Program-made: the position numbers and the translations under genes
In this document: one piece after another, positions 1 through 64,000 of the stretch
Position numbering within the stretch: position 1 is the first letter of the stretch
Layout: each line of letters starts with the position of its first letter
NCBI GenBank assembly: GCA_012521055.1
Contig: JAAYNC010000062.1
Coordinates: 14,315-78,314, forward strand
Length of the DNA stretch: 64,000 nucleotides
Reading direction: 5' to 3'
Source: Eubacteriales Family XIII. Incertae Sedis bacterium
GTDB lineage: Bacteria > Bacillota > Clostridia > Peptostreptococcales > Anaerovoracaceae
The notes under the pieces: generated by a model
Databases searched by the model: none
What the model was told of the DNA's origin: nothing
The model's input: the letters and a program-made list of their open reading frames with translations, nothing else

Positions 1-109
1 TATATCCCTTTTCTTCCAAAGCATCGTATACGGTCCTCAAGATGGATTCCGTAGTCTGTTGTCCGTCTTTATCCGGGCTGTTAAACAGAATCGTACTTCT
101 GTCATCCAT
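1..109 (-). CDS. IreB-family regulatory phosphoprotein (UPF0297/YrzL-like); partial, the 3' end runs off the window
   Basis: Not in the ORF track. Reverse-strand ATG at 107-109 follows AGGAAGGTGA. Translation MDDRSTILFNSPDKDGQQTTESILRTVYDALEEKGY matches the conserved VY(E/D)ALEEKGY core of UPF0297 proteins, which normally neighbour alaS in Firmicutes. Confidence 0.7.
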   Translation of the reverse strand, partial: MDDRSTILFNSPDKDGQQTTESILRTVYDALEEKGY

Positions 110-228
110 GTTATCACCTTCCTACCAAATGCTCTCTGCCGTTGTCTACCGTCAACCTTATTATAACAAAGCCTTTTCGTGCTACAAGCTTTTTCAGGTT
201 ATTTAATATTGTTGTAATATACTTGTCC

Positions 229-2850
229 CTATATCAGCGTAGCTGCTACGGCAAAAGCATCTCCGACTTTGGACGGGTCCTTGGCTCCGGCCTGAGCCAT
301 ATCTGCTTTGCCCCCTCCGCCGCCTCCTGCGGCGGCGGCGATTTTCTTGACCATGCTGCCTGCATGATATCCCTTATCAAGCAGATCATCCGTTACAGAT
401 ACAATAAACGTCACTTTTTCGTTTTTCACGGAAGCAAACACAATGATAGCGGCCTTGACCTTTTCTTTAATTTTATCGCTGATTAAACGCAGTTCTTCCG
501 TTTCGTAGTCTGAGAATTCATTGGTGATCAGTTTGATGCCCTTGATCTCTTGAGCACCGGCAACCAGGTCATCGATGGAAGATCCCATGGCCTGCTGCTT
601 GTATTGCTCTAATTCTTTTTTGCTTTCTTTCAAAGCATCTGTCAAAGCAGCTATCCGGATTAAAAGATTTTCTGCCGGCGTTTTTAAGATCTCGGCAGCC
701 TTAGCAATGGTTTTCTCTGCCTCCGTCAAACGGTGATGGACAGCGGCGCCAGTAATAGCTTCAATACGCCTTACTCCTGCTGCCACCCCGCTTTCGGCAA
801 GAATTTTGAATGCGCCGATCTGCCCTGTATTACTCACATGGGTTCCCCCGCAGAACTCACTGCTGAAATCCCCTATGCTTACAACTCTTACCATGTCCCC
901 GTATTTTTCGCCAAACTGTGCAACAGCACCGGTCTTTTTCGCTTCTTCGATGTGCAGCTCTCTCGCCTGAACAGGGAGAAACTCTATAATCTTGTTGTTC
1001 ACAAGGTCCTCAATATCGGCAAGCATCTCTTTTGAAACAGCCTCAAAATGAGTGAAATCAAAGCGCAAACCCTCAGCCGACACGTATGAGCCGGCCTGTT
1101 CTACATGTTCTCCCAGAACTTTCTTCAAGGCTTTGTGGAGCAGATGGGTTGAAGTGTGATTCCTTGCCGCCCCATGTCGCTTTACTGCATCTACCTGAGC
1201 CATTACGATATCGCCTTTATGCAGCGTACCGGATAAAACTTCGATTTTATGAAGATACACATGGTGGTGCTTGTTCACATTGGTGACCTTTGCCTTGAAA
1301 TCTCCTTTTGATAGAACGCCTGTATCGGTAACCTGTCCGCCTCCTTCTGCGTAGAAAGGAGTGCGATCGAGCAGTACTAAAGCCGTTTCGCCCTTCCCTA
1401 CCCTATCTGTAAATTGGTTGCCGGAAATAATGGCCATAACTTCCGCATTTTCCTTCAATGTATCGTAGCCAATGAACACGGTGGGCTCATAATCTCCCAA
1501 GAAAACTGCGTCCTCTTTCCAGCCTTCCGAATCCAGAGATTTTCTCGCAGATCTTGCCATTTCTTTCTGCTGTTCCATAAGCTTTCTGAATCCTTCTTCA
1601 TCAGCTTCACATCCCTTTTCTTTGAGTATTTCCTGGGTCAATTCCAGCGGAAAACCGAAAGTATCATAAAGCTTGAAAACGATATCACCCGGAAGCACAT
1701 TGTCTCCCTTTTCCTTCAGCTTTTCGATCTCTTCTTCCAACAGAACGCTGCCTTGATCAATGGTGCGGTTGAACTTCTCTTCCTCAATGGCCAGAATGCG
1801 CTGGATGTATTCCTTTCGTTCTTCAAGCTCAGGATAGGCTTTGCCTGAAACTGCGATAACCCGCTCCGACAGCTCAGCTAAGAAACTGCCTTCTATGCCC
1901 AATAGCTTCCCGTGTCGTGCCGCACGGCGCAATAGGCGACGAAGCACATAACCCCTGCCCTCGTTGCTGGGCAAAATGCCGTCCCCCACCATAAAGGTAA
2001 TGGACCGTATATGATCGGTGATTATGCGGATGGATGCATCCGTAGGCGCTTCTCCACAGTTGTATGTCACACCGGACATCTCTACGGCACCCCCGAGAAT
2101 ATAGCGTATGGTATCCACATCGAAAATTGAGCTGACGTCTTGCATGACGCAAGCTAATCTTTCGAGACCCATACCCGTATCTATGTTCTTATTCTTTAAG
2201 GGCGTATAATTGCCATCGCTATCTTTGTTAAACTGGGTAAAAACGTGATTCCAGATCTCCACAAAGCGGTCGCAATCACAACCGGGCTTGCAATCAGGTT
2301 TGCCGCATCCGTAGGCTTCTCCCCTGTCGAAGTAAATTTCCGAACAGGGACCGCATGGGCCTATGCCGATTTCCCAGAAGTTATCTTCTTTGCCGAGGCG
2401 GACGATCTTGTGCTCGTCCAGGCCGATAACATCTTTCCATATTAAATAAGCCTCTTCGTCCTCCTCGTAAATGCTGGCCCAAAGCCTATCTTCCGGCATG
2501 TGCAACACTTCCGTAAGGAACTCCCAGCCCCATTTTATAGATTCTTCTTTAAAATAATCACCAAATGAGAAGCTGCCCAACATCTCAAAGAATGTAGCAT
2601 GCCTGTCTGTATAGCCTACGTGATCGATGTCACCTGTTCGGATGCACTTTTGACAGGTGGTCATTCTCTTTGCAGGTGGAGTTTCCGTACCGGCAAAATA
2701 CGGCTTCAAAGGAGCCATACCCGAATTTATGATCAACAGGCTCTTGTCGTTCTCCGGAATCAGTGAATAACTGCCTCTGTAATAATGGTCCTTTCCGATG
2801 TAGAAATCTCGGAACATTTCTCGTAGTTCATTTAGTCCTATCTTCTTCAT
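229..2850 (-). CDS. alaS: alanine--tRNA ligase
   Basis: The 882-aa ORF has class II AlaRS motifs (FEMLGSFSFGDYFK, editing-domain HTSTHLLH, C-terminal DHHA1 GGGGGK). The start is placed at the MKKIG ATG (2848-2850), 8 nt after GGAG, rather than at the upstream ATG. Confidence 0.97.
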   Translation of the reverse strand: MKKIGLNELREMFRDFYIGKDHYYRGSYSLIPENDKSLLIINSGMAPLKPYFAGTETPPAKRMTTCQKCIRTGDIDHVGYTDRHATFFEMLGSFSFGDYFKEESIKWGWEFLTEVLHMPEDRLWASIYEEDEEAYLIWKDVIGLDEHKIVRLGKEDNFWEIGIGPCGPCSEIYFDRGEAYGCGKPDCKPGCDCDRFVEIWNHVFTQFNKDSDGNYTPLKNKNIDTGMGLERLACVMQDVSSIFDVDTIRYILGGAVEMSGVTYNCGEAPTDASIRIITDHIRSITFMVGDGILPSNEGRGYVLRRLLRRAARHGKLLGIEGSFLAELSERVIAVSGKAYPELEERKEYIQRILAIEEEKFNRTIDQGSVLLEEEIEKLKEKGDNVLPGDIVFKLYDTFGFPLELTQEILKEKGCEADEEGFRKLMEQQKEMARSARKSLDSEGWKEDAVFLGDYEPTVFIGYDTLKENAEVMAIISGNQFTDRVGKGETALVLLDRTPFYAEGGGQVTDTGVLSKGDFKAKVTNVNKHHHVYLHKIEVLSGTLHKGDIVMAQVDAVKRHGAARNHTSTHLLHKALKKVLGEHVEQAGSYVSAEGLRFDFTHFEAVSKEMLADIEDLVNNKIIEFLPVQARELHIEEAKKTGAVAQFGEKYGDMVRVVSIGDFSSEFCGGTHVSNTGQIGAFKILAESGVAAGVRRIEAITGAAVHHRLTEAEKTIAKAAEILKTPAENLLIRIAALTDALKESKKELEQYKQQAMGSSIDDLVAGAQEIKGIKLITNEFSDYETEELRLISDKIKEKVKAAIIVFASVKNEKVTFIVSVTDDLLDKGYHAGSMVKKIAAAAGGGGGGKADMAQAGAKDPSKVGDAFAVAATLI

Positions 2851-2987
2851 ATAAATCTCCTCATAAAAAATGTTCATAACATTCTATCATATACATGCTA
2901 TATTGTGTAGATTCTTTGCCAAAAAAATGGTACGATAAACCTTGTCATGCAGTTAAATGAAACACGCATAAAGCAAAAGGTGGGATT

Positions 2988-3944
2988 ATGAGGAAGAATC
3001 TTCTAGGAAATACGGGTTTAATGGTTACGGAAGTCGGATTTGGAGTTCTCACCGTAGGAAACACTCAGCTGAATCTGCCTATTCCTGAGGGAGCTGCCCT
3101 GATTCGCTATGCACTGGAAAGAGGCATCAATTTTCTCGACACTGCACAGTATTATCAAACCTATCCATATATTCGCCAAGCTCTCAAAGGAACTGATTTC
3201 GACCCGGTTATTGTCTCCAAATGTCTTTATGGAGGTTATAAAGACATGGAGGAGGCCATCGAGGAGGCAAGAAAAGAGATGGACAGAGATGTGGTTGAAG
3301 TCTTTCTCCTCCACGAAGTGCGCGGTGAGAAGGACTGGGAACTGCGTGCAGGAGCTTGGGAATGTCTGCAAGATGCCAAAGCAAAGGGGATTGTCAAGGC
3401 TGTGGGAATCTCTACCCATCATGTGGATGTAACACGCCTTGCGGCAGGAATACCGTCCATAGACGTGGTCTTTCCTCTAATCAATTTTAAAGGCCTTGGG
3501 ATCAGAAACGGCGAAAACCCCGGCACTAAGGAAGATATGGCTGAAGCCATCAAGGACGCAGCAGATGCGGGAAAAGGAGTCTTCGCCATGAAGGTTTTCG
3601 GCGGCGGCATCTTATTGAAAGACTACCGTCAAGCCGTTGAGTACGTAAAGAATCTACCAGGTATTTCATCCCTCATGATAGGTTTCGGTCATCCCGACGA
3701 AGTGGACAGGATAATTGAAATGATGGAAGGCACCCTCTCTTACGACTATGTGCCTGATATGAGCAACAAACGGATTTTCATAGATCAGGGAGATTGTGAA
3801 GGCTGCGAAGCATGCCTGCGCCGTTGCCCAAATCATGCCATCTATATGAATGAAACAGGCCAGGCAAACGTAAATTATGATATTTGCCTGACCTGCGGTT
3901 ATTGTGCTCCGGTTTGCCCGGTACGCGCTATTATAATGCTCTAA
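2988..3944 (+). CDS. aldo/keto reductase fused to a C-terminal 2x[4Fe-4S] ferredoxin domain
   Basis: AKR-like N-terminus (GNTGLMVTEVGFG, INFLDTAQYY). The C-terminus carries two CxxCxxCxxxCP motifs (CEGCEACLRRCP, CLTCGYCAPVCP). Confidence 0.8.
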   Translation: MRKNLLGNTGLMVTEVGFGVLTVGNTQLNLPIPEGAALIRYALERGINFLDTAQYYQTYPYIRQALKGTDFDPVIVSKCLYGGYKDMEEAIEEARKEMDRDVVEVFLLHEVRGEKDWELRAGAWECLQDAKAKGIVKAVGISTHHVDVTRLAAGIPSIDVVFPLINFKGLGIRNGENPGTKEDMAEAIKDAADAGKGVFAMKVFGGGILLKDYRQAVEYVKNLPGISSLMIGFGHPDEVDRIIEMMEGTLSYDYVPDMSNKRIFIDQGDCEGCEACLRRCPNHAIYMNETGQANVNYDICLTCGYCAPVCPVRAIIML

Positions 3945-3959
3945 CCGATGTAAAAATTA

Positions 3960-4433
3960 TTAAAGATCCTCTTCCTCCTCTTCTTCCTCATCGTCGTGCT
4001 CGAATTCGGAGTCAGGATCAAAACCCTTCAAGCCTTCCAGCTCAAGGCCATGCTCTTTAGCATATACATAAATGGCGTTTTTAATAGCCTGTTCAGCAAG
4101 AACTGAACAATGTATTTTGGGTCCCGGAAGTCCGCCGAGCTCGTCTACGAAGTTCTGATTGGTCAGCTTCAATGCTTCTTCTAAGGTCTTACCCTTGATC
4201 ATTTCCGTAGCTACGCTGGAGGAAGCGATTGCAGAGCCGCAGCCAAAAGTTCTGAACTTGGCATCGACAATCACATCATTTTCTACCTTTAGAGAAATTT
4301 CCATCATATCTCCGCAAACGGGGCTGCCGTAAGTGCCTACAGCGTCGGCATCCTCGATGACTCCAACATTTTTAGGGTTCGTGAAATGTTCCATGACTTT
4401 TTCATTGTACATACCCATTTTTTTATTGCTCAT
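3960..4433 (-). CDS. nifU: NifU/IscU-type Fe-S cluster scaffold protein with a poly-acidic tail
   Basis: Scaffold cysteine motifs are present (GSPVCGDMM, FGCGSAIASSS, KIHCSVLA). It lies directly downstream of the cysteine desulfurase gene. Confidence 0.9.
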   Translation of the reverse strand: MSNKKMGMYNEKVMEHFTNPKNVGVIEDADAVGTYGSPVCGDMMEISLKVENDVIVDAKFRTFGCGSAIASSSVATEMIKGKTLEEALKLTNQNFVDELGGLPGPKIHCSVLAEQAIKNAIYVYAKEHGLELEGLKGFDPDSEFEHDDEEEEEEEDL

Positions 4434-4464
4434 CTTTATATCTCCTTCCCGCTTAATTGTTCAA

Positions 4465-5685
4465 TTAAGCCTGACAATTGCATTTTTGCGATGTCTCCAT
4501 GACATGATCTTTATCGAAAGGTGAGAAAGATCTCAGTTTTTCTACGATTTCCGTAATTTCTTTTACCGCATAATCGATGTCTTCCTTAGTGGTAAAGTCA
4601 CCTATGGTGAAACGTATGGAGCTGTAGGCTTTTTCTATCGGTACTCCCATAGCTTGTAATACATGGGACGGGGTAAAGCTCGCAGAGGAACAAGCGGATC
4701 CGGTTGACGCGTAAATCCCCCGGAGATCCATGTAAAGCAACATAGCCTCTCCCTCTATATAATTGAAGACCAGGTTCAGGTTGCCGGGAAGGCGATGTTC
4801 CATGCTTCCGTTAATCCCCACATCCGGGATATTGCCCATGATCTCGGAAAGGAAATAATCCCGCAACTCTGTAATCTTTTTGATGTGGGATTCGAGACTT
4901 TTCTCAGCCAATTCACAAGCCTTGCCGAAGCCCACTATGCCCGGCAGGTTTTCTGTACCGGATCGTTTCTTATACTCCTGGGCTCCACCGTGGAGTAGAT
5001 TTGTAATCACAAGACCTCTCCTGATGTAAAGGGCCCCCACCCCTTTAGGGCCGTAAATTTTATGGGCAGATATGGACAACATGTCCACACCCAGATCCTT
5101 CACGTCGATAGGGATGTTCCCCAACGCTTGTACCGCATCCGTATGGACCAGAATGCCATGCTCTTTGGCGATAGCAGCGATTTCTTTTATGGGCTGGATC
5201 GTTCCGACTTCATTATTTGCTATCATAATGCTTATCAATATGGTTTTGTCGGTAATGGCATTTTTCAATTGCTCCAGTGAAATCAAGCCATCCTTGTCTA
5301 CATCCAGGTAGGTTACCTCGTAACCCTCTTCCTCCAGAAATTCGCATGTGTGCAGGAGAGCATGATGCTCGATTTTCGAAGTTATGATATGATTCCCCTT
5401 CGATTTTCGAGATTTTGCGGCCCCGATGACCGCCCAGTTATCTGCCTCCGTACCACCGGAAGTGAAAAATATCTCTCTTTCCTTGGCTCCGATTAAGCTT
5501 GCTACTCTTGATCTTGCCTGCATTAAAGCCTCTTTTGCCTCAAAGCCTTTTGTATATAGACTGGAGGGATTTCCATACATTTCAGTGAAATATGGCAGCA
5601 TTTCTTCCAAAACCTCTTGTTTGACCGGCGTGGTAGCTGCATAATCCAGATATACTTCTCTCAAATTACAACCTCCTTGTTGCAT
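4465..5685 (-). CDS. nifS: cysteine desulfurase (NifS type)
   Basis: PLP-enzyme motifs are present (SGGTEADN, SISAHKIYGPKGVGALY, active-site GSACSS). It is paired with nifU. Confidence 0.92.
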   Translation of the reverse strand: MQQGGCNLREVYLDYAATTPVKQEVLEEMLPYFTEMYGNPSSLYTKGFEAKEALMQARSRVASLIGAKEREIFFTSGGTEADNWAVIGAAKSRKSKGNHIITSKIEHHALLHTCEFLEEEGYEVTYLDVDKDGLISLEQLKNAITDKTILISIMIANNEVGTIQPIKEIAAIAKEHGILVHTDAVQALGNIPIDVKDLGVDMLSISAHKIYGPKGVGALYIRRGLVITNLLHGGAQEYKKRSGTENLPGIVGFGKACELAEKSLESHIKKITELRDYFLSEIMGNIPDVGINGSMEHRLPGNLNLVFNYIEGEAMLLYMDLRGIYASTGSACSSASFTPSHVLQAMGVPIEKAYSSIRFTIGDFTTKEDIDYAVKEITEIVEKLRSFSPFDKDHVMETSQKCNCQA

Positions 5686-5831
5686 CGTAACGTTGATTTA
5701 TACGTGTTATGCCAAATTATTATACCATTCTTTTGCGAAAGATAAACCAAAATGTTACTCTTTGGATAAAAAAAGATATGTGCCTGTATTATGTATACCA
5801 CGTGTATTATGAATGATTTGAGACTTTATGT

Positions 5832-6284
5832 TTAAGGATTAATAGCATTAAGCTCGGAAAGTTTGTAACCGGATCCGGTTCTTTTTAGAACTATATTGTA
5901 ATCGACGGATTGAATATAATCGCCTTCCGGACCCTTCATATGCCAGAGAATTTCGCTCCTATATGACTTGTATCCGTAAAGACCCGAAATCTGCTCCAAC
6001 ACCAAAATCTGCATGGATTTAACCGGATCCATATCCGTATCGACAAAGTCGCGAAGGCTTTTTATATCCGAAGCAAGCAGAGGTTGGGTCTCTATCTCAT
6101 AGAGAAGCTTCTCTCCCCTTTCAGCATCGATTTCGTGAAAATATACTTTATGAAAAATCTCAGTTCGCTCCTTCAGCAGCTCTTCCACCAGTATAGCGTC
6201 TGAAGTCCCGGAAAATCCGGAGAAGAATGTGAAAAAGATAACCAACATAAAAGGTATTAAAAATACATTTAGATAATACTTCAT
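5832..6284 (-). CDS. hypothetical membrane-anchored protein
   Basis: ORF with one N-terminal hydrophobic segment. The start is placed at the MKYYLN ATG (6282-6284), 7 nt after AAGGAG. No recognisable motif. Confidence 0.5.
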   Translation of the reverse strand: MKYYLNVFLIPFMLVIFFTFFSGFSGTSDAILVEELLKERTEIFHKVYFHEIDAERGEKLLYEIETQPLLASDIKSLRDFVDTDMDPVKSMQILVLEQISGLYGYKSYRSEILWHMKGPEGDYIQSVDYNIVLKRTGSGYKLSELNAINP

Positions 6285-6334
6285 AGCGTCGCTCCTTATT
6301 ATTTTGGACAAGACTCATTTTCCTGCTCATTATA

Positions 6335-6371
6335 ATAAAAAAACAGCGGAAAATTTGTTGCTTCCCGCTGT
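6335..6371 (-). terminator. Rho-independent terminator after spo0A
   Basis: On the minus strand, ACAGCGG-15 nt-CCGCTGT is followed by TTTTTTTA. It starts 49 nt after the spo0A stop. Confidence 0.8.
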
Positions 6372-6419
6372 CAAATATATTCTATAATCTCCGAATAAGT
6401 CCTATATTTCAACCTGTTC

Positions 6420-7220
6420 CTAACTTGCTTTCCTTTCCAGTCGGAGTTTGTCGGCGATAATTGCGATGAATTCACTGTTTGTGGGTTTACCCTTGTCGTT
6501 GTGCACCGTGTAGCCGAATAGGCTGTTGATGGTTTCAATCCTGCCGCGATTCCATGCAACCTCAATGGCATGGCGGATAGCTCTCTCTACACGGCTGGGA
6601 GTAGTATTGTTTCTTTTCGCAATGGCCGGATACAGCTCTTTAGTAACAGCTCCCAACAGATCCATGTCGTCTACCACCATGGTGATGGCATCACGCAGAT
6701 ATTGATAACCCTTAATATGGGCCGGAACTCCCACTTCGTGTATAATGTTAGTTATGTCCATCTCCAGGTCGTTCTTCTTTCCTTCTTCCTCTTTTAGCAC
6801 GGATTTAATCACATTGCTTTTGTTTATGGGCGCGTTTTCTTCGCCTGAGCCAGTCAATTGCTGAATGCGTTTTGCCAAAATGCCCAGGTCAAAGGGTTTA
6901 ACCACATAATATTCGGCGCCCAGATTGATGGCTCTTTGGGTGATGCTCTCCTGCCCCACCGCCGACAGCATTATTACCCTGGGCATGGGGTCGAGCTCCA
7001 CTGAGTTCAACCGTTCAAGGACCCCAAGACCATCCAGATAGGGCATAATCATGTCTAAAAGCAATACGTCAGGTTTGTTTTTAAGCACAGAATCAACGGT
7101 CTGCATTCCATCGTTTGCCTTGAATACCACCTCAATATCTTGTTGTTTTTCTAAGAAGTCAGCGAGGATATTGCAAAAGTCCTTGTTGTCGTCGGCGATT
7201 CCAACTCTAACTTTGCTCAT
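6420..7220 (-). CDS. spo0A: sporulation master response regulator Spo0A
   Basis: Receiver domain plus the signature Spo0A C-terminal domain ([32 protein letters not shown]). The start at the MSKVRVG ATG follows GGAGGAAG. Confidence 0.96.
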
Positions 7221-7270
7221 GAAACTTCCTCCTTCTATGACGGGAGCATACATTTTTTTATAAGATATTA

Positions 7271-7303
7271 CAATTCCCGCTTAATATTTATAAATTTTCC
7301 TTT
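7271..7303 (-). promoter_or_regulatory. candidate sigma-H type promoter of spo0A
   Basis: The minus strand reads AAAGGAAAA-15 nt-CGGGAATTG. This resembles the sigma-H consensus (RWAGGAWWT / RNNGAATWW) and lies about 50 nt upstream of the spo0A ATG. Confidence 0.45.
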
Positions 7304-7366
7304 CAATAATAGTATTAAAATTCTTACATTTTTGCAAGCTAAATATTTTGCAAATTTTCTGTCTTC

Positions 7367-8506
7367 TTAGCTAATATTCGACAATTGGTCGGTCTGTTGC
7401 AACATCCATTCGATAAAAATGCCGTACCCTTTCAAAGGGTCATTGACGAAAACATGGGTTATTGCCCCGATTATTTTGTCATTTTGTATGATGGGGCTTC
7501 CGCTCATGCCCTGCACTATACCACCGGTCTTCTTTAAGAGTCTTGGATCCGTTACGGTTATGACCATGCTCTTAGTTCCCGGTTTCGTTTGATGATTGAC
7601 TTTGTCAATACGGATTTCATATCGTTCCATCTTGTTTCCGTCTACGGTGGCAAGTATCCAGGCAGGCCCCTCTTCCACCTGATTCTGATAACCTATGGGC
7701 AATGGTTCCGGATAATAGGGATTTGTGAATTCTTTATAAAAGGAACCGAAAATACCGTACTCCGTATTGAGATTCAGATCCCCCAGGGGCTCATCCGCTT
7801 CATAAAAAATGCCGCGTATTTCCCCGGGGATTCCTGCAGTCCCTTGCTTAACGGATTCCACGCTGGCGCTCAGCAGTTCTCCTCTCTCTACCGGAAGAAT
7901 ATGTCCGGTGTCGGGATCTGTTATCGCATGACCTAAAGCGCCGAAGGATTTCGTATAAGGATCATAAAATGTCAAGGTGCCTAGACCCGCCGTCTTATCC
8001 CTTACCCAGACGCCAATCTTGTATAAGCCGTCGTCCGCAGCTTGCACGGGGCTGATCCTGATGTTTAGTATATCCCCCTGCCTGCGGACCTTAAGTCTCA
8101 CCTGGCCTTTTTGCTTATTGACAACGGTTTTAACCTCTTCCGGACTGTCCACCGATTCGTTGTTGATGGCCAGTATGCTGTCTCCTATCTCAAGACCAGC
8201 TTCCAGGCCGGGATTGACCTTATAGCCGTCCACGGTTTGAATCTCTTCCAGGCCTACTACAAGCACCCCTTTTACATCCATTCTTACTCCGACGGATTGG
8301 CCTCCCGGAATCACTTTAGTTTCGGGGAGAACTTTTATCGTTACTTCCTTTAGAGGAAGGTTAATAATCTTAGTTTCATCGGCAAAGATCTTTATCTGGT
8401 CAGGAATGCTGTTGAAAAGCAGCCCTGTACCTGTAAAGAGAATTAACGAAACAATTAGCAGAAGAACCGAGAATAATCTAAGCCTTGTAAGGTTTCTTTC
8501 CGTCAT
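7367..8506 (-). CDS. spoIVB: SpoIVB signalling serine peptidase (S55, PDZ domain)
   Basis: N-terminal TM segment, PDZ region, and S55 motifs GTLTFYDPxxxxFGALGH and GMSGSPIIQNDKIIGAITHVF. Confidence 0.92.
   Translation of the reverse strand: MTERNLTRLRLFSVLLLIVSLILFTGTGLLFNSIPDQIKIFADETKIINLPLKEVTIKVLPETKVIPGGQSVGVRMDVKGVLVVGLEEIQTVDGYKVNPGLEAGLEIGDSILAINNESVDSPEEVKTVVNKQKGQVRLKVRRQGDILNIRISPVQAADDGLYKIGVWVRDKTAGLGTLTFYDPYTKSFGALGHAITDPDTGHILPVERGELLSASVESVKQGTAGIPGEIRGIFYEADEPLGDLNLNTEYGIFGSFYKEFTNPYYPEPLPIGYQNQVEEGPAWILATVDGNKMERYEIRIDKVNHQTKPGTKSMVITVTDPRLLKKTGGIVQGMSGSPIIQNDKIIGAITHVFVNDPLKGYGIFIEWMLQQTDQLSNIS
7377..7383 (-). promoter_or_regulatory. candidate Spo0A box (TGTCGAA) upstream of spo0A
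   Basis: Exact 0A-box heptamer on the minus strand, about 160 nt upstream of the spo0A start, inside the 3' end of spoIVB. A single 7-mer could occur by chance. Confidence 0.3.
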
Positions 8507-8509
8507 ACC

Positions 8510-8947
8510 TTAGCTCCCAAAGTCCTGAAGAAGCTCATCCAACTCTTCTTCCGTTTCTAATATAATTCCTTCGGAAAACATGGCCTGATCCCTCTCGCTA
8601 AGCAACGAGAAAGCTATATCTGCAGTCTTTACAAAGACCGGCTCCCCTGCCCCTTCATAATAGTAAATCTCGATTGTTCCGTTAATTTCTTTTATCAGAT
8701 AAAAAGTATCCGGTTCAGATGTGCCGGAATCGGGCGCCGTAGGATCAGCATCTTCCGGGTCCTGGCGAATTCCGTTTGTCCTGTTGGTCTCGGTATTTAT
8801 ACTTTGGTTGACTTCAGTGCCTTCAGGCAATTCTTGGTCTGGAGAGAAACTATCTCTCTGGCTGAACCAGTAACCCACTCCTAATAACGCAATGACCGTT
8901 ATAATAAACCATCGTCGTTTCCAAAAACTCTTTCGCTCGCTAAACAT
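8510..8947 (-). CDS. membrane-anchored protein with a BofC-C-terminal-like domain (tentative)
   Basis: N-terminal TM segment, an acidic/polar linker, then an approximately 65-aa C-terminal module (YLIKEINGTIEIYY...LSERDQAMFSEGIILETEEELDELLQDF). The stop lies 3 nt before the spoIVB ATG. Confidence 0.45.
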   Translation of the reverse strand: MFSERKSFWKRRWFIITVIALLGVGYWFSQRDSFSPDQELPEGTEVNQSINTETNRTNGIRQDPEDADPTAPDSGTSEPDTFYLIKEINGTIEIYYYEGAGEPVFVKTADIAFSLLSERDQAMFSEGIILETEEELDELLQDFGS

Positions 8948-8987
8948 TGCCTCACCTCAAATTTAGTGTGGGCAATATATGGTGTTT

Positions 8988-9662
8988 TTATTCCGCAGTG
9001 ATTGAATTTTTCAGCTTTGCGAAGGTTTTTTCTCCGATGCCGCTAACGTTCATGAGATCTTCTATATTTTTAAATTTTCCATATTCGTTCCTGTAAGCAA
9101 TTATCTTAGCAGCCGTTGACGGCCCCACGCCCGTAAGCTTTTGAAGTTCTTCGGATCCGGCTGTATTGATATTAATCAGTTGACTTTTTTCGTCGGAAGC
9201 GGAATTAGCCTGTAATGCAACATTACCATTTACATACCGGCTTCCAGGAGTTTCCCCTGTTCTTTTTTGTTCTTCGGCCACATCTTTTTTACTTGGGATA
9301 TAGAGCTTCATCCCGTCTGCTAAAGGTGCCGCAAGGTTGGTGTTTCTCGTATCCGCGTTTTCCGTTAACCCGCCTGCCGCCTCTACCGCTTCGTATACTC
9401 TGGCACCGTCGGGAAGTTTGCAGATGGAGGGCTTCTTCACTTCCCCGGATACATCGACGATTATAAATCTCTCTTCCACAGGCAATACATCAGATTCCGG
9501 TTCCTCAGCAACTTCTTGAGTTACATTTTCATCCTCCGGCGATTCAAGTATAATTACATCTTCTCCCCCTTGCCGGGCGGTATGGATTATAAATGTAATT
9601 GAAATTAAAAGAACGCCGGCTATAACCTTGTAAAGAAGCTTCCGGCTAATCATGAACTTCAA
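8988..9662 (-). CDS. comEA: competence protein ComEA (SLBB plus helix-hairpin-helix DNA-binding)
   Basis: N-terminal TM segment and a C-terminal tandem HhH (ININTAGSEELQKLTGVGPSTAAKII...VSGIGEKTFAKL). Confidence 0.85.
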   Translation of the reverse strand: MKFMISRKLLYKVIAGVLLISITFIIHTARQGGEDVIILESPEDENVTQEVAEEPESDVLPVEERFIIVDVSGEVKKPSICKLPDGARVYEAVEAAGGLTENADTRNTNLAAPLADGMKLYIPSKKDVAEEQKRTGETPGSRYVNGNVALQANSASDEKSQLININTAGSEELQKLTGVGPSTAAKIIAYRNEYGKFKNIEDLMNVSGIGEKTFAKLKNSITAE

Positions 9663-9689
9663 AGGTTCACCCCCTCTTCTGTAATTTTA

Positions 9690-10406
9690 CTAATCATACA
9701 TTAAATGGTAATAAATGTCAAGATCGGCATAGAGAGGTTGACCCTTTTTGTCGTACAACTCCAACCTTTTAATGCGGGGTTCGTACTTCTCAAGGGGGAT
9801 TCCCGCAAACTCAAAGAGCGGTCCGAGAAGCAATTCAGGGTTAAGGTTCGATTCGCTTCCCGCATGTATTTTCATGGTAAGTTTCTGCTTTCCATCGTCG
9901 TCCATGGCAAGCTTCAATTCATCGATCATGGGCCGGATGTTGATTTTTTTATAATCCTTCCTCTTTTTCACAGCTTTCTTCACCAGGATCCTATCCTGAT
10001 TAATAAATTCTTCCAATTGGGATTCGGTGGGAAACCGGCGTTCTTCAGGCAAATCTACTTCATAGGCCGCCCAACCCACCCTGGAAGCGGCGGCTTTCAC
10101 GGAATCGGGCACCGGGCGACAATCGAGGACTTTTATTCCGTAAGGCAGCGCGCTGTTCACGGAGGCAACAAGAAAGTCTTCATTATATGGAATCCGTGTT
10201 TCAATTTCCAAATATTCTCCTACACTGGTATATCCGAGAGATAAAGGTTGTGCAAAGCTTATTTTGGGATGTGGGTTAAATCCGCGAGAATATACGAGCT
10301 CGACTCCCAACCGTTTAAAGGTTCTCTTAAATAAACGCAGGAGATCCAGATGTGAGATGTAACGAAGCTGCCCGCCCTTTTCGAATTTCAACAGGTATCT
10401 GCTCAA
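9690..10406 (-). CDS. TIGR03936/DUF2344 radical-SAM-associated protein
   Basis: The N-terminus RYISHLDLLRLFKRTFKRLGV is typical of this family. Its start overlaps the upstream radical-SAM gene stop by 4 nt. Confidence 0.8.
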   Translation of the reverse strand: MSRYLLKFEKGGQLRYISHLDLLRLFKRTFKRLGVELVYSRGFNPHPKISFAQPLSLGYTSVGEYLEIETRIPYNEDFLVASVNSALPYGIKVLDCRPVPDSVKAAASRVGWAAYEVDLPEERRFPTESQLEEFINQDRILVKKAVKKRKDYKKINIRPMIDELKLAMDDDGKQKLTMKIHAGSESNLNPELLLGPLFEFAGIPLEKYEPRIKRLELYDKKGQPLYADLDIYYHLMYD

Positions 10407-12256
10407 AGTATTCCCTCCATTTCACATGTCACGTAACGGTTTATGCCGCAGCCGGTGCAACCAATTCTACAATCGGGTGTTTGCTGGCCCAAAAGAGCTT
10501 TTTTCCATTCGCTGCGAAGGTAAGCTTCACTTACACCGATGTCGATAATAGACCAGGGAAGTATACCTCCTTCGCAGATCCGACCCGACGTATAAAAATC
10601 GGGATCTAATCCGGCATCTTCAAAAGCCTCAATCCATTTGTCATATTTTAAATGCTCGCTCCACCCGTCAAATTTACATCCTGACTTCCAGGCTTTATAG
10701 ATCGCATCGGCCTGCCGCCTGTCTCCTCTTGCCAACACTGCTTCTATTCTGCTGGCTTCCGTACCGTGATAAGCAAACTGAGCTCCCTTTATCTTTTTAA
10801 ACTTTTCTTTTAAGTATTGTTGTTTTTCTCTAAGCTGTTCCGGACTGTCCTGGGCGAACCATTGGAACGGTGTATGAGGTTTCGGCACGAAATTGGAAGC
10901 GCTTACGTTTACTTTGAATTTGCTGCCTTTTCTACCTCTGTTGTGCTCATAATATATTTCCATGATGTTCTCGGCTATCTTGGCAATGCCGTCCAGGTCT
11001 TCGACAGTTTCCGTAGGAAGACCTATCATAAAATAAAGCTTTACGCTCGTCCAGCCAAGCTCTATGGCTTGTCTCATGCTGTTGTAAATATCATCGTCTG
11101 TGATACATTTATTTATCACGTCTCGCAGTCGCTGTGTTCCCGCTTCCGGGGCAAAAGTAAGTCCTGTTTTTTTGTATCCCTGTATTTCATCCAGGACTTG
11201 GAAAGAAAACCTGTCCAAACGGAGAGACGGCAACGATATGGCAACGTTTTTTTCCTTTCCCTTACGGACAAGTTCCGTGGTAAGTTCTTCAAATTCCGAA
11301 TAATCGCTGGTTGACAGTGACAACAGGGAAAGCTCGTCATGGCCCGTCGCACTGAGTTGTTTCTCAATCAAATCCATGACGCAATCTTTAGAGCGCTCCC
11401 TTACTGGCCGGTAGATCATACCGGCCTGACAGAACCTGCATCCCCTGGTGCAGCCGCGAAACAGTTCCATGACGGAACGATCGTGAACCACCTCAATTAG
11501 AGGCACAATGGGCTCTGTGGAAAAGGGAGCTGCATCCATATCGGTTACAATATTCTTTCGAATTCGATCCGGAGCTTCCGGCCATATCTTCACAATGGAT
11601 TCGATAGTCCCGTCCTTCTTATATTGCACCTCATAAAATGACGGAACGTAAACACCGTCTATACTCGCAATGGTTGACAGAAAATCTTTACGGTTGCCTT
11701 GTCGCTTCTTCCAGTCCGAATGTGCCTTGCATAAAGCCGGCAAAGCTTCTTCTCCGTCCCCGACAAGGAAAAAATCAAAGAAATCAGCCATAGGTTCCGG
11801 GTTAAATGCACAGGTTCCCCCTCCGATTATAAAAGGGTGGCTTTCATTTCGTTCACTACTTTTAAGCGGAATGCCGGCCAGGTCAAGCATGTTAAGCACA
11901 TTGGTATATGACAGTTCATACTGCAGGGTAAAGCCGAGCATGTCCAATTCTTTTGCGGGAGTCTTTGTCTCCAAGGTAAAAAGCGGGAGCCCTTTATCCC
12001 GCATCTGCTGTTCCATATCTAAAGCAGGAGCAAAGATTCTTTCGCAGTACACTCCGGGAAGATCATTCAACAGTTTATAAATAATTTGTAGTCCCAGATA
12101 GGACATCCCGATTTCATAAGTATCGGGAAAAGCAAAGCCGAATCGTGTAACCATGTCTTTTGGGTCTTTTTCGACGGAATTCAACTCGCCTCCTATATAT
12201 CGGCCCGGCTTTGTAACCAGTGGCAACAGCTGTTCAAGCTGTTGGTTCAAATTCAT
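10403..12256 (-). CDS. TIGR03960-type B12-binding-domain radical SAM protein
   Basis: 617 aa with the CxxxCxxC cluster GCTRGCRFCQAG. It shows the family-typical pairing with the DUF2344 gene. Confidence 0.85.
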   Translation of the reverse strand: MNLNQQLEQLLPLVTKPGRYIGGELNSVEKDPKDMVTRFGFAFPDTYEIGMSYLGLQIIYKLLNDLPGVYCERIFAPALDMEQQMRDKGLPLFTLETKTPAKELDMLGFTLQYELSYTNVLNMLDLAGIPLKSSERNESHPFIIGGGTCAFNPEPMADFFDFFLVGDGEEALPALCKAHSDWKKRQGNRKDFLSTIASIDGVYVPSFYEVQYKKDGTIESIVKIWPEAPDRIRKNIVTDMDAAPFSTEPIVPLIEVVHDRSVMELFRGCTRGCRFCQAGMIYRPVRERSKDCVMDLIEKQLSATGHDELSLLSLSTSDYSEFEELTTELVRKGKEKNVAISLPSLRLDRFSFQVLDEIQGYKKTGLTFAPEAGTQRLRDVINKCITDDDIYNSMRQAIELGWTSVKLYFMIGLPTETVEDLDGIAKIAENIMEIYYEHNRGRKGSKFKVNVSASNFVPKPHTPFQWFAQDSPEQLREKQQYLKEKFKKIKGAQFAYHGTEASRIEAVLARGDRRQADAIYKAWKSGCKFDGWSEHLKYDKWIEAFEDAGLDPDFYTSGRICEGGILPWSIIDIGVSEAYLRSEWKKALLGQQTPDCRIGCTGCGINRYVTCEMEGIL

Positions 12257-12912
12257 ATGCGATTCTCCTTTTCAAGTGCCGTATATATGCTCATCAACCT
12301 GTAAAAGGAGTATTTAGAGTCTTCTCGTCCTGCTATATACAGGTTGATGGCCAATGCACATATCAATAAATTTACTATATTATATTGTACCAAGTAAAGC
12401 CCTAAAAGAAAAAGCGAAACCGAAAATATTACCGAAAAAGTTCTGGAAATAATATAAGCTTTCTTATATCCGAGAAAATGCGTGATATATATACCGACCA
12501 GCTTGCCTCCGTCCAATGGATAAAAAGGCATGAGATTAAACAGAGCCAGCACGAGATTGGCTGCAACTAAATCATAGATCCAGTCCCATCCTGTGGTTTT
12601 CAGCGCAAAAAAGCCTGCCAACCCAATGCATAGGTTGACAAAGGGGCCTGCAGAATGAATCAGTAGTCCGTCTGCCGGTTTTGTATATCCTTCCTTCAAG
12701 TGCAATGTCCCACCGAACAGACCTGCAGAAACCTTGATCGGCGAATACCCTAACCTTTTAGCCATCCAGGCATGAGCATATTCATGAAAGCATGAAAACA
12801 AGGCGGAAAAAACCGCAAGCCTTCCGTTTCCCAGGAAAAACAGCAAAAGCATGAGAAGCAGGAAGGTAAAATGAATGTTGTATCTGAGACCTATAAAGTT
12901 GAATCTTATCAT
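12253..12912 (-). CDS. M50 site-2 protease, SpoIVFB-like (no CBS domain)
   Basis: Polytopic protein with HEYAH (HExxH) and NLMPFYPLDGG (NxxPxxxLDG). The start is placed at the MIRFNF ATG, 7 nt after the upstream stop. It overlaps the radical-SAM start by 4 nt. Confidence 0.7.
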   Translation of the reverse strand: MIRFNFIGLRYNIHFTFLLLMLLLFFLGNGRLAVFSALFSCFHEYAHAWMAKRLGYSPIKVSAGLFGGTLHLKEGYTKPADGLLIHSAGPFVNLCIGLAGFFALKTTGWDWIYDLVAANLVLALFNLMPFYPLDGGKLVGIYITHFLGYKKAYIISRTFSVIFSVSLFLLGLYLVQYNIVNLLICALAINLYIAGREDSKYSFYRLMSIYTALEKENRI

Positions 12913-12919
12913 GAATCTC

Positions 12920-13558
12920 TCAGAAATCGATGTACTTGGAAGGATCGTCAAGCTTTCCTTTATTCCAGATTTCAAACCGTAGTTTCTGCCCTTCGCCTGC
13001 GGCCACGGAACCGATCATCTGCCCTCGTTTCACCTTTTCAAGCGGCTGTACATAGGTGGAAGTACAACCTCCGTAAAGGCTTATTAAGTCGTTTCCATGA
13101 TGAATCTTAATATATTTATTTCCTTCTGCATCGAGGCCTATATCCGACACCGTTCCTCCGGCAGCCGCGTAGACTTGGATTTCCTCTTCAGAAGTAAACT
13201 CCAGCGTCTTTCCAGTACCGCTCTGGTTTGCGGAAGCGCTATAAGTTCCCGGCACATCGGAGGGCGTAGAAAACTCCAATCCCCTGCCCCCTTGCATTAT
13301 AGATGCAACTACGGTAGTGGTCCCCTCTTTAAATTTTCCGATAAAGGCCATTCCAGAATCTGCAATGCTTGCAAAAGTAATTTCCTTTGTAAATTGCGCT
13401 TTTATCGCCTGATAAGTATTGTTTACTATGGCATTATCCATCTTTTTCGCAACAATTACGATAAGAAGGATAATAATGCAGATGAGAACTTGGCGAATCA
13501 TGGTTTTTCCCATGCGCCTGTTTATTCTGGCCGGCCACCTTCTGCGCATGCGCACCAT
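12920..13558 (-). CDS. degenerate LytM/M23-domain membrane protein, SpoIVFA-like
   Basis: Basic N-terminus, one TM segment, and a C-terminal M23-like fold (IKIHHGNDLISLYGG) in which the second metal-ligand His motif is lost. The start ATG follows GAGGAGGG. The position upstream of the M50 protease mirrors spoIVFA-spoIVFB. Confidence 0.6.
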   Translation of the reverse strand: MVRMRRRWPARINRRMGKTMIRQVLICIIILLIVIVAKKMDNAIVNNTYQAIKAQFTKEITFASIADSGMAFIGKFKEGTTTVVASIMQGGRGLEFSTPSDVPGTYSASANQSGTGKTLEFTSEEEIQVYAAAGGTVSDIGLDAEGNKYIKIHHGNDLISLYGGCTSTYVQPLEKVKRGQMIGSVAAGEGQKLRFEIWNKGKLDDPSKYIDF

Positions 13559-13638
13559 CAAAAAACCCTCCTCTTCCGTTGCTTTTATAGCATATGAGAG
13601 AAGGGTCTCAAAGATAACCAAAAGTACATTAAGTGCTT

Positions 13639-14850
13639 TTAAGCCATCAAGTCGTCGATAGATTTTCCGATTATCTTTTCAATCCTTTCTTTCATCAAAC
13701 GATTTTCTTCAATGCGGTGAAGGAAACGTTCCGTGTTAACGCCTGCAGCAACAAGTTTATCCATTACGTACTGCATGCGATCATCGAGTCCCACATATTC
13801 ATCTTCTCTCACCATGCGATCTGCAAGGCAGAGGAGATCTAATTCCGTTATTTTTTCTTTGTTAGGGTCCATAGCGTAAAACATATGGCATTTGATCAGC
13901 TTGGCAACCTGGTGATAACCGTGTCTTTCAGCGATCAACGCACCTTTCACCCCGTGGTTTTCCTCCACTCTCGCTATATCATGGAGCAACGAGGCGGCTT
14001 CCAACAGAGGAAGGTCCAAAATAACCCCTTTCTCAACCAGCGCCTTTCCAATGCGGACAGCCGTATCGCAAACCGCCATGCAGTGACGGATAACATGGGG
14101 CGGAGTTCCGTGAGATTCAAGCAATTCAAGGCAGGTCTCCCGTGTGGGGATTAAATTCTTCCCTCCGCAAAACATGCAACCGCCTTCGTGCCCTATACAG
14201 TTCCTGCACTCTTCGCTGGGAAGTTCTCCTTCTTCGGAAGTAACGAAGAAAAACCCGCCGCTGAACCTGTTGTTCGGCAATTCTATCTTTCGAACCACTT
14301 TAATTCCAATGATGCTGCCGTCGATCTCCTCGAGCATATCCGAAAGCTTGTAGAGGGGCATGCCGTAGCAACCTGGCCCGAAAGAATGGGAAATATAATA
14401 TTCTTCTATGCCGATGTCTTCAATATATTGATAGATTTTCTCTCTCAGAATCTGCCGACCGGCTTCTAAAAATCCGTTTGCCCAGAGATCGGCGTAATAC
14501 TGCTCGGCTTGATTGTTTGTTATCGATCTACATTCTCCCACAGATAATAAGTATGCGTAAATTTTAACAACTTGTCTCGGAGAAATCTGATGAAACGCCG
14601 TACAGGTGTACTTGCTCTTTTCCATATATATAGTGGAGTTGTGGAAAGCATCTGGTTCAAGAGGCATTATTACAGCGGCAATATCAATCCCGGGCTTGCA
14701 GTTTTCTAATACGTGAAGCCCTTCACTCAGCAGAATCTTGTGGTTTTCAACATCTGTATCAAGCCCGCTGTTCTCGAGAAAATACTCCATCGCAATGGGT
14801 TCTGCATCTTGATATTCCAGTTTTATACATTTATTTTTCATAGATTTCAC
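13639..14850 (-). CDS. HD-domain protein with an N-terminal MetH-activation-like domain (tentative)
   Basis: The C-terminal half has H...HD (LLHDIAR), typical of HD phosphohydrolases. The N-terminal ~210 aa (SHSFGPGCYGMPL) resemble stand-alone B12 methionine-synthase activation-domain proteins; this is from memory. Confidence 0.6.
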   Translation of the reverse strand: MKSMKNKCIKLEYQDAEPIAMEYFLENSGLDTDVENHKILLSEGLHVLENCKPGIDIAAVIMPLEPDAFHNSTIYMEKSKYTCTAFHQISPRQVVKIYAYLLSVGECRSITNNQAEQYYADLWANGFLEAGRQILREKIYQYIEDIGIEEYYISHSFGPGCYGMPLYKLSDMLEEIDGSIIGIKVVRKIELPNNRFSGGFFFVTSEEGELPSEECRNCIGHEGGCMFCGGKNLIPTRETCLELLESHGTPPHVIRHCMAVCDTAVRIGKALVEKGVILDLPLLEAASLLHDIARVEENHGVKGALIAERHGYHQVAKLIKCHMFYAMDPNKEKITELDLLCLADRMVREDEYVGLDDRMQYVMDKLVAAGVNTERFLHRIEENRLMKERIEKIIGKSIDDLMA

Positions 14851-15038
14851 TACTTTCCTGGCGCCCAGTCTTAAATATGTTATAATAATATTACCAAATT
14901 TTTAACGATCCGCCAATAAGACTATTACTCTTTTTAAGTATATAAATTGTAAAAGTTTTGAAAAGCGAAAGCTATAAGTCCTATTTGTGTCCGGGACAAT
15001 TACAAGTTTCATACCTTATATAGTAGATGGCAGGACTA

Positions 15039-15068
15039 TTGACAACAATATATACTGAATGTTATAGT
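15039..15068 (+). promoter_or_regulatory. candidate sigma-A promoter of the HTH/S24-like gene
   Basis: TTGACA-18 nt-TATAGT, about 40 nt upstream of the ATG at 15106. Confidence 0.45.
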
Positions 15069-15105
15069 TAAATCGACGGTAAACGTAGTAATATAGGAGG
15101 CAATT

Positions 15106-15867
15106 ATGACATACGCAGAAATGTTATCGGATATTATCAAGAAAAGCGAGCTGTCTCTCCGTCAAATCGCAAAGCGTTGCGAGGATCTAAACCTTAAAAT
15201 AGCACCGTCATATATTTCTCAATTAAAAAATGGAAAACTCCCCCCGCCGAGCGAAGAAGTTTCCCTTATTCTCGCAAAAGCCTGCGGTTCCGATCGGCAA
15301 GCCCATTTAGTCTTTCAGGGATATATGGAAAAAGCGCCGGCCATGGTAAAAGAATATATGCTGGCATCTTCTAATCTTAATAAGGTCATGCTTGAATCCC
15401 TTTGCAAGGTCACAAGCAAAGAATTTACAAAAGAAATGGAAAACTACATAAAAGAGCTGGATGTTCTGGCGGCTCTTGAGCTTTCTTCCAAGTATGTACA
15501 TAGCGACGATCCGGAACATAGGAACAATCTGGTACGGGAAATATGCTTAAACTGCGGCAATGCAGTTGAAGCAGATGCTAACGGCGAGATCATAAACTTT
15601 TTCCTTGCAGATAACGCCATGTCACCTTATATTCCTATACATGCTTTTATTTATATCATGCCCACAAAAGTAGATTTGCTTAAAGACAGGGACATAATTG
15701 CGTTCTACCCGGACAACCGGAGAATACCCACCCTGCGTCGCATTTTCTTTATAAAGGACAAGATCCTGCTGATTCCCGATGAAAAATCTCATGACACCTA
15801 TTTCTTTGAAGTCATGAACGAAATTGACTACATAGGGAAAGTAGTCTCCTTTAAGGTGGATATTTAA
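15106..15867 (+). CDS. XRE-type HTH protein with a C-terminal S24 (LexA-like) domain lacking the catalytic dyad
   Basis: N-terminal HTH (LSLRQIAKRCEDLNLKIAPSYISQLKNG). The C-terminal S24-like beta domain has DNAMSP in place of GDSMxP and RR in place of the general-base K. Confidence 0.6.
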   Translation: MTYAEMLSDIIKKSELSLRQIAKRCEDLNLKIAPSYISQLKNGKLPPPSEEVSLILAKACGSDRQAHLVFQGYMEKAPAMVKEYMLASSNLNKVMLESLCKVTSKEFTKEMENYIKELDVLAALELSSKYVHSDDPEHRNNLVREICLNCGNAVEADANGEIINFFLADNAMSPYIPIHAFIYIMPTKVDLLKDRDIIAFYPDNRRIPTLRRIFFIKDKILLIPDEKSHDTYFFEVMNEIDYIGKVVSFKVDI

Positions 15868-15874
15868 GGGAATA

Positions 15875-17158
15875 TTATTCTTCTTCTATATATTCAAATT
15901 CAAAATTGTTAATGCGAATAGTATCGCCATCGGTGAGCCCCATCTTTTTTAGTTCATCGATGGCGCCGCTATTTTCTATATACTTATATAGGTATCGAAG
16001 AGAACCGTAATCGTTAAAGTTGGTTGACCTGAAAATTTTGTCCAGCTGCATACCCGACAGTACGAAGACAGGGCCGTCTTTGCTGCAATGAATTTTTCTG
16101 TATTCTTTGCTGTCGTGTTCCGCTCCGGTGTCAAAGAATTCATAATCCGGCTGCCCCTCTTCTTCTGGCAGCGTGGCCAACACGGAAAAAGCATGGGCGA
16201 TCAACTCGGACACGCCTCTATGAAGCTGTGCTGAAATCGGAAAGACTTTATAGACTTTTTCTTCGATATAAGCTTTGAACCTTTCATATTGGGCATCCTC
16301 TGTTATGTCCATCTTATTTGCAGCCACAATCTGGGGTTTTTCTGCTAATTTGGGGCTGTAGGATCTCAACTCCTCATTGATGGTCTCAAAATCCTCAATC
16401 GGGTCACGTCCCTCAGATCCGGAGACATCAACTATATGAATCAACAGCCTGGTACGCTCGATATGCTTCAAAAAATCAAGTCCCAATCCTGTTCCCTGGT
16501 GGGCGCCCTCAATGAGCCCCGGAATATCAGCCATTACAAAAGAGCTGTCATCGTATTGCACCACGCCTAAATTGGGTGCCAGTGTTGTAAAATGATAATT
16601 GGCAATTTTCGGCCGGGCAGCCGTAACCACGGAAAGCAGAGTTGATTTTCCTACATTGGGAAACCCTACTAAACCTACATCTGCGATGAGTTTAAGTTCC
16701 AACCGGATTCTACGCTCAATTCCCGTCTCTCCTGCTTCGGCAAAATTGGGAGCTTGTCTCACGGAAGATTTGAAATGCACGTTTCCTTTACCGCCTTTTC
16801 CTCCTCTGGCAGCCACATGCCGGTCGTTGTGCTTAACGAGATCTTTAATGGGAGTGCCGGTGCTTTCATCAATGAGAAGAGTTCCCAGGGGAACTTTGAT
16901 AATGCAGTCTTTGCCGTTTTTGCCTGTCTGATTTTTTTTACGGCCGTCTTCTCCGTTTTCCGCCTCGTATTTTCTTTTATAGCGAAAATCAAGCAAAGTT
17001 TTTATATTCGAGTCGGCGACAAAAATAACATCGCCTCCCTTGCCGCCATCTCCCCCGTCCGGACCGCCGTCGGGCACGAAGGGTTCACGGCGGAAAGAAA
17101 CGCAACCGTCTCCTCCTTTGCCTGATTTTATGGTTATAACCGCTCTGTCGACAAACAT
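15875..17158 (-). CDS. obg: GTPase Obg/CgtA
   Basis: Gly-rich Obg fold, G1 GFPNVGKST, G3 DIPGLIEGA, G4 NKMD, and a C-terminal OCT domain. Confidence 0.96.
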   Translation of the reverse strand: MFVDRAVITIKSGKGGDGCVSFRREPFVPDGGPDGGDGGKGGDVIFVADSNIKTLLDFRYKRKYEAENGEDGRKKNQTGKNGKDCIIKVPLGTLLIDESTGTPIKDLVKHNDRHVAARGGKGGKGNVHFKSSVRQAPNFAEAGETGIERRIRLELKLIADVGLVGFPNVGKSTLLSVVTAARPKIANYHFTTLAPNLGVVQYDDSSFVMADIPGLIEGAHQGTGLGLDFLKHIERTRLLIHIVDVSGSEGRDPIEDFETINEELRSYSPKLAEKPQIVAANKMDITEDAQYERFKAYIEEKVYKVFPISAQLHRGVSELIAHAFSVLATLPEEEGQPDYEFFDTGAEHDSKEYRKIHCSKDGPVFVLSGMQLDKIFRSTNFNDYGSLRYLYKYIENSGAIDELKKMGLTDGDTIRINNFEFEYIEEE

Positions 17159-17187
17159 AATGCTTCTCCGTTACAGTACTGTTTAAG

Positions 17188-17212
17188 AAAGCCCCTATCG
17201 AATAGGGGCTTT
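17188..17212 (-). terminator. stem-loop after rpmA (weak U-tract)
   Basis: AAAGCCCCTAT-CGA-ATAGGGGCTTT lies 3 nt after the rpmA stop. The downstream T-run is poor, so this may be a partial terminator or stabiliser ahead of obg. Confidence 0.55.
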
Positions 17213-17214
17213 GC

Positions 17215-17475
17215 TTACGCTTCTCTAGGATATACGCTGACCTTTTTTCTGGTTTTTCCGGCTCTCTCGAATTTCACGGTACCCTCTATCATTGCGAACA
17301 GGGTGTCATCACCGCCGATACCTACGTTAAGTCCGGGATGAAACTTGGTTCCTCGCTGCCTTACCAGAATACTTCCCGCACTTACAAACTGGCCGTCGCC
17401 TCTTTTGACTCCCAGTCGTTTGGCTGCACTGTCGCGTCCGTTCCTGGAGCTACCTACACCTTTTTTGCTTGCCAT
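17215..17475 (-). CDS. rpmA: 50S ribosomal protein L27 (no N-terminal propeptide)
   Basis: [16 protein letters not shown]...DDTLFA. There is an in-frame TAA five codons upstream of the ATG, and AGGAGG 10 nt upstream. Confidence 0.95.
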
Positions 17476-17563
17476 GCCACTACACCTCCTTTATCCTGTG
17501 CAGTTTCCTCAAACTATAATCAGTAAATTCCTGTTATTTTCAATTAATTGGCTTTCGAAATGC

Positions 17564-17878
17564 TTATACACTGATTGATTCGATCTTCAGCATTGTATAA
17601 GGCTGTCTATGACCTTGTTTTTTATGATAATTTTTCTTAGCCTTATATTTGAAGACGATAACTTTCTTGCCTTTCCCGTTTTCCACTGCTTCAGCCTCTA
17701 CTTTGGCTCCTTCAAGATACGGAGCGCCTACTTTGAGGTTTTCGCCGTCCGAATAGACAAGTACTTTATCCAAAGTAACCTTATCCCCTTCGGAAACAGG
17801 CAGTCTTTCAACGGTAATTACATCGCCTTCTGAAACCTTATACTGCTTTCCGCCGGTTTCAACAATTGCATACGTCAT
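17564..17878 (-). CDS. rplU: 50S ribosomal protein L21
   Basis: [15 protein letters not shown]. The start is placed at the ATG after GGAGG; the ORF-track N-terminal extension is rejected. Confidence 0.95.
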
Positions 17879-17968
17879 GTATATTTTTACCTCCTCTACC
17901 CAGTCTCGCCATCCAAGGCAGCGCAATTCGCATTTAGAGCCTTTTCTGAGCGGCTAACAAACATGATA

Positions 17969-17998
17969 ATACTATCACAGTACATTATATTGTGTCAA
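17969..17998 (-). promoter_or_regulatory. candidate sigma-A promoter of rplU-rpmA, giving an approximately 85-nt leader
   Basis: The minus strand reads TTGACA-18 nt-(TGa)TAGTAT. The leader between it and the rplU RBS contains a small hairpin and may be an L21-type leader. Confidence 0.45.
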
Positions 17999-18015
17999 GC
18001 ATTATCAATTCTAGT

Positions 18016-18045
18016 AAAAATCAAAAGGGACTGTCCCTTTTGATT
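18016..18045 (-). repeat. palindromic terminator-like element, copy 1 (AATCAAAAGGGA-3 nt-TCCCTTTTGATT)
   Basis: Perfect 12-bp arms followed by a T-run on the minus strand. The arms are identical to those of the element at 63520-63546. Confidence 0.7.
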
Positions 18046-18112
18046 CTTTGCTCTTATTCGTTTTTGGCATTTATTTTTTTCGCCTATTTGAAGCATTATC
18101 TTTTTGGTGGCG

Positions 18113-18679
18113 GATTGTAAAATGAAGTTGAACTAATAAAAAATCCATAGTGATGATTTCTGTTGTAGAATAGTTTTTGCCACAAAACTCACACAGAAAG
18201 GGAAATCACTATGGATCACACACAGTTTACACCAAATCAGCGAAAGAATAAACACCTGACTTTTAAGGAGCGGGTAAAAATTGAGTTGTTGGTGGATGAA
18301 GGTAAAACCGCTTATGCTATTGCAAAGCTACCAAATCGATCCATAAACACCATTACAAACGAGCTGAAACGCGGTACAGTGGATCAGATAAAGCAGGGAA
18401 AATTAGTAAAAACCTATTATGCCGATGTAGGTCAGGCTAAGTATGAAGCAAACCACAGGAAGAGTGGCCGCAAGCACAAACTCCTGGAATGCAGCAAGTT
18501 TGTAGACTATGTAGAAAAGATGATGTTGGAATAGAGGAATGGATCAATGGCCTACCACGAAAGATTCTGGGTTACAAAACCCCGGAAGAACAGTTCGAAG
18601 CAGAGCTTGATTTAATCTACGCTCTTTAACAACAGAGATTTGTTAAGTATGGAGATTAGTTCAATTTGTTATTGCAATT
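18113..18679 (+). mobile_element. internally deleted IS30-family element
   Basis: Imperfect terminal inverted repeats (18113-18137 GATTGTAAAATGAAGTTGAACTAAT vs reverse complement of 18655-18679; 19/25 match, 10/10 at TTGAACTAAT). They bracket the transposase remnants. Confidence 0.6.
18211..18629 (+). pseudogene. IS30-family transposase remnant (N-terminal HTH part plus out-of-frame C-terminal 31 aa; DDE core missing)
   Basis: The 107-aa N-terminal piece (KHLTFKERVKIELL, AIAKLPNRSINTITNELKRG) ends at TAG 18532-18534. A typical IS30 C-terminus, EEWINGLPRKILGYKTPEEQFEAEL, follows at 18534-18629 in another frame. Confidence 0.8.
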
Positions 18680-18690
18680 CAAGATTAGAT

Positions 18691-19728
18691 TTATTCTAAG
18701 ATCACTCCGTCTTCGTCTACATTTACGCTATCAGGCAGGAATTGTTGCTTGAGCGAGTTCTCAATTTTAAGGAGAATTTCAGGATTCTCCCGTAAGTAGT
18801 TCTTAACATTTTCTCTGCCCTGGCCGATACGTTCACCATTGAAACTATACCAAGCACCGGCTTTTTCAACAATTTTCGCTTCCACGGCGCAATCCAACAC
18901 GTCCCCTTCTCTGGAAATACCAGTTCCGTACATAATATCGAACTCTGCCTGTTTGAAAGGAGGGGCAAGCTTGTTCTTTACGATCTTCACTCTGGTACGA
19001 TTGCCTATGACAGAATCGCCCACTTTGATGCTCTCTACCCGCCGCACATCCAATCTCATGGAAGAATAGAACTTCAGCGCCCGGCCTCCCGTAGTCACTT
19101 CGGGGCTTCCGAACATGACGCCGACCTTTTCCCTAAGCTGGTTAATAAAGATAGCGCTGGTATTGGATTTGTTGATAGCGCCGGTAAGCTTTCTTAAAGC
19201 CTGAGACATGAGACGGGCCTGGAGACCCACATGACTGTCACCCATATCGCCTTGAATCTCCGCTTTGGGGACGAGGGCTGCAACGGAGTCAATGACCACC
19301 ACGTCCAACGCTCCGCTTCTTACCAGAACTTCGCAGATCTCCAAGGCCTGCTCTCCTGTATCCGGCTGAGCAACCAGCAATTCCGCAGTGTCAACCCCTA
19401 ATTTTGCCGCATAATCGGGATCCAAAGCGTGTTCCGCATCGATAAAGGCAGCTTTGCCTCCCTTTTTCTGGGCTTCCGCGATGATATGTAGAGCGATTGT
19501 GGTTTTACCCGATGATTCCGGACCGAATATCTCCACCACTCTGCCTCTCGGTATTCCTCCCACGCCGGTAGCTATATCCAGGCTGATGGAACCGGTGGAT
19601 ATGCAGTCGATATTCAGCCTGGCATCGTCGCTGCCCAATTTCATGATAGCGCCTTTTCCAAATTGTTTCTCGATCTGAAGCATGGCTGCTTCCAAAGCTT
19701 TATTTTTTTCGTTTTGAATGTTGCTCAT
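18691..19728 (-). CDS. recA: recombinase RecA
   Basis: Canonical RecA sequence ([33 protein letters not shown]). Confidence 0.98.
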
Positions 19729-19746
19729 GGTCTCCTCCTTTACGCA

Positions 19747-19760
19747 AGAACATATGTTCT
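19747..19760 (-). promoter_or_regulatory. LexA (Cheo/SOS) box
   Basis: AGAACATATGTTCT is a perfect GAAC-N4-GTTC palindrome. It lies between the candidate -10 and the recA RBS. Confidence 0.8.
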
Positions 19761-19766
19761 TGAATC

Positions 19767-19795
19767 ATGATACCCCAATTTTAAGTAAAGGTCAA
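19767..19795 (-). promoter_or_regulatory. candidate sigma-A promoter of recA
   Basis: The minus strand reads TTGACC-17 nt-TATCAT, immediately upstream of the LexA box. Confidence 0.6.
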
Positions 19796-19868
19796 GCATA
19801 AAATGCCGGCAAGTTCAGCTCGTCGGCACCATATTAACATTATTTGGTAACATTGTCAATGTAAAACA

Positions 19869-21119
19869 TTATTCGAGTTGTTCTTTATTATCTAACAACC
19901 GGTTTATTAAGTCAAACATGGAAAGCATGGCATAATTTCGATTCCAATTACGGTTTACATTTCTCAAAATTGATTTTTTGCATACCATTTCGTCATCTAA
20001 AATTGCGCAGATATACACAAGTCCTACAGGTTTATCCGCAGTCCCGCCGCCGGGACCTGCAATGCCCGTAACGGAAATGCAGAGCCTGCTGCCGCTGACC
20101 TTTTTTAGTCCCTTGGCCATTTCGATGGCTGTATTTTCGCTGACTGCTCCGTATCGCTCAAGAGTATCGGGATCCACGCCCAGCTCTTCCACCTTTGAAC
20201 GGTTGCTGTATGTTACCAAAGCCCGGTCGAAAACTGCGGAGATTCCGGGTATTTCGGTGAGAGTCTGGGCAAACAGACCTCCTGTGCAGGATTCGGCGCT
20301 GGAAATAGAAATATTCCTTTCCATGAGTTTCTTAGCTGCCACCTGATGCAGGTCTTCGTCATCATAGCTGTAAATATACTCGCCCACTCTCTCTTTCACT
20401 TTTGCTATCATTTCGGTGACCGCTGCTTTCGCCTCCTCAAGGGTGCTGCGCTTCGAAGCGATCCGCACACTGCATTCACCTTCCTTTGCGTAGGTTGCTA
20501 TGGTGGGATCGGTTTGATTATCGATGATGTCGAGAAGCTTGGTCTCCAGCATGGATTCACCGATGCCGAACATGCGCAGCACTTTATAGTAAATCACGCT
20601 CTCCGTTTTTGCTTCCAGGTAAGGCCTGACTTCTTTTTCAAACATGTTCTTCATTTCTCTCGGAGGTCCGGGCAGACAGATAATGATCTTTCCGTCCTTT
20701 TCCAGTGCGAACCCGGGGGCTGTTCCTATATCGTTGGGAAACACCGTAGCTCTTGACGGGAAATAAGCTTGCTTCCAATTGTTTTCCGTCACTTGGCGGT
20801 TCAGTTTCTTAAAGTAGTTTTCAAGCTTTTCCATGGAAGGAGGATGAGGAACCAACTCATCTTCTAACACTTCACAGGCAATTTCTTTCGTGAGATCGTC
20901 CTGTGTGGGTCCTAATCCCCCCGTGGTTATGACTAAGTCGCAGTCGATGAAGGCCTGCCAGATCATATGAGACAAGCGATTCGAGTTGTCACCGACCGTG
21001 TGATGTGAGAGTACATCAATTCCTAAAAGATTGAGCTGCTGCGATAAGTATACCGTATTTGTGTTCGTAATCTGTCCGAATAAGAGTTCCGTACCTACGC
21101 TTAAGATAGAAGATTTCAA
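19869..21119 (-). CDS. cinA: CinA (competence/damage-inducible protein; NMN amidohydrolase family)
   Basis: MoCF-binding N-domain (SVGTELLFGQITNTN) and a CinA C-domain. The start is placed at TTG 21117-21119 after GAGGTG, which removes the overlap with pgsA. Confidence 0.85.
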   Translation of the reverse strand: MKSSILSVGTELLFGQITNTNTVYLSQQLNLLGIDVLSHHTVGDNSNRLSHMIWQAFIDCDLVITTGGLGPTQDDLTKEIACEVLEDELVPHPPSMEKLENYFKKLNRQVTENNWKQAYFPSRATVFPNDIGTAPGFALEKDGKIIICLPGPPREMKNMFEKEVRPYLEAKTESVIYYKVLRMFGIGESMLETKLLDIIDNQTDPTIATYAKEGECSVRIASKRSTLEEAKAAVTEMIAKVKERVGEYIYSYDDEDLHQVAAKKLMERNISISSAESCTGGLFAQTLTEIPGISAVFDRALVTYSNRSKVEELGVDPDTLERYGAVSENTAIEMAKGLKKVSGSRLCISVTGIAGPGGGTADKPVGLVYICAILDDEMVCKKSILRNVNRNWNRNYAMLSMFDLINRLLDNKEQLE

Positions 21120-21144
21120 CTGGTCACCTCTTTTTCTGCAAGTT

Positions 21145-21675
21145 TTACATTTTAAATATGTGCTTGTTTTGGACGATGTATTCAACGCCGGAATATACGG
21201 TTGCCGCCACGGCGATCCAGAGCAGGTAATCGCCGATGGGAAGGTCAGTAACCATTGAAAAAGGCCAATTTCTCAATAAAATTATAGAAATTGCGAGCAT
21301 CTGGAATACGGTCTTTATCTTTCCAGATTTTCCCGCAGCTATGATGACGCCCTCGCCTGCCGCCACGGCCCGCAACCCTGTAATGACAAACTCCCTGGCG
21401 AGTATTACGATCACCATCCATCCGGCTATCTCCCCAAGCTCCACAAGGCAAATCATTGCGGAAGTAACCAGAAGCTTATCCGCCAGCGGATCCATAATCT
21501 TCCCGAAATTCGTTATCAGGTTGTGTTTTCTGGCAATATGACCGTCAAGAGCATCTGTTGCCGAAGCCAAGATAAACAGAATTCCGGAGCCAATATAGTA
21601 TCCCTTCAGCAATAAAATTATGAATATCGGTATTAATAAAATCCTTAAAACGGTCAATTTGTTCGGTAGATTCAT
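21145..21675 (-). CDS. pgsA: CDP-diacylglycerol--glycerol-3-phosphate 3-phosphatidyltransferase
   Basis: CDP-alcohol phosphotransferase motif DALDGHIARK...G...DPLADK. Confidence 0.92.
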   Translation of the reverse strand: MNLPNKLTVLRILLIPIFIILLLKGYYIGSGILFILASATDALDGHIARKHNLITNFGKIMDPLADKLLVTSAMICLVELGEIAGWMVIVILAREFVITGLRAVAAGEGVIIAAGKSGKIKTVFQMLAISIILLRNWPFSMVTDLPIGDYLLWIAVAATVYSGVEYIVQNKHIFKM

Positions 21676-21692
21676 GGTTTCCTCCTGGTATT

Positions 21693-23015
21693 CTATTTAT
21701 CCGCCCTTACAACATGTCCTGTCAGGTCGTAGTCGAAGCCGTCATCAATTTGAAACATTACAAAATCGCCTGGCTTAAGAGGTATGTCCGAAGTAAAGAT
21801 TACAGTGTTATCGATCTCCGGTGCATCGTAAGCCGTTCTGCCCACATAGGTTTCCTCTTCCCGTTCTTCCACCAGAACTTCGAAAACCTGACCGATTTTC
21901 TGTAAATTATGTTCAAGTGAAATCTGTTGCTGCAGACGCATCAACCGGTCTCTTCTGGCCAGCTTGGTCTTATCCGGCACCTGCCCCTCCATAGATGCGG
22001 CCGGTGTCCCCTCCTCCTTAGAGTATGCAAATACTCCCAAGCGTTCAAACCTCATTTTTTCAACGAAGTCTTCAAGTATTTTCGCATCTTCACGTGTTTC
22101 CCCGGGAAATCCGGTAATCAGTGTAGTACGAATGTGAATGTCCGGCATAGCAGCCCGTAGCTTTTTGATCGTGTTTTCTATTGAAGCTCTCGTGGAACGC
22201 CGGTTCATGGCTTTAAGAATCCTGTCGCTGGCATGCTGGATCGGCATATCAATATATTTACATATTTTCTCATTGGCTGCCATCACTTCTATAAGCTCAT
22301 CCGTAATGCGATCCTCATAGCAATACATCAGCCGTATCCAGCGAATTTCTTCTATTTCGCAAAGATCCTGCAACAGTCGGGGCAAGTGATATTCTCCGTA
22401 AAGATCGATTCCGTATGCCGTTACATCCTGTGCTACGAGAATCAATTCCCTGCATCCGTTTTCCGCCAGCCTGTGTGCCTCTTCCAGGATATTCTCCTTC
22501 TTCCTGCTGCGGTAACTGCCTCGAATAGAAGGTATTACGCAGTAAGCGCATACATTGTCGCACCCTTCAGCAATTTTTAAATAGGAAGAATATGAAACGC
22601 CAAGGGAAGCTCTTGCGCTGATTTCCGAATATTCTTTTTCATAGCTGTTGAAAAAGAGCTTTTGCCTTCCCCTCTCATATTCGGAAAGTATCTGGGGCAA
22701 TGTATGATATTCATTAACACCGATCAGAATATCGACTTCCGGCAATGCATTTCCCAGTTCTTCTCCGTATCTCTGGGAAAGGCAGCCGGAGACGATGAGA
22801 ATTCCGTCCTCTGGTTTTTCCTTGGCCAATTCCAGTATCCGGTCTATGGATTCTTCTTTGGCATCATTGATAAAACCACAAGAGTTAACAATTATGGCCT
22901 CTGCTTCACCCGGATCTGACACCATCGCGTGTCCGGCCTCCGTCAGAAGTCCCGCCGCGTATTCTGAATCAGAAACATTTTTAGGACATCCTAAAGTCTC
23001 GATATATATTCGCAT
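21693..23015 (-). CDS. rimO: ribosomal protein S12 methylthiotransferase RimO
   Basis: UPF0004 N-domain with LGCPKNVSDSE, radical-SAM CAYC cluster, and C-terminal TRAM. The ftsK-rimO-pgsA-cinA-recA order is classic. Confidence 0.85.
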   Translation of the reverse strand: MRIYIETLGCPKNVSDSEYAAGLLTEAGHAMVSDPGEAEAIIVNSCGFINDAKEESIDRILELAKEKPEDGILIVSGCLSQRYGEELGNALPEVDILIGVNEYHTLPQILSEYERGRQKLFFNSYEKEYSEISARASLGVSYSSYLKIAEGCDNVCAYCVIPSIRGSYRSRKKENILEEAHRLAENGCRELILVAQDVTAYGIDLYGEYHLPRLLQDLCEIEEIRWIRLMYCYEDRITDELIEVMAANEKICKYIDMPIQHASDRILKAMNRRSTRASIENTIKKLRAAMPDIHIRTTLITGFPGETREDAKILEDFVEKMRFERLGVFAYSKEEGTPAASMEGQVPDKTKLARRDRLMRLQQQISLEHNLQKIGQVFEVLVEEREEETYVGRTAYDAPEIDNTVIFTSDIPLKPGDFVMFQIDDGFDYDLTGHVVRADK

Positions 23016-23066
23016 CCGATTTCCTTCCCATCTGTAAAGAATTCTTTATTCCTTTAATTAATATTC

Positions 23067-25481
23067 TCAGTTTTCATTCTCGTCATCGGGATCCTTCCCA
23101 AGATTCAAAAATTCCTCTTCTGTCATCAGCACTTTTCTCGGGCGGCTTCCTTCACTGGGACCCACGATACCCCTTGCCTCCATCATATCGATCAATCTTG
23201 CCGCCCTGTTGTAACCGATCCGGAAACGGCGCTGAAGCATGGAAACGGAAGCCTGTTCCGCCCGCACGACGGTTTCAATCGCCTCCTGGAGCAGTTCATC
23301 CGTATCGTCGTCAGTATCGCTTTCGTAAGAACGTTCGATCCTCTGGATGACATCGGTGGCGTATTCGTTATCGGGAACCTGTTCCTTGAGGTAATCGATG
23401 ACCTTGTGCACTTCCCCATCCGAGATGAAGCACCCCTGAACACGAATGGGCTTTGATTCTCCCAGGGGATAGAAGAGCATATCCCCTTTTCCTACCAACT
23501 TCTCCGCCCCGGCCATATCCAAAATAGTCCTCGAATCAAACTGAGAAGATACAGCGAAAGAAATCCTGGAGGGGATATTGGCTTTGATGACACCCGTTAT
23601 TATATCCACAGATGGTCTCTGTGTTGCGACGATGAGATGCATCCCGGCGGCTCTTGCCATCTGAGCCAGCCTGCAGATCGACTCCTCCACCTGGGAGGGA
23701 GCCACCATCATCAAATCCGCCAGTTCGTCGATGATGATGACGATCTGCGGCATTGGCTTTGTCTCGTCATCTTTTGTTTTTATATGTTCATTATAGGAAT
23801 CCAGGTCTCTCACGCCTAATTCCGCAAACTTCCTGTAGCGTTCCGTCATTTCCGACACGGCCCAACTTAAAGCTGCTGCCGCTTTGGAGGGCTCCGTCAC
23901 AACAGGTATCAGTAGATGGGGGATTCCGTTATAATTGCCCAGCTCCACTACCTTTGGATCTATTAGCACCAGCTTGACCTCATCCGGTCTTGCCTTATAA
24001 AGTATGCTCACAATTATTGAATTAAGACAGACGCTCTTTCCCGATCCGGTAGAACCGGCTATGAGCAAGTGAGGCATGCTTTTGAGATCTGCCACCACAG
24101 GAGTGCCCGCGATATCTTTTCCCACGGCGAAAGTGATTTTTGAGGGTGAATTTTGGAATTCCTTCGTTTCGATGAGTTCCCGGATTGTCACCAGGTTGAC
24201 CCGGTCGTTTTCCACTTCAATTCCCACGGCGGCTTTGCCGGGTATGGGGGCCTCCATGCGGATGCTCTTGGCTTTCAGGTTTAAAGCTATATCGTCAGCA
24301 AGCCGGACAATGCTGCTGACCTTGACGCCCACACTTGGCTGGATTTCATAACGGGTGATTGCCGGTCCTTTGGTTACCTGCACTACCTTTGCGTTGACAC
24401 CAAAATTCTTTAACGTCTCTTCCAGCTTAAGGGCCTTCTGCTTCAGATTTATGTTTTCATTGGTTTTAGGAACGGACTTAGCCTTGTCAAGCAAATCGAT
24501 AGGCGGTTCTATATAAGATATGGGCTCTTCTTTGTCCAAATCGATTTTCAGCTCTTCAATTTCCTCGTTTCTCAAGCCTTTGCTCTTTTTGGACACCGGT
24601 TTTTCCTTTGCAGTCTCTTCGTCGCCGGTCAACCCTTTACCCGGCTCCACAGGCGCAGGCTTTTCAAGTCCTAAACCTTCCGACTTTTGCCCCGTTTCAA
24701 ACAGTTCGTCATCCTTCACATAGTCGATGATTTTCATCTGTCTATTTGTTACGGAACCGGATAAAAAGCCCGGTACCTCTATAGCTGCTTTTTCAACCGG
24801 GTCCGGCATGATGACAGAAGTATCTGCAGTAGCCTCCGCATCAGCCGCAGTCTCTTTATCCTTCATCGCTTCTCTGCGTTTCTCTTTATAACGTTCGATG
24901 AATTGTGATGCGGGTATGTTTACAACCAACATGAGGGAGATGACAATCACTACTAAAGATAATATGTAAAGACCGGGAATTCCGATTGCTTTTTTCAACA
25001 CCAGCCCTAAGGTCATGCCGAAGGCTCCCCCTCCCCCGAGCACCACTCCGTTATTATAAGCATCCTTGATAAAAGAGAGGGATATGGAAAGCCCTTCCAC
25101 ATCGAGATATCTCGCCGAATTTATGACGGTTGTCATGAGAAAAATCAGGCACAACAACAGAACGGACCTTGCTCCGATACGCGCTGAGCGCCTAAAGAAA
25201 AGCATTAATCCGTAAAGTATAAGGTAATAGGGCAATGCGTAAGCTACAGCTGCGAAGAGGCCCTTTAAAAGATCCGAGATTATGCGTCCTAACTCGCCCG
25301 CTGCCTGGGTATGAAGGGAGATAGCAAGGAAGGCGCCAACAGCCATGATAACTATGGCCCATATCTCATTCTTCAGCCGGCTCTGCGCCTGCTTTTTCGC
25401 CAGTTCTGCATCCAACTTTTCTCTGGTAGCTTTATTCTTAGAACCCTTTGGACGCCCCGGTTTTCTCTTTTGTTCCGCCAT
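23067..25481 (-). CDS. ftsK: DNA translocase FtsK/SpoIIIE
   Basis: N-terminal TM segments, an acidic linker, Walker A GSTGSGKS, and a C-terminal gamma wHTH. The start is placed at the MAEQKRK ATG, 7 nt after GAGGAG. Confidence 0.92.
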   Translation of the reverse strand: MAEQKRKPGRPKGSKNKATREKLDAELAKKQAQSRLKNEIWAIVIMAVGAFLAISLHTQAAGELGRIISDLLKGLFAAVAYALPYYLILYGLMLFFRRSARIGARSVLLLCLIFLMTTVINSARYLDVEGLSISLSFIKDAYNNGVVLGGGGAFGMTLGLVLKKAIGIPGLYILSLVVIVISLMLVVNIPASQFIERYKEKRREAMKDKETAADAEATADTSVIMPDPVEKAAIEVPGFLSGSVTNRQMKIIDYVKDDELFETGQKSEGLGLEKPAPVEPGKGLTGDEETAKEKPVSKKSKGLRNEEIEELKIDLDKEEPISYIEPPIDLLDKAKSVPKTNENINLKQKALKLEETLKNFGVNAKVVQVTKGPAITRYEIQPSVGVKVSSIVRLADDIALNLKAKSIRMEAPIPGKAAVGIEVENDRVNLVTIRELIETKEFQNSPSKITFAVGKDIAGTPVVADLKSMPHLLIAGSTGSGKSVCLNSIIVSILYKARPDEVKLVLIDPKVVELGNYNGIPHLLIPVVTEPSKAAAALSWAVSEMTERYRKFAELGVRDLDSYNEHIKTKDDETKPMPQIVIIIDELADLMMVAPSQVEESICRLAQMARAAGMHLIVATQRPSVDIITGVIKANIPSRISFAVSSQFDSRTILDMAGAEKLVGKGDMLFYPLGESKPIRVQGCFISDGEVHKVIDYLKEQVPDNEYATDVIQRIERSYESDTDDDTDELLQEAIETVVRAEQASVSMLQRRFRIGYNRAARLIDMMEARGIVGPSEGSRPRKVLMTEEEFLNLGKDPDDENEN

Positions 25482-25504
25482 AAGCATACTCCTCAGTTGT
25501 TAAT

Positions 25505-26338
25505 TCAACTCATAAACGTGTAGAGAAGCACAAGGCCTCCCGCAATCCAGGTATAAAACGAAAAAATATACAACTTCTTGTTTGACACGACACTAATCAT
25601 GGTTTTAATGGCGATATAGCCTGAAATAGCAGCCGTTGCCACACCGGCAGCGACAATCACTAGCATTTGCCTGTTCAACCCTTCTGATAAAGCTGCGGGA
25701 GCCTCCAGTATCACTGCTCCCAATATCGCCGGAAGGGAAATAAGGAATGCAAATCGAACGGCCAGTTGCCTGTTCAGACCTGAAAAAAGGCTTCCCACTA
25801 TAGTGGCGCCGGAGCGGGATATCCCAGGTACAATGGCAATTCCCTGGCAGAGTCCCACAAATAGTGCATCTGTGATTTTCATCTCCCGGACGTTTTTCTC
25901 TTTTTGCCCCATTCTTTCTGCCAACCAAAGGAAGCAGCCGGTAATAATCAGGCAGACACCGATGGCGGGAACCGAATTGTACAAACCGGCAAAGAAATCG
26001 TTGAAAAACACACCCATTAGTCCGGTAGGTATGGTTGCAACAACAATCATCACGCCGTGTTTTCTCGTTTCGTTCTTGTTGATCTGCAACCCTTTGCCTG
26101 TGACCAAATCTTTAATGGAAGCAAACAATTCAATAATCAGTTCCCAGATTACTCGATAATAAACGGCGACCAGAGAAATCAAGGTTCCCAAATGAAGCAA
26201 AACGGCAAATGCAAGGACGCTCTCACCTTCAATTCCAAAAAAGTGTTGCAAAATAGCCAAATGGCCCGAGCTGCTTATAGGCAGAAATTCCGACAATCCC
26301 TGCACCAGCCCCAAGATTATGCTCTCAATTAATGTCAA
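25505..26338 (-). CDS. uppP: undecaprenyl-diphosphate phosphatase
   Basis: BacA family motifs (GLVQGLSEFLPISSSGH, PGISRSGATI). Confidence 0.92.
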   Translation of the reverse strand: MTLIESIILGLVQGLSEFLPISSSGHLAILQHFFGIEGESVLAFAVLLHLGTLISLVAVYYRVIWELIIELFASIKDLVTGKGLQINKNETRKHGVMIVVATIPTGLMGVFFNDFFAGLYNSVPAIGVCLIITGCFLWLAERMGQKEKNVREMKITDALFVGLCQGIAIVPGISRSGATIVGSLFSGLNRQLAVRFAFLISLPAILGAVILEAPAALSEGLNRQMLVIVAAGVATAAISGYIAIKTMISVVSNKKLYIFSFYTWIAGGLVLLYTFMS

Positions 26339-26648
26339 CGCTTTTCCTCTCTTTCAATGTCCCTATTTTGACAAGACGAGCCTGCTAAATATTTCTATCT
26401 TTGCAAGCTTTAATTATATCACCTAAATGACTAAATTTGAATACAATGTTATACGGAACTTGTAAAATCTAACCTGTATAAAGTATGCCTGCCAAAATAT
26501 TTCATTCGAATGCAGGAATATAAAAGAGTTACATTTTTGATGAATTGTTATATAATAAAATCTCATAATGGACTCATACGCATGAAAAAGAATGGGGTTT
26601 TTTACAAGTGTTAAGTAGAAAACAGTAATATATACAAGGAGGACAAAA

Positions 26649-27641
26649 ATGAAGAAAATGCCTATTTTAGCCTTAGTAGGCGCTACCGGTTTGGTAGGAA
26701 CAACCATGTTGAAAGTGCTGGAAGAGCGTGACTTCCCCTTTGAAAATCTGTACCTTATGGCTTCCGCCAAATCAGCCGGCAAAACGGTTATATTTAAAAG
26801 AGAGAATTACATAGTTGAAGAACTTACGGAGCACTCCTTCGATAAACCCATCGATATCGCACTTTTCTCAGCAGGCGGAGCAACCAGTGAGAAATACGCA
26901 CCCATAGCCGCATCCAAAGGCGTTACTGTCGTAGATAACAGCAGCGCTTGGAGAATGGATCCGAAAGTTCCTTTGGTAGTTCCGGAGGTTAACCCTCAGG
27001 ATATCCAATGGAATCAAGGTATTATTGCCAACCCCAACTGCTCCACAATACAGGCTGTGTTGCCGCTCAAGCCTCTCCATGACAAATACAGAATAAAGAG
27101 GGTCATTTACTCTACTTATCAGGCAGTTTCAGGATCGGGAGTCAAGGGCATTGAAGATCTGAAGCAAGGGCTTGCAGGAAACGACATAATGAAAGCATAC
27201 CCCCATCCCATTGCGGGCAACTGCCTCCCCCACATTGACTCTTTCCTGGAAAACGGATACACGAAGGAAGAGATGAAGATGGTCAACGAGACGAAGAAGA
27301 TACTTGGAGACGACAGCATACGCATCACCGCCACTACAGTCAGAGTTCCCATCTTTGATTGCCACGGCGAATCTATCAACGTGGAATTGGAGAAACCTTT
27401 TGAGCTTGAAGAGGTTAAGGAACTGCTGGCTTCTTTCCCGGGCTGTGTGGTACTTGATGATCCCGCAAACAACGTGTATCCTCTTGCCCGCCAGGTGGCA
27501 GGAAAAGACGAAGTCTTTGTGGGCAGAATTCGCAGGGACTTCAGCGTAGAAAACGGACTCAACCTTTGGGTTGTAGCAGACAATATCAGAAAGGGCGCGG
27601 CTACCAATGCCGTTCAGATTGCCGAACTGCTTATAAAATAA
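26649..27641 (+). CDS. asd: aspartate-semialdehyde dehydrogenase
   Basis: GATGLVG Rossmann motif and active-site NPNCSTI. Confidence 0.95.
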   Translation: MKKMPILALVGATGLVGTTMLKVLEERDFPFENLYLMASAKSAGKTVIFKRENYIVEELTEHSFDKPIDIALFSAGGATSEKYAPIAASKGVTVVDNSSAWRMDPKVPLVVPEVNPQDIQWNQGIIANPNCSTIQAVLPLKPLHDKYRIKRVIYSTYQAVSGSGVKGIEDLKQGLAGNDIMKAYPHPIAGNCLPHIDSFLENGYTKEEMKMVNETKKILGDDSIRITATTVRVPIFDCHGESINVELEKPFELEEVKELLASFPGCVVLDDPANNVYPLARQVAGKDEVFVGRIRRDFSVENGLNLWVVADNIRKGAATNAVQIAELLIK

Positions 27642-27662
27642 AGCAAGTGAGGTGTCATCTAT

Positions 27663-28541
27663 ATGCCATTGTTTACAGGTGCAGCTACTGCCCTTGTAAC
27701 ACCATTTAAGGACGGAAAGGTGGATTTTGCTTCTTTCGGACAGCTCATCGATTGGCAGATAGAGCAAGGAATCGACGGGCTTGTGATCTGCGGCACCACG
27801 GGAGAAGCATCCACACTGAACGACGAAGAACATATCGAGACGGTAAGGTACGCCATAAAAAAAGCAGCCGGAAGAGTGCCGGTCATAGCCGGCGCAGGAA
27901 GCAACGATACGCGCCATGCCATAGACATGAGTATGGCTCTTGAAGAGGAAGGAGCGGACGGGCTGCTCTTGGTAACACCATACTACAACAAATGTACGGA
28001 CAAAGGACTGATTATCCACTACACCGCAATAGCCGACCGGGTAAACATTCCGATCATACTCTACTCGGTGCCGGCGCGAACGGGAGTGAACATCAGTCCT
28101 TTTGTAGTCTCAGAACTGTGCAACCATCCGAATATTGTCGGGATAAAAGAAGCCAGCGGCAACATGGCTCAGGTGGTGGAGATTGCCAAGTATGTAGATG
28201 AGGATTTCGCTCTCTACTCCGGTAACGACGAAATCATAGTTCCCATAATGGCCATGGGTGGCCTGGGTGCAATTTCAGTGCTGTCCAACATCGTTCCGAA
28301 ACAGACTCATGATATGATCGCCGATTTCCTCAAGGGAGATATCATAAGCGCTATGAAAGCTCAGCTTTCACTCAAGTCTCTCATCGATGCTCTGTTCTGT
28401 GAAGTAAATCCTATCCCTGTGAAAGCAGCTTTATATCTGATGGGAATGATCGAACTTGAATACCGTCTTCCCCTTTGCCCGCCCCAGTCAAAATCCATGG
28501 ATGCCATCAAAAATCAGATGACAGCCTGCGGTCTGCTTTAA
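27663..28541 (+). CDS. dapA: 4-hydroxy-tetrahydrodipicolinate synthase
   Basis: GTTGE, YNK and IVGIKEASG motifs. Confidence 0.95.
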   Translation: MPLFTGAATALVTPFKDGKVDFASFGQLIDWQIEQGIDGLVICGTTGEASTLNDEEHIETVRYAIKKAAGRVPVIAGAGSNDTRHAIDMSMALEEEGADGLLLVTPYYNKCTDKGLIIHYTAIADRVNIPIILYSVPARTGVNISPFVVSELCNHPNIVGIKEASGNMAQVVEIAKYVDEDFALYSGNDEIIVPIMAMGGLGAISVLSNIVPKQTHDMIADFLKGDIISAMKAQLSLKSLIDALFCEVNPIPVKAALYLMGMIELEYRLPLCPPQSKSMDAIKNQMTACGLL

Positions 28542-28551
28542 GGAGGATCCT

Positions 28552-29232
28552 ATGGACATTATAATTCACGGATGCAGCGGCCGCATGGGGCGCATGCTCA
28601 CGGAGGTCATATTGGAGCAGAATGAGCACAAGGTAATCTGTGGCGTGGACCGGGAACGAACTGAGCAAGTCCCATACCCCATTTACCAGGATTTTGCTTT
28701 CGTTCCGCCGAAAGCAAATGTAGTAATCGATTTCTCACATCCCTCTGCGCTAAAAGAACTTCTCGGCTGGTGCATACTTCACGACACGCCGGTTGTCATC
28801 GCTACTACAGGTCTCGGCCCGGAGGAACATCGCATCATCCAGGAAGCATCAAGACAGATCCCCGTGTTTCAATCAGCCAATATGTCTCTCGGAATTCATG
28901 CCCTCAGTAAAGCCTTACCCTTGCTGGCTTCTATACTTGGGGATGAGTTCGATGTAGGTATTTTCGAAACCCATCACAAACATAAAAAAGATGCGCCAAG
29001 CGGTACCACCCACCTGCTAAAGGACGCTCTTGGAGGCAAATGTTCTGCTGTTGCCGCACTGCGTCTGGGTTCAATTCCCGGAGAACATACTGTGATATTT
29101 GCCGGGCCCGATGAAGTGATAGAGCTGACCCATACCGCATATTCCCGGAGGATATTTGCCCTCGGAGCGTTAAAAGCTGCCAATTTTATCACTAAACAAC
29201 CCCACGGGCTCTATAGCATGAACGATTTATAA
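28552..29232 (+). CDS. dapB: 4-hydroxy-tetrahydrodipicolinate reductase (short form)
   Basis: GCSGRMG Rossmann motif and ETHHKHKKDAPSGT catalytic motif. Confidence 0.9.
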   Translation: MDIIIHGCSGRMGRMLTEVILEQNEHKVICGVDRERTEQVPYPIYQDFAFVPPKANVVIDFSHPSALKELLGWCILHDTPVVIATTGLGPEEHRIIQEASRQIPVFQSANMSLGIHALSKALPLLASILGDEFDVGIFETHHKHKKDAPSGTTHLLKDALGGKCSAVAALRLGSIPGEHTVIFAGPDEVIELTHTAYSRRIFALGALKAANFITKQPHGLYSMNDL

Positions 29233-29245
29233 GTTGGATGCAAAA

Positions 29246-29268
29246 AACCGCCGGCTATGCCGGCGGTT
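29246..29268. terminator. shared hairpin between convergent dapB and rpmF
   Basis: AACCGCCGGC-TAT-GCCGGCGGTT is a 10-bp GC-rich stem. The T-run is present only on the minus (rpmF) side. Confidence 0.8.
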
Positions 29269-29293
29269 GTGAATATCAGTGTAGGAAAACAGA

Positions 29294-29476
29294 TTAAGCT
29301 TCCGAAGCTACTACTTCCTTCCCATCGTAATGGTTGCAATTGGGACATACTCTATGTGGAAGCTTGGGCTCATGACACTTAGAACATATTGACAATGCAG
29401 GTGCTGACATCTTCATATTGGCCGATCTTCTCTTATTTCTTCTAGCACTCGAAGTCCTTCTCTTAGGTACTGCCAT
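29294..29476 (-). CDS. rpmF: 50S ribosomal protein L32
   Basis: MAVPKRRTSSARRNKRRS and a CxxC...CxxC zinc ribbon. The start is placed at the ATG after GGAGG. Confidence 0.92.
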   Translation of the reverse strand: MAVPKRRTSSARRNKRRSANMKMSAPALSICSKCHEPKLPHRVCPNCNHYDGKEVVASEA

Positions 29477-29548
29477 CGTTAACACCTCCTTCTCTGCGTA
29501 CGAACGCTACAGATTATACCCTGTACCCAAAGCTTTGTCAACGAATTT

Positions 29549-30751
29549 TTATTTCAGATTGCTGACAATCTCTGCAGTATCCTGAGCGATCATCAGCTCT
29601 TCGTTTGTCGGTATGACTAAGATCTTAACCTTTGAACTATCCTTGCTGACGATTCTCTCTTCTCCCCTGACATTGTTCTTCTCTTCGTCCAGTTCAATTC
29701 CAAGACCATCCAGATCCGAACAAATCTGTTTTCTCATATCGATGTCATTTTCACCTATGCCTGCGGTGAATACGATGGCATCTGCCCCGTTCATTTCAGC
29801 CATGTAAGCTCCGATATAGTATTTCACGCGCCATGCAAACATCTTCAGAGCCAATGCCGCCCTCTCGTTTCCTTGGGCTTCCGCTTCAGCGAGATCCCTG
29901 AAGTCGCTGCTCACACCGGAAATACCAGCAACGCCGGACTTCTTGTTCAAAATGTTAATAACTTCATCCGCTGTAATTCCTTCTTTTTCAGAGATAAAAG
30001 TTATGACAGCGGGATCGACTCCTCCGGATCTTGTTCCCATGATAAGACCGTCCAGGGGAGTAAAGCCCATGCTGGTGTCGATGCAGACGCCATGTTTGAC
30101 GGCGGCGCAGCTGGCGCCGTTACCCAAGTGACATGTAACTATTTTAAAATCCTTGATATCCTTGTCCAACAAAGCAGCAGCCCTCATGGAAACGTACTTG
30201 TGGCTTGTTCCGTGGAAACCGTATTTACGGATCTTATATTTCTCATAATATTCATAGGGAATCGCATATAGGAAGGTTTCAGGCTTCATCGTCTGATGGA
30301 AAGCCGTATCAAATACGCCTACCATCGGAGTGTTCGGCATTAATTCCTGGCAGGCACGGATACCCAGTATGTTGGGAGGGTTGTGAAGAGGTGCCAAATC
30401 GATACATTCTTCCAGTGCATTCATTACGTCCTCGGTAATCAGGACAGAACCTGCATATTTCTCACCTGCATGAACAACTCTGTGCCCTACCGCGCTGATT
30501 TCATCCATGGAAGAGATAACACCATGTTCTTTATCCGTCAGAGCTTCCAGCACATAGCCGATAGCATCTTTGTGGTTCTTCATCGGTGCTTCTACGATAT
30601 ACTTGTCCATTCCGATCTTCTCGTGCTTCATGACAGACCCGTCAAGACCGATTCTCTCTACCAGCCCTTTCGCCAACAGAGTGGAGTTGTCCATCTCCAA
30701 AACTTGATATTTCAATGATGAGCTTCCGCAGTTAACGACTAATACCTTCAT
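29549..30751 (-). CDS. ackA: acetate kinase
   Basis: [14 protein letters not shown] and canonical ASKHA motifs. Confidence 0.96.
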
Positions 30752-30912
30752 TCTATTACTTCCTTTCGTACTAATTTAAAATTCTACAGAATATGACCAG
30801 ATATGAAGCTTTTACGCTGTTTTTATTATAGACCTAAAGCAACATAAAAGCTACATAAACTTTTAACGAATTTTTAATCATGCAAAATTCTTTTGGAACA
30901 ATGCGAAAAAAG

Positions 30913-32151
30913 TCATGTATCCGCAAACTCGTCAGACAAACTGGGTGAACAGACATAATCAGATCGCTGGTACAGTTCGTTGTTATAGGCTAAATTATAT
31001 ATATCTGCTGCCAGGACATCATAGAGCAACATCTTCCACTGTGAGGCATCTTGCGACACTTCTTTATTAACGTTGCTAATCATTGGGAAGGAAGCGCATC
31101 CTGTCTGCTTAATGTAACGAAGCAGCTTTGCCCCTTTGGAAGAGAACCCCAAAACCCTGGCATATAAAGGCATCTCCCCAACCATCTCAAAGAACTCCCT
31201 TTTCGTCAGCGAGGTCAAAGTGTGCAGCAACAATCTCTTGATCCTCGTCTCCGTATATCGTTTCGAAAGAACTGAGCCGACGAGTTCTTCCATACTCCTG
31301 CTTTTTATAATGGCTTTTTTCAGCTTGTTCTCAAGTCCTTCTCCGGCGCTGAGGATCTCTGCCAAACTTTCGACAGGAGTAGTCAGTATTTTATAAACCA
31401 GTATGGTAAAGAATCGCTCATAATCCGTTGCCGGGTTTTGACCGCATCTCTCCATGATTTCTACTGTTGCCTCTGGCAAAGCCTTTTTCACTCTATTCAG
31501 ATCCTGGTCTTCTGATATCGCTTGCCGGATTGCCGTAGCGCTTGCTAATTGATCTGAGACGCTCCTGTCGTGGTAGCCTTTTCCCATCCTCTTAACGGCG
31601 ATGGGTTTCATCCTTTTCCCCGTTCGTATCCATTGCTTCAAATACTCTACAGCCAGAATGTTGTTTGGCTCCCGAATCAAATCCGCCGCTTCTTCCCCTT
31701 CGATCTCCTTTACGGCTTCAAATCTGGCACGGGGATAAGAATATCCCTGATTGAGATACTTTTTCAAGGCTTCTTTTAACTCCGGGCCTTCATCAACCAA
31801 TATCTCTGCAACCCTTTGCAGATTTGCCAGTTCACCGGTTTCGCTTCCGAAGGAAAAATACGAAACGCAACCCAGGCCGTTCAGTATATGTATGCCGCCC
31901 ATGGCAAAATACTCCGCATTGTTGCATGCAAAGATGAAAGGCAATTCTATGACCAAATCCACGCCGTTTTTTACTGCCATTTCTGCACGAATCCATTTGT
32001 CATACAGCGCAGGCTCCCCTCTCTGGGTGAAATCGCCACTCATCACCGCAATGACATGATCAGCTTGTCCGAGTTTTTTCGTCTCTTTCAAATGATGGAG
32101 ATGACCGTTATGGAAGGGATTGTACTCTGCAATAATACCTATATTATTCAA
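30913..32151 (-). CDS. tmcAL: YlbM/TmcAL-family nucleotidyltransferase (tRNA-Met cytidine acetate ligase family)
   Basis: The N-terminal GIIAEYNPFHNGHLHH motif is typical of UPF0348. It sits in the ylb-cluster context. Confidence 0.75.
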   Translation of the reverse strand: MNNIGIIAEYNPFHNGHLHHLKETKKLGQADHVIAVMSGDFTQRGEPALYDKWIRAEMAVKNGVDLVIELPFIFACNNAEYFAMGGIHILNGLGCVSYFSFGSETGELANLQRVAEILVDEGPELKEALKKYLNQGYSYPRARFEAVKEIEGEEAADLIREPNNILAVEYLKQWIRTGKRMKPIAVKRMGKGYHDRSVSDQLASATAIRQAISEDQDLNRVKKALPEATVEIMERCGQNPATDYERFFTILVYKILTTPVESLAEILSAGEGLENKLKKAIIKSRSMEELVGSVLSKRYTETRIKRLLLHTLTSLTKREFFEMVGEMPLYARVLGFSSKGAKLLRYIKQTGCASFPMISNVNKEVSQDASQWKMLLYDVLAADIYNLAYNNELYQRSDYVCSPSLSDEFADT

Positions 32152-33314
32152 TCGGAAGGTTCCTTTCTGGAAGACAGAATGAGCTCTATGATTACAGTTA
32201 ACAGAAATAAAATCAATATTATTATAATCATTCCGGTTGAAAATATCAATTGCATCAGGAATCCGGGCTCAAAGCTGTCTGCAAAGATTTCGAGATTACC
32301 AAAAAGCCCTACGCTCTGTACAGCGCGATTCAAAATATACGGTGCCGTTAGATAGGCAAGCATCGCCGCTAAGATGCCATGGAAAAACTTGATCTTTAAA
32401 TATTTAAACGGGCTGATCCAAAGACCGCCCAATACGCTCATGGACTGAGCAAGTATGGAGAGACCGCCGAAAGAAACGAGAAACGCGGCCATAGTGCATT
32501 TCAATCTGAGTCCCAAATCCTGGGAAAGGGAAATCTCATTAATACCTATTGTCATCTCAAGAAGGCCTTTAATAAAGCCCGATCCATGCTGGGTTTTAAA
32601 CGCGTTAAACGTCCCGGCCATCTCTAACAAATCCGTTACATATGTAAAGATAATGATATAGCAACAAATTACCCCTAAGGTTTTCAAAGAGGATAGTATG
32701 GATGATGTGAGCATATCAAATATGCTTCGATTGTCTAATCCAGTACCCCTATAACGAAAAGGAGGCTTTGAAAAGCTCCTTCTAATTCTTCCTCCCCCTC
32801 GAAAAGCCAAACCGTTTAAAAGGGCTGCTGCGTAATGAGACAAAGCTATTACAGCTCCTGCCGCCGGCGCATAAAACATCCCCGCCCCAATCGTTCCCAG
32901 CATAAACAAAGGGCCGGAAGTCGAACAGAAAGAAAGCATCCGGACGGCTTCGACATCTGTCAGTTCCCCTCTCCTGCGCATTTGCCCGATAATGCTGGCT
33001 CCCATGGGATAACCGGAGGTTATGCTGATGATAAAAACAAAGGCTGAAGTGCCGGGTACTCCAAAGAGCTTCTGAAAGGGCTTTTCGAACAGTCCTCCCA
33101 CAAGAGACGGAATCCCCAGAGATATCATAAAATCCGCACAAATAAAAAAAGGAAGCAAAGCAGGCAACACAGAGTATGCCCACAGAGCAATTCCTCGTTT
33201 TGCGGAATCAAGAACCACTGCCGGAAAAAACACCATAGAAACGGCGATTGCAGAAGTAATGATCCCCGCATATATATATTTCACGGGATGACGCCTCGAA
33301 CTTCTCATAGTCAA
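32148..33314 (-). CDS. ylbJ: sporulation integral membrane protein YlbJ-like (nucleoside-recognition-domain transporter fold)
   Basis: Polytopic 388-aa protein. Its position between coaD/rsmD and ylbM matches the Bacillus ylb cluster. Confidence 0.7.
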   Translation of the reverse strand: MTMRSSRRHPVKYIYAGIITSAIAVSMVFFPAVVLDSAKRGIALWAYSVLPALLPFFICADFMISLGIPSLVGGLFEKPFQKLFGVPGTSAFVFIISITSGYPMGASIIGQMRRRGELTDVEAVRMLSFCSTSGPLFMLGTIGAGMFYAPAAGAVIALSHYAAALLNGLAFRGGGRIRRSFSKPPFRYRGTGLDNRSIFDMLTSSILSSLKTLGVICCYIIIFTYVTDLLEMAGTFNAFKTQHGSGFIKGLLEMTIGINEISLSQDLGLRLKCTMAAFLVSFGGLSILAQSMSVLGGLWISPFKYLKIKFFHGILAAMLAYLTAPYILNRAVQSVGLFGNLEIFADSFEPGFLMQLIFSTGMIIIILILFLLTVIIELILSSRKEPSD

Positions 33315-33362
33315 TCATATTCAAAGCCATCCCGAAATATTCAACAGCAAATAGAGTCGGTT

Positions 33363-33560
33363 TTAGGATTCTTCATTCTCAACCTGAGTTTTGTAAATCA
33401 TCTCCTTGATTTCGTTCCTGTTATCCGTCAATGTGGCATTGATTTCATCGAAGGTTTTTTGAATATCATTGAACATGTCGGTAAAGTATGTAGCATACAT
33501 CTGCTCCATCTTATCCTGGAAATTATATAGAATGCTATCGATATAATCAAAAGTACTCAT
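33363..33560 (-). CDS. small helical hypothetical protein (65 aa)
   Basis: ORF located 21 nt downstream of the coiled-coil gene. No motif recognised. Confidence 0.4.
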   Translation of the reverse strand: MSTFDYIDSILYNFQDKMEQMYATYFTDMFNDIQKTFDEINATLTDNRNEIKEMIYKTQVENEES

Positions 33561-33581
33561 TTTCAGGTTTTTTACGTTCTT

Positions 33582-33896
33582 TTACGCCAGACCCATGATC
33601 TCTTCTGCCCTGGCCTTCGCCTTTACCGTAATGTCGTCGTTTTCAATCAGGGCTTCGGCCTGCACCCTTGCTTCTTTCAACACAGCTTCATATTCGTGCT
33701 TTGCCTCGTCAAGGATTCTCTGGCGTTCATCTTTAATCCACTGAGCCTGCTGGATCTCATCCGGCAACTCAATTCGGATTTCCCGAATGATCTCCAATAT
33801 TTCCTCAGCATCTACCAAGACCTTGCCTGTAAGCGGAAAACCGGAGCTGGTCTCGATGATGTCTTCGATTTCGTCTAAGAGTTCTAAAACCTTCAT
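33582..33896 (-). CDS. coiled-coil hypothetical protein (104 aa)
   Basis: Highly charged helical sequence (ELPDEIQQAQWIKDERQRILDEAKHEYE). Function unknown. Confidence 0.5.
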   Translation of the reverse strand: MKVLELLDEIEDIIETSSGFPLTGKVLVDAEEILEIIREIRIELPDEIQQAQWIKDERQRILDEAKHEYEAVLKEARVQAEALIENDDITVKAKARAEEIMGLA

Positions 33897-33915
33897 ACGC
33901 CAAATACCTCCCGAT

Positions 33916-34398
33916 TTATTTGTTGAACTTTCTTTTCAATTCTTTCAATACGACTTTCGGAACCAGTCCGCTTATATCACCGTTAAATGAAAATACTTCT
34001 TTTACAATGCTGGAACTTATAAAAGAGTACTCCGGTGTTGTCATAAGAAATACTGTTTCCACGTCCTTATTGTACAGCCTTGCATTCATATGTGCCATCT
34101 GGATTTCATATTCAAAATCCATGGTGGCTCGCAAGCCCCGGATTACTGCATCAATTTGGTTGTTATTTACATAATCTGCCAACAATCCGTCAAAACGGAT
34201 TACTTCCACATTTGGCAGATTCTTAGTGCATCCGCGAATCATTTTCACTCTTTCTTCCGAAGTGAAAAACGGTTTTTTTGCTTGATTCTCCATTACACCT
34301 ACAACCAAGTGCTCGCATAGCTTTGAAGCGCGTTTGATCAAGTCAAGATGTCCGTTAGTAATCGGGTCAAAAGTACCAGCATATAACGCTTTTCTCAT
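33916..34398 (-). CDS. coaD: phosphopantetheine adenylyltransferase
   Basis: YAGTFDPITNGHLD motif. Confidence 0.95.
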   Translation of the reverse strand: MRKALYAGTFDPITNGHLDLIKRASKLCEHLVVGVMENQAKKPFFTSEERVKMIRGCTKNLPNVEVIRFDGLLADYVNNNQIDAVIRGLRATMDFEYEIQMAHMNARLYNKDVETVFLMTTPEYSFISSSIVKEVFSFNGDISGLVPKVVLKELKRKFNK

Positions 34399-34955
34399 CG
34401 ATGTGTATCCTCCGGTAAGACAGAATATAAAGTTATGAGGGTATCGCCGTATTTTTTAACTTTCCATATAGAAAAGCCGCCAACAGTCTCAGGAAGTTCT
34501 TGGCGGACATCGTGTTCGGCTGCAATGATACCATCCGCTGCCAACAGTTTGCGCTGCCATATCTTCTCAAGACAGGATTCAATAATTCCGGCTTTATATG
34601 GAGGGTCTATAAATATTAAATCGGCAGGCTCATGTATTTGATTGAGCACATATTCCCAATCTCCTTGAATAAGAACGCAGCGGTCTTCCACCTTGCAGTT
34701 GGATATATTCTTAGATGTCAATCGGACACCTGCCTTTGACATTTCTCCAAAATATACCTTCTTCGCTCCCCGGCTGATCGCTTCAAGGCCTAGACTTCCG
34801 GTGCCGGAGAATAAATCGATAACAACGGCTCCGTTCAATGTAGGACCAACCATACTGAACAACGCTTCTTTCACTTTTCCCGAAGTGGGACGGATAAGCT
34901 TGTCCGCAGGCATATCCAGCTTTCTGCCTTTGAGCTCTCCTGCAATAATCCGCAA
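34395..34955 (-). CDS. rsmD: 16S rRNA (guanine966-N2)-methyltransferase
   Basis: RIIAGELKGRKL, DLFSGTGSLGLEA, and DPPY motifs. Confidence 0.9.
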   Translation of the reverse strand: MRIIAGELKGRKLDMPADKLIRPTSGKVKEALFSMVGPTLNGAVVIDLFSGTGSLGLEAISRGAKKVYFGEMSKAGVRLTSKNISNCKVEDRCVLIQGDWEYVLNQIHEPADLIFIDPPYKAGIIESCLEKIWQRKLLAADGIIAAEHDVRQELPETVGGFSIWKVKKYGDTLITLYSVLPEDTHR

Positions 34956-35024
34956 TACGAGCGCCCCTTTCCGTGAATTAATTTTAACATAAGTTGGGAA
35001 AATAGCAACTGAAAGATAATAGCA

Positions 35025-35056
35025 AAACGGGCCCGCATCGTCATGCAGACCCGTTT
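35025..35056 (-). terminator. Rho-independent terminator after the SASP gene
   Basis: The minus strand has a 14-bp stem AAACGGGTCTGCAT-GACG-ATGCGGGCCCGTTT followed by TTG. Confidence 0.75.
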
Positions 35057-35092
35057 TGACTTATCAGCTTCAAACTAATTGGTTCCCAATTG

Positions 35093-35308
35093 TTATCCGC
35101 CGACTTTACCAGATAACTGCTGTTCGGCCATTTCTACCAATTTCTTGGTCATATAGCCGCCCACATAACCGTTTTGTCTTGCAGTTAAATTGCCCTTATC
35201 GATGTTGTCATAATTCGCGAGACCCAATTCATTGGCTATTTCTGTCTTCATGTTTTTCAATGCGGGCTTTGCACTAGCAACTACGTTTGATTTTGCCATT
35301 GTTTTCAC
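35093..35308 (-). CDS. alpha/beta-type small acid-soluble spore protein
   Basis: KTEIANELGL and LTARQNGYVGGYMTKKLVEMAEQQL signature motifs. Confidence 0.92.
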   Translation of the reverse strand: MKTMAKSNVVASAKPALKNMKTEIANELGLANYDNIDKGNLTARQNGYVGGYMTKKLVEMAEQQLSGKVGG

Positions 35309-35585
35309 CTCCTGTTTACATTCTTAATTTAACCGCAGGAAGTGAAACTATGTGATGTAATAATTTCATTTCATGGACTGTTTTGCCACGTTTGTTTGTA
35401 ATTTTTGGTCAAATGAGCTCAATTGCGCTCAACTCATGGCGTGCAAGTTTTTGATTAATACAGAGGTTTAAAGTATTTTTTAAGTATTTTAAAACGAAAT
35501 CGGTTCAAAATTATGCTTTTTACTTGTTCGTTTCCATTTTTTATATGTTAAACAACAGTCATTTTTATTTAAGCTTTTGCATTTA

Positions 35586-37643
35586 TTATAAGTTTATGAT
35601 ATTCGTATTTTCAAATAGTTTACCCAGTTTTTCTTTTAAAGGCCTGTGTTCTGGTAAGGATAAAAAAGGATCTTTTTCCAGCAAGGAATCCGCCTCTTTT
35701 CTAACGGTATGCAAAATCCGCAAATGCTTTGATAAATCCGCAATTCGGAGCTCAGGGACTCCATGTTGCCTGACTCCGAAAAACTCGCCGGGACCGCGCA
35801 GTTCAAGATCTATTTCGGCGATTACAAAACCGTCATTGGTCAGTTCCATCACAGCTGCGCGCTTTTTTGCCAATTCGCTTTTTGAGTCTGTAATCAACAG
35901 GCAGTAAGATTGATGCTCTCCCCGGCCTACCCGGCCTCTCAACTGGTGAAGGGCTGCCAGACCGAACCGTTCGGCGTTCTCTATAAGCATTACAGTAGCA
36001 TTGGGCGCATTGATCCCCACCTCTATGACTACCGTTGAGACGAGAATGTCCGCTTTGCCTGAGTAAAATTCCTCCATGACTACATCTTTCTCCGATTGCT
36101 TCATATTCCCGTGAAGCAACCTCACCTCAAATTCCGGAAATCGTTCTAACGCTTCTTCATAAGCCTGCTCGGCGGATTTCGCATCTATGTTTTCCGATTC
36201 CTCGATCAACGGAGTAACAATATACGCCTGCCGTCCTTCTTTCACCTGGCTGCGCAGGAATTCATACGCCTTGTTACGACTTTTTTCCGAAAGGGCTTTT
36301 GTCAGAATAGGTTTTCTGCCTGCCGGCATTTCATCAATGGCAGAATGATCAAGATCCCCGTAAAGGATTACAGCCAATGTTCTGGGAATCGGTGTGGCTG
36401 TCATGACCAAAACATCCGGATTGTGTCCTTTTGCGGAAAGAAGACTCCGCTGATTGACGCCGAATCGATGCTGCTCGTCCGTTATGACTAACCCGACGTT
36501 GAAATACTTCACTTCCGGTTGGATTAAAGCATGGGTCCCGATTAAGAAATGAATCGTACCGTCTTCAACCAGCTTATAAATCTTTGTTCGCTGCTGCTTT
36601 GTCATGCTTCCCGTGAGCAAGCCTACATTGATGTTAAAACCCTCAAACATGCCTTTTAAGCTGTCATAATGCTGCCGGGCTAACAATTCCGTAGGTGCCA
36701 TCATAACGGCCTGATAACCGCTTTTAATGGCTTTGTAGGCCGCGGCGGCAGCTACCACCGTCTTTCCTGATCCCACATCTCCCTGGACCAGGCGATTCAT
36801 TACGCGTGATTTTTCCATATCCTTTTCTATTTCGTCGAGGACCCGTTTTTGCGCTCCGGTAAGTTCAAAGGGAAGAGCGCGGACAAAATCCCTGGTTTTG
36901 TGTTCAGTGGAAAAAACGATACCCGCATTATTTTCTTTAATCCTGTATTTTATGGACAGAAGACCGAGCTGCAAAAGAAAAAGCTCATCGAAAACCAAGC
37001 GGAACTTGGCCTCCCTCACCTTTCTCGAATCTTTTGGAAAATGGATATTTTCAATGGCGTACCGGAGACTGCAGAGACGATTTCTTGAGATAATATCTTC
37101 AGGCATGTAATCTACAATTTCATCGATATAGCTCAACGCCAGACGCTGCCATTTGCGTAGGTCGCTTTGTGTGATTCCCTGGGTTAAAGGATATACGGGT
37201 AGAATTTCTCCCTGTTCATCCGGCTGTTTCGGGTTGTATTCGGGATGAAGCATCTGCAGGCGGCCTGCTCTTGATGTTACCTTTCCGTAGAACTCGTACT
37301 CTTTTTCACGATTAAAAGTTTTCTCCAGATAGGAAGCATTGAAAAAAATCACTTCAATACCCCCCGTTTCGTCCGTTACGAGGAGCTTGAGAGTTCGCTT
37401 TCTGCCCCGGTAGCCTCCTCTTACCATCAGGGAAATTTTTCCGCATATAAGAGCCGTTTCATCTTCCACAAGCTCTTTAATGGGTTTGGGATGGCGCCTG
37501 TCCTGATAATCCCTGGGATAATAAGAAAGAAAATCCTCAATAGTGCGGATTTTCAGTTTTTCCAAGGCTTTTGCTTTTTTCGGACCTACTCCGTGAAGGC
37601 TGGTGATGCTGTCACTGATACTCAATGAAACTGCTCCTGTCAT
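35586..37643 (-). CDS. recG: ATP-dependent DNA helicase RecG
   Basis: Wedge domain, Walker A GDVGSGKT, DEQHRFG, and the TPIPRT motif. Confidence 0.96.
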   Translation of the reverse strand: MTGAVSLSISDSITSLHGVGPKKAKALEKLKIRTIEDFLSYYPRDYQDRRHPKPIKELVEDETALICGKISLMVRGGYRGRKRTLKLLVTDETGGIEVIFFNASYLEKTFNREKEYEFYGKVTSRAGRLQMLHPEYNPKQPDEQGEILPVYPLTQGITQSDLRKWQRLALSYIDEIVDYMPEDIISRNRLCSLRYAIENIHFPKDSRKVREAKFRLVFDELFLLQLGLLSIKYRIKENNAGIVFSTEHKTRDFVRALPFELTGAQKRVLDEIEKDMEKSRVMNRLVQGDVGSGKTVVAAAAAYKAIKSGYQAVMMAPTELLARQHYDSLKGMFEGFNINVGLLTGSMTKQQRTKIYKLVEDGTIHFLIGTHALIQPEVKYFNVGLVITDEQHRFGVNQRSLLSAKGHNPDVLVMTATPIPRTLAVILYGDLDHSAIDEMPAGRKPILTKALSEKSRNKAYEFLRSQVKEGRQAYIVTPLIEESENIDAKSAEQAYEEALERFPEFEVRLLHGNMKQSEKDVVMEEFYSGKADILVSTVVIEVGINAPNATVMLIENAERFGLAALHQLRGRVGRGEHQSYCLLITDSKSELAKKRAAVMELTNDGFVIAEIDLELRGPGEFFGVRQHGVPELRIADLSKHLRILHTVRKEADSLLEKDPFLSLPEHRPLKEKLGKLFENTNIINL

Positions 37644-38032
37644 CCTTTGACTTCTATATTTCTCCGCGCAATCTGCTTAGATATCATGCAGGTAACGTTA
37701 ATTGCAATGCTGTTAACAGCTATGCTCGCCAGCTTTTCTATATCCGCTTTTATGTCGCTTATAAGCTGTTCCGTTACCGATCCGATGCTCGTTCCAAAGC
37801 GAATCGCAATGTATATCCTGATATCGAGTCCCTTTTCGCCCATGCTGATATCAAAATAGTCAGTGGCATAAGGAATCCCGTGTTTGTGCTTTATTCTCAC
37901 CGGTTTTCCTTTACGGCTTGTGATTAAGACCCGCCCCTGAAACTTTCGAACCGCCTCGATTACGATCCTGCCTATAACAGCTCTTTGAATTTTAATCGTG
38001 CCGGCTTCCGTCTCATGTAAATATAAAGCCAC
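37640..38032 (-). CDS. Asp23/Gls24-family envelope stress protein
   Basis: 130 aa with the Asp23-like pattern (IGRIVIEAV...VNSIAINV). It overlaps the recG start by 4 nt. Confidence 0.75.
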   Translation of the reverse strand: MALYLHETEAGTIKIQRAVIGRIVIEAVRKFQGRVLITSRKGKPVRIKHKHGIPYATDYFDISMGEKGLDIRIYIAIRFGTSIGSVTEQLISDIKADIEKLASIAVNSIAINVTCMISKQIARRNIEVKG

Positions 38033-38186
38033 TCTTAATCCTCCGTTTACATGTTTAACGCATTCAGACTACCGCTGTTACGGTAATAGTAGCACAACAT
38101 ATAAATTTTTGGAATTGCTTTTTGCCTTAATAATCCTATATACTCTAATATGCTATATGGTTAGTTTTACAAAAATAAAAAAATGT

Positions 38187-38215
38187 TTTACAGAACAATT
38201 TTCCTGTGTTATAAT
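38187..38215 (+). promoter_or_regulatory. candidate sigma-A promoter of rpmB
   Basis: TTTACA-17 nt-(TGTG)TATAAT, about 90 nt upstream of the rpmB ATG. Confidence 0.6.
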
Positions 38216-38305
38216 GGCCTTTGTTCGACATGAGGCAAGCAATAATTGCAAAACTACATTTATAAACACGAAGATTCAATACCCAGTCAAGGGAGGTGGG
38301 AATAG

Positions 38306-38500
38306 ATGGCAAGAAAATGCGAAGTCTGTGGTAAAGGTCCGTCAACCGGCTGCAACGTCAGCCACTCCAACAGACATACAAAGAGAAGATGGAACGCCAA
38401 CATCCAGACTATCAGGGTCAAGGAAGAAAATGGCACGGTACTCAGAAAAAAAGTATGCACAAGATGCATCCGCTCCGGCAAAGTAGTCAGAGCAATTTAA
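38306..38500 (+). CDS. rpmB: 50S ribosomal protein L28
   Basis: [32 protein letters not shown]. Confidence 0.96.
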
Positions 38501-38528
38501 GATTTGAATTCATGATGTAGATCATACT

Positions 38529-38553
38529 CGCCCCCGGTTCGCCGGGGGTTTTG
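38529..38553 (+). terminator. Rho-independent terminator of rpmB
   Basis: CCCCCGG-TTCG-CCGGGGG followed by TTTTG. Confidence 0.85.
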
Positions 38554-38571
38554 CGTATGTCTATAAAACCC

Positions 38572-38745
38572 TCACGCAGTAAAGAGCTTATACCCGCAGA
38601 AGATCATGATGCCACCCAACATGATGAGCCAAACTTTTGAAGGGAGCAAAAACGCGCATATGGTCACAGCTCCGATGATAAGCAATACAAGGCCCAGCAA
38701 CTCTACTTCGCCTTTTTTGCATTTGCCTTTTTTCTTCTTCTCCAC
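38572..38745 (-). CDS. small two-TM membrane protein (57 aa, GTG start), paralogue B
   Basis: Not in the ORF track (under 60 aa). Translation VEKKKKGKCKKGEVELLGLVLLIIGAVTICAFLLPSKVWLIMLGGIMIFCGYKLFTA has the same architecture as the upstream small ORF. Confidence 0.4.
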   Translation of the reverse strand: MEKKKKGKCKKGEVELLGLVLLIIGAVTICAFLLPSKVWLIMLGGIMIFCGYKLFTA

Positions 38746-38765
38746 GGACTAACACACCCTTCGGA

Positions 38766-38936
38766 TCATGAAATATAGAGCAAAATAATCAGCAACAATA
38801 CGGAAGCGCCTAAAGCGGCATACCAAACATAAAGCGGCACCGTATGTATGATTAAAATGACCCCGGAGAGCCCGAGTGCGACGCCAAGGATCTTCGTTAT
38901 TCGCTTTTCCCTGTTGCGTCTGCGTCTCATCCGCAT
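38766..38936 (-). CDS. small two-TM membrane protein (56 aa), paralogue A
   Basis: Translation MRMRRRRNREKRITKILGVALGLSGVILIIHTVPLYVWYAALGASVLLLIILLYIS. The start is placed at the ATG after AGGGTGA. A T7-run hairpin lies just upstream. Confidence 0.4.
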   Translation of the reverse strand: MRMRRRRNREKRITKILGVALGLSGVILIIHTVPLYVWYAALGASVLLLIILLYIS

Positions 38937-39011
38937 CACCCTGACAAATAAAAAAACCCGCTCGTATAACAATGTATGCCGGCGGGATCGTCAATGTGCC
39001 ATTTCTGTATC

Positions 39012-39338
39012 TTAGCTGTTAGGATCGCTCTTATAAGGTTCTTTTAAATTTCCGATTTTCAGGCTTCTTTCTTCCAAAATCTTATCAATTTCGGAAAGGG
39101 AAATACTCTGCTCCACCATGAGGACCAATAAATGGTAAAGCAGATCGCAAATCTCCTGTTTTAAGCCCTCCCTGTCGCCGCCCTTGGCGGCGATGATGAC
39201 TTCGCTGCATTCTTCCCCGCATTTTTTCAGGATCTTATCCAGTCCCTGATCAAATAAATAGCGAGTATAGGAATTCTCTGAAGGCGCTTCCTTTCTGTTA
39301 ACAATTACATTATACAGGTCGTTAATTGCTTGATTCAT
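39012..39338 (-). CDS. hisE: phosphoribosyl-ATP pyrophosphatase
   Basis: MazG-like fold ([17 protein letters not shown]...[13 protein letters not shown]). Confidence 0.9.
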
Positions 39339-39669
39339 TATCCAACAGCTCTCCTTTCCTGAAGAAACAAGTTCGGTTGCCTGTATGGCATGCGGCTCCA
39401 GCCTGTTCCACTCTCACTAAAAGCGCATCGTTGTCGCAGTCAGGCGTTATGGAAAGAACCCTTTGATAATGTCCGGAAGTGGCGCCTTTGTTCCACAATT
39501 CGCCCCGTGACCTGCTGTAGAACCAGGTAAAGCCGCTGTCGATAGTGCGCCTTAAACTCTCTTCATTCATATATGCCAACATTAACACCTCATCAGATGC
39601 GGCATCTTGTATTATGGCGGGGATCAATTCACTCTTCTCGAAATAGATTGAAAGGTCCATTATGCGCAT
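39322..39669 (-). CDS. hisI: phosphoribosyl-AMP cyclohydrolase
   Basis: LIPAIIQD...MLAYMN...CDNDALL...ACHTG motifs. Confidence 0.92.
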
Positions 39670-40445
39670 GCTCCTCCTTTTATGTGCACGGATATGCCGC
39701 TGTCTTTTAGCACCCTTTTAACGGCGCTTACGGTCAGATCCCCATAATGGAAGATTGAAGCGGCAAGAGCAGCATCGCAACCCGTTTCAAGGAATACTTT
39801 CACAAAGTGACCGACTGTTCCGCAGCCTCCCGATGCAATGACAGGAATCTCTACCGCATCACAAACCGCATTCAGCATGGGCAGATCAAAACCCCGTTTT
39901 GCTCCGTCTGCGTCAATTGAAGTAAGAAGGATCTCACCGGCCCCAAGCTCTTCCGCTTGCTTTACCCAGCTTAACAAATCCTTGCCTGTATCCTTTTTCC
40001 CACCATTGATGATGACATTATATCGATCTTTTCCCACCCTTTTACCGTCCACAGCTAAAATCAGGCGCTCTTTTCCAAACTTTGAAGCCGCTTCCCGAAG
40101 CAGTTCCGGTCGTTTTACGGCAGCCGTATTGAGGGAGACCTTGCTTGCGCCTGCCTCAAACAGCCTTCTCATATCCTCCACATCCCGGACTCCGCCGCCT
40201 ACAATAAAAGGTATAGTCAGATTCTTTGCCGTCTCTCTTACAAGATCGATCATTGTTCTCCTTCCTTCATTCGTAGCCGTAATATCCAGGAATACGATTT
40301 CATCCGCTCCCTGCTTCTCGTATTCGATTGCATATTCCACAGGATCCCCTATTTCCCGAAACCCTATGAAATTTATCCCTTTCACCACCTTGCCGTTGCA
40401 AACATCCAGGCAAGGTATAATTCTTCTTGCTTTCACATTGATCAC
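39660..40445 (-). CDS. hisF: imidazole glycerol phosphate synthase cyclase subunit
   Basis: RIIPCLDV and ASGG...AALAASIFH motifs. Confidence 0.95.
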
Positions 40446-40453
40446 CTTACTTC

Positions 40454-41185
40454 CTAATTAATTTTTTTCGCCTTTGCGACAAACTCCAGTGCATTCCTCA
40501 GGTCCAGGCTGCCCCGGTAAATGGATTTTCCGCAGATGGCGCCGTACAATCCCATTCCGCATAGGGCTTGTATATCGGCTATATCCCTTATTCCGCCGCT
40601 TGCTATGATCTTTGATGGCACAGCATTCTTAAGAGATTCAAGATGTTCGAAGTTTGGCCCTGACAAGGTGCCGTCTCTTGCGATATCCGTGTATATAATC
40701 GTTTCAACACCTATATTCGCCATTCTTTTTGCCGTCTCTATGTAACCGGACTTGCTATCCGCAAGCCATCCTGAAGTTTTTACTATCCCATCCTTGGCAT
40801 CGATGCCTACCGCAATTTTTGCACCATATTTTTTAACGGCATCTTCCACTAGAGACGGATTTTTCACTGCGACGGACCCCAGAATTACTCTGCTGATGCC
40901 TTTGTCTAAATAATAAGAGATGTCCTCCATGGTGCGTATTCCACCACCTACCTGAATTTTAAGGCCGGTTTTTTCAGCCGCTTGGACAAAAATGTGACTG
41001 TTCACTCTTTTTCCTTCCAATGCGCCATCCAGATCCACCATATGGATCCATTCCGCTCCGGCTTCTTCAAAAGTCTTAGCTGTTTCAAGCCAGCTGTCCG
41101 CTACCCGTTTTGAACTCTTAAAAACGCCCTGGGTCAGCCTTACACATTCTCCTTTATAAATATCGATTGCAGGTAATAGAATCAT
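40454..41185 (-). CDS. hisA: ProFAR isomerase
   Basis: ILLPAIDIYKGECVRL and IASGGIR motifs. Confidence 0.95.
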   Translation of the reverse strand: MILLPAIDIYKGECVRLTQGVFKSSKRVADSWLETAKTFEEAGAEWIHMVDLDGALEGKRVNSHIFVQAAEKTGLKIQVGGGIRTMEDISYYLDKGISRVILGSVAVKNPSLVEDAVKKYGAKIAVGIDAKDGIVKTSGWLADSKSGYIETAKRMANIGVETIIYTDIARDGTLSGPNFEHLESLKNAVPSKIIASGGIRDIADIQALCGMGLYGAICGKSIYRGSLDLRNALEFVAKAKKIN

Positions 41186-41770
41186 TTACAAGCTCCCTTT
41201 CGTCGAAAGTACCTCATCACTTTCGGATTTTGCCACAGCTTGCTTTAATGTATGCCCGAAAGCTTTAAACAGCGCTTCCGCTATATGATGGTCATTTTCA
41301 CCGTAGGCAAGATTTAGATGCAAGGTAACTCTCGCACTCATGGCAAAGGCATAGAAGAATTCTTTTACCATTTGTGTATCCAAATCGCCGATTTTAGGAG
41401 CATTAAAATCCACGTTGAAGACCAGATATGGCCGGTTGCATATGTCCAGGTTGCAAATAGCGAGAGCTTCATCCATGGGAACGGAGAACATGCCGTAACG
41501 CCTGATTCCTTTCTTATCTCCCAATGTCTCAGCAAATCCTGTACCCAAGACGATACCTACATCCTCAACGGTATGGTGACAATCCACCGTAAGATCTCCT
41601 TTGCAGGAAAGTTCCATATCAAAGCCGCCGTGGAGACAGAGGGTTTCCAGCATGTGATCGAAAAAACCCACCCCCGTATCCACGTTGCAGGATCCCTTTC
41701 CGTCAAGGCAAAGGTACAGGCTTATATCTGTTTCCTTGGTTTTTCGTTTGATTCTACATTCTCTCTTCAT
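41186..41770 (-). CDS. hisB: imidazoleglycerol-phosphate dehydratase
   Basis: RKTKETDI, GVGFFDHML, and HHxxE motifs. Confidence 0.95.
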   Translation of the reverse strand: MKRECRIKRKTKETDISLYLCLDGKGSCNVDTGVGFFDHMLETLCLHGGFDMELSCKGDLTVDCHHTVEDVGIVLGTGFAETLGDKKGIRRYGMFSVPMDEALAICNLDICNRPYLVFNVDFNAPKIGDLDTQMVKEFFYAFAMSARVTLHLNLAYGENDHHIAEALFKAFGHTLKQAVAKSESDEVLSTKGSL

Positions 41771-42860
41771 TGGCCCTTTCCTCCGTTTCAGATTGGTTGA
41801 TGTTATTTATGGATTCGATAATGGCGCGAAGCTCCTCTATTACTGCCTGATTCTCTTCCTTGGTTCCTACGGTTATGCGAAGCATATTCTTCAAATTTCG
41901 CACGAGAATGGATCGCTCTTTCAACTCGGCGTATATTCTGTCCGCGTAATCTGTGGAAATGCATATATAATTGGTGGCGGAAGGATAGATTTTCTTGATC
42001 GCCGGGTTTGTCTCAAGAAGCTTCAATCCCTCATAAAGCTCCTTTCTGTTTTCCAGTATGTGAGCTACAGCATTTTTTATATACTCCGGATCGGAGAGTA
42101 GGATGCTTCCTGTTGTCGCGGACAAACTGTTTAAATTATATGGCGAGCGTAAAGCGCTGAGCACCCTGGCGAGATTTGGCGATGAAACGGCAAATCCCAG
42201 GCGTATACCTGCACATCCAAGGGCTTTAGAACAAGTTCTGAGTACAATAAGGTTATCCCGGTTTGCCGCATACTTAATGACGGATTGATCGGAAAAATCC
42301 ATATAAGCTTCATCCACCACCACAAGGGCATCTGTATTGTCAACAAGGTACATTATTTTTTCCCTGGCCGTAACCGTCGAAAATGCGCTGGAAGGATTGG
42401 AAAACAACACCGCGCTCGCTTTCTCTCTCCGAATCGTTTCTATAGTCGCGGGAATATCAAGGTTTCCGCTATTATCTCTGGCCACATAACAAGTCTGCCT
42501 CTCGTAAGCCGATGCAAAGATGGGATACATGGAAAAATCCGGCTCCGTCAGCAGGAGCTTGTCATCGGATTTAAGAAAGCAGCCGATTATCAAAAAAATC
42601 AGCTCATCGGAACCGTTTCCTGCTGTTACCAGTTCAGGATCCACGTCGTAAAAGCGGCCAAAGGCTTCTCTGAGTTCCAGGTATGTATCGTCAGGATACC
42701 GGTTCAGCTCGATGTTTTCCCATGCAGAAAGCAATTTCTGCCTTAATTCTTTGCCGGGATCGATAAAGCTTTCGTTGGCATCAAGCCTTATCCGGCAATC
42801 TTCAGTTATCACTTCATATGGTTTAAGTCCTAAGAGTTTTTCGTTCAATCTGTAAGTCAT
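41754..42860 (-). CDS. hisC: histidinol-phosphate aminotransferase
   Basis: Class II aminotransferase with RTCSKALGCAGIRLGF (PLP lysine). Confidence 0.9.
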   Translation of the reverse strand: MTYRLNEKLLGLKPYEVITEDCRIRLDANESFIDPGKELRQKLLSAWENIELNRYPDDTYLELREAFGRFYDVDPELVTAGNGSDELIFLIIGCFLKSDDKLLLTEPDFSMYPIFASAYERQTCYVARDNSGNLDIPATIETIRREKASAVLFSNPSSAFSTVTAREKIMYLVDNTDALVVVDEAYMDFSDQSVIKYAANRDNLIVLRTCSKALGCAGIRLGFAVSSPNLARVLSALRSPYNLNSLSATTGSILLSDPEYIKNAVAHILENRKELYEGLKLLETNPAIKKIYPSATNYICISTDYADRIYAELKERSILVRNLKNMLRITVGTKEENQAVIEELRAIIESINNINQSETEERANEERM

Positions 42861-44209
42861 TTCTCGTTTCCTCCCCGGGCCGCCATGCCGCCGTCCAGGT
42901 AATTTTCAAAGCGAATAGAAACAGCTCTGCCATGGGCTGTAAGTCCTTCTTTTTCTGAGATTGCAATTACATCTTCCCTGCATTCTTCAAGAGCCTCTTT
43001 AGTATAGAAGGTATAGCTCATTTTCTTTATAAAACTGTGTACTCCGAGAGGAGAAGCGAATCGTGCCGTACCCATTGTAGGAAGCACGTGGTTGGTCCCT
43101 GAATAATAGTCTCCCAAAGGTTCGGGGCTGTAGGATCCGCAAAATACCGAGCCTGCATTTCGGATCCCCGGAAGCACCGCCATAGGGTCCGCCGTCATGA
43201 TTTCCAGATGCTCCGGCGCGATTCTGTTGGCTATATCAATCATTTCATCCTCGGATTCGCAGATCAGAATTAAACCATAGTTTTCCAAGGATTGACTCAA
43301 TATCTCGTATCTCTCCAATTTGGCAGCCTGCTCTTCAAGTTGTTTAAGAGTTTTTTCCGCCACTTCCTGATTCGTAGTCAGCAGGATGGCCGCGGACATA
43401 GGGTCGTGTTCCGCCTGGCTTAAAAGGTCAGCCGCAACAAATCTCGGGTTTGTCACCCCATCGGCAATTATGAGGATTTCGCTGGGTCCGGCAATCATAT
43501 CGATATCTACAGTCCCGTAAACAAGCTTTTTTGCCGTTGCCACATAGATATTGCCGGGACCCACGATCTTATCCACCGCCGGAATGCTTTCCGTTCCGTA
43601 AGCCATGGCTCCGATAGCTTGGGCGCCCCCAGCCAGAAATACACGGTCCACGCCGGCAACATATGCAGCGGCCAGGATGCCCGGATTGGCCCTCAATCCA
43701 AAGGTCCCGTTGGCTTTTTCCTGCACTTCAGGCGGTGTCAACATGATGATTTCCCCTACTTCCGCAAGCTTTGCAGGAATGGCGTTCATCAAAACCGTAG
43801 AAGGATAGGCAGCGGTTCCGCAGGGAACATAAATCCCTATACGGTCAAGTCCTCTTACAACTTGCCCCACTACTGCTCCGTTTCCCCTATTGATCTCATA
43901 TCCTTCTACGATTTGCTTTTCATGATATTCCCGGATATTACTCGCTGCGTTGCTGATTGCCCTTTTAAACCTTTCGTCAGCGAGATCAAAGGCTTTTTTT
44001 AACTCCTCTTCCGGAACTTCAAAGGGATCGGAATAAGCACCGCTAAATTTTTTCTCATATCTTCGGACGGCTTCGTCCCCGTTCTCTTGCACATCCTCCA
44101 AGATAGCTCCGACAATCGAGCTGACTTGTCTATCCGTTTCTTTTGCACGGCTTTTCATTTCACGGATAAGCCGGGTTACATTTTCTTGATTACACTTCAC
44201 AATTCGCAT
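42857..44209 (-). CDS. hisD: histidinol dehydrogenase
   Basis: IAGPSEILIIAD, QAEHD, and NHVLPT motifs. Confidence 0.95.
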   Translation of the reverse strand: MRIVKCNQENVTRLIREMKSRAKETDRQVSSIVGAILEDVQENGDEAVRRYEKKFSGAYSDPFEVPEEELKKAFDLADERFKRAISNAASNIREYHEKQIVEGYEINRGNGAVVGQVVRGLDRIGIYVPCGTAAYPSTVLMNAIPAKLAEVGEIIMLTPPEVQEKANGTFGLRANPGILAAAYVAGVDRVFLAGGAQAIGAMAYGTESIPAVDKIVGPGNIYVATAKKLVYGTVDIDMIAGPSEILIIADGVTNPRFVAADLLSQAEHDPMSAAILLTTNQEVAEKTLKQLEEQAAKLERYEILSQSLENYGLILICESEDEMIDIANRIAPEHLEIMTADPMAVLPGIRNAGSVFCGSYSPEPLGDYYSGTNHVLPTMGTARFASPLGVHSFIKKMSYTFYTKEALEECREDVIAISEKEGLTAHGRAVSIRFENYLDGGMAARGGNEK

Positions 44210-44225
44210 GTTCTTTCCTCTATAA

Positions 44226-45866
44226 TCATCCTACTTTTTCTGCCATGTTGTTTATAAATGCTTCAATGGATTTCATCTTCAATTTCATGCTGGTTTCGTT
44301 GACGATGAGCCTTGCGGAAATGTTTTGGATATCATTAACCACTTCAAGGCCGTTTTCTGCTAAAGTTTTCCCCGTATCCACCAGGTCTACGATTCCGTCA
44401 GCCAGCGAAAGAAGCGGCGCCAGCTCCACAGAACCTTCCAGCTTTATCACCTGAACGTCCATTCCCTTCTCTTCAAAAAACTCCCTGGTAACCTTCGGAT
44501 ATCTGGATGCCACTTTTTTTATAGAATAGCCCGCATAGAAATCCTTACCCTTTGGCGCTGCCAGGACAAACCTGCACTTGCCAAAGCCGAGATCCAGAAC
44601 CTCGTAAAAGCTTCCTCCGTACTCCATGATAATGTCCATCCCTACAATGCCCATGTCGCAGACCCCATGCTCCACATAGGTGACCACATCTGCTGCTTTA
44701 CCAAAGACAACCTCTATGTTCTGCCCCGGAATGGAAAGGAGAAGCTTCCTTCCTTTTTCATTTAAATGACTGCAATCGAACCCCATTTTTTCAAGAAGTT
44801 CGATGGCACCCTTTTCAAGCCTCCCCTTTGAAAGAGCAAGGCGAAGCCTCTTGTTCGTATCTCTTGGGTTGCCCGCTTCATTGTGGCTCAGGATGCCGGT
44901 CACTATCTGGTCCACATTTATTGCAAACCCCGTGGCGGGAAGATCGCAGCCGAAATCCTTGAGTAGGTGGTCGTACCTTCCCCCCGATAGCACCGGTTCC
45001 CTTGCCTTAGAAGTATAGCCTTTAAAGACGAGAGAGCTGTAGTAATCGGCCTGGTTCACGAGGCCGAAATCTATTATTACGCTTTCTTCAAGGCCGAGAT
45101 TCGTCAAAGCGGCATAAATAGCTTGGAGATACTCCAGCATTTCACCCAGCTTATCATCGTATCCGTCGAACAAGATCCTGGCTTTTTCAAAAACCTCCGC
45201 TCCCCCGAAAAGCTTGGGAAGTTCCCTGAGGATGGCAGTGGTCTGATTCTTCCCACACTTGTCTAACTTGGAAGATAAAGCCGCATAATTCTTGGTTGAG
45301 ATAAACTGATGAATGCCGGACTTTATGTCAGAATCCACATCGAGCCGTTCCATCAATAGCTTGAAAATGCCTACATGGCCCAATTCTATACGGACTTCCC
45401 CAAAACCGCAAAGAGAAAGGGCTTTTACGCCCAGCGCCAACAGCTCTACATCGGATTGGAAGGAAGAATCCCCGATGACTTCGACGCCCATCTGCAGCAT
45501 TTCATTGCTCAGACCTCGCAGTCCGGGATTATTCCTGTACACCTTTTGCTCGTAATAGAGCTTCAGGGGCATGAGATAATCCTTCAATCTGGTGCAGACC
45601 AAACGAGCTATAGGGATAGTAGAGTCCGGCCTCGCCACCAGCACCCTTCCCTTGTTGTCTACGCTCTTGTACATGGTCTCCTGTGGATAGTACATTTCCG
45701 CAGAAGAGAAAATATCGTAAAATTCAAAGCCCGGCGTCACCACCTGGTGAAATCCGCTATTTATAAATGCAGTGTGCAAGCAAGTCGTAATCTCCCTTTG
45801 TACCCTGCACTCTTCAAAAAGCAGATCCTTGGTGCCTTCCGGAGTAATCCTTTCAAACCGCTTCAT
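44226..45866 (-). CDS. hisZG: fused HisZ (regulatory, HisRS-like) and short-form HisG (ATP phosphoribosyltransferase)
   Basis: Residues ~1-335 are HisRS-like without an anticodon domain (HisZ). Residues ~340-546 begin LRLALSKGRLEKGAIELL and contain DLVDTGKTL (HisG short form). This is one uninterrupted ORF. Confidence 0.85.
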   Translation of the reverse strand: MKRFERITPEGTKDLLFEECRVQREITTCLHTAFINSGFHQVVTPGFEFYDIFSSAEMYYPQETMYKSVDNKGRVLVARPDSTIPIARLVCTRLKDYLMPLKLYYEQKVYRNNPGLRGLSNEMLQMGVEVIGDSSFQSDVELLALGVKALSLCGFGEVRIELGHVGIFKLLMERLDVDSDIKSGIHQFISTKNYAALSSKLDKCGKNQTTAILRELPKLFGGAEVFEKARILFDGYDDKLGEMLEYLQAIYAALTNLGLEESVIIDFGLVNQADYYSSLVFKGYTSKAREPVLSGGRYDHLLKDFGCDLPATGFAINVDQIVTGILSHNEAGNPRDTNKRLRLALSKGRLEKGAIELLEKMGFDCSHLNEKGRKLLLSIPGQNIEVVFGKAADVVTYVEHGVCDMGIVGMDIIMEYGGSFYEVLDLGFGKCRFVLAAPKGKDFYAGYSIKKVASRYPKVTREFFEEKGMDVQVIKLEGSVELAPLLSLADGIVDLVDTGKTLAENGLEVVNDIQNISARLIVNETSMKLKMKSIEAFINNMAEKVG

Positions 45867-45898
45867 ATGTATCGCCTTTCACAATTTACTACTTTTCC

Positions 45899-45927
45899 AT
45901 ACTACTATACTAAAGCGAAAGTGTCAA
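45899..45927 (-). promoter_or_regulatory. candidate sigma-A promoter of the his operon
   Basis: The minus strand reads TTGACA-17 nt-TAGTAT, about 30 nt upstream of the hisZG ATG region. It follows a hairpin plus T-run that ends the GNAT gene. Confidence 0.35.
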
Positions 45928-46038
45928 CAATAAAACACCGCAGGAATCGGCCTTGAAGCATATGCTGCTTTATGCCTATTCTGCGGTATACAGGATCCGT
46001 ATATTTTGCAGTTTGTTGTCTTAGAATTTTATCTCAAT

Positions 46039-46581
46039 TTATATAATCCTTCTGCACTTTTCAAAATATTCCGCTCTTAGCATGGACATCAGGTGCAGGT
46101 CCACATACCGGCCGTTCTTTTTACCGGCATTGCGCATGACGCCCTCGTGCTGGAAACCTAATTTTTCGTATAGCGTTGCGGCTCTCTTATTACCAGGCAG
46201 ATAATCCAGCGTTACTCGTTCCATATGGAGCTGGATAAAACAGTATTCCAAAATAAGGTGCATGGCTTCTTCGCCCAGCCCTTTGCCCAGATACTCCTCT
46301 TCTCCGATATATATCCTGGTAATATCCAGCGAATCGGCTTGTCGGTCGATACGGCTGATATAAATTCTGCCGATAGGCTTATCCTCTTCCCTGTAGACTA
46401 TGGTGAATTGAAGCTTGTCCGGCTCCTGGGTCCGTACCACATACTCTTTTACGATTTCCTCATAGTCCCGATTCCGGGACATGGTGAAGCTTTCCTGAAA
46501 ATAGTCCTTTTTCTCCCATTCAGCAAAGAGCATACAATCCGAAAAAACCGTTTCACGTATAATCAAATTTTTAGATTCCAT
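46039..46581 (-). CDS. GNAT-family N-acetyltransferase (RimJ/RimL-like)
   Basis: GNAT core (YIGEEEYLGKGLGEEAM...YEKLGFQHEG). Confidence 0.85.
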   Translation of the reverse strand: MESKNLIIRETVFSDCMLFAEWEKKDYFQESFTMSRNRDYEEIVKEYVVRTQEPDKLQFTIVYREEDKPIGRIYISRIDRQADSLDITRIYIGEEEYLGKGLGEEAMHLILEYCFIQLHMERVTLDYLPGNKRAATLYEKLGFQHEGVMRNAGKKNGRYVDLHLMSMLRAEYFEKCRRII

Positions 46582-46631
46582 AGATTACCTCCGATAGCCG
46601 CAGGCAAAACGAATTTGTCTTATTATATACC

Positions 46632-47993
46632 TTAGGAGGACGCTGCGCAATCGTGACCTGTTTCCTTCCAAATCCGGTCGGCGGTAACTGCCCAGGCCTC
46701 GGCAGCATTCCGGCATTTGCTGGTCAAATCTATTACATCCTCCGGATGCTTCATATCCGTTGAAAACGAACCGCTTTCAACAACCATCTCCACCAGCTTA
46801 TCCGGGTTGTCAAGCAATGGGCACGGCCTCAGCATGTTGCAATTGAAAGGTTGATTCTTCCTGTATGCCTGGAAAAGCGGTGACTTATATGCCTCCAGCA
46901 AGGTGCTGGTATGTATGTTTGAATCAGAATAGTGTATGAAGGCGCAGGGTTCGATATCGCCGTTGGCATTTATATGGCAATAGCGTCTTCCCCCTGCGAT
47001 GCATCCGTTTACATATTCGCCATCGTTCCAGAAGTCCATGGTAAAAATGGGTTTAGTCTGGCGGAATTTTCTTATTTGACGGTACATATATTCTCTCTGC
47101 TCCGGCGTTACCAGCCAATCGGATACAGCATCCACGCCGATAGGCATATATATAAATAGCCACAAGAAGAGGCACCCTCGTTCAACCAGGAAATCAATGA
47201 ACTCTTCGCTGGCAATGACCTCCGTGTTCTTTCTTGTATAGCAGCTTGATGCGCCGAAAGGAAGCTTGTATTTTCTTAATATTTCCATAGCGCGCATTAT
47301 AGCCTGAAACGTGCCTTTTCCGCGCCGAGCATCCGTTTGTTCCTCAAAGCCTTCTATGCTGATGCCGGGTATAAAATTCTTAACGCGAAGCATTTCTTTA
47401 GCAAAATCCTCGTCGATTAACGTCCCGTTTGTAAAGGCCATGAACTGGCAGTCATTATGTTTCTCGCAGAGTTTTATTACATCTGCTTTTCGAACTAAGG
47501 GCTCGCCTCCTGTAAAGAGATACATATATGTTCCCATGGCCTTGCCCTGCTGGACGATGTTGTCAAGGGTATCAAAGTCCATGCTTGATTTAGCGTCATA
47601 ATCGGCGGCCCAACAACCGGTGCACTTTAAGTTGCAAGCAGCCGTGGGATCTAAAAGGATAGCCCAAGGGATGTTGCAATCATGTGTTCTTTCCACTTCA
47701 AGCCTTTTGGGTTTTCCTTCGATGTTGCTGTATACGATAAAGTTAGTGAAGAATGTTTTTATTACATCCAAATCTATGTTGCGCCAGATGTTCAATGCGA
47801 ATTTATACCAGTTGTTGTCCGGGTCCGACGCGATCCTCTTTATCACATCCAGCTGTACCTTCACACTGCCCTGGACATCGATTTTTTCTGCCCATTCGAT
47901 CAGTTTTGGCAGATTTTTTTCCACATCCTTGTCCAGATAACTGAGAGCAACATCAAGCCCCTTGCTTACGGCAATCTCCTTTAGCGATTTCAC
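46632..47993 (-). CDS. radical SAM protein with a C-terminal Cys-rich (SPASM/twitch-like) region and an approximately 100-aa N-terminal extension
   Basis: CNLKCTGC (Cx3Cx2C) cluster motif and C-terminal CHINANGDIEPC...CNMLRPC. GTG start after GAGGAGG. Confidence 0.85.
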   Translation of the reverse strand: MKSLKEIAVSKGLDVALSYLDKDVEKNLPKLIEWAEKIDVQGSVKVQLDVIKRIASDPDNNWYKFALNIWRNIDLDVIKTFFTNFIVYSNIEGKPKRLEVERTHDCNIPWAILLDPTAACNLKCTGCWAADYDAKSSMDFDTLDNIVQQGKAMGTYMYLFTGGEPLVRKADVIKLCEKHNDCQFMAFTNGTLIDEDFAKEMLRVKNFIPGISIEGFEEQTDARRGKGTFQAIMRAMEILRKYKLPFGASSCYTRKNTEVIASEEFIDFLVERGCLFLWLFIYMPIGVDAVSDWLVTPEQREYMYRQIRKFRQTKPIFTMDFWNDGEYVNGCIAGGRRYCHINANGDIEPCAFIHYSDSNIHTSTLLEAYKSPLFQAYRKNQPFNCNMLRPCPLLDNPDKLVEMVVESGSFSTDMKHPEDVIDLTSKCRNAAEAWAVTADRIWKETGHDCAASS

Positions 47994-48130
47994 TATAGAA
48001 CCTCCTCTCGCGGCTAAGACATTCTCGTTATATCTATGTTATTTTTCGCACTACTATAACTTAGTCATGGGTACCACGTCTATAAGGCCTGGGTTTTACA
48101 TCTTCCGGCTAATTTGGGCTCATCACCGGA

Positions 48131-48772
48131 TTACCCCGGCTTCTTATAATGAAATACGGCCAAAATACCCGTGTCGATGGCAATGCACCCTTCTTCGTCC
48201 GCAAGAACATTGGAAACGCCTATGGGCATATCCTGTTTCATTATGGCATCCTCCAATGCATATTTAAAACCGGATAAATAAACACCGCTTACCCTTTCGC
48301 CCATAGGAAAAATCGAAACAGTATCTCCGATCTGACCGTTTAGAACCAGCCGGTCCCTGATCAGGTAAATGGAAAGATCCGGCTCTTCAAAAACCAGTCG
48401 CATCCCTTTTTTTACAAAAGAAATTGCACCGAATATATTGGCTAAGGTGTGATCGAGCCGACCACCCGTGCCACCCCATACGGTAATGTCTTTCCATTTA
48501 TTCTTTTCTGCTATCTCCAATGCTAAAAAGGTGTCTGTGAAGTCTTTGACAGATGGGTATAAATATAATTTAACCCGATGCTGTTCCATGAAAATGAGAT
48601 CGTCAGCTTTTATCGAGTCCATGTCGCCTATAATCGCGTCGGGGACGATATCAAGCTCTCTTGCTTTTGCAGCGGCTCCATCGGTACATAGGATGTGCTG
48701 AAAGTTAAGTTTTCGAGAATCATACCAGCTGGGGTCGCCGTATTCCCCGTTTGACATGATTAGACAAGACAT
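48131..48772 (-). CDS. thiN: thiamine pyrophosphokinase
   Basis: IIGDMDS and GGTGGRLDH motifs. The start is placed at MSCLIMSNGEY (213 aa, the normal TPK length). The ORF-track start at 48964 would add 64 unrelated residues. Confidence 0.7.
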   Translation of the reverse strand: MSCLIMSNGEYGDPSWYDSRKLNFQHILCTDGAAAKARELDIVPDAIIGDMDSIKADDLIFMEQHRVKLYLYPSVKDFTDTFLALEIAEKNKWKDITVWGGTGGRLDHTLANIFGAISFVKKGMRLVFEEPDLSIYLIRDRLVLNGQIGDTVSIFPMGERVSGVYLSGFKYALEDAIMKQDMPIGVSNVLADEEGCIAIDTGILAVFHYKKPG

Positions 48773-49157
48773 ATTATTCACCACTGTGTAAATCGTTTTC
48801 GGAATGGCTATTCTCTGTTCCGAAACACCGACTGTTAATCCAACACTATATTTCAAAACAATTATATCACTTTCCAATTTTTGTGCAACCTGCATATGGC
48901 TGTTGTGAAAAGCTGTATTGCCTGTACTGTGCAAAATTTCAAGTAATGCAGGATTATTTTCCAATAAAAGTAATTGTTAAGTAGTTTTTACATGCATTAA
49001 TTGAAATTTTGCACACCCAGAAATAGATCTACTTAGCGGCTTACGTACAATCCGATTTTTTGCACACTTTTCTTCTCACAATTAACATTGCATGTACCTG
49101 AGAATTACGTACTGCTTTTAAACAAAATAAACAGTTTAATAAATATAAAAAATAGTG

Positions 49158-49163
49158 TATAAT
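49158..49163 (+). promoter_or_regulatory. candidate extended -10 (TGTATAAT) upstream of the dehydratase operon
   Basis: TGnTATAAT lies 190 nt upstream of the first dehydratase ATG. The -35 (TTTAAT at 17 nt) is weak. Confidence 0.35.
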
Positions 49164-49351
49164 CATCTACAATTATTTAGCTGTATAAGTAGTTGAGTAA
49201 ATAGTGGCTTAAATAGCTTCCAAAAACTTTGACATAAGTAATTGGCTGCAAGTAATGCATAAGTGAATCGCGTGCGAACAATATATTAAGTAAACAGCTT
49301 ATGATTAATTGCATAAATAATGATTGTTGTTGAAACATAAGGAGAACGCCG

Positions 49352-49837
49352 ATGGAAAAATCTAAAGTCTGGAAATTTAATCACAATGTAGATACGGATC
49401 AGATTATACCATCCCAATACCTGCTGTTGCCTACCATCGAAGAAATGAAAGCCTATACTTTTGAACCCCTTATTAAAGACTTTGCTAAGCAGGTTCAGCC
49501 CGGAGACGTCATCATTGCCGGTGAAAACTTCGGATGCGGATCTTCAAGGGAACAGGCGCCCCGCGTGCTGAAAGAATTGGGTGTCCGAGCCGTCATTGCA
49601 GGTTCATTTGCCAGGATATTCTTCCGGAACGCCATCAATATCGGACTACCGGCTATCATCTGCAAAGAAGCCTACGACAGGGTAAAACAGGATGACGTAG
49701 TGGAACTTGATATGTCGGAAGGATTGCTGAAGATCGAAGGCGAAACACAGACCTGCACCAGACTTCCCGAGTACATGCAGACCATTCTCAATGCCGGCGG
49801 GCTGATTGAATTTCTCAACAAGGAGGAAGTGGAGTAA
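49352..49837 (+). CDS. aconitase-family dehydratase small subunit (LeuD/HacB-like), copy 1
   Basis: DTDQIIPSQYL, GENFGCGSSREQAP, and FARIFFRNAIN motifs. Confidence 0.88.
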   Translation: MEKSKVWKFNHNVDTDQIIPSQYLLLPTIEEMKAYTFEPLIKDFAKQVQPGDVIIAGENFGCGSSREQAPRVLKELGVRAVIAGSFARIFFRNAINIGLPAIICKEAYDRVKQDDVVELDMSEGLLKIEGETQTCTRLPEYMQTILNAGGLIEFLNKEEVE

Positions 49838-51093
49838 TGGGAATGACAATAAGCGAAAAAATTATCGCCTCGGCGGCGGGTCTCGAGAAAGTTTCTGCAG
49901 GAGAAATCCACACGGTAAACGTCGACAGGCTCATGAGCAACGATGGGACCACACACCTCACCATCGATATGTATAACACCCTGCTAAAAAATCCGAGAAT
50001 TGCCGATAAAGATAAACTTGCATTCATCATCGATCACAACATGCCTGCCGATAATCCCAAAACAGCTGCAGCTCACAAAAAAATGAGAGACTTTGCAAGG
50101 GAACATGGAATCGCATTTTATGAAGGAAAAGGCGTGTGCCACCAGATTATGATGGAAGAATATGTACGGTCAGGCGAACTGATCTTCGGCGCTGATTCCC
50201 ATACCTGCACCTACGGAGCTCTCGGCGCCTTCGGCACCGGTGTAGGCAATACTGACTTCCTCTATGCCATGGTGACAGGCAAATCCTGGGTTCTGGTGCC
50301 TCCAACTCTTCGCTTTCACCTGACGGGGAAATTTAAAGAAGGCGTTTTTCCGAGAGATTTGATCTTGACGATTATAGGCGATATCGGGGCTGACGGCGCA
50401 ACCTATAAGGTTATGGAATTTACCGGCGAAGGCGCAAAAACCATGAATATCAACGAACGCATGGTCCTGGCCAATATGGCAGTAGAAGCTGGGGCAAAGA
50501 CCGGTATATTTGAGCCTGACGAAGCGGCTTTAGAATACCTGGAGAGCCACGGCCGAAAACCGAAACATCTTTTTAAAAGCGACCCCGATGCGGTATTTGA
50601 AAAGGAATACCATTACGATCTGAGTAAAATCGAACCCGTAGTGGCAAGGCCGGACAATGTGGATGACGTTGTCAGCGTAGATGAAATCGGCCATGTCAAG
50701 ATACACCAAGGCTTTATTGGTTCCTGTAACAGCGGCAGGATTGAAGAATTGCGCACCGCCGCATCCATCCTCAAGGGCAAAAAGATCGCTGATGGCGTAA
50801 GGCTGCTCATATCCCCCGCTTCCAATGCGGTTTACCTGCAGGCGCTACAGGAAGGTTTGATGGATATATTTATAGATGCGAGCGCAATGATCATGAACAG
50901 CAACTGCAGCGTTTGCTGGGGCGGCTGCCAGGGTGTCATTGGCGAAGGCGAAGTGTTAATATCAACGGGTACAAGGAACTTTAAAGGCAGGGCCGGCCAC
51001 AAAGATTCAAAAGTCTACCTTGCCTCGGCGGCAACGGTAGCAGCTTCCGCTTTGGCCGGTAAAATTGTCCGGTCAGATAGAGTCACCGCATAA
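49837..51093 (+). CDS. aconitase-family dehydratase large subunit (archaeal-type LeuC/HacA-like), copy 1
   Basis: GADSHTCTYGALGAF and IGSCNSGR motifs, plus a Cys pair in NCSVCWGGC. The start overlaps the upstream stop (TAATG). Confidence 0.88.
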   Translation: MGMTISEKIIASAAGLEKVSAGEIHTVNVDRLMSNDGTTHLTIDMYNTLLKNPRIADKDKLAFIIDHNMPADNPKTAAAHKKMRDFAREHGIAFYEGKGVCHQIMMEEYVRSGELIFGADSHTCTYGALGAFGTGVGNTDFLYAMVTGKSWVLVPPTLRFHLTGKFKEGVFPRDLILTIIGDIGADGATYKVMEFTGEGAKTMNINERMVLANMAVEAGAKTGIFEPDEAALEYLESHGRKPKHLFKSDPDAVFEKEYHYDLSKIEPVVARPDNVDDVVSVDEIGHVKIHQGFIGSCNSGRIEELRTAASILKGKKIADGVRLLISPASNAVYLQALQEGLMDIFIDASAMIMNSNCSVCWGGCQGVIGEGEVLISTGTRNFKGRAGHKDSKVYLASAATVAASALAGKIVRSDRVTA

Positions 51094-51135
51094 AGAACTA
51101 CTACTTGCCTGAAGATGGCATTATGGAGGTAATAG

Positions 51136-51627
51136 ATGAAAATCAAAGGAAATGTCTGGGTACTTGGAGATGACATAGATACGGATATAATCATACCCAC
51201 AGAATACCTGGCCATGAAAAGTATCGACGATATGAAACAATACGCTTTTTCACCCCTAAGACCTAAGCTAGCCGCATCTATACGTCCCGGCGATATAATC
51301 GTGGCAGGAAAGAACTTCGGTTGCGGTTCTTCGAGAGAGCAGGCGCCGGAGATCATAAAAAGCCTTCAGGTGGGCTGTGTCATCGCAAAATCCTTTGCCC
51401 GAATCTTCTATCGCAACGCAATAAATAACGGTCTTCTACTGGCAGAACACGATCTTTTGCCCGAGCTGGTCACCGAGGGGGACGAAATCACGGTCTCCGT
51501 GGGCGAATACATCGAACACAAAGGCAAAAGGTATGACCTCTCTCCCCTGCCCCCGAATTTAATGGAAATCATTGAGGCCGGCGGGCTTGTGGAAGCTATG
51601 AAAAAGAAGAATGCGCGAAATTATTAA
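51136..51627 (+). CDS. aconitase-family dehydratase small subunit, copy 2
   Basis: DTDIIIPTEYL, GKNFGCGSSREQAP, and FARIFYRNAIN motifs. Roughly 45% identical to copy 1 by eye. Confidence 0.88.
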   Translation: MKIKGNVWVLGDDIDTDIIIPTEYLAMKSIDDMKQYAFSPLRPKLAASIRPGDIIVAGKNFGCGSSREQAPEIIKSLQVGCVIAKSFARIFYRNAINNGLLLAEHDLLPELVTEGDEITVSVGEYIEHKGKRYDLSPLPPNLMEIIEAGGLVEAMKKKNARNY

Positions 51628-51718
51628 ACAATGTAAGCTATTTAAAAGTTCATAAAATCGAAAGTCCATAATCACAATTATATATATTTAATCGTTCCCA
51701 ATAGAAAGGGTTAATAAA

Positions 51719-52966
51719 ATGGGATACACCTGCATCGAAAAAATTATTATGAACAATCTCGGACTAAAGCATGTCCGTCCAAACGATATCGTCACCATTA
51801 ATGTGGACCGGGTCATGATTCATGACATCTTCGTCCCCTTTGTGTCGGAGAAATTCGAAGAGATGGGCTTTGATAAGATCTGGGATCCGGAAAAGGTTGT
51901 TTTAATTTACGACCATCTCGTCCCCACCAGCAGAGTGGAAGACGTTCGTCATTTTCAAATCGGTGACGCTTTTGCAGCCAAATACGGAATAAAGAACGTA
52001 CATAGAGGCGAAGGCATCTGTCACCAGCTCATGCCGGAAGCCGGTTACGTTAAGCCCGGAGACGTGGTCTTCGGTACCGACTCCCACACCACCACCTACG
52101 GAAGCATAGGCGCTTTTTCTTCCGGAGTAGGTTATACGGAAATGGCGGCCATTTTAGGAACAGGGCAGCTCTGGATTAAAGTCCCGGAGACCATTCGCGT
52201 AACCATCGACGGAAAACTGCCCGCTGGTGTCATGTCCAAGGACGTCATTCTTCGCCTGATCGGGGATCTTGGCGCGGACGGCGCAAATTACAAGGCACTG
52301 GAGTTTGCGGGCAGCGCCGTGGACTCCATGAGCATCGCCTCCCGCATGACAATTGCCAACATGTCAGTGGAAGCCGGAGCAAAGGTCGGTTTGTTTGCCC
52401 CCGATGAGAAAGTTGCTGAGTACTGCGAGGTTTCCGTTGAGGAAATTCCTGATATTTCAGCGGACGAAGACGCGAAATATGTGAAAGAAATCCGCTATAA
52501 AGCAGAAGAACTGTTGCCGGTTGTGGCCTGCCCTTCTTCCGTGGATAAAATAAAACCCTTAACAGAAGTGGAAGGCACACCCATCGATCAGGTGTTTATA
52601 GGTTCCTGCACCAACGGAAGATTGGAAGATCTGGAAATCGCCGCAAAGGTCCTCAGAGGGAAAAAAGTGGCTGATTATGTCAAGTTAATTGTCACGCCAG
52701 CCAGCCGGGAAGTTTATCGCCAGGCTTCCCAAGCCGGAATTTTAGAAACTCTGATAAAAGCCGGAGCCATCATCACCCATCCCGGCTGCGGACTCTGCTG
52801 CGGCAGAAGCGGAGGTATTTTAAGCGAAGGAGAACGGGTGGTTGCAACCAACAACAGGAACTTTCTCGGCCGTATGGGTCCCTCTTCCGTAGAAATCTAT
52901 CTCAGTTCGCCGGCTATTGCGGCCGCCAGTGCCGTTGCCGGCAGGATAGCTCTTCCGGCCCTTTAA
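51719..52966 (+). CDS. aconitase-family dehydratase large subunit, copy 2
   Basis: GTDSHTTTYGSIGAF, IGSCTNGR, and HPGCGLCCG motifs. Roughly 40% identical to copy 1 by eye. Confidence 0.88.
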   Translation: MGYTCIEKIIMNNLGLKHVRPNDIVTINVDRVMIHDIFVPFVSEKFEEMGFDKIWDPEKVVLIYDHLVPTSRVEDVRHFQIGDAFAAKYGIKNVHRGEGICHQLMPEAGYVKPGDVVFGTDSHTTTYGSIGAFSSGVGYTEMAAILGTGQLWIKVPETIRVTIDGKLPAGVMSKDVILRLIGDLGADGANYKALEFAGSAVDSMSIASRMTIANMSVEAGAKVGLFAPDEKVAEYCEVSVEEIPDISADEDAKYVKEIRYKAEELLPVVACPSSVDKIKPLTEVEGTPIDQVFIGSCTNGRLEDLEIAAKVLRGKKVADYVKLIVTPASREVYRQASQAGILETLIKAGAIITHPGCGLCCGRSGGILSEGERVVATNNRNFLGRMGPSSVEIYLSSPAIAAASAVAGRIALPAL

Positions 52967-54003
52967 GCCGAAAACCAACGGTAGAGACTGTTTTCGTTTA
53001 TTATAAGCAGCTCATTGTTGCGCACCGCCGTGTTCTCATCGGGAACATAGATGATGGGTTTTTGCACTTCATCAGCGATTTTAATCATATCCTTGATGCT
53101 GTAAACCTGGTAATACCGACTGAATTCCATGTCCGGTATTTCTTTCATGGCTACCATTCTGCTGCCATAGTTTTTTATTAACCCGCTGTTCTTTTTTCGC
53201 AACATTGCCAGCTCATCTGGTTCCTTAATGACGAACATCAGTATGGGGATAGCGGCTATACACAATAAAATAAGTACTGCGAGCAATGATACCTTAACCC
53301 GGTTAACGGGCAGAATGACTTCTTCCGTTTCCGTTACCGAACCTTTAATGGGTTCTCCCGCGCTCTTCTTCACCTGAAAGACATCTTCCAACAAAGGAAT
53401 CTCTAAATTTGTAGAAAAAGGAATCGTTACCTCTTCCTTGGTTACATTTGTGGTAACGGTGCCCAAAAGTTCTACGATAACCTCATTGGTTACATTCATG
53501 CCGGTAAGTTCTTTAGCCCTGACGGCCAGCGCGTCATACTCGTCCAGTGTAAAGTTAATCTGCTCGGTTGTGTTCCAGTTGTCCCCTTCTATCTCCACAA
53601 CCTTTTCCTCGGATAGAGGAAAGCTTTTCGACCAATAGATATTTTTTTTCTCAGCCTGACCCTGATAGCCGTTTACCGTGGCAAGGACTTGATACTGTAT
53701 CTTGACCGGGATGCTGTCGCTTCCCTGGTATTCCACGGCAAAATCTGCTTGAATATAATCAAGCAGTCGTTTGCTGTAATATCGTCCCTCTTCCAATTCG
53801 GTTCCGGGATATAATTCATTGGGCAGGATGTATACGGTATAATCCACGGAAGGATGACAGCTGTATTCGAAAATAACAGTCTCTTTAGTGGCTGTTTCCT
53901 CTTTTGTTATGGTGTTATAAGTCTGGATTCCTGCGAACAACAGGAGAAAAACAAGAATTATCAGAATAAACTTTTTTGTCTTCTTATGTAGTGTTAGTTT
54001 CAT
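52963..54003 (-). CDS. bitopic membrane protein of the SipW locus (DUF5305-like, tentative)
   Basis: N-terminal TM segment, an approximately 210-aa extracytoplasmic domain, a second TM segment (LLAVLILLCIAAIPILMFVI), and an approximately 90-aa C-terminal domain. It is the last gene of the locus, and its stop overlaps the convergent dehydratase stop (TTAA). Confidence 0.6.
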   Translation of the reverse strand: MKLTLHKKTKKFILIILVFLLLFAGIQTYNTITKEETATKETVIFEYSCHPSVDYTVYILPNELYPGTELEEGRYYSKRLLDYIQADFAVEYQGSDSIPVKIQYQVLATVNGYQGQAEKKNIYWSKSFPLSEEKVVEIEGDNWNTTEQINFTLDEYDALAVRAKELTGMNVTNEVIVELLGTVTTNVTKEEVTIPFSTNLEIPLLEDVFQVKKSAGEPIKGSVTETEEVILPVNRVKVSLLAVLILLCIAAIPILMFVIKEPDELAMLRKKNSGLIKNYGSRMVAMKEIPDMEFSRYYQVYSIKDMIKIADEVQKPIIYVPDENTAVRNNELLIINENSLYRWFSA

Positions 54004-54051
54004 ATCCTACCTCGACCTTTATCATTGTATACGTGTATTGTGTAAATTATA

Positions 54052-54078
54052 GGGTGCCTTAGGGGGATTAAGGCACCC
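54052..54078 (-). terminator. strong hairpin after the TasA-like subunit gene (partial terminator or stabiliser)
   Basis: GGGTGCCTTA-7 nt-TAAGGCACCC lies 48 nt after the stop of the 302-aa gene. The U-tract is weak. Confidence 0.55.
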
Positions 54079-54125
54079 GTATAAAAGAATTTAAGAATTA
54101 TAGAATATAGCTATTTCACTATATT

Positions 54126-55034
54126 TCAATACTCATTTGCTGAAGCATTGAACTGATCCCATCCGAATTTAAGTGTGAAGGATGCGTTCTTTAGCTGTGT
54201 TCTCGTATCATCATTATTTTTATAATTTGCTACAGAACCAGTGGTGTATACTCCTTCAGCATCCGGATCCATAGCAACACCTAAAATCAAATCCATTCTC
54301 CATTGATCATCATCCATGTCTTCGTTAACAGGATAGATACTGAGAAGATTGTCGCCGCCAACTGTGTAGTCATCCAATGCTGAAAGGCGTACAAACGGCT
54401 GTCCTCCAACATAGAAAACATTCTCATTTGGCAACAGATTAAATACTTCGTCCCCACCCTCTCTCATCACTTTCAATGATATGCCGATCATATTTTTTAC
54501 AGCATTATTATCGCCTGCAAAAGTGGCTTTAATTTGACTCAGCTTTGCTGCCAAAGTGCCGGGATTGACAATGTCAGTTCTGAAGAGCTGGGCATATCCA
54601 GGATAAATATCCTTTATAGATATTGCAATTTTGTCTGAAGACTTTGTTGTTCTAACATAGTCGCCAACGTCCTTGCCAAGGTTTTTCTTGTCAACTAATT
54701 TAGCATCAAATCCGGTTGTCGTATAACCTTGAATACGATCTTGGTAATCTTCTATTGCTTCTGGATCTGCTATAATGTTATAGAGTGGTTTATCATCCCA
54801 TTCTGTCCCCCGGTCGAAATATTTGTCTCCCAACTCTGGGTATATACCGTCAAAAATAGCCCAGCCAAGTTCATCGTCATACTGACCGAATAATGCCAAA
54901 TCCACAAACCTTACGTCGAGTTCCCCCGTTGATACCGTTGTGTTTACCTGCAGGCTATCCGTCCAGTAGGCGTATCCCATGCCCAGGAACAGCATCGCGC
55001 ACGCAAGGACACATGCTAATACTTTTCTCTTCAT
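54126..55034 (-). CDS. secreted protein with a SipW-class signal peptide (candidate major fibre subunit, TasA analogue)
   Basis: The N-terminus is MKRKVLACVLACAMLFLGMGYAYWTDSLQVNTTVSTGELDVRF. The start is placed at the ATG after AAGGAGAAA. Confidence 0.75.
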   Translation of the reverse strand: MKRKVLACVLACAMLFLGMGYAYWTDSLQVNTTVSTGELDVRFVDLALFGQYDDELGWAIFDGIYPELGDKYFDRGTEWDDKPLYNIIADPEAIEDYQDRIQGYTTTGFDAKLVDKKNLGKDVGDYVRTTKSSDKIAISIKDIYPGYAQLFRTDIVNPGTLAAKLSQIKATFAGDNNAVKNMIGISLKVMREGGDEVFNLLPNENVFYVGGQPFVRLSALDDYTVGGDNLLSIYPVNEDMDDDQWRMDLILGVAMDPDAEGVYTTGSVANYKNNDDTRTQLKNASFTLKFGWDQFNASANEY

Positions 55035-55204
55035 CTCCGTTTCTCCTTTTGAAAATATTTTTTTGGCTTTTCGCCTGTCAATAATTATATATCGGCGCAT
55101 GAGTCTCCAAAATTACCCGGCCGTTCACTCTTATATACGCCATTTGGTCCGTTTGCCTACCACTTCAGAGGTATACATGTTTAAATTACTTACTAAGCGC
55201 CTGT

Positions 55205-56437
55205 TCAGAATTCGACATCTCCTATATCCTCTCCTGTCGAACCTTTGATAAGTAAGGCGGGATAACCCACCTTCGGAACCACTTTAACCAGCGTTCCTTT
55301 AATGTCGTTCGGGTGTACAAGACGGCTGTCTTCCGTAGAGTTGTTGTCCCCCTTCGTTCTGAAGGTCAGGTTGCCGAGGCCGTCATCAATTACCTCCACG
55401 ATGCGGTGAGTAATACGGATATTATCCCTCTGAAACTGAATCACATCGCCTTCTGTAAGGCTTCTCAGCTGCTCTTCCGTCTGCATCTGCCTGATGAGAA
55501 TCACATCGCCGGGGTAAATCAAAGGTTGCATGCTGCCGGTGACCACCACAGAGGGCACGATGGGGAAGACGCCGACGATGAACCAAATAAGTCCTATGGA
55601 GAAAACTGCCGTCACCGACCAGCCGATAACCCCTCCTTTTTGTTCTTTTGCACTTTTATACCGGTGTTTTTGTTCCTCATACTTCCCGACAATGAAGAGG
55701 ATACAGCCGATGGGGACTAGAATACCGATGGCGCCTTCTGCCAGCCACATTAATGACGAGAGGATAGGAGAAGTCCAATGAAACAGCTCCTGTACTCCGC
55801 CGTAAAGAATTGCCGCGACCGGGCCTCCGTAGAGAGCAAGATAGGACAACATGATGTTAATACAAAGCTTGGGGCCAACTTCCGTAGAAAAACAGATCGC
55901 CATATCCTCAATATCGGATACCAGCGCCAATTTGGAATAATTTATATTGCAGGCGGTCATCAACAATGTTATGAAGATGAAAACTTTCAGGTTGTGCTTG
56001 TTGCAATATGTACCGAGTATGTAGCTTCGTATGACCTCCCGGGCAGCTAAAGCGGGAAGAACATAGAAAAGATTGCCGAGTATCCCTTTCGGCGATAAAT
56101 CGTAGGGACTTTCTCCAAGTTGTCCAAGCATGGATCCCACAAGAATCTTGACAGCGATAAGGATAACGGCACAGACCACCGCCTCCATATAAATCGTTTC
56201 CCTCTTTACAAGTCGACCCGCCGCATGAACCCTGGGAACAAAGAAAAACATTAGGATTAGAAAAACACACCAAATTGCCGGAAGTATCTTGCGATTAAAA
56301 AGATAAGTAAACTGATAAGAACTGCCCTGCATCCATTCCAAGAGAAAAGGTAACAGGGCAAGTCCTATAAAGAGGAACAGCAAAAGATTGCTGATCCTTC
56401 TGTACTTATTGATATTCAGCACTTCCATCCTTACCAC
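55205..56437 (-). CDS. sipW: SipW-type (ER/archaeal type) signal peptidase I fused to an N-terminal polytopic membrane domain
   Basis: The C-terminal ~140 aa carry TGSMQP (Ser), THRIVEV (His) and TKGDNN motifs, as in SipW. The preceding ~270 aa contain about 7 hydrophobic segments. The exact start is ambiguous (GTG 56437 or ATG 56428). Confidence 0.8.
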   Translation of the reverse strand: MVRMEVLNINKYRRISNLLLFLFIGLALLPFLLEWMQGSSYQFTYLFNRKILPAIWCVFLILMFFFVPRVHAAGRLVKRETIYMEAVVCAVILIAVKILVGSMLGQLGESPYDLSPKGILGNLFYVLPALAAREVIRSYILGTYCNKHNLKVFIFITLLMTACNINYSKLALVSDIEDMAICFSTEVGPKLCINIMLSYLALYGGPVAAILYGGVQELFHWTSPILSSLMWLAEGAIGILVPIGCILFIVGKYEEQKHRYKSAKEQKGGVIGWSVTAVFSIGLIWFIVGVFPIVPSVVVTGSMQPLIYPGDVILIRQMQTEEQLRSLTEGDVIQFQRDNIRITHRIVEVIDDGLGNLTFRTKGDNNSTEDSRLVHPNDIKGTLVKVVPKVGYPALLIKGSTGEDIGDVEF

Positions 56438-56488
56438 TTTCTCCGTTTCTTTTTATATCTTGTCCATGATGTCTTGTTCATTTAATAT

Positions 56489-56944
56489 TCAGTTGTCTTT
56501 ATCCTCTGCTTCCTGTGAAGCTTCAGGTACGTCATCAGTCTGAGAATCAGCTATTTCCGTATCCTCAGACAAATCTTCCTCAGCTGTTGTTGGGTCATAG
56601 GTCGCTTGGCCGGAACCCGCATTTGGAGAACCTGCATCCGGATCGTTAATTTCGGAGTTTGTGTTAGATTCGCCAGCCTGGCGATCTTCCGTTTCCGGCT
56701 CGGCAATTTGATTATCATCCGTTGCCGGCAAAATAGTATCCGGTTCTGCTGCCGGCTCTGCAGTCCCCTCTATTAGCTCTTCCTCCTGTGCCGGCCTGTC
56801 ATTGACAATGGGCAGCTCGATTTCAAATATGGCTTCGCCTGAAATTGTAAGCTGATCTGTCCAATAACCGTAACTGATGGTAATGATCATGAAAACTAAT
56901 GCGGTTATTGCGGTTAACGTCACAAATACTCTTTTTCGTTTCAT
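56489..56944 (-). CDS. secreted protein with a SipW-class signal peptide, a short beta segment and a long acidic low-complexity tail
   Basis: Translation MKRKRVFVTLTAITALVFMIITISYGYWTDQLTISGEAIFEIELPIV, followed by ~105 residues rich in E/D/P/T/A/S. Confidence 0.7.
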   Translation of the reverse strand: MKRKRVFVTLTAITALVFMIITISYGYWTDQLTISGEAIFEIELPIVNDRPAQEEELIEGTAEPAAEPDTILPATDDNQIAEPETEDRQAGESNTNSEINDPDAGSPNAGSGQATYDPTTAEEDLSEDTEIADSQTDDVPEASQEAEDKDN

Positions 56945-56959
56945 TACTATCACTTCCCA

Positions 56960-57730
56960 TCACTTTGCGTTGAATTGTTCCAGTACCAGCGGGATCTCAA
57001 AGCCATAACAACCCTGCAACGACAGCCTGAGATTGGTCTCGTCACCGATCTCATCATACATTTCCTCCGGCAAATCAAAATCAGACAGTAATAGGGGTCC
57101 TTCCGGAAGAAGTGTACATGGTTCCGTCTGCTCCAATACGATGGTTCCCTGCATCAGATTCTTTCGTTCGTTTATCATAAGAGTGTGGTGCACACGAAAA
57201 TCCCCCAGATCTTCAAGCAATGAATCGTAAATTATCTCCGGAATACGACCTAAGCCTCTGGTACCCGAGCCAAAACTTATGGAGTCGCCCTCAATGCTCC
57301 ACTTCGGTGTTCTTGTAGTTAATTTAAAGGGGATTACTCCTATGATGCTGCGCACCTGGTCTCTTTCATCGATGGTAGCCGCTCTCAAGATGCTCTGATC
57401 TTCCGTCGCTTTCATCGCATATCGGATGTGCAATTCCATATCCCCGTCTTCAAGCATGGACATAGGGATAGCTTCCATGTCCGTGATTCTGAGGGTCTTT
57501 CCGTCATATTCTATATCTGCATCCAGCTTCTTTATTTTGCCGTTTTTACCCATGATGCCGATTATGGCTCCCTCACCCTCTATGTCATGGAAATCAAAAT
57601 CCATGCTGCCCGTTGTGAGATCTGTTTCTACGGTCAAAAAATCCGTATAGGCCGCATAACTTATGCCCAGCATACCCACAGCGACTACTGCAATTAACAA
57701 AAGTCCTACCTTGTTAAATATCTTTTTCAT
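56960..57730 (-). CDS. secreted protein with a SipW-class signal peptide (TapA/TasA-like accessory subunit candidate)
   Basis: The N-terminus is MKKIFNKVGLLLIAVVAVGMLGISYAAYTDFLTVETDLTTGSMDFDF. Confidence 0.72.
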   Translation of the reverse strand: MKKIFNKVGLLLIAVVAVGMLGISYAAYTDFLTVETDLTTGSMDFDFHDIEGEGAIIGIMGKNGKIKKLDADIEYDGKTLRITDMEAIPMSMLEDGDMELHIRYAMKATEDQSILRAATIDERDQVRSIIGVIPFKLTTRTPKWSIEGDSISFGSGTRGLGRIPEIIYDSLLEDLGDFRVHHTLMINERKNLMQGTIVLEQTEPCTLLPEGPLLLSDFDLPEEMYDEIGDETNLRLSLQGCYGFEIPLVLEQFNAK

Positions 57731-57789
57731 CTTTTCCTCCGGTCACCGAGGGATTAAAATTAAACGGATTATGTATGCCAATCCCTCTA

Positions 57790-58410
57790 CTATGATTTAC
57801 CGGCTAATCTGTAGGCATACACCACTACTTCCATTCGATTGGACATATTCAGCTTGGAAAGAATACTGCTTACATGTTTTTTCGCAGTCCCTTCGGAGAT
57901 AAAAAGGTTGTTGCCTATCTGCGAATTCGTGAGACCCTTGCTCAGTTCTGCCAGCACTTCCAACTCCCTGTTGGTAAGAAGGCAAATACCGTCCCGTTCT
58001 TTGTCGCTCAATGCTTTCTCCACCAATTTGGCAGGATAATATTTTTCTCCTCTAAGAATCAAGCTATATGCATATTTCAGGTCATCCGCATCCGCTTCTT
58101 TCAGGAGATAGCCTTCTACATCGAGATCTTTTGCCCTGCGAAATTCAAAGATGCTGATGGTGGATGCCAACAAAATGATCTTCGGAGAACTTTCACCCGG
58201 AGCCTTGATACAAGAAATCAAATCGAATCCGCTACCGTCTTTTAAGTGCAGATCTACAAAAATAACGTCGATGGGATTTGTCTTGCAAAGCTCTATGGCC
58301 TCTTTTACGGTTGCTGCTTCAATAAACTGCTGATCTGCTCGTTCGTAATGGAGAACATGCATAATCCCCTTCCTTATCAAGGGCTGATCATCTACAATGA
58401 GAATCCTCAA
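57790..58410 (-). CDS. NarL/LuxR-type response regulator with no adjacent kinase
   Basis: Receiver domain (ILIVDDQPL, FVDLHLKDGSG) plus a LuxR HTH (LTNRELEVLAELSKGLTNSQIGNNLFISEGTAKKHV). TTG start after GGAGG. Confidence 0.88.
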   Translation of the reverse strand: MRILIVDDQPLIRKGIMHVLHYERADQQFIEAATVKEAIELCKTNPIDVIFVDLHLKDGSGFDLISCIKAPGESSPKIILLASTISIFEFRRAKDLDVEGYLLKEADADDLKYAYSLILRGEKYYPAKLVEKALSDKERDGICLLTNRELEVLAELSKGLTNSQIGNNLFISEGTAKKHVSSILSKLNMSNRMEVVVYAYRLAGKS

Positions 58411-58619
58411 ATTTCCTTAACCTCCGTGGATAAATCCAATAGATGAAAGGGTTAGACTATCTGTTCTTTTAGTAAAATTTTATAAATCAAATGCATGTGA
58501 GGCAACATTTTTCGGTAGACAAATAAAGGCGTAAACCGCTTATCTCCAATGGTTTTCGGCGTATTCCGACACGATGTTACAACAAATGTTGTCAGCCATT
58601 GTAAAAAGCCGTAGACACG

Positions 58620-58670
58620 AAAAAAATGCCGGCCACCGAATATAATCTTTGACGTCATTCAGTGACCGGC
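58620..58670 (-). terminator. Rho-independent terminator after putP
   Basis: The minus strand has GCCGGUCACU-23 nt-GGUGGCCGGC (10 bp including 2 GU pairs) followed by a U7 run. Confidence 0.6.
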
Positions 58671-58748
58671 ACTTTATATAGAACTGTTTAAATATGTAAT
58701 TGATTTAACTGTATTGCATTGTAAAATTGCGAATTGCATTTTCTCATA

Positions 58749-60314
58749 TTATTCCAATGTAAGCCTTCTCGCCTCTTCGAACTCTTCGATGACGCTCTCA
58801 TCCGGCTCTTTGGAAAGTTTGGATACGACGATAATGAACAGACATGAAATGACAAATGCCGGGAACAGCTCATAAATGCCAAAGACGCCGCCCATAGGTT
58901 TCAACAATAATTTCCATATGAACACCATGCCTCCGCCGCTGAGCATGCCTGCAATTGCCCCTGCTCTGGTCACGCGTTTCCAGAACAAAGAGAACAGCAT
59001 AATAGGCCCGAAGGTGGCTCCAAAACCGGCCCAGGCAAAAGAAACGACTATGAATATCACGCTATTTTCATCCATGGCGATGATCATGGAGCAGATAGCA
59101 ATAATAATCAAAGTAATCCTTGTGCAATATAGAACTGTTTTGTCTGAAGCTTCTTTCTTAAATATGCCCTGGAAAATGTTCTTGGAAAAAGCAGATGCGG
59201 CGATCAGCAAATATGAATCGGAAGAACTGATGGTAGCCGCTAAAATACCCGCCATTACAATTCCTGCAATCAAAGGTATGAAGAAACTGGTTGAAAGCAG
59301 GATAAACACGTTCTCCGCGGAACTCTGGGTCAGGAAGGTGCTGGGATAAAGGGCTCTTCCAATGATGCCGATGAACACTGCGGCGAAAAGGGAAATGGCA
59401 CACCATATTATGGCGATTCTTCTAGACATTTTCAGTTCTGAAGGATTTTTAATGGCCATAAACTTCAAGAGCACCTGAGGCATGCCAAAATAGCCCAGAC
59501 CCCAGGAAAGTGTTGAGATTATGGTCAGGAATCCGTACGGTGCAGCGTCTCCAAAGAGAGGCTTTCCACCCTCTCCTATCTGCTGAACGCCATCAGCCAG
59601 AATAGGTTGTGCGATTCCAAAAAACTCAAAGAATCCGGGAATCTGCTGCACATTTTCAATTACCGCGGATATGCCTCCGGCGGCGCTGACTCCTGCAATC
59701 ATAACGATCGCCAATGAGAAGAACATGATTACCCCTTGCATGAAATCCGAAGCGCTTTCGGCCAGGAATCCGCCGATATATGTATAAAAGACTACAAAGA
59801 CCGCTCCGGCAATCATCATGTATTGATACTTTGTCCCGAACAAAGTGCTGAAGAGCTTACCCATTGTTACCAGGCAGCTCGCTGCGTAAACCGTGAAGAA
59901 AATAAGAATAAATAAAGCCGCAATCGTCATAATAACTTTTTTGTTCTCTTTAAACCGGTTGCTGAAAAAGTCAGGGATAGTTATAGCATCACCTGCAACG
60001 ACAGTATAGTTGCGTAGTCTCTTTGAAACGAAAAGCCAGTTAAGATATGTACCGATCAAAAGACCTATGGCAGTCCAGGCAGCATCGCTAAGGCCGTACC
60101 AATAGGCTACGCCAGGCAATCCCATAAGGAGCCAACCGCTCATATCCGAAGCTTCTGCTCCCATGGCGATGATCCAAGGTCCGAGTGACCTACCTCCTAT
60201 CAGATAATTATCGCTGCTTTCTCCCGCTCTCTTGGCGTAATATACGCCGATACCGATTACCACTGCCATATAGAGCACCATGGCTATGAAAATCTGTCCT
60301 TTGTCCCCAATCAT
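58749..60314 (-). CDS. putP: sodium:proline symporter (SSS family)
   Basis: 521-aa polytopic protein with a PutP-like N-terminus (YLIGGRSLGPWIIAMGAEASDMSGWLLMGLPG). Confidence 0.85.
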   Translation of the reverse strand: MIGDKGQIFIAMVLYMAVVIGIGVYYAKRAGESSDNYLIGGRSLGPWIIAMGAEASDMSGWLLMGLPGVAYWYGLSDAAWTAIGLLIGTYLNWLFVSKRLRNYTVVAGDAITIPDFFSNRFKENKKVIMTIAALFILIFFTVYAASCLVTMGKLFSTLFGTKYQYMMIAGAVFVVFYTYIGGFLAESASDFMQGVIMFFSLAIVMIAGVSAAGGISAVIENVQQIPGFFEFFGIAQPILADGVQQIGEGGKPLFGDAAPYGFLTIISTLSWGLGYFGMPQVLLKFMAIKNPSELKMSRRIAIIWCAISLFAAVFIGIIGRALYPSTFLTQSSAENVFILLSTSFFIPLIAGIVMAGILAATISSSDSYLLIAASAFSKNIFQGIFKKEASDKTVLYCTRITLIIIAICSMIIAMDENSVIFIVVSFAWAGFGATFGPIMLFSLFWKRVTRAGAIAGMLSGGGMVFIWKLLLKPMGGVFGIYELFPAFVISCLFIIVVSKLSKEPDESVIEEFEEARRLTLE

Positions 60315-60489
60315 AAGCTACTCCTTGTCTAATTTCTTGTAGAATCCATAAAACATGTATACATTAATGCAATATGTTTTTAACTTTATCACATTATCAC
60401 TCAACTTTAAATATCCCTATTTGAAAAACTTGTATTTGCCCTCAATTTACATTTAATGTCTGGCGCATTCTACAAATATCGGACTGAAA

Positions 60490-60812
60490 GCAGCGACAGC
60501 TAATTATCAAACTAAAACATCGCTGCCCTTCTCGAGCCAGGTCAACGAAATCTTCATCAGAAGCAAAATCGTCGATGCTTTTTCCTGACAGAGTCAACGA
60601 AATCCCCACCCGAAGCAAAATTATCGATGCCTTTCCCTAGCGAAGTCAACGATAACCTTAATCGGAACCAAATCGTCGATGTTTTTTTCTGACAGAGTCA
60701 ACGAAATCCCCACCCGAAGCAAAATTATCGATGCTTTTTCTTGACAAAGTCAACGATATATATCAACTAAATCGTGTTATCGTTGCTCACTTTCATGAAA
60801 ATCAACGCGTGA
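60490..60812. repeat. array of six full and one partial 52-bp tandem units, each with an internal dyad
   Basis: Units start at 60490 (divergent), 60541, 60593, 60645, 60697, 60749, and 60801 (partial). The consensus is GTCAACGAAA-N~18-AAATCGTCGATGCTTTTTCCTGACAGA. Units 60593 and 60697 are almost identical. The period is not a multiple of 3 and all frames contain stops. Confidence 0.9.
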
Positions 60813-60918
60813 GTTGTATTGGGCATCTGAAAGACACCAACTACAGATTCTATTTTTGTAACATTATCTGGGCAGAGTCGTAATATATACCAAAGTTTTA
60901 TATAACCGGAGGTACGTC

Positions 60919-61839
60919 ATGTTGTCCAATCGTGAATTTGTGAGAGAATCTCTCGGCTTACATCTGTTTTTCGCCCGCATCATGAAAGAGCACGCCTTTT
61001 TCATGGAAATCGGATTTACACCAAAGGACAGAAACTTTACTGAAGCAGCAGATGCATTTAGAATTGCCTTTGATCGTATTTTGGAAGAAGTAATCCGACT
61101 TTCTGATTGTTCCATCGGAGCCGAATATCTGGACTCAGAAGAAGCAATCACACCATACACATTAAGAGCTGAAGAAGCTTCCATCTTCTACACCGGAGTT
61201 CGCATCAACACCGAGCTGACAAGGATGGAAAGCGAACTGTCAGCCGACGGACAATGCCGTGAAGATAATATGAAGGTTCAAAGAGTACACGATCTCAATC
61301 AAAGAATTATCGATTTACTCAGCCGGTTCATAGATTTCAAAATGAGAGTTTTGGATGATATGCTGACATGCAAAATGTTCACCGTAAATTACCCCTTACT
61401 GATAGACCATATTATGCGAGAAGCCATCTTGTACAGAATGCTATTGCAAAGGCTGAATGAAAATGAAGAGGTCGACATTGAACGGGAAGCAATCGAACAG
61501 GAAATGTTCTGGAATAGAATTATGGCAGAGCATTCCTTGTTTATTCGTGGCCTTCTCGATCCTACAGAAAACGATTTAATCGTAGCCGCAAACAACTTCG
61601 GCAATGAATTCAATGCTCTCTATGAAAGATCAAGAGAAGCCATGGACCTGACAATGTCTATATCCCAGTTAACCCAGGACAGTCTGGATGCTACAATGAG
61701 AATAAGCGAATTCAACGCGCAAGGCACCCAAGGCATTTTGGATTGCAAAGTACGGTCCATCATCATTCCGTTGCTTGGAGACCATGTATTAAGAGAATCT
61801 AATCATTTTATAAGGTTGTTAAGGAAATATTCCGGATAA
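60919..61839 (+). CDS. DUF2935-like two-repeat helical protein (tentative)
   Basis: There are two internal repeats of the pattern hFaRIMkEHahFh (LHLFFARIMKEHAFFMEIG and EMFWNRIMAEHSLFIRGL). The family assignment is from memory. Confidence 0.55.
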   Translation: MLSNREFVRESLGLHLFFARIMKEHAFFMEIGFTPKDRNFTEAADAFRIAFDRILEEVIRLSDCSIGAEYLDSEEAITPYTLRAEEASIFYTGVRINTELTRMESELSADGQCREDNMKVQRVHDLNQRIIDLLSRFIDFKMRVLDDMLTCKMFTVNYPLLIDHIMREAILYRMLLQRLNENEEVDIEREAIEQEMFWNRIMAEHSLFIRGLLDPTENDLIVAANNFGNEFNALYERSREAMDLTMSISQLTQDSLDATMRISEFNAQGTQGILDCKVRSIIIPLLGDHVLRESNHFIRLLRKYSG

Positions 61840-61890
61840 AACCTAAAATTAACCATATTATTAACATAGCTGTTAACATACAAATTTATC

Positions 61891-61936
61891 GGGACGGCCC
61901 TCTTCGATTTGTACGGGCAAATCAAAGAACCGTCCC
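61891..61936. terminator. composite hairpin between convergent genes
   Basis: GGGACGG...CCGTCCC encloses GATTTG-6 nt-CAAATC. The T-runs are weak on both sides. Confidence 0.4.
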
Positions 61937-61943
61937 TTTAGAT

Positions 61944-62942
61944 TTACGTTAATTTTTCTTCACCGATATCTACTATCAAATCCTCGTCTGATTCATCAGG
62001 ATGGAATATTAGCTCACTATTTGACTCGGTTGTAAAGCTTATCTTTTTCCCCTTGACTATAACATTTTCACCGATTTCAATAATTGCCTGCGGGGAATTA
62101 ATATCGATGGTGGGAAGAATATCTATTAAGTCCGTCCCGCCGACAGCAAAGGATTTTATAGTAATATCGCCGGCAGAGTATTCACTTCCCTCCTCGACAT
62201 GTGCGAGGATTTTTACCCCGTCCTTGATGTACAACCGTTCGCCCTGTATCAATATGGCGCCCGAAGTGGCCACGGATTTCCCGTCTAAATAATCCTTCGA
62301 AGATCCTTCCTCTTCCTCAACTTTCCGGGTGGTGATGGTAACTCCTTCTTTGATGATAATCTCTTCGAAAGGTTTATTAAATATCCCCTCTTCCGCTGAT
62401 TCGATACCTAGGTTATAGCCCGGGTATATCAGGTCCTGTGCTATCACCGCCTTCTTGTTCAGGCTGATCCAGCTTCCGGAAACACCCTTGTCCTTTGGAG
62501 CCAGGTAAAAGTCCAAGTCATATTTTTTTTCAACTAAAATTGAATCATGTGTTATTTGGAAAGTCCATTCGTACGATTCATATTGATTCCCGTTTATATC
62601 AACTTTAACTTTATAATTATCCTCATCTAATGGAAATTCGTTTAATTTCCAAAAGTAAAATTCATAATAGCCATCGTCATATTCATGAGATCCGCAAGCT
62701 CCATTGTCAAACTCACGTTCTTTGTTTTCATCCGAAGTTCCTATTATGTAATTGCCATTCTCATCCAAGAAACTTACAACAATATCAATATTTTCATCTT
62801 TAATGGCTTCTTTAGTTAAGCTATCATAAAGGGTACCGGAAATAATAATAATATAGTCTTGATCTGGAGTGCTTTGGATTCCAACTTCATCCGTACCAGG
62901 TTCCCCGGCATCTTCGCCTGCCTGACCTGTTTCTACACTCAA
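61944..62942 (-). pseudogene. 5'-truncated gene for an acidic beta-rich (possibly surface) protein, fused in frame to the IS200 remnant
   Basis: The 999-nt frame has no ATG codon at all, and the ORF-track start is a TTG. The frame stays open upstream to 63065 through tnpA-derived sequence. There is no signal peptide. Confidence 0.6.
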
Positions 62943-63360
62943 TTTGTTTAAAGCAATGTCATGCTTCTCCTGCTCTTGGATGTACTTTTTTATCGTTTCC
63001 TCGTTGAGGCCAACTGTGCTGACATAATACCCTTCTGCCCAAAAGTGACGATTGCTAAATTTGTATTATATTATAAGTTTGCATGTTTATCCGAACATCA
63101 TGACTTTTCCCTTTGAGATATCCCATGAAGCTTGAAACGCTAATTTTAGGTGGTATACTTACCAGCAGATGAACGTGATCCGGCATCATGTGTCCTTCGA
63201 TTATCTCTACTCCCTTGTATTTACTTAGCAGTTGGATTATCTCTTTCAAGCTTTCACGGTATTGATAATAGATCATCTTTCGTCCATACTTTGGGGTGAA
63301 CACTATGTGATATTTGCACATCCATTTTGTTCGAGCTAAGCTATGGGCTTTATTGGCCAT
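62934..63360 (-). pseudogene. tnpA: IS200/IS605-family Y1 transposase (tnpA) with frameshifts
   Basis: MANKAHSLARTKWMCKYHIVFTPKY...PDHVHLLVSIPPKISVSSFMGYLKGKS, then the frame is lost. The rest (YKFSNRHFWAEGYYVSTVGLNEETIKKYIQEQEKHDIALNKL) is in another frame at 62940-63065. Confidence 0.85.
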
Positions 63361-63516
63361 TAAAATCGCCTTTTCTTTCGTCACAAAGTGGCTTGAACAC
63401 TCCACATTATAACGGAAAGGGGATTTTTTTGTATAACTATTGACGCGCACCCGCATAGCGGGTGGTTTTCTGTTTCGCACGCTTTGCGTGCTCAACTGGC
63501 TTATAAGCCTGTAAAT
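62934..63516 (-). mobile_element. decayed IS200-like element (left end with hairpins; right end missing or truncated)
   Basis: The approximately 155-nt left end upstream of tnpA contains hairpins (CCCGC-ATA-GCGGG and GCACGC-TTT-GCGTGC). No tnpB is present. The 3' boundary runs into the ATG-less ORF. Confidence 0.6.
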
Positions 63517-63519
63517 AAA

Positions 63520-63546
63520 AATCAAAAGGGACAATCCCTTTTGATT
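63520..63546 (-). repeat. palindromic terminator-like element, copy 2
   Basis: AATCAAAAGGGA-CAA-TCCCTTTTGATT plus a T-run lies 10 nt after the stop of the 63556 gene and abuts the IS200 left end. Confidence 0.7.
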
Positions 63547-63555
63547 TTTGTGATA

Positions 63556-64000
63556 TTAAAATGAACTGTTGCCGGCGATTTTTTGTAAAGAGGTGCAGGG
63601 AATAAATCTCGGCGGCCTTATATCATTCAGATTGCCTTTATAAACTACCTGGCCGTTAATATCAAGCAAGTTCTGAGGTCTGACCAGGTTCCGGGGTACC
63701 CTAAAATCCACAATACCGCTTTCTTTTAAGACATGATAAACAAATTCAGAACATAGAAACCTATGATCATAGCACACAGTTTTTTGTAAAAAGTTATATA
63801 GCAGACCCATATAGTTGTATTTATAAAGATATCTATAAGTAATAAAATGATCGAGCAAAACCTTTACCTTTTTATACTGCAACGCTGTAACTTTAACCTC
63901 AATTATCAGACAAGGCACATATTTGCAATATTTGTAAACACCTTTATTGACCTCTTCCTGCTTAAAACCTCCAACAAATGGATTCCAGGCATATATTCTG
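63556..64000 (-). CDS. hypothetical protein, possibly a permuted papain-like (YiiX/DUF830-like) enzyme; the 5' end lies outside the window
   Basis: The frame is open to the window edge (RIYAWNPFVGGFKQEEV...). The FLCSEFVYHVLKESG segment resembles the Cys motif of YiiX-like proteins; this is a weak match from memory. Confidence 0.4.
   Translation of the reverse strand, partial: RIYAWNPFVGGFKQEEVNKGVYKYCKYVPCLIIEVKVTALQYKKVKVLLDHFITYRYLYKYNYMGLLYNFLQKTVCYDHRFLCSEFVYHVLKESGIVDFRVPRNLVRPQNLLDINGQVVYKGNLNDIRPPRFIPCTSLQKIAGNSSF

Follow-up and report, generated by a model that had tools for sequence, protein, structure and literature searches.

Among the closest described systems, the canonical clostridial/archaeal-type isopropylmalate isomerase LeuCD (TIGR02083, LEU2, and TIGR02084, leud) is a single heterodimer of a large (~415 aa) and a small (~160 aa) subunit, and in canonical operons leuC-leuD fill the slot between leuA and leuB. 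The M. jannaschii isomerase MJ0499+MJ1277 (4NQY, 4KP1, 3VBA) is likewise a single pair, encoded by unlinked genes and serving both the leucine and the citramalate routes; its recognition loop is hydrophobic (YLVY) and retains an Arg before the Tyr (ARYL). With the homoaconitase MJ1003+MJ1271 (4KP2, 2PKP), this organism provides a precedent for two paralogous large and small pairs in one genome, in which specificity is set by the small-subunit loop and the second pair, with the Arg loop YLRT, has a pathway of its own (coenzyme B). In Arabidopsis, one common large subunit is combined with three small subunits, the recognition regions of the paralogous small subunits partition related substrates, and the second pathway has separate synthases (PMC7308503). 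In this family, the small-subunit loop determines substrate preference (PMC7308503).

The window studied here is a whole stretch of 64,000 nucleotides from an Anaerovoracaceae genome, and it contains two linked pairs of this type, encoded by four co-directional genes on the + strand. They are D1 (49352..49837, 161 aa), a small subunit of the aconitase domain-4 type with a GSSREQAP motif; C1 (49837..51093, 418 aa), the large subunit of pair 1, whose start overlaps the D1 stop (TAATG, read directly in the sequence); D2 (51136..51627, 163 aa), the small subunit of pair 2, also with GSSREQAP; and C2 (51719..52966, 415 aa), the large subunit of pair 2, whose 3′ end overlaps a convergent DUF5305 gene by 4 nt. 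The Pfam family Aconitase_C matches D1 and D2, and Aconitase matches C1 and C2. A first-pass annotation made from the window alone had described these four ORFs, their overlap and their reversed gene order, all of which stand: the order is small then large in both pairs, compared to large then small in 25/25 canonical pairs fetched. Its estimate by eye of 40-45% identity between the pairs agrees with the computed values (43% between the large and 44% between the small subunits). The fold family and the subunit split are common to the cassette and canonical LeuCD, as are identical cluster ligands and catalytic residues, whereas the cassette has two heterodimers instead of one and is only 42-49% identical to the canonical enzyme.

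Upstream of D1 lie a ribosome-binding site, AAGGAGA (49339..49345, +, read from the sequence), and an AT-rich leader of 387 nt (48965-49351). A consensus scan gave a promoter-like site in this leader (TTAATA-16-TATAAT, 49136..49163, +), the number of such sites not being above the shuffled expectation, and the leader had no match to an Rfam family, T-box or riboswitch. The neighbours in the window are genes for a thiamin pyrophosphokinase, a radical-SAM enzyme, a GNAT protein and the DUF5305 protein. As the annotation had stated for the surroundings of the cassette, leuA, leuB and cimA are absent, in fact from the whole contig of the window.

Across 98 fetched loci, D1-C1-D2-C2 is one conserved cassette, present in each of the 18 loci that have a C1 orthologue and in all of the best 80 C2 loci; the incomplete cassettes among the 98 are cut by contig ends. 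In a sample of 401 Lachnospiraceae, C1 was found in 60 genomes, 57 of which also have C2, and C2 never occurred alone; in two of the genomes with C1 but no C2 (G427 and G670), C1 lies close to a contig end (G617 was left out of this check). Carriers account for ~15% of Lachnospiraceae, some of them species common in the human gut, and belong to Blautia, Anaerostipes, Fusicatenibacter, Coprococcus comes, Hungatella, Enterocloster and Lacrimispora, in addition to the present Anaerovoracaceae lineage. No conserved flanking genes were found beside the cassette in 90 loci. These comparisons show that the four genes are inherited together as a unit. A literature search found no description of the cassette.

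With a TIGR02083 score above the cut-off counted as a canonical LeuC, this protein was present in 20/20 non-carriers compared to 1/22 carriers (Fisher p = 8e-11), so canonical LeuCD and the cassette are near mutually exclusive, as a functional replacement predicts. One carrier (G376) keeps both, which shows that the cassette and leuCD do not strictly exclude each other. Of the 12 carriers that are cultured or have a complete genome, 11 lack any further LeuC-type gene, barring a fused aconitase of 650-820 aa, and Enterocloster aldenensis has one additional LeuC-like gene beside the cassette. No other leuCD was found in the source genome, where ilvBNC is present. An aconitase (citrate/isocitrate) identity was rejected for the cassette, which is not of the fused four-domain form; the genome encodes a fused aconitase elsewhere, on contig C247 (NF005558, 958 bits), where it adjoins isocitrate dehydrogenase. 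A single LeuA-type synthase was found in 9/13 carrier genomes, or 11/13 if only full-length LeuA/CimA-type proteins are counted; in G000, Blautia wexlerae and G280 it was confirmed as a 2-isopropylmalate synthase, and each of these genomes also has one LeuB. Apart from the exceptions named, the cassette is the sole LeuCD-type enzyme in genomes with leuA and leuB, and we consider it very probable that it supplies the isomerase step of leucine synthesis.

The citramalate role that the annotation had offered as an example found no backing, since 22 further carriers and most of the first 13 lack CimA, and 14/15 have IlvA; because 20 non-carriers lack CimA as well, comparing carriers with non-carriers does not discriminate here.

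The genomic position of the cassette points in the same direction in one species (locus L120), where the order is Leu T-box (CUC specifier)-leuA-D1-C1-D2-C2-leuB, followed by a Val T-box and ilvBNC. The cassette occupies there the slot taken by leuC-leuD in canonical operons. This link to leuA and leuB is seen in L120, whereas a T-box and leu neighbours are absent at the window cassette and at 13 other loci scanned. The earlier view that the pairs are not assignable by context thus holds inside the window but not across genomes, given the replacement of leuCD and the L120 operon. In the source genome, leuA and leuB lie off the window's contig (on C161/C99) and overlap by ~29 nt with nothing between them, as in the relative G010; relatives with the same order have leuA-leuC-leuD-leuB. 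Probably, the source lineage gained the cassette by lateral transfer and lost its former leuCD from the leuA-leuB interval by deletion.

The same evidence bears on whether the pairs could be catabolic hydratases unrelated to leucine, either DmdAB of nicotinate fermentation or enzymes of the citramalate/mesaconate type in glutamate fermentation. The NCBIfam small-subunit model bears the name LeuD/DmdB, and the organism resembles fermenters of amino acids, in that 4-hydroxybutyrate genes were noticed by eye on C247. However, a catabolic role would leave the carriers with leuA and leuB but without any isomerase, and it does not fit the Leu T-box operon of L120. Moreover, the surroundings of the cassette in 90 loci showed no conserved genes of nicotinate or glutamate fermentation, including those for methylitaconate isomerase and dimethylmalate lyase of a nicotinate-catabolism cluster, and so the fermentation roles suggested in the annotation are not supported either. 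For DmdAB, an identity of >50% with a true LeuCD has been reported (PMC7311316), whereas the cassette is <=49% identical to canonical LeuC. We consider the catabolic explanation very improbable.

The scores against protein models place the cassette near isopropylmalate isomerases but outside the canonical type. C1 and C2 score 457.5 and 455.0 bits against TIGR02083, under the LeuC equivalog cut-off of 610.65 bits, and D1 and D2 score 164.3 and 146.6 bits against TIGR02084, under the LeuD cut-off of 245.85 bits; the large subunits of the cassette in 21 other carriers (418-470 bits) are likewise under the LeuC cut-off. Among the NCBIfam models, only those at the subfamily level, LeuD/DmdB and LeuC/HacA, are passed, and none of the four proteins attains an equivalog cut-off. 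Among enzymes of solved structure, all four are closest to the M. jannaschii isomerase. D1 scores 159 bits to its small subunit 3VBA vs 130 to the homoaconitase 2PKP, and D2 145 vs 105 bits; similarly, C1 scores 388 bits to the large subunit 4NQY vs 335 to the homoaconitase 4KP2, and C2 427 vs 361 bits. By sequence, both pairs resemble the M. jannaschii isopropylmalate isomerase more than its homoaconitase.

That one pair might be a homoaconitase of the HacAB type, serving 2-oxoadipate or 2-oxoacid elongation, is suggested by some sources that name the orthologues 'homoaconitase large subunit' and by HacA/HacB models that score nearly as high as the Leu models. These scores are nevertheless under the equivalog cut-offs, carriers generally have no homocitrate synthase partner, and the M. 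jannaschii homoaconitase falls outside a 96/96-supported group containing both pairs. In addition, the loops of D1 and D2 contain no Arg, compared to YLRT in homoaconitase, where the Arg binds the extra carboxylate. The annotation read the two loops correctly, as YLLL and YLAM, and was right in calling both hydrophobic, which argues that neither pair is a homoaconitase; of the reference loops that it gave, YLRT is confirmed in 2PKP, whereas the isomerase loop given as YLVM reads YLVY in 3VBA. A homoaconitase identity is hence hardly credible.

In the trees, each pair forms its own clade on a long stem (0.73 and 1.34), and the distance between the pairs is about equal to that from canonical LeuCD. 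Neither groups tightly with canonical LeuCD, and so an ordinary LeuCD plus a simple paralogue, the outcome that would have undone the annotation's proposal, does not describe them, even though the genome has no other leuCD. In the best tree, built from concatenated subunits, pair 1 and pair 2 are sisters with weak support (76/17). The large-subunit tree did not resolve the deep order of C1, C2, canonical LeuC and the archaeal enzymes, and the concatenation resolved it weakly. L034, the outgroup pair nearest to the cassette, apparently belongs to a catabolic gene cluster. Two long matches (P0001 and P0026), considered as natural subunit fusions that might reveal the pairing, were rejected as internal-repeat assembly artefacts. 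The cassette probably arose when a small-then-large pair of genes was duplicated in tandem. Duplication and a subsequent division of labour are suggested by the common small-large order, the sisterhood of the pairs, their long stems and the changes fixed in each.

The motifs GSSREQAP, DSHT, GSC(N/T), CxxC and RNFxGR, reported as intact by the annotation, are present here and 100% conserved across the orthologues (90-99 per protein), with no disabling substitutions. Both large subunits have the three Cys residues that bind the cluster, together with the catalytic residues of aconitases, and both small subunits have GSSRE; these ligands and catalytic residues, including Cys295, Cys355 and Cys358 of C1, are invariant in 90 C1, 97 C2, 91 D1 and 99 D2 sequences. 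Both pairs are apparently competent for catalysis, and they appear to be old, distinct paralogous hydro-lyases that are functional, in line with the original proposal. Changes fixed in each clade lie beside the active-site motifs (P38H, K171R, GSC-N and T-RNF in C1; HDI-F, DSHT-T-T and GVG-Y-T-E in C2).

The full catalytic set in both pairs would also fit redundant isopropylmalate isomerase isozymes that differ, for example, in cluster stability or kinetics, and the C1 changes beside cluster-binding residues (GSC-N, T-RNF) could alter the cluster environment. However, redundant copies are usually lost or regulated differently, and here both pairs are kept in one operon, in a fixed order, strongly conserved and in every carrier, with non-canonical recognition loops in both. 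Redundancy is therefore an improbable explanation.

These loops are S21-Q-Y-L-L-L-P27 in D1 (49412..49432, +) and T22-E-Y-L-A-M-K28 in D2 (51199..51219, +), and each is fixed in its clade (SQYLLL and TEYLA[L/M]). The 91 D1 orthologues all share the S, the Q and the first L after Y-L; in 99 D2 orthologues, the T and E never vary and the A is 99% conserved. The canonical LeuD loop is A-R-Y-L-N-T-S, and neither D1 nor D2 has the canonical pattern P-A-R-Y-L-N/V-T/Y. The Arg before the Tyr, conserved in validated LeuD and in MJ0499+MJ1277, is absent from both and replaced by Glu in D2, and hence neither pair looks like a standard isomerase by itself.

A different interpretation of the loops is that one pair is the leucine isomerase and the other a hydro-lyase whose substrate is some other hydrophobic 2-alkylmalate or alkylmaleate. 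It might, for instance, clear side products of a promiscuous LeuA (citramalate, 2-ethylmalate, citraconate) or belong to an unrecognised pathway; the second pair would then stay in the operon because regulation is common to both. The fixed loops of D1 and D2 differ, in a family where the loop sets substrate preference (PMC7308503), the pairs are as distant mutually as from canonical LeuCD, and the setting of L034 implies that the family does diversify functionally. However, in ~160 genomes neither pair was found without the other, apart from three C1-only cases (two near contig ends), and no dedicated synthase, dehydrogenase or lyase was found anywhere in the carrier genomes. CimA was not found and IlvA is present, the L120 Leu T-box operon encloses both pairs, and neither has the canonical loop or short branch expected of a conserved 'housekeeping' copy. 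We regard this interpretation as possible but rather doubtful.

We favour the reading that the cassette is a twin isopropylmalate isomerase, i.e., that the four genes are one functional unit for leucine synthesis in which both pairs divide the labour, and judge it reasonably likely. The chances that both pairs are required for the isomerase step seem about even. The cassette would convert 2-isopropylmalate to 3-isopropylmalate in place of a single LeuC-LeuD enzyme, with D1+C1 and D2+C2 each forming a [4Fe-4S] aconitase-type hydro-lyase heterodimer. The cluster and most catalytic residues would lie in the large subunit, and the small subunit would contribute the serine base of GSSRE and a loop recognising the side group of the substrate. 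After tandem duplication of the small-then-large pair, both copies would have diverged and shared out the work of the ancestral enzyme. We propose tentatively that the heterodimers became mutually dependent, as an undescribed two-enzyme or hetero-oligomeric isopropylmalate isomerase. Either one pair would dehydrate 2-isopropylmalate and the other hydrate 2-isopropylmaleate, or both would assemble into one obligate hetero-oligomer, close to the mixed heteromer system that the annotation gave as an alternative; these options overlap, and each taken separately is somewhat unlikely. Half-reactions are split in the aconitase family between fungal aconitase and homoaconitase in lysine synthesis, and between PrpD or AcnD and aconitase in the methylcitrate cycle, which is a precedent for dehydration and rehydration by two different enzymes; its application to the cassette is speculation, and we know of no such split for isopropylmalate isomerase. 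Compared to the M. jannaschii paralogues, the cassette has strict operon linkage and no second pathway; compared to Arabidopsis, both subunits are duplicated and there is one synthase only.

The leucine pathway is regarded as completely understood, and automatic annotation calls all four genes leuC/leuD or 'homoaconitase'. Such labels conceal the swap of the standard enzyme for a co-inherited pair of pairs in ~15% of Lachnospiraceae and in the present Anaerovoracaceae lineage. This bears on metabolic models and auxotrophy predictions for gut bacteria, as well as on the recognition-loop rules used to assign specificity in this aconitase-type family. If both pairs are needed, the cassette would be a natural example of an aconitase-type isomerase that was split or made an obligate heteromer, informative on enzyme evolution after duplication and on the handling of the 'flip' between half-reactions. 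If the two-enzyme or hetero-oligomer reading is true, a textbook single-enzyme step would be split in abundant human gut Lachnospiraceae.

The cassette was found as four ORFs on the plus strand, at the positions given for them in the first-pass annotation: D1 (small subunit, 161 aa, 49352-49837), C1 (large subunit, 418 aa, 49837-51093), D2 (small subunit, 163 aa, 51136-51627) and C2 (large subunit, 415 aa, 51719-52966). D1 stops and C1 starts within one common TAATG, and the C1-D2 and D2-C2 junctions are 42 and 91 nt long, each with its own ribosome-binding site. D1 and D2 match Pfam Aconitase_C and C1 and C2 Aconitase, while in NCBIfam they pass subfamily models only (LeuD/DmdB for the small and the LeuC/HacA family for the large subunits), and none of the four reaches the equivalog cut-off of LeuC, LeuD, HacA or HacB. 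C1 is 43% identical to C2, and D1 44% to D2. The flanking genes are unrelated and lie on the minus strand, with thiamin pyrophosphokinase, a radical-SAM/SPASM enzyme, a GNAT protein and his genes on the upstream side and, on the downstream side, a DUF5305 protein plus a TasA-like fibre locus.

We then examined the conservation of the cassette. The D1-C1-D2-C2 order was present in 18/18 loci with a C1 orthologue (67-96% identity) and in all of the best 80 C2 loci, ten of which are incomplete at contig ends; clustering of all flanking ORFs gave no other conserved neighbour. Carriers include cultured Blautia wexlerae and B. luti, and also Anaerostipes, Coprococcus comes, Fusicatenibacter, Hungatella hathewayi, Lacrimispora and Enterocloster. 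Of 401 evenly sampled Lachnospiraceae genomes, 60 had a C1 orthologue and 57 of these also C2, nearly always ~1.8 kb downstream, and none had C2 without C1. Among the C1-only genomes (G427, G670 and G617), C1 lies near a contig end in the first two, and so C2 was probably cut off there. Only 3 of 300 evenly sampled Clostridia genomes carry the cassette. Source annotations label the orthologues generically (isopropylmalate dehydratase, homoaconitase or family protein), and our literature search found no published description of the cassette. Two public C1 orthologues, P0001 (618 aa) and P0026 (503 aa), contain an exact internal duplication of ~100-200 residues and are most likely assembly artefacts rather than subunit fusions. 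Lachnospiraceae-like cassettes also occur in six non-Clostridia 'cleanbin' records (L043, L028, L055, L073, L082 and L091, with the labels Tidjanibacter, Bacteroidaceae, Holdemanella, Paludibacteraceae, Eggerthellaceae and Prevotella). Bin contamination is more likely here than cross-phylum transfer; in L043, the one record of the six that was checked, the cassette is nearly identical in the tree to that of Fusicatenibacter saccharivorans.

A genome-wide search for leuA, leuB and a canonical leuCD, which the first-pass annotation had proposed, recovered the first two outside the window and no canonical leuCD. In this assembly (249 contigs, 1.94 Mb, 92% complete), the only aconitase-family large domains are C1, C2 and a fused 643-aa aconitase (NF005558, 958 bits) adjoining isocitrate dehydrogenase on contig C247. 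The latter two genes (C247:10284-18011, outside the window) come directly after what look by eye to be genes for 4-hydroxybutyryl-CoA dehydratase, a CoA-transferase and an iron alcohol dehydrogenase, with a GntR regulator next. The 2-isopropylmalate synthase, a short form (NF002086, 783 bits), is on the small contig C161, and leuB starts right after it and runs on into C99 (C161:2-1751 and C99:1-342, outside the window). In the far more contiguous genome of the close relative G010 (L142:1148-3764), as here, leuA overlaps leuB by ~29 nt and leuCD is missing from between the two; the aconitase-family genes of G010 are the cassette and one fused aconitase and nothing else. Relatives of the same taxonomic order have leuA-leuC-leuD-leuB. 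The overlap suggests that leuCD was cleanly excised once the cassette had arrived. Since ilvB-ilvN-ilvC and IlvA are also present, the leucine pathway lacks its isomerase and no other step, and D1C1 and D2C2 are the sole candidates for that isomerase.

To define canonical LeuC across genomes, we used the TIGR02083 equivalog cut-off. Exactly one match above it was found in 20/20 non-carrier Lachnospiraceae (685-748 bits), compared to none in 21 of 22 carriers, where the model picks up just the two cassette genes, with scores of 418-470 bits (Fisher p = 8e-11 for 22 carriers vs 20 non-carriers). The exception, G376, has a canonical LeuC together with the most divergent cassette (60-61% identity), and could be a half-way stage in the replacement; its third LeuC-like gene lies 8 kb from the cassette (coordinates of the G376 loci, C22:332038-333288, C29:258176-261169 and C29:268844-270079). 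In 12 carrier genomes, a long fused aconitase is the only other aconitase-family gene, apart from Enterocloster aldenensis, which has one extra LeuC-like gene. All carriers have a single LeuB and a single isocitrate dehydrogenase, and 9 of 13 have one LeuA-type synthase (11 of 13 when full-length LeuA/CimA-type proteins alone are counted); its identity as 2-isopropylmalate synthase was confirmed for Blautia wexlerae (PRK03739, 801 bits) and G280 (778 bits).

G280 also contains locus L120, where the cassette (62-66% identical to that of the window) is found in the order T-box, leuA, D1, C1, D2, C2, leuB, acyl-ACP-thioesterase-like gene (3722-4459), T-box, ilvB, ilvN, ilvC. The canonical Clostridia operons that we fetched read [leuA][cimA]-leuC-leuD-leuB, and hence the whole cassette fills the leuCD slot. 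The T-box leaders occupy L120:2980-3218 and 10852-11126; covariance-model alignment assigned a leucine specifier (GAA-CUC-A) to the one before leuA-cassette-leuB and a valine specifier (GUC) to the one before ilvBNC. Both pairs are therefore predicted to be induced by uncharged tRNA-Leu. While L120 is T-box controlled, no known leader precedes the cassette in the window or in 13 other loci, and the AT-rich 387-nt leader before D1 (48965-49351) matches no Rfam family; leucine control at these loci, if any, would thus occur by other means.

We next looked at what the proteins themselves imply about the substrate. All cluster ligands and catalytic residues (Asp-His, His, Asp-Ser-His, Asn/Glu, three Cys, Arg-x4-Arg and GSSRE) are invariant in 90 C1, 97 C2, 91 D1 and 99 D2 sequences, bearing out the intact active-site and Fe-S motifs noted at first pass. 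Relative to positions invariant in 16 operon-validated LeuC and the M. jannaschii isomerase, clade-fixed changes are P38H, K171R, GSC-T to N and N-RNF to T in C1, and T38F, DSHT-C to T and GIG-S-T-D to Y-T-E in C2. Specificity in the family is set by the substrate-recognition region of the small subunit (PMC7308503), which reads P-A-R-Y-L-N-T in validated clostridial LeuD, P-A-R-Y-L-V-Y in the M. jannaschii isomerase and P-G-P-Y-L-R-T in homoaconitase. In D1 (S-Q-Y-L-L-L) and D2 (T-E-Y-L-A-L/M), the canonical loop Arg is gone, with a different fixed replacement in each. Past Y-L both loops are hydrophobic and free of the homoaconitase-type Arg, as the first-pass annotation had read them, which speaks against a substrate that carries a carboxylate there, as homoaconitate and aconitate do. 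The closest solved structures for all four proteins are the M. jannaschii isopropylmalate/citramalate isomerase subunits, which outscore homoaconitase (159 vs 130 bits for D1, 145 vs 105 for D2, 388 vs 335 for C1 and 427 vs 361 for C2). The phylogeny suggested at first pass agrees: in the concatenated small and large subunit tree, the M. jannaschii homoaconitase falls outside a group (96/96) containing canonical LeuCD, the M. jannaschii isomerase and both cassette pairs. Loop residues, scores and tree together rule out a homoaconitase.

The C1 and C2 clades are each monophyletic (100% support) with long stems, and in the concatenated tree pairs 1 and 2 are weakly supported sisters (76/17), their stems measuring 0.73 and 1.34 substitutions per site. 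Both pairs are small-large, the order flagged as unusual at first pass, whereas 25/25 non-cassette pairs are large-small. Together, sister placement, long stems and common order favour an ancient tandem duplication of a small-then-large gene pair, after which both copies diverged; they do not favour one conserved and one drifting copy. Branching inside the two clades is broadly parallel, which fits block inheritance. Since genomes of the same family have a canonical leuA-leuC-leuD-leuB operon (L121) or else lack LeuC altogether, this Anaerovoracaceae lineage probably acquired the cassette laterally, and the cassette would then have displaced leuCD. The nearest outgroup lies in a putative catabolic cluster of Enterococcus sp. 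DIV0756 (L034:6857-13564; by eye, PrpF/methylitaconate-isomerase-like, LeuC-like, LeuD-like, family III CoA-transferase, HMG-CoA-lyase-like and aldehyde dehydrogenase-like genes), which could handle an acid of the itaconate or citraconate type; its LeuD-like loop is P-P-R-Y-M-E-L.

In summary, judged from sequence, the cassette is most probably the leucine-pathway isomerase in a duplicated, so far undescribed form. The initial interpretation is upheld in part: the two diverged paralogous pairs stand (43-44% identity, own clades), and the citramalate and DmdAB-type roles are not supported. For a citramalate route to isoleucine, the CimA model gave no match in any of the 22 carriers checked, and IlvA is above the equivalog cut-off in 14/15; one of the first 13 carriers, Lacrimispora xylanisolvens, has a second full-length synthase of the LeuA family (556 aa), its type unclassified. 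A DmdAB-type or other catabolic role, including the nicotinate or glutamate fermentation once considered, finds no conserved partner genes beside the cassette and would leave carriers with no isomerase; moreover, DmdAB is reported to be >50% identical to a true LeuCD (PMC7311316), and the cassette pairs reach at most 49% identity to canonical LeuC. In the one serious rival reading, a single pair would serve as leucine isomerase while its partner pair would use a different hydrophobic alkylmalate, but the strict co-inheritance of the pairs, the absence of partner enzymes, the common leucine T-box and the non-canonical character of both favour joint action over this reading. Simple redundancy is hard to reconcile with an operon in which both pairs are always kept. 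Both pairs may act jointly in the leucine isomerase step, and analogy and the divergence pattern suggest a division of labour, either by split half-reactions or as an obligate hetero-oligomer. Proof that the two pairs depend on each other would make the cassette of greater interest.

Follow-up and report, generated by a model that had tools for sequence, protein, structure and literature searches.

A clostridial six-gene locus of the abpX type, very probably encoding an extracellular fibre with a TasA-superfamily subunit

Gene clusters designated as 'abpX-like' have been found in archaea, Bacillota and Chloroflexota, and the combination of AbpX-like subunits with a multi-TM signal peptidase and a DUF5305 protein was described as a locus type in a preprint of January 2026 (bioRxiv 10.64898/2026.01.04.697558). 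The structure of AbpX from Pyrodictium abyssi is available (PDB 9SJ2/9RHP). In Bacillus subtilis, the tapA-sipW-tasA operon, which is under the control of SinR/SinI, combines a dedicated ER/archaeal-type signal peptidase with the beta-sandwich subunit TasA, which polymerises by donor-strand complementation (PDB 8AUR), and with TapA as a strand-donating initiator, the N-terminus of which is able to occupy the groove of the subunit (PMC10151520, PMC9674648). The sipW-bsaA-bsaB-bsaC operon of Clostridium perfringens is a clostridial example of a SipW-dependent, TasA-like matrix polymer, in which one subunit polymerises and its paralogues do not (PMC7395162, PMC11580942); its regulation has been studied by Obana et al. 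(PMC7395162). Finally, the haloarchaeal Tat-fimbriae (Tafi) comprise the strand-donating pilins TafA/TafE, the peptidase TafD, the regulator TafB, variable minor or tip proteins and the DUF5305 protein TafG, which is 'predicted to assist' the signal peptidase (PMC11821415, PMC12337348).

The locus analysed here shares features with all four systems. It lies in a 64-kb stretch of DNA from an uncultured Clostridia bacterium (in the following: the window) and consists of six minus-strand ORFs running from 58410 to 52963 in the order regulator, B, C, D (peptidase), E and F (Table 1), which confirms the gene arrangement given in the preliminary description. The product of this operon is very probably an extracellular protein fibre of the kind known from TasA/AbpX biofilm matrices, and judging from the sequences the operon is likely to be of the bacterial abpX type and to encode a donor-strand fibre belonging to the TasA superfamily. 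The homology of one subunit to AbpX and TasA, an AbpX-type peptidase, the DUF5305 protein and the conservation of the cassette all support this reading, and with it the core of the preliminary description, a fibre or matrix system depending on a SipW-type peptidase. The same description regarded the subunits as unrecognisable and uncharacterised, which holds for B and C but not for E, which is clearly AbpX-like and belongs to the TasA superfamily.

Table 1. Features of the locus; positions refer to the window.
Feature	Position	Strand	Evidence or remark
Response regulator, NarL/FixJ type (REC + GerE HTH), 206 aa, TTG start	57790..58410	-	Pfam Response_reg 66.5 bits, GerE 65 bits
B, 256 aa, predicted secreted accessory subunit	56960..57730	-	signal peptide and predicted donor strand
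B, signal peptide, aa 1-26	57730-57653	-	
B, predicted donor strand AYTDFLTVETDLTTGSMDF, aa 27-45	57652-57596	-	
C, 151 aa, predicted 'strand-only' mini-subunit	56489..56944	-	signal peptide aa 1-26
C, predicted donor strand and second short strand, YWTDQLTISGEAIFEIELPIV	56866-56804	-	
D, dedicated signal peptidase I	55205..56428	-	TIGR02228
D, N-terminal polytopic domain, ~8 TM	56428-55628	-	
D, SEC11/SipW-type catalytic domain (Ser302, His344, Asp364/Asp370)	about 55615-55238	-	
Promoter-like site TTGACA-16-AATATT, D-E spacer, just 5' of E start	55054..55081	-	consensus scan, 10/12
E, 302 aa, predicted major fibre subunit	54126..55034	-	AbpX/TasA homology
E, signal peptide, aa 1-22	55034-54969	-	
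E, predicted donor strand YWTDSLQVNTTVSTGELDV, aa 23-41	54968-54912	-	
Stem-loop, GC-rich (GGGTGCCTTAA...TTAAGGCACCC), E-F spacer	54052..54078	-	dG -19.6 kcal/mol
F, 346 aa, DUF5305	52963..54003	-	PF17231, 108.4 bits (cut-off 29)

Homology, as seen in sequence profiles and a structural model, shows E to be an enlarged AbpX/TasA-like jelly-roll subunit of the TasA superfamily. When the E-family profile was compared with 177,635 PDB sequences, AbpX (9sj2) ranked first with an E-value of 0.0097, which is marginal taken alone; the aligned region includes the donor strand as well as the 'YPG...N.GT.PA' strands of the core. The comparison of the E family with the AbpX family by hhalign gave 97.8% (E 1.1e-12, 152 columns), and BLASTP aligned E with both AbpX-like proteins encoded in an archaeal locus at 2e-09 (first 45-47 residues) and 1e-07 (aa 22-168). 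In a Foldseek search of the PDB with the AF2 model of E (pLDDT 79.7), TasA was the best fold match and its fibre structure 8aur the only match at E<=1e-3, although with low TM-scores of 0.31/0.39; the archaeal bundling pilus 7ueg was also among the matches. These profile and fold matches agree with the proposed role of the 302-aa protein as major subunit, and they contradict the earlier statement that there is no resemblance to TasA or camelysin beyond the signal region. Mature E has about 280 aa, as opposed to 163 aa in AbpX. Large insertions account for this almost twofold difference in size; they lie partly after the first core strand, ahead of the conserved YPG strand, and partly in the C-terminal half. 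Like AbpX, mature E is acidic (pI 4.21, 16.8% D+E); it contains neither Cys nor His. An upstream ATG at 55100 would extend the protein to 324 aa.

E differs from TasA in failing the Pfam TasA/camelysin model (Peptidase_M73/TasA) beyond the N-terminus: the match is weak (17.4 bits, cut-off 22.5, E 0.004) and confined to aa 26-64, that is, to signal and donor strand. This weak match, together with the JGI name of one relative, 'predicted ribosomally synthesized peptide with SipW-like signal peptide', might suggest that E is a camelysin-like metalloprotease, another secreted enzyme or a RiPP precursor with a SipW-type leader. We consider this very improbable, as E matched no enzyme family or enzyme structure, and an HExxH-type metal site is precluded by the absence of His and Cys from the mature protein. 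A RiPP precursor is at odds with a folded beta protein of 280 aa and with a cassette lacking modification enzymes.

The N-terminal design that had been described as common to the three non-enzymatic proteins is real. In the six-frame translation of the whole window, the motif [SGT]Y[AG]x[YWF][TSN][DE] occurs exactly three times, with 0.11 matches expected by composition, and all three matches are the signal-peptide ends of B, C and E. Cleavage sites were placed by means of the motif together with the -3/-1 rule, so that all three proteins have the predicted mature N-terminus x-(W/Y)-T-D. As far as can be judged from the predicted sites, this start reproduces the aromatic-2/acidic-4 signature of the AbpX donor strand. 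The E junction GMGYA/YWTD (cleavage at the slash) mirrors GLTYA/QWSE of AbpX, and the predicted donor strand YWTDSLQVNTTVSTGELDV of E can be compared with the archaeal MWSETLQVNVTVSTGEVDV. Among the relatives of E, mature position 2 is W in 78 of 78 and position 4 is D in 74 of 78. The mature forms of B, C and E have a pI of 4.1-4.4 and 17-30% D+E, which fits the description of the AbpX family (bioRxiv 10.64898/2026.01.04.697558). All three signal peptides are of the Sec type, unlike those of the Tafi subunits, which mostly use Tat export and belong to another clade of the TasA superfamily.

The conserved segment overlaps TIGR04088, a signal-peptide model defined by peptidase cognates, which E just passes (19.1 bits, cut-off 19) while B and C stay below the curated cut-off. 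One could therefore assume that the motif is a recognition element only and that B, C and E are monomeric adhesins or wall-associated proteins sharing a signal peptidase; the lack of a TasA-like fold match for B would fit as well. However, conservation runs about 19 residues past the cleavage site, and this stretch has the alternating pattern and the W2 and D4 residues from which the inserted strand of the AbpX fibre is made. In the monomer model of E, aa 18-28 are disordered (pLDDT <50), as is expected of a strand that needs a partner, and homologues of the E core include two proteins whose fibre structures have been solved. A monomeric function is thus unlikely, and donor-strand complementation is the assembly mode that the sequences suggest.

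A different question is whether E might form a covalently locked polymer like BsaA, in which donor-strand exchange would be followed by a Glu-catalysed intermolecular Asn-Lys isopeptide bond. BsaA is SipW-dependent, TasA-like and from a Clostridium, its oligomers are isopeptide-linked (PMC11580942), and weak matches to the NCBIfam BsaA model TIGR04090 were obtained for five of 46 relatives of E (best E 0.0023). E itself does not match this model and is closer to AbpX, whose interface is stabilised by Ca2+ rather than by a covalent bond, so that we regard such locking as improbable. An isopeptide-locked E would still belong to this kind of system, as one of its variants. The bsa operon differs from the present locus also in BsaC, a vWA protein secreted via type IV pilus genes, in a peptidase described just as a SipW-type signal peptidase I, and in that no DUF5305 gene is listed among its four genes.

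The peptidase D shows the expected fusion of a polytopic domain to a SEC11/SipW-type catalytic domain and passes the model TIGR02228 for archaeal/ER-type signal peptidase I (67.2 bits, cut-off 51.85). The ORF list places the start at GTG 56437, the probable start being ATG 56428. Human SEC11C/A match D at E 5e-9 with GSMQP, THRIV and KGDNN aligned, and the catalytic Ser, His and Asp are 100% conserved. The polytopic N-domain matches no Pfam or NCBIfam family; it is followed by an anchor TM, giving about nine TM segments and an N-in/C-out topology, in contrast to about two in SipW (bioRxiv 10.64898/2026.01.04.697558). An archaeal abpX locus encodes a peptidase to which D aligns over its full length (aa 25-393, E 2e-24).

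In the archaeal abpX locus L088 a DUF5305 gene adjoins the peptidase gene, and such proteins have been proposed as accessory subunits of the signal peptidase (bioRxiv 10.64898/2026.01.04.697558; PMC12337348). F matches the DUF5305 model well above the cut-off and, following this proposal, might be a signal-peptidase accessory rather than a fibre anchor. It is a membrane protein, as supposed, but not a bitopic one: it has two hydrophobic segments (aa 8-33 and about 228-263), with an extracytoplasmic domain of about 190 aa between the two TM segments and a cytoplasmic C-terminal domain. The B. subtilis operon has no DUF5305 partner.

B and C, which the preliminary description took for accessory subunits, both read as predicted strand donors, and TapA as initiator of TasA provides a precedent for such an accessory role (PMC10151520). 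B has 103 representative homologues. It continues after the donor strand, which is weakly conserved across the B family, with a beta-rich domain ending in LEQFNAK. It matches no Pfam or NCBIfam family above cut-off, no TasA-like or AbpX-like core is recognisable, and its AF2 model (pLDDT 80.6) has no known structural relative in the PDB (best Foldseek match E 0.03). The similarity of the B and E families (hhalign, 94%) is limited to aa 1-50; a C-terminal [DE]Q[FWY]N motif is common to B and E alone within the window. C consists of a donor strand, a second short strand and an acidic, disordered, low-complexity tail of about 100 aa (mature protein 29.6% D+E, pI 4.05). This architecture, with tails of 28-128 aa, is found at the same position in more than 40 related loci, and such a component is absent from the description of the abpX loci (bioRxiv 10.64898/2026.01.04.697558). 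If translation of C began at the GTG at 56953, the protein would have 154 aa. TapA has a complete Ig-like fold and resembles neither B nor C.

Like the present locus, abpX loci also contain additional AbpX-like or tip genes and a two-component regulator. However, several bacterial abpX loci have a wall anchor or sortase (bioRxiv 10.64898/2026.01.04.697558), and the present locus has no LPXTG or SLH anchor, sortase or c-di-GMP genes. The regulator, here encoded within the operon, has the REC and GerE domains of the NarL/LuxR type and the TTG start noted before; its putative phospho-acceptor D53 is kept. It is 39-40% identical to regulators encoded 3' of a HisKA_3 kinase in the cassettes of Filifactor and Lachnoanaerobaculum. 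Such a kinase is usual in the related cassettes, but a kinase HMM search found none across the 64-kb window, in line with the earlier remark that no kinase is nearby.

Two hairpins had been proposed as well. The one after the regulator gene (57748-57787) is not supported, since its fold does not stand out from that of shuffled sequence (z = -0.96, a stability reached by 32 of 200 shuffles). The one after the E gene is real: its z-score is -6.0, with none of 200 shuffles folding equally well, and a GC-rich stem-loop occupies this position in nine of nine relatives checked with E-F order, the stem sequence being identical in most. A terminator scan picked it up with a weak T-tail. It is probably a partial terminator or mRNA-stabilising element resulting in high expression of E and low expression of F. 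The promoter-like site upstream of E might be an internal promoter; it stays a candidate, because the region contains no more such sites than shuffled sequence.

From the above, the following model can be proposed. Sec would export B, C and E, and D, probably with F, would cut them on the C-terminal side of the small residue in the (S/G)-Y-(A/G) motif, exposing an amphipathic N-terminal strand that starts with x-(W/Y)-T-D. Mature E would polymerise head-to-tail, its strand entering the open groove of the next subunit, and Ca2+ may sit between the acidic residue at position 4 and the groove as in AbpX. The conserved stem-loop after E, and possibly the promoter before it, would ensure high expression of the major subunit. 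The response regulator would turn the operon on, with the phosphorylating kinase presumably encoded elsewhere in the genome.

The B-C-D-F-E cassette is present in 45 of 48 context-complete loci across Clostridia and in at least 45 species, including Filifactor alocis and oral Lachnospiraceae. Since the locus type has already been described (bioRxiv 10.64898/2026.01.04.697558), the present locus is an added member and not a new system. C, which has a donor strand but lacks an acceptor domain, and B, whose donor strand is followed by a divergent domain, would each occupy the groove left open at one end of the fibre. They would serve as TapA-like primers or caps, or else form a tip or adhesin, and in this way determine the assembly start site, the number or the length of the fibres.

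An ORF scan found the six minus-strand genes where the preliminary description had placed them, namely a regulator gene followed by those for the presumably secreted proteins B and C, the peptidase D, the predicted major fibre subunit E and the membrane protein F (see table). For C, D and E, the starts of the orthologues match the 151-aa, 407-aa and 302-aa positions, respectively. In the ORF list, E is lengthened to 324 aa by a 22-codon extension to an upstream ATG (55035-55100, minus strand). Within this extension lie hexamers (55081-55054) that are more promoter-like than any others in the region, and the orthologues of E begin at the MKRK codon; an automatic 324-aa call would probably be wrong. 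Matches of the kind found at the promoter-like site just upstream of E are no commoner in the region than in shuffled sequences. Convergent to the operon, at 49837-52966 on the plus strand, lie two copies, in tandem, of a dehydratase pair of the aconitase family. The second large-subunit gene shares 4 bases with the stop of the F gene, and the same arrangement also flanks the cassette in the closest MAGs.

Features of the fibre operon and its surroundings (positions in the window; operon genes from the ORF scan)
Feature	Position	Strand	Remarks
Sodium:solute symporter gene	58749-60314	-	upstream of the regulator, in the place of the kinase
Regulator	58410-57790	-	TTG start, 206 aa
B	57730-56960	-	256 aa
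C	56944-56489	-	151 aa from ATG; GTG at 56953 gives 154 aa
D	56437/56428-55205	-	410 or 407 aa
D, polytopic N-terminal domain	55628-56428	-	conserved polar residues within aa 105-231
E	55034-54126	-	302 aa; in-frame ATG at 55100 gives 324 aa
F	54003-52963	-	346 aa
Aconitase-family large subunit	51719-52966	+	
Aconitase-family small subunit (one)	51136-51627	+	
Aconitase-family large subunit	49837-51093	+	

The N-terminal design that B, C and E had been said to share is borne out. Translated in six frames, the window contains the pattern [SGT]Y[AG]x[YWF][TSN][DE] three times, and all three matches lie at the signal-peptide ends of B, C and E. Since only 0.11 matches are expected by composition and each match sits at a signal-peptide end, the shared motif is not a product of chance. 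At the opposite end of the proteins, [DE]Q[FWY]N is found in the whole window exclusively at the C-termini of B (...LEQFNA) and E (...WDQFNA).

The protein F is a DUF5305 protein (PF17231, 108.4 bits). A search for DUF5305 in full texts brought up two papers about the Tafi pili of haloarchaea as well as a preprint by Sleutel et al. from January 2026 (bioRxiv 10.64898/2026.01.04.697558). According to this preprint, AbpX from Pyrodictium abyssi belongs to the TasA superfamily and forms polymers by donor-strand complementation in a Ca2+-dependent manner, and abpX-like loci are known from archaea, Bacillota and Chloroflexota. Besides AbpX-like minor subunits and tip proteins, these loci encode a ten-TM signal peptidase I of distinct structure as well as a DUF5305 accessory protein, and the AbpX homologues have a pI of about 4 and a content of about 15% Asp/Glu (bioRxiv 10.64898/2026.01.04.697558).

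The subunits of the locus had been regarded as unrecognisable. This no longer holds for the major subunit E, which can be recognised as an AbpX-like member of the TasA superfamily. A word-index search returned 320 homologues of E; a Pfam domain is present in none of them, and those that are named go under 'signal peptide protein' or 'SipW-dependent-type signal peptide-containing protein'. The profile of the E family (alignment A1, 46 sequences) has its best match among all PDB sequences in AbpX (9sj2, also 9rhp; E-value 0.0097), and the alignment takes in the donor strand, i.e. the N-terminal segment exposed after predicted cleavage of the signal peptide, as well as the 'ITIEKAYPG...ENVGTIPA' core. 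The AbpX sequence was reconstructed from the supplement of the preprint and is 100% identical to the P. abyssi protein. As a query it found only seven proteins. The hhalign comparison of the E family with a small alignment of the AbpX family (A4) gave a probability of 97.8% and an E-value of 1.1e-12 over 152 columns. Pairwise BLASTP of E against the two AbpX-like proteins of the archaeal abpX locus L088 gave E-values of 2e-09 and 1e-07, the latter for residues 22-168 of E and the AbpX-like protein of 226 aa.

The features of the mature protein point in the same direction. Mature E has a pI of 4.21 and consists to 16.8% of Asp and Glu, which agrees with the acidity described for the AbpX homologues (pI about 4, about 15% Asp+Glu). 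Its predicted junction GMGYA/YWTD is parallel to GLTYA/QWSE in AbpX, and among the relatives of E a tryptophan occupies mature position 2 in 78 of 78 and an aspartate position 4 in 74 of 78 sequences. The AlphaFold2 model of E (pLDDT 79.7) is disordered at residues 18-28 and rich in beta structure in the remainder. Its sole match with an E-value of at most 1e-3 in a Foldseek search of the PDB is the TasA fibre 8aur_A (E-value 2e-4, probability 1.0), albeit with low TM-scores of 0.31/0.39, and the archaeal bundling pilus 7ueg follows in tenth place. Taken together, these comparisons identify E as an enlarged AbpX-like member of the TasA superfamily, with a mature length of about 280 aa compared to 163 aa for AbpX.

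Two family models that had been proposed for testing were compared with E. With TIGR04088, the NCBIfam model of the SipW-cognate signal peptide, E lies right at the cut-off of 19 bits, scoring 19.1 bits from the 302-aa start and 18.9 bits as the 324-aa ORF; 42 of the 46 E relatives match this model at an E-value of at most 0.1. Peptidase_M73, the Pfam model of TasA and camelysin, stays at 17.4 bits, below its cut-off of 22.5, and covers only the N-terminus (aa 26-64 of the 324-aa ORF).

With low probability, E may represent a sub-variant of this theme, namely a BsaA-like polymer locked by isopeptide bonds, for which there is a precedent (PMC11580942). The BsaA model TIGR04090 does not match E, and among the 46 relatives it matches only five, all weakly (best E-value 0.0023). 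That B, C and E are monomeric secreted proteins which merely share a peptidase is disfavoured, since the conservation reaches about 19 residues beyond the cleavage site and fibre structures have been solved for subunits homologous to E. E was also considered as an enzyme or a RiPP, and both were rejected: mature E has neither His nor Cys, matches no enzyme family, and the cassette holds no modification enzymes.

The peptidase D combines two parts. The catalytic domain matches TIGR02228, the model for the archaeal/ER-type signal peptidase I, with 67.2 bits (cut-off 51.85). It is similar to human SEC11C and SEC11A (E-value 5e-9), with GSMQP, THRIV and KGDNN lining up with their catalytic motifs. 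The residues S302, H344, D364 and D370 do not vary among 68 homologues, and D possesses a catalytic Ser and a His (not Lys) together with a GDNN Asp box. D is not SipW itself, as the SipW equivalog model NF046067 reaches 68.5 bits against a cut-off of 190; by homology, D belongs to the ER-type Ser-His signal peptidases, namely to the multi-TM class associated with AbpX.

The N-terminal 270 residues of D are polytopic, with about eight segments plus an anchor in the family-averaged hydropathy. The predicted topology is N-in/C-out with about 9 hydrophobic segments, and the positive-inside pattern puts the catalytic domain outside the cell. Three motifs mark the polytopic domain: SPYDxSxxGxxxN, ExxRxY and GG...Y...F...P...W. 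Near-invariant in the 68 homologues are P111-Y112-D113-x-S115-x-x-G118-x-x-x-N122 in a loop predicted to face outward, E134-x-x-R137-x-Y139 in the TM after this loop and, further on, G204-G205, Y212, F219, P224 and W231. Searches of this domain from four orthologues against Pfam and NCBIfam at E-values of up to 10 yielded nothing consistent. A CPBP/Abi-like intramembrane protease had been suspected from 'REVIR' and 'ELFHW' and was discarded, as the His of ELFHW is not conserved.

The comparison with archaea extends to this membrane domain. The neighbour of abpX in P. abyssi encodes a 380-aa S26 peptidase, with which D aligns in the catalytic part only. A second archaeal locus, L088, encodes in this order AbpX-like proteins of 186 and 226 aa, a 411-aa protein and a DUF5305 protein. 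Residues 25-393 of D align with the 411-aa protein (26% identity, E-value 2e-24), and the alignment spans the polytopic domain including the GG/Y/P/W and ExxR motifs; several of the near-invariant residues of D also line up in the peptidase of this archaeal locus. A DUF5305 gene accompanies the peptidase gene in the operon of the window, and L088 and the clostridial relatives have theirs at the equivalent position. F itself has an N-terminal TM and a second TM, with an external domain between the two and a cytoplasmic tail after the second, and it has no match among the PDB sequences. Its BLASTP similarity to the archaeal DUF5305 protein is only marginal (E-value 0.026), and the link between the two therefore rests on the Pfam model.

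The subunits of L088 start with MWSETLQVNVTVSTGEVDV and MWAETLRINVTVETGELDW and end with ...AQWNE and ...VQWNE; E starts with YWTDSLQVNTTVSTGELDV. Because D aligns over its full length and the subunit starts and ends match those of L088, the fusion architecture of D and, in the subunits, the first and the last strand are conserved across domains of life. At L088:8001-9269 (JBPKTM010000018.1) the donor strand of one AbpX-like protein (MWSETLQVNVTVSTGEVDV) is nearly identical to that of E (YWTDSLQVNTTVSTGELDV), and beyond the donor strand the two proteins are barely alignable. Such a near-identity fits the inter-domain gene transfer suggested in the preprint, or else a very strong constraint on the strand.

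The proteins B and C carry the donor-strand motif as well, and B additionally shares the C-terminal EQFN; a TasA/AbpX-like core was detected in neither. B has few close relatives (7 matches in a word-index search), and an exhaustive profile search found 103 representative homologues. In hhalign comparisons with the E and AbpX families, B matches in the signal peptide and donor strand only, and its donor strand is much less conserved within its family than that of E. TIGR04088 gives 11.7 bits for B (cut-off 19) and no match for C. The deeper alignment of B has no match among the PDB sequences, and its model (pLDDT 80.6) has no significant structural neighbour, the best fold match having an E-value of 0.03.

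The design of C recurs in more than 40 loci and comprises a signal peptide, a donor strand of the YA/YW(T/K)D type, a second short strand and an acidic, low-complexity tail of 28-128 residues. In C itself, about 20 ordered residues past the cleavage site are followed by the acidic tail. Since donor strand, short strand and acidic tail are all that follows the signal peptide, C has a strand to give and no domain to accept one. TapA complements TasA with a strand from its N-terminus and, its own fold being complete, is believed to take part in initiation only (PMC10151520). In B. cereus, the chaperone-like CapP modulates the assembly of TasA/CalY by separable domains, of which the N-domain nucleates assembly and the C-domain modulates it (PMC13082335). 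By analogy, we infer that B and C might be primers, caps or tips. Several Lachnospiraceae-type loci (L028, L029, L045, L047, L066, L068, L075 and L081) leave no space in which C could be a gene of its own. Their B-like protein is longer (283-368 aa) and its gene abuts or overlaps the peptidase gene, which may reflect a fusion of B and C or the loss of C.

A scan of one genome per species revealed 102 loci with relatives of E, all of them in Clostridia. The taxa include Anaerovoracaceae, Filifactor, Peptostreptococcus, Peptoanaerobacter, Lachnoanaerobaculum, Stomatobaculum, Oribacterium, Johnsonella, Oscillospiraceae and Syntrophomonadaceae. Closest to the window are MAGs of Anaerovoracaceae, in which the proteins are 75-90% identical and the flanking genes are the same. 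In the 48 loci with enough flanking sequence for counting, B, D, F and E occur together in 45, C is detected by HMM in 34, the regulator is present in 46 and a HisKA_3 kinase gene lies directly upstream in 36. Inspection of all scanned loci lacking an HMM match added eight further C genes, not all of them within the 48. Two gene orders exist: HK-RR-B-C-D-F-E in most loci and RR-B-C-D-E-F, lacking the kinase, in the clade of the window. The literature searched contained no experimental study of these clostridial cassettes; for Filifactor alocis, the sole clade member covered, no paper linked the species with SipW, TasA or camelysin.

The regulator matches Response_reg (66.5 bits) and GerE (65 bits), has its acceptor Asp, D53, within VIFVDLHL and is by homology a response regulator of the NarL/FixJ type. 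In most related loci (L004, L005, L020-L027 and others), the gene immediately upstream of the regulator encodes a HisKA_3 histidine kinase, which is polytopic and about 540 aa long. An HMM built from the kinases of these cassettes finds none in the 64-kb window, in agreement with the earlier remark that no kinase is nearby. The clade of the window (Anaerovoracaceae-like MAGs) has lost the kinase or never had one, and its regulator is an orphan with an intact acceptor Asp.

With regard to the two hairpins that had been described, the stem-loop after E (54078-54052) is well supported (dG -19.6 kcal/mol, z = -6.0), and the one after the regulator gene (57748-57787) is no better than shuffled sequences (z = -0.96). 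Nine relatives were checked for the E-F stem-loop (L006, L007, L009, L011-L014, L018 and L056). In most of them, the GC-rich stem of the window (GGGTGCCTTAA/TTAAGGCACCC) recurs in the spacer between E and F, the loop being variable; the hairpin found there in L006 and L056 is also GC-rich but a different one. Loci with E as the last gene have an ordinary terminator-like hairpin after it. The stem-loop after E fits a high expression of E relative to F. No Rfam family was detected in a scan of 52500-59200 and therefore no c-di-GMP riboswitch.

Judged from the sequences, B, C and E would be exported by the Sec pathway and cleaved after (S/G)Y(A/G). E would then polymerise by donor-strand complementation, possibly with Ca2+, and B and C would cap or prime the fibre. 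F might assist D, and the regulator would be phosphorylated by a kinase encoded elsewhere. One might go further and regard the cassette as a distinct, Clostridia-wide variant of the TasA/AbpX theme with new roles for three of its conserved parts, C being a strand-only primer or cap, B a tip or adhesin and the membrane domain of D an assembly platform; we consider this rather doubtful. Under this proposal, the acidic disordered tail of C, by binding Ca2+ or the cell wall, would set the start or length of the fibre, and B, a tip or adhesin with a new fold, would use its donor strand to plug into the fibre. The outward-facing SPYDxSxxGxxxN loop of D and its ExxR motif would form a platform that couples signal-peptide cleavage to strand insertion, resembling an usher in a Gram-positive organism.

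The kind of system encoded here is already known: it is that of the TasA superfamily and, more precisely, of the abpX-type locus, whose combination of multi-TM peptidase and DUF5305 was described in January 2026. The finding is a well-supported annotation of the locus and not a new kind of system. Distinctive are the enlarged major subunit, the lack of a wall anchor, and the conserved proteins B and C together with the membrane domain of D, which no database explains.

Biofilms of Bacillus, and several biofilms of archaea, have fibres of the TasA superfamily as their protein scaffolds. Many anaerobic Clostridia possess the AbpX-like version, with its multi-TM signal peptidase and DUF5305, as a conserved module of seven genes; among them are the periodontal pathogen Filifactor alocis and the oral genera Lachnoanaerobaculum, Stomatobaculum, Oribacterium, Johnsonella and Peptoanaerobacter. 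The clostridial cassettes offer cultivable models for the priming, capping and attachment of fibres without a sortase or SLH anchor, for the role of the extra membrane domain of the peptidase and for a possible contribution of such fibres to oral biofilms.

Follow-up and report, generated by a model that had tools for sequence, protein, structure and literature searches.

A 52-bp tandem array between putP and a DUF2935 gene as the likely expandable core of a composite interspersed repeat in the Anaerovoracaceae

Background

The boxB module of pneumococcal BOX elements is about 45 bp long, and the sopC centromere of plasmid F is composed of 43-bp tandem units, each of which contains a dyad. BOX elements as a whole follow the plan boxA-(boxB)n-boxC, vary in copy number among strains and can modulate neighbouring genes (PMC3049150). 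In Porphyromonas gingivalis, the BrickBuilt MITE carries a minisatellite inside the MITE; the unit measures 23 nt, there are 19 elements per genome and promoter elements are contained in them (PMC4596501). REPINs and BIMEs are paired inverted REPs with a spacer and mosaic REP arrays, respectively.

Here we describe an array of 52-bp units in the window, i.e. the whole 64-kb stretch of DNA that was analysed, where it is located between the divergent genes putP (58749-60314, minus strand) and DUF2935 (60919-61839, plus strand). We consider it likely that this array constitutes the inner, expandable part of a composite interspersed repeat that belongs to an Anaerovoracaceae lineage, and that it probably represents semi-selfish repeat DNA rather than a dedicated putP switch.

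Units and period of the array

A first-pass annotation of the window had described a non-coding tandem array with a 52-bp period, and this proved to be real. For 60541-60756, Tandem Repeats Finder reported a period of 52 with 4.2 copies, 71% matches and a score of 243, and for the same array at period 104 it gave 2.3 copies, 85% matches and a score of 340. The self-identity of the array amounts to 0.66 (lag 52) and 0.72 (lag 104), compared with about 0.25 at other lags, and a degenerate pattern of the 52-bp unit matches five times in the window versus 0 times in 100 shuffles. Stop codons are present in all six frames of the array, which rules out a coding repeat.

Six full units and a partial one had been counted. 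Five are indeed clear, with starts at 60541, 60593, 60645, 60697 and 60749 and a span of 60541-60800. The one at 60489/60490-60540, however, is a degenerate head unit that is spaced 51 bp, not 52, from the next unit and is identical to the other window units at 23-29 of 52 positions, and the stretch at 60801 contains only ATCAACGC, followed by a tail hairpin and a palindrome remnant. Two unit subtypes are found in the array, B (GTCAACGAAATCCCCACCCGAAGCAAAATTATCGATG...) and A (GTCAACGATAACCTTAATCGGAACCAAATCGTCGATG...). Since units 60593 and 60697 agree at 46 of 52 positions, the layout is not of the repeat-spacer type, as had been recognized before. A CRISPR array is also rejected on the grounds that the variable 19-nt stretch consists of two recurring subtypes common to units and loci, and that a 52-bp period is too short. 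The earlier statement that the unit has no described counterpart holds as well.

In the window lineage, the 604-bp stretch between putP and DUF2935 is identical in at least ten metagenome contigs of independent origin, except for one substitution in each of two contigs. Turnover is therefore slow, and the region is not hypervariable on short time scales.

Layout of the composite element

The array is part of a larger element with the order palindrome remnant, head unit, alternating A/B units, terminal unit, tail hairpin and palindrome remnant. Its parts and the two conserved flanking regions are given below; units of the window are denoted w, and x and z are the arrays at the coa and dinB loci that are introduced in the following section.

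60315-60425, minus strand: conserved putP upstream region, outside the element; 80-90% identical to the relatives L072 and L069
60426-60475, plus strand: left palindrome remnant (REP-L), AAACTTGTATTTG...CATTTAATGTCTGGCGCATTCTACAA; a decayed TTGyATTTGG-TGTCTGACAC-TTTTTACAA
60476-60540, plus strand: head, with linker ATATCGGACTGAAAG and degenerate unit w0 carrying the dyad GCAGCGA/TCGCTGC; collinear with the x and z arrays
60541-60748, plus strand: four internal 52-bp units, w1 (B-like), w2 (B), w3 (A) and w4 (B), from the repeat and pattern results
60749-60785, plus strand: terminal unit w5 with the perfect dyad CAACGATA/TATCGTTG; equivalent to x4 and z4 by alignment
60786-60813, plus strand: tail hairpin of CTCAC, an 18-nt loop and GTGAG; the x and z arrays have GGAGC...GCTCC at this place
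60812-60852, plus strand: right palindrome remnant (REP-R), AGTTGTATTGGGCATCTGAAAGACACCAA CTACAGATTCTA; placed like the intact solo palindrome of relatives
60853-60918, plus strand: conserved DUF2935 upstream region, outside the element; contains TTTGTAACATTATCTGGGCAGAGTCGTAATATATACC and the ribosome-binding site GGAGGT

Each of the internal units w1-w4 reads GTCAACGA-N23-TCGATG-N15, with profile E-values of 1e-15 to 1e-17, and their subtypes are common to the other loci. The L058 (x) and L076 (z) arrays have an intact palindrome on their left to which REP-L can be aligned, and REP-L is syntenic with the palindrome upstream of putP in L069 and L072. REP-R occupies the position of the intact solo palindrome AAACTTGCATTTGGTGTCTGACACCAAATACAAGTT that precedes DUF2935 in L069-L071 and L075. 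The three best palindrome-profile matches in the 64-kb window, which are individually weak, fall in REP-L (one) and REP-R (two). As the stem of the tail hairpin is weak (5 bp), the tail part of the window element is assigned by position only.

Homologous copies at other loci

When one genome per species (185k species) was scanned with a strict pattern of slightly more than one unit, 21 matches were obtained, and only that in Firmicutes bacterium UBA3932 (L014) is real; the others are chance matches in coding sequence, including a Bryobacteraceae gene family. L014 has a period-52 array between coaBC and coaX. A strict pattern matched 37 times in metagenomes, and again only two matches are real (L050 and L058), both identical to L014. 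The window and L058 are collinear with 71-78% identity, which includes about 45 bp of the left flank and the degenerate first unit. In the window's own lineage (L076-L082), the coa locus holds one unit between two inverted palindromes, and a search with the unit profile revealed a third array, of five units, in L076, between an HD/ODP operon and dinB and 3 kb away from the coa locus. We refer to the five-unit coa copy as x, to the one-unit coa copy as y and to the dinB copy as z.

The composite is thus found at three intergenic loci with unrelated flanking genes, namely putP/DUF2935, coaBC/coaX (L014, L050, L058) and the HD/ODP operon/dinB (L076), all of them between divergent genes, and it has conserved ends and a variable internal copy number. 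Database searches with the unit, which had been suggested as a check, were successful for these two other loci but not for plasmids, phages or Rfam. One should bear in mind that the term "dispersed family" is based on three loci, a small sample, and that the family was seen within about 100 kb of this genome; the 7 kb to the left of the window hold no further copies. Assignment of the y and z loci to the window's genome is based on two assemblies: in GCA_050953345.1 the window region is on contig 1 (L092) and the y/z loci are on contig 2 (L077), and in GCA_900198705.1 the sequence L004 (99.9% identical to the window) and L078 are on one scaffold.

The latter assembly (L004, L050, L078; FZPS01) contains both the one-unit coa locus (scaffold 1) and the five-unit version (contig 213), and beside the window block it has an N-gap and is broken at a repeated hairpin. 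This suggests a strain mixture combined with repeat-induced scaffolding errors. The differing flanks of L004 were dismissed as evidence for mobility, since one of them is due to a scaffold N-gap and the other to a break at a recurrent terminator-like palindrome.

A common plan underlies the three arrays. It begins with a palindrome of the REP type (core GTGTCWGACAC; arms TTGyATTTGG and TTTTTACAA), which is followed by a head unit (w0, x0 and z0 resemble each other), B/A units, a terminal unit (x4 and z4 alike, w5 more weakly so) and a tail hairpin, after which the coa copies have inverted palindrome(s). Many units find their best match at another locus rather than in their own array; the head unit w0, for example, is closest to x0 at the coa locus (36 of 52 positions) and not to any window unit. 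Conservation of unit types across loci instead of within them indicates that the composite was already structured before it was copied, and that it was copied whole.

Copy number differs between loci and between lineages. The number of internal units is one, about three or about four, depending on the locus; the window copy exceeds x and z by one unit, and its 104-bp super-unit shows 85% self-identity. A comparison of copy number, as recommended in the first-pass annotation, did uncover differences between lineages: the coaBC/coaX locus has one unit in the L076 lineage versus five in the L058 lineage, and the HD/ODP-dinB locus five versus 0 (solo palindrome only), with flanking genes that are 95-96% identical (about 95.5%). 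At the coa and dinB loci of more distant relatives there is a solo palindrome at most.

At the last unit junction of x and z, a long, near-perfect 14-bp hairpin, ATCGATGCCTTTTCC-CGG-AGGAGGCATCGAT, was observed (L076 5765-5795, minus strand; L058 around 4060-4095). It arises because the left arm of the terminal unit is changed to GCATCGAT, and a junction hairpin of this type is absent from the window array. Upstream of dinB, a GAACGTATGTTC motif that resembles a LexA (Cheo) box is conserved (L076 around 6044-6060, L058, L083, L086); it lies outside the palindrome and the array.

Tandem direct repeats that each contain an inverted repeat, with a period of about five helical turns, could also be expected of a centromere-like or iteron-like array or of a chromosome-organising site. 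The array lies in a chromosomal context, however, and the roughly 5 kb to each side of it contain neither partition nor replication genes. Searches of plasmids and phages by blastn with the array and its flanks gave no match, pattern scans of viral contigs with the unit and the palindromes found nothing, one locus has a single unit, and close relatives have no array. We regard such a site as extremely improbable. As to the earlier proposal of an iteron-like or recombination substrate, a recombination substrate comes nearest to the evidence, whereas the iteron-like part is disfavoured.

The putP-DUF2935 locus in relatives

Neither the closest relatives, L069-L071 (DUF2935 gene 94.6% identical at the nucleotide level), nor L072-L075 have a 52-bp array at this locus. 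In L069-L071, a LysM-amidohydrolase gene is divergent from DUF2935, and upstream of DUF2935 there is a solo palindrome followed by sequence matching window positions 60853-60918; this stretch is nearly unchanged in L069, L072 and L075, all of which are without the array. L072-L074 (about 81% nucleotide identity) show the order putP, Fer4, LysM-amidohydrolase, then divergent DUF2935, and the homology of L072 to the window's putP upstream region ends around 60428, at the start of the left palindrome. From the solo palindromes and conserved flanks of the relatives, it appears that the window array lies between two ancestral palindromes, where it replaces about 3.3 kb.

A comparison of window 60315-60918 with L072 394-4001 and L069 1227-4001 shows that the genes for Fer4_16 and LysM-amidohydrolase, which lie between putP and DUF2935 in relatives, are missing from the window lineage. 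In L069, the place of putP is taken by an IS110-family transposase that ends around 1226.

The first-pass annotation had named an array that is absent or variable in close relatives without effect, transcription or binding, or one that matches the end of a known mobile element, as findings that would speak against its proposals, and this is essentially the situation encountered here: L069-L075 are without the 52-bp array, paralogous copies differ in unit number, and the array belongs to a dispersed composite repeat that resembles a mobile element. Its proposal of in-phase operator sites for a regulator of putP and/or DUF2935 is not borne out, as the gene-proximal sequence is kept in relatives without the array and the element also occurs beside unrelated genes.

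L069 does have another array, at 1437-1648 just right of the putP-upstream palindrome, with a period of 53, about four units, two alternating subtypes and a dyad TGTCTA-N14-TAGACA. Its position is equivalent to that of the window array, beside REP-like palindromes, and the best rotated alignments of the 52-bp and 53-bp units are no better than those of shuffles. The 52-bp family, known from three loci, and the unrelated 53-bp family of the sister lineage show A/B alternation alike, and both lie in divergent promoter regions. This could mean that the palindromes of these Anaerovoracaceae genomes seed arrays with a period set close to five helical turns, irrespective of unit sequence. We judge this to be rather improbable. 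If it were true, the fixed period would point to a length-measuring nucleoprotein architecture or copy mechanism, for instance in-phase sites on which a recombinase or a nucleoid protein assembles, or mobile promoters in tandem, and the arrays would constitute a new class of promoter-region architectural element instead of junk repeats.

REP-like palindromes and signs of mobility

The palindromes form a family of about 35-45 bp with the core GTGTCWGACAC and the arms TTGyATTTGG and CCAAATrCAA or TTTTTACAA. Five copies were located in 12.7 kb of L058 (1730, 3830, 4163, 4206, 7104) and three in 6.8 kb of L076 (630, 2732, 6017); solo palindromes occur in L069 (3880-3915), L075 (1-30), L086 (1125, 4038) and L088. 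They are therefore short, dispersed and present both singly and as inverted pairs, as are REP sequences and REPINs or BIMEs. Three of the four palindrome sites with checked flanking genes are between divergent genes, and the fourth (L072, upstream of putP) is between co-directional ones. A GTAG or CGTC tag is not evident in the palindromes.

No RAYT is encoded in the window, where the sole Y1 protein scores 24 bits on the RAYT model (cutoff 80 bits). This protein, which lies near the array and was considered as a RAYT candidate, matches IS200/IS605 TnpA instead (91.6 bits, truncated); its gene is at 63055-63534 on the minus strand and covers profile positions 3-83 of 126. A perfect hairpin, AAAAATCAAAAGGGAC/GTCCCTTTTGATTTTT, is found at the 5' end of tnpA (63517-63549) and recurs at 18016-18050 of the window and several times beyond its right end (L004 9347, 10538).

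Inverted palindromes flank the x and y copies, and z has a palindrome on its head side only, with a possible 6-bp direct repeat, CAACTT. Among the three loci we found no transposase, clear terminal inverted repeats, clean target-site duplication or clean empty site.

Dyad, covariation and RNA structure

Each unit had been credited with a covarying internal dyad. The dyad as such is present, in perfect form in the terminal unit and in the first unit, but covariation does not back it. In a comparison of 17 units from the three loci, four arm pairs (3:37, 4:36, 6:34, 8:32) do not vary at all and a fifth, 7:33, is retained in 16 units, so that the arm pairs are uninformative for or against pairing. 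The central pair 5:35 is of the standard (Watson-Crick) type in three of the 17 units; the others have A.A (8), A.C (2), T.T (2) or G.A (2). The G-C pair of unit 60490, which had been taken for a compensatory change, is the sole double change in the set. The covariation analysis that was called for gave a score of 0.047 versus 0.086 in shuffles, 490 of 500 shuffles being equal or higher, and the compensatory reading cannot be upheld.

These data also bear on the proposal that the array is transcribed into an RNA with reiterated stem-loops, which would sponge a protein or attenuate in several steps. Such an RNA would fit in with the short dyad that precedes a T-rich tract in every unit, and with the 14-bp hairpin at the last junction of x and z. 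Folding of the array on both strands, however, gave energies no better than those of shuffled sequence (z = -1.2), the covariation term of alifold over the three elements is unfavourable (+3.14) and the central pair is mismatched in 14 of 17 units. No terminator-like site was found in the window array, Rfam gave 0 matches both at the gathering threshold (whole window) and at E<=1 (60300-60950), and GGA-type motifs, read directly from the sequence, are inconsistent from unit to unit. A sponge or attenuator RNA is thus very improbable. In a by-eye comparison, none of the candidates CsrA-type sponge, cre, Spo0A, CodY and DnaA box fits the unit.

Promoter-like boxes

TTGACT-N18-GAnnAT, which agrees with the sigma-70 consensus at 9-10 of 12 positions, is present at every unit junction on the strand reading in the direction of the head. 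At the junctions there are two matches at 10/12 in the window and three each at 9/12 in L076 and L058. Those of the window are:

60620-60649, minus strand: putative promoter-like TTGACT-N18-GATAAT toward putP at the w2/w3 junction; a 10/12 consensus match only
60724-60753, minus strand: putative promoter-like TTGACT-N18-GATAAT at the w4/w5 junction; a 10/12 consensus match only

This raises the question whether the repeat has become a cis-regulatory module, whose units would be outward promoters or protein-binding sites and, phased at about five helical turns, would tune the head-side gene (putP; coaBC, dinB) or insulate divergent promoters. In its favour, the promoter-like matches occur at junctions in all three arrays, the intergenic counts exceed those of shuffles in L076 (4 vs 1.1) and L058 (9 vs 2.4), the -35/-10-like pair falls on the two most strongly conserved boxes of the unit, and all three loci are located between divergent genes. 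BOX elements and BrickBuilt likewise affect or drive transcription (PMC3049150; PMC4596501). The count in the window, on the other hand, is at the shuffle level (2 vs a mean of 2.2), the spacer length of 18 bp is not optimal and the -10-like boxes are mostly poor. Moreover, the neighbouring genes are functionally unrelated, near relatives have 0, 1, 5 or 6 units, and conserved candidate core promoters lie outside the element: the strongest sigma-70-like candidates are TTGCAA-17-TATAAT (coaX) and TTTACT-17-TATAAT (coaBC), and that of coaX is also present in relatives without the array. We therefore consider a cis-regulatory module unlikely, albeit with an appreciable chance. With the 53-bp array of L069, the preference for divergent genes and the junction boxes, some room is left for a promoter-related or architectural role, to which we would assign a low but real probability. 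Active boxes would turn the element into a mobile source of transcription for divergent promoter regions.

Proposed origin and implications

Unrelated neighbours, variable copy number, absence from the closest relatives and the missing RNA signal speak against a dedicated operator or structured RNA. The occurrence of the element beside palindromes at three loci, and its absence or shrinkage in close relatives, leads us to favour semi-selfish repeat DNA. On this basis, the composite would have been copied whole between palindrome-bearing intergenic sites, possibly by ectopic recombination or gene conversion via the shared palindromes or by a transposase acting in trans, and units would subsequently have been gained or lost by unequal crossing-over or slippage. 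The window element may occupy a neutral zone between the divergent upstream regions of putP and DUF2935, where relatives have two extra genes. Effects on neighbouring genes would then be a side-effect, as with pneumococcal BOX, through added promoter spacing or outward-reading promoter-like boxes.

If this is correct, the striking array beside putP is not a dedicated regulator, and a palindrome-flanked modular repeat family with an expandable 52-bp core is added to a little-studied, mostly uncultured lineage of Clostridia from anaerobic digesters. Such arrays also break assemblies, as visible in the scaffold gaps and misjoins of GCA_900198705.1, and are usable as strain markers.

Comparison with known systems

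The element is best read as a new modular interspersed repeat that resembles BOX, BrickBuilt and REPIN/BIME in kind, and we claim membership in none of them. With sopC it shares tandem direct repeats of a few tens of bp with an inverted repeat in each; it differs in that there is no partition system and no plasmid context, and in its unconstrained copy number.

In contrast to REPINs and BIMEs, the repeat unit here excludes the palindrome, a GTAG/CGTC tag is not evident, the window encodes no RAYT, and the elements are situated in promoter regions, not at gene 3' ends. In the one-unit coa copy of L076, two inverted REP-like palindromes are nevertheless separated by a spacer of some 60 bp; the palindromes are found singly as well, and their presence or absence varies among relatives.

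BrickBuilt, compared by kind and not by sequence, differs from our element, which has a 52-bp unit with an internal dyad and flanking palindromes. The two have in common a leader, spacerless tandem repeats and a tail, and both are always intergenic.

BOX is likewise compared by kind, not sequence. It belongs to another phylum-level lineage and comes in more than 100 copies, versus three loci here, where the unit is 52 bp long with two alternating subtypes and the end modules are REP-like palindromes that also occur solo. What BOX and the present element share is the architecture of a modular intergenic repeat with conserved end modules and a variable tandem internal module, the copy number of which differs among strains or lineages.
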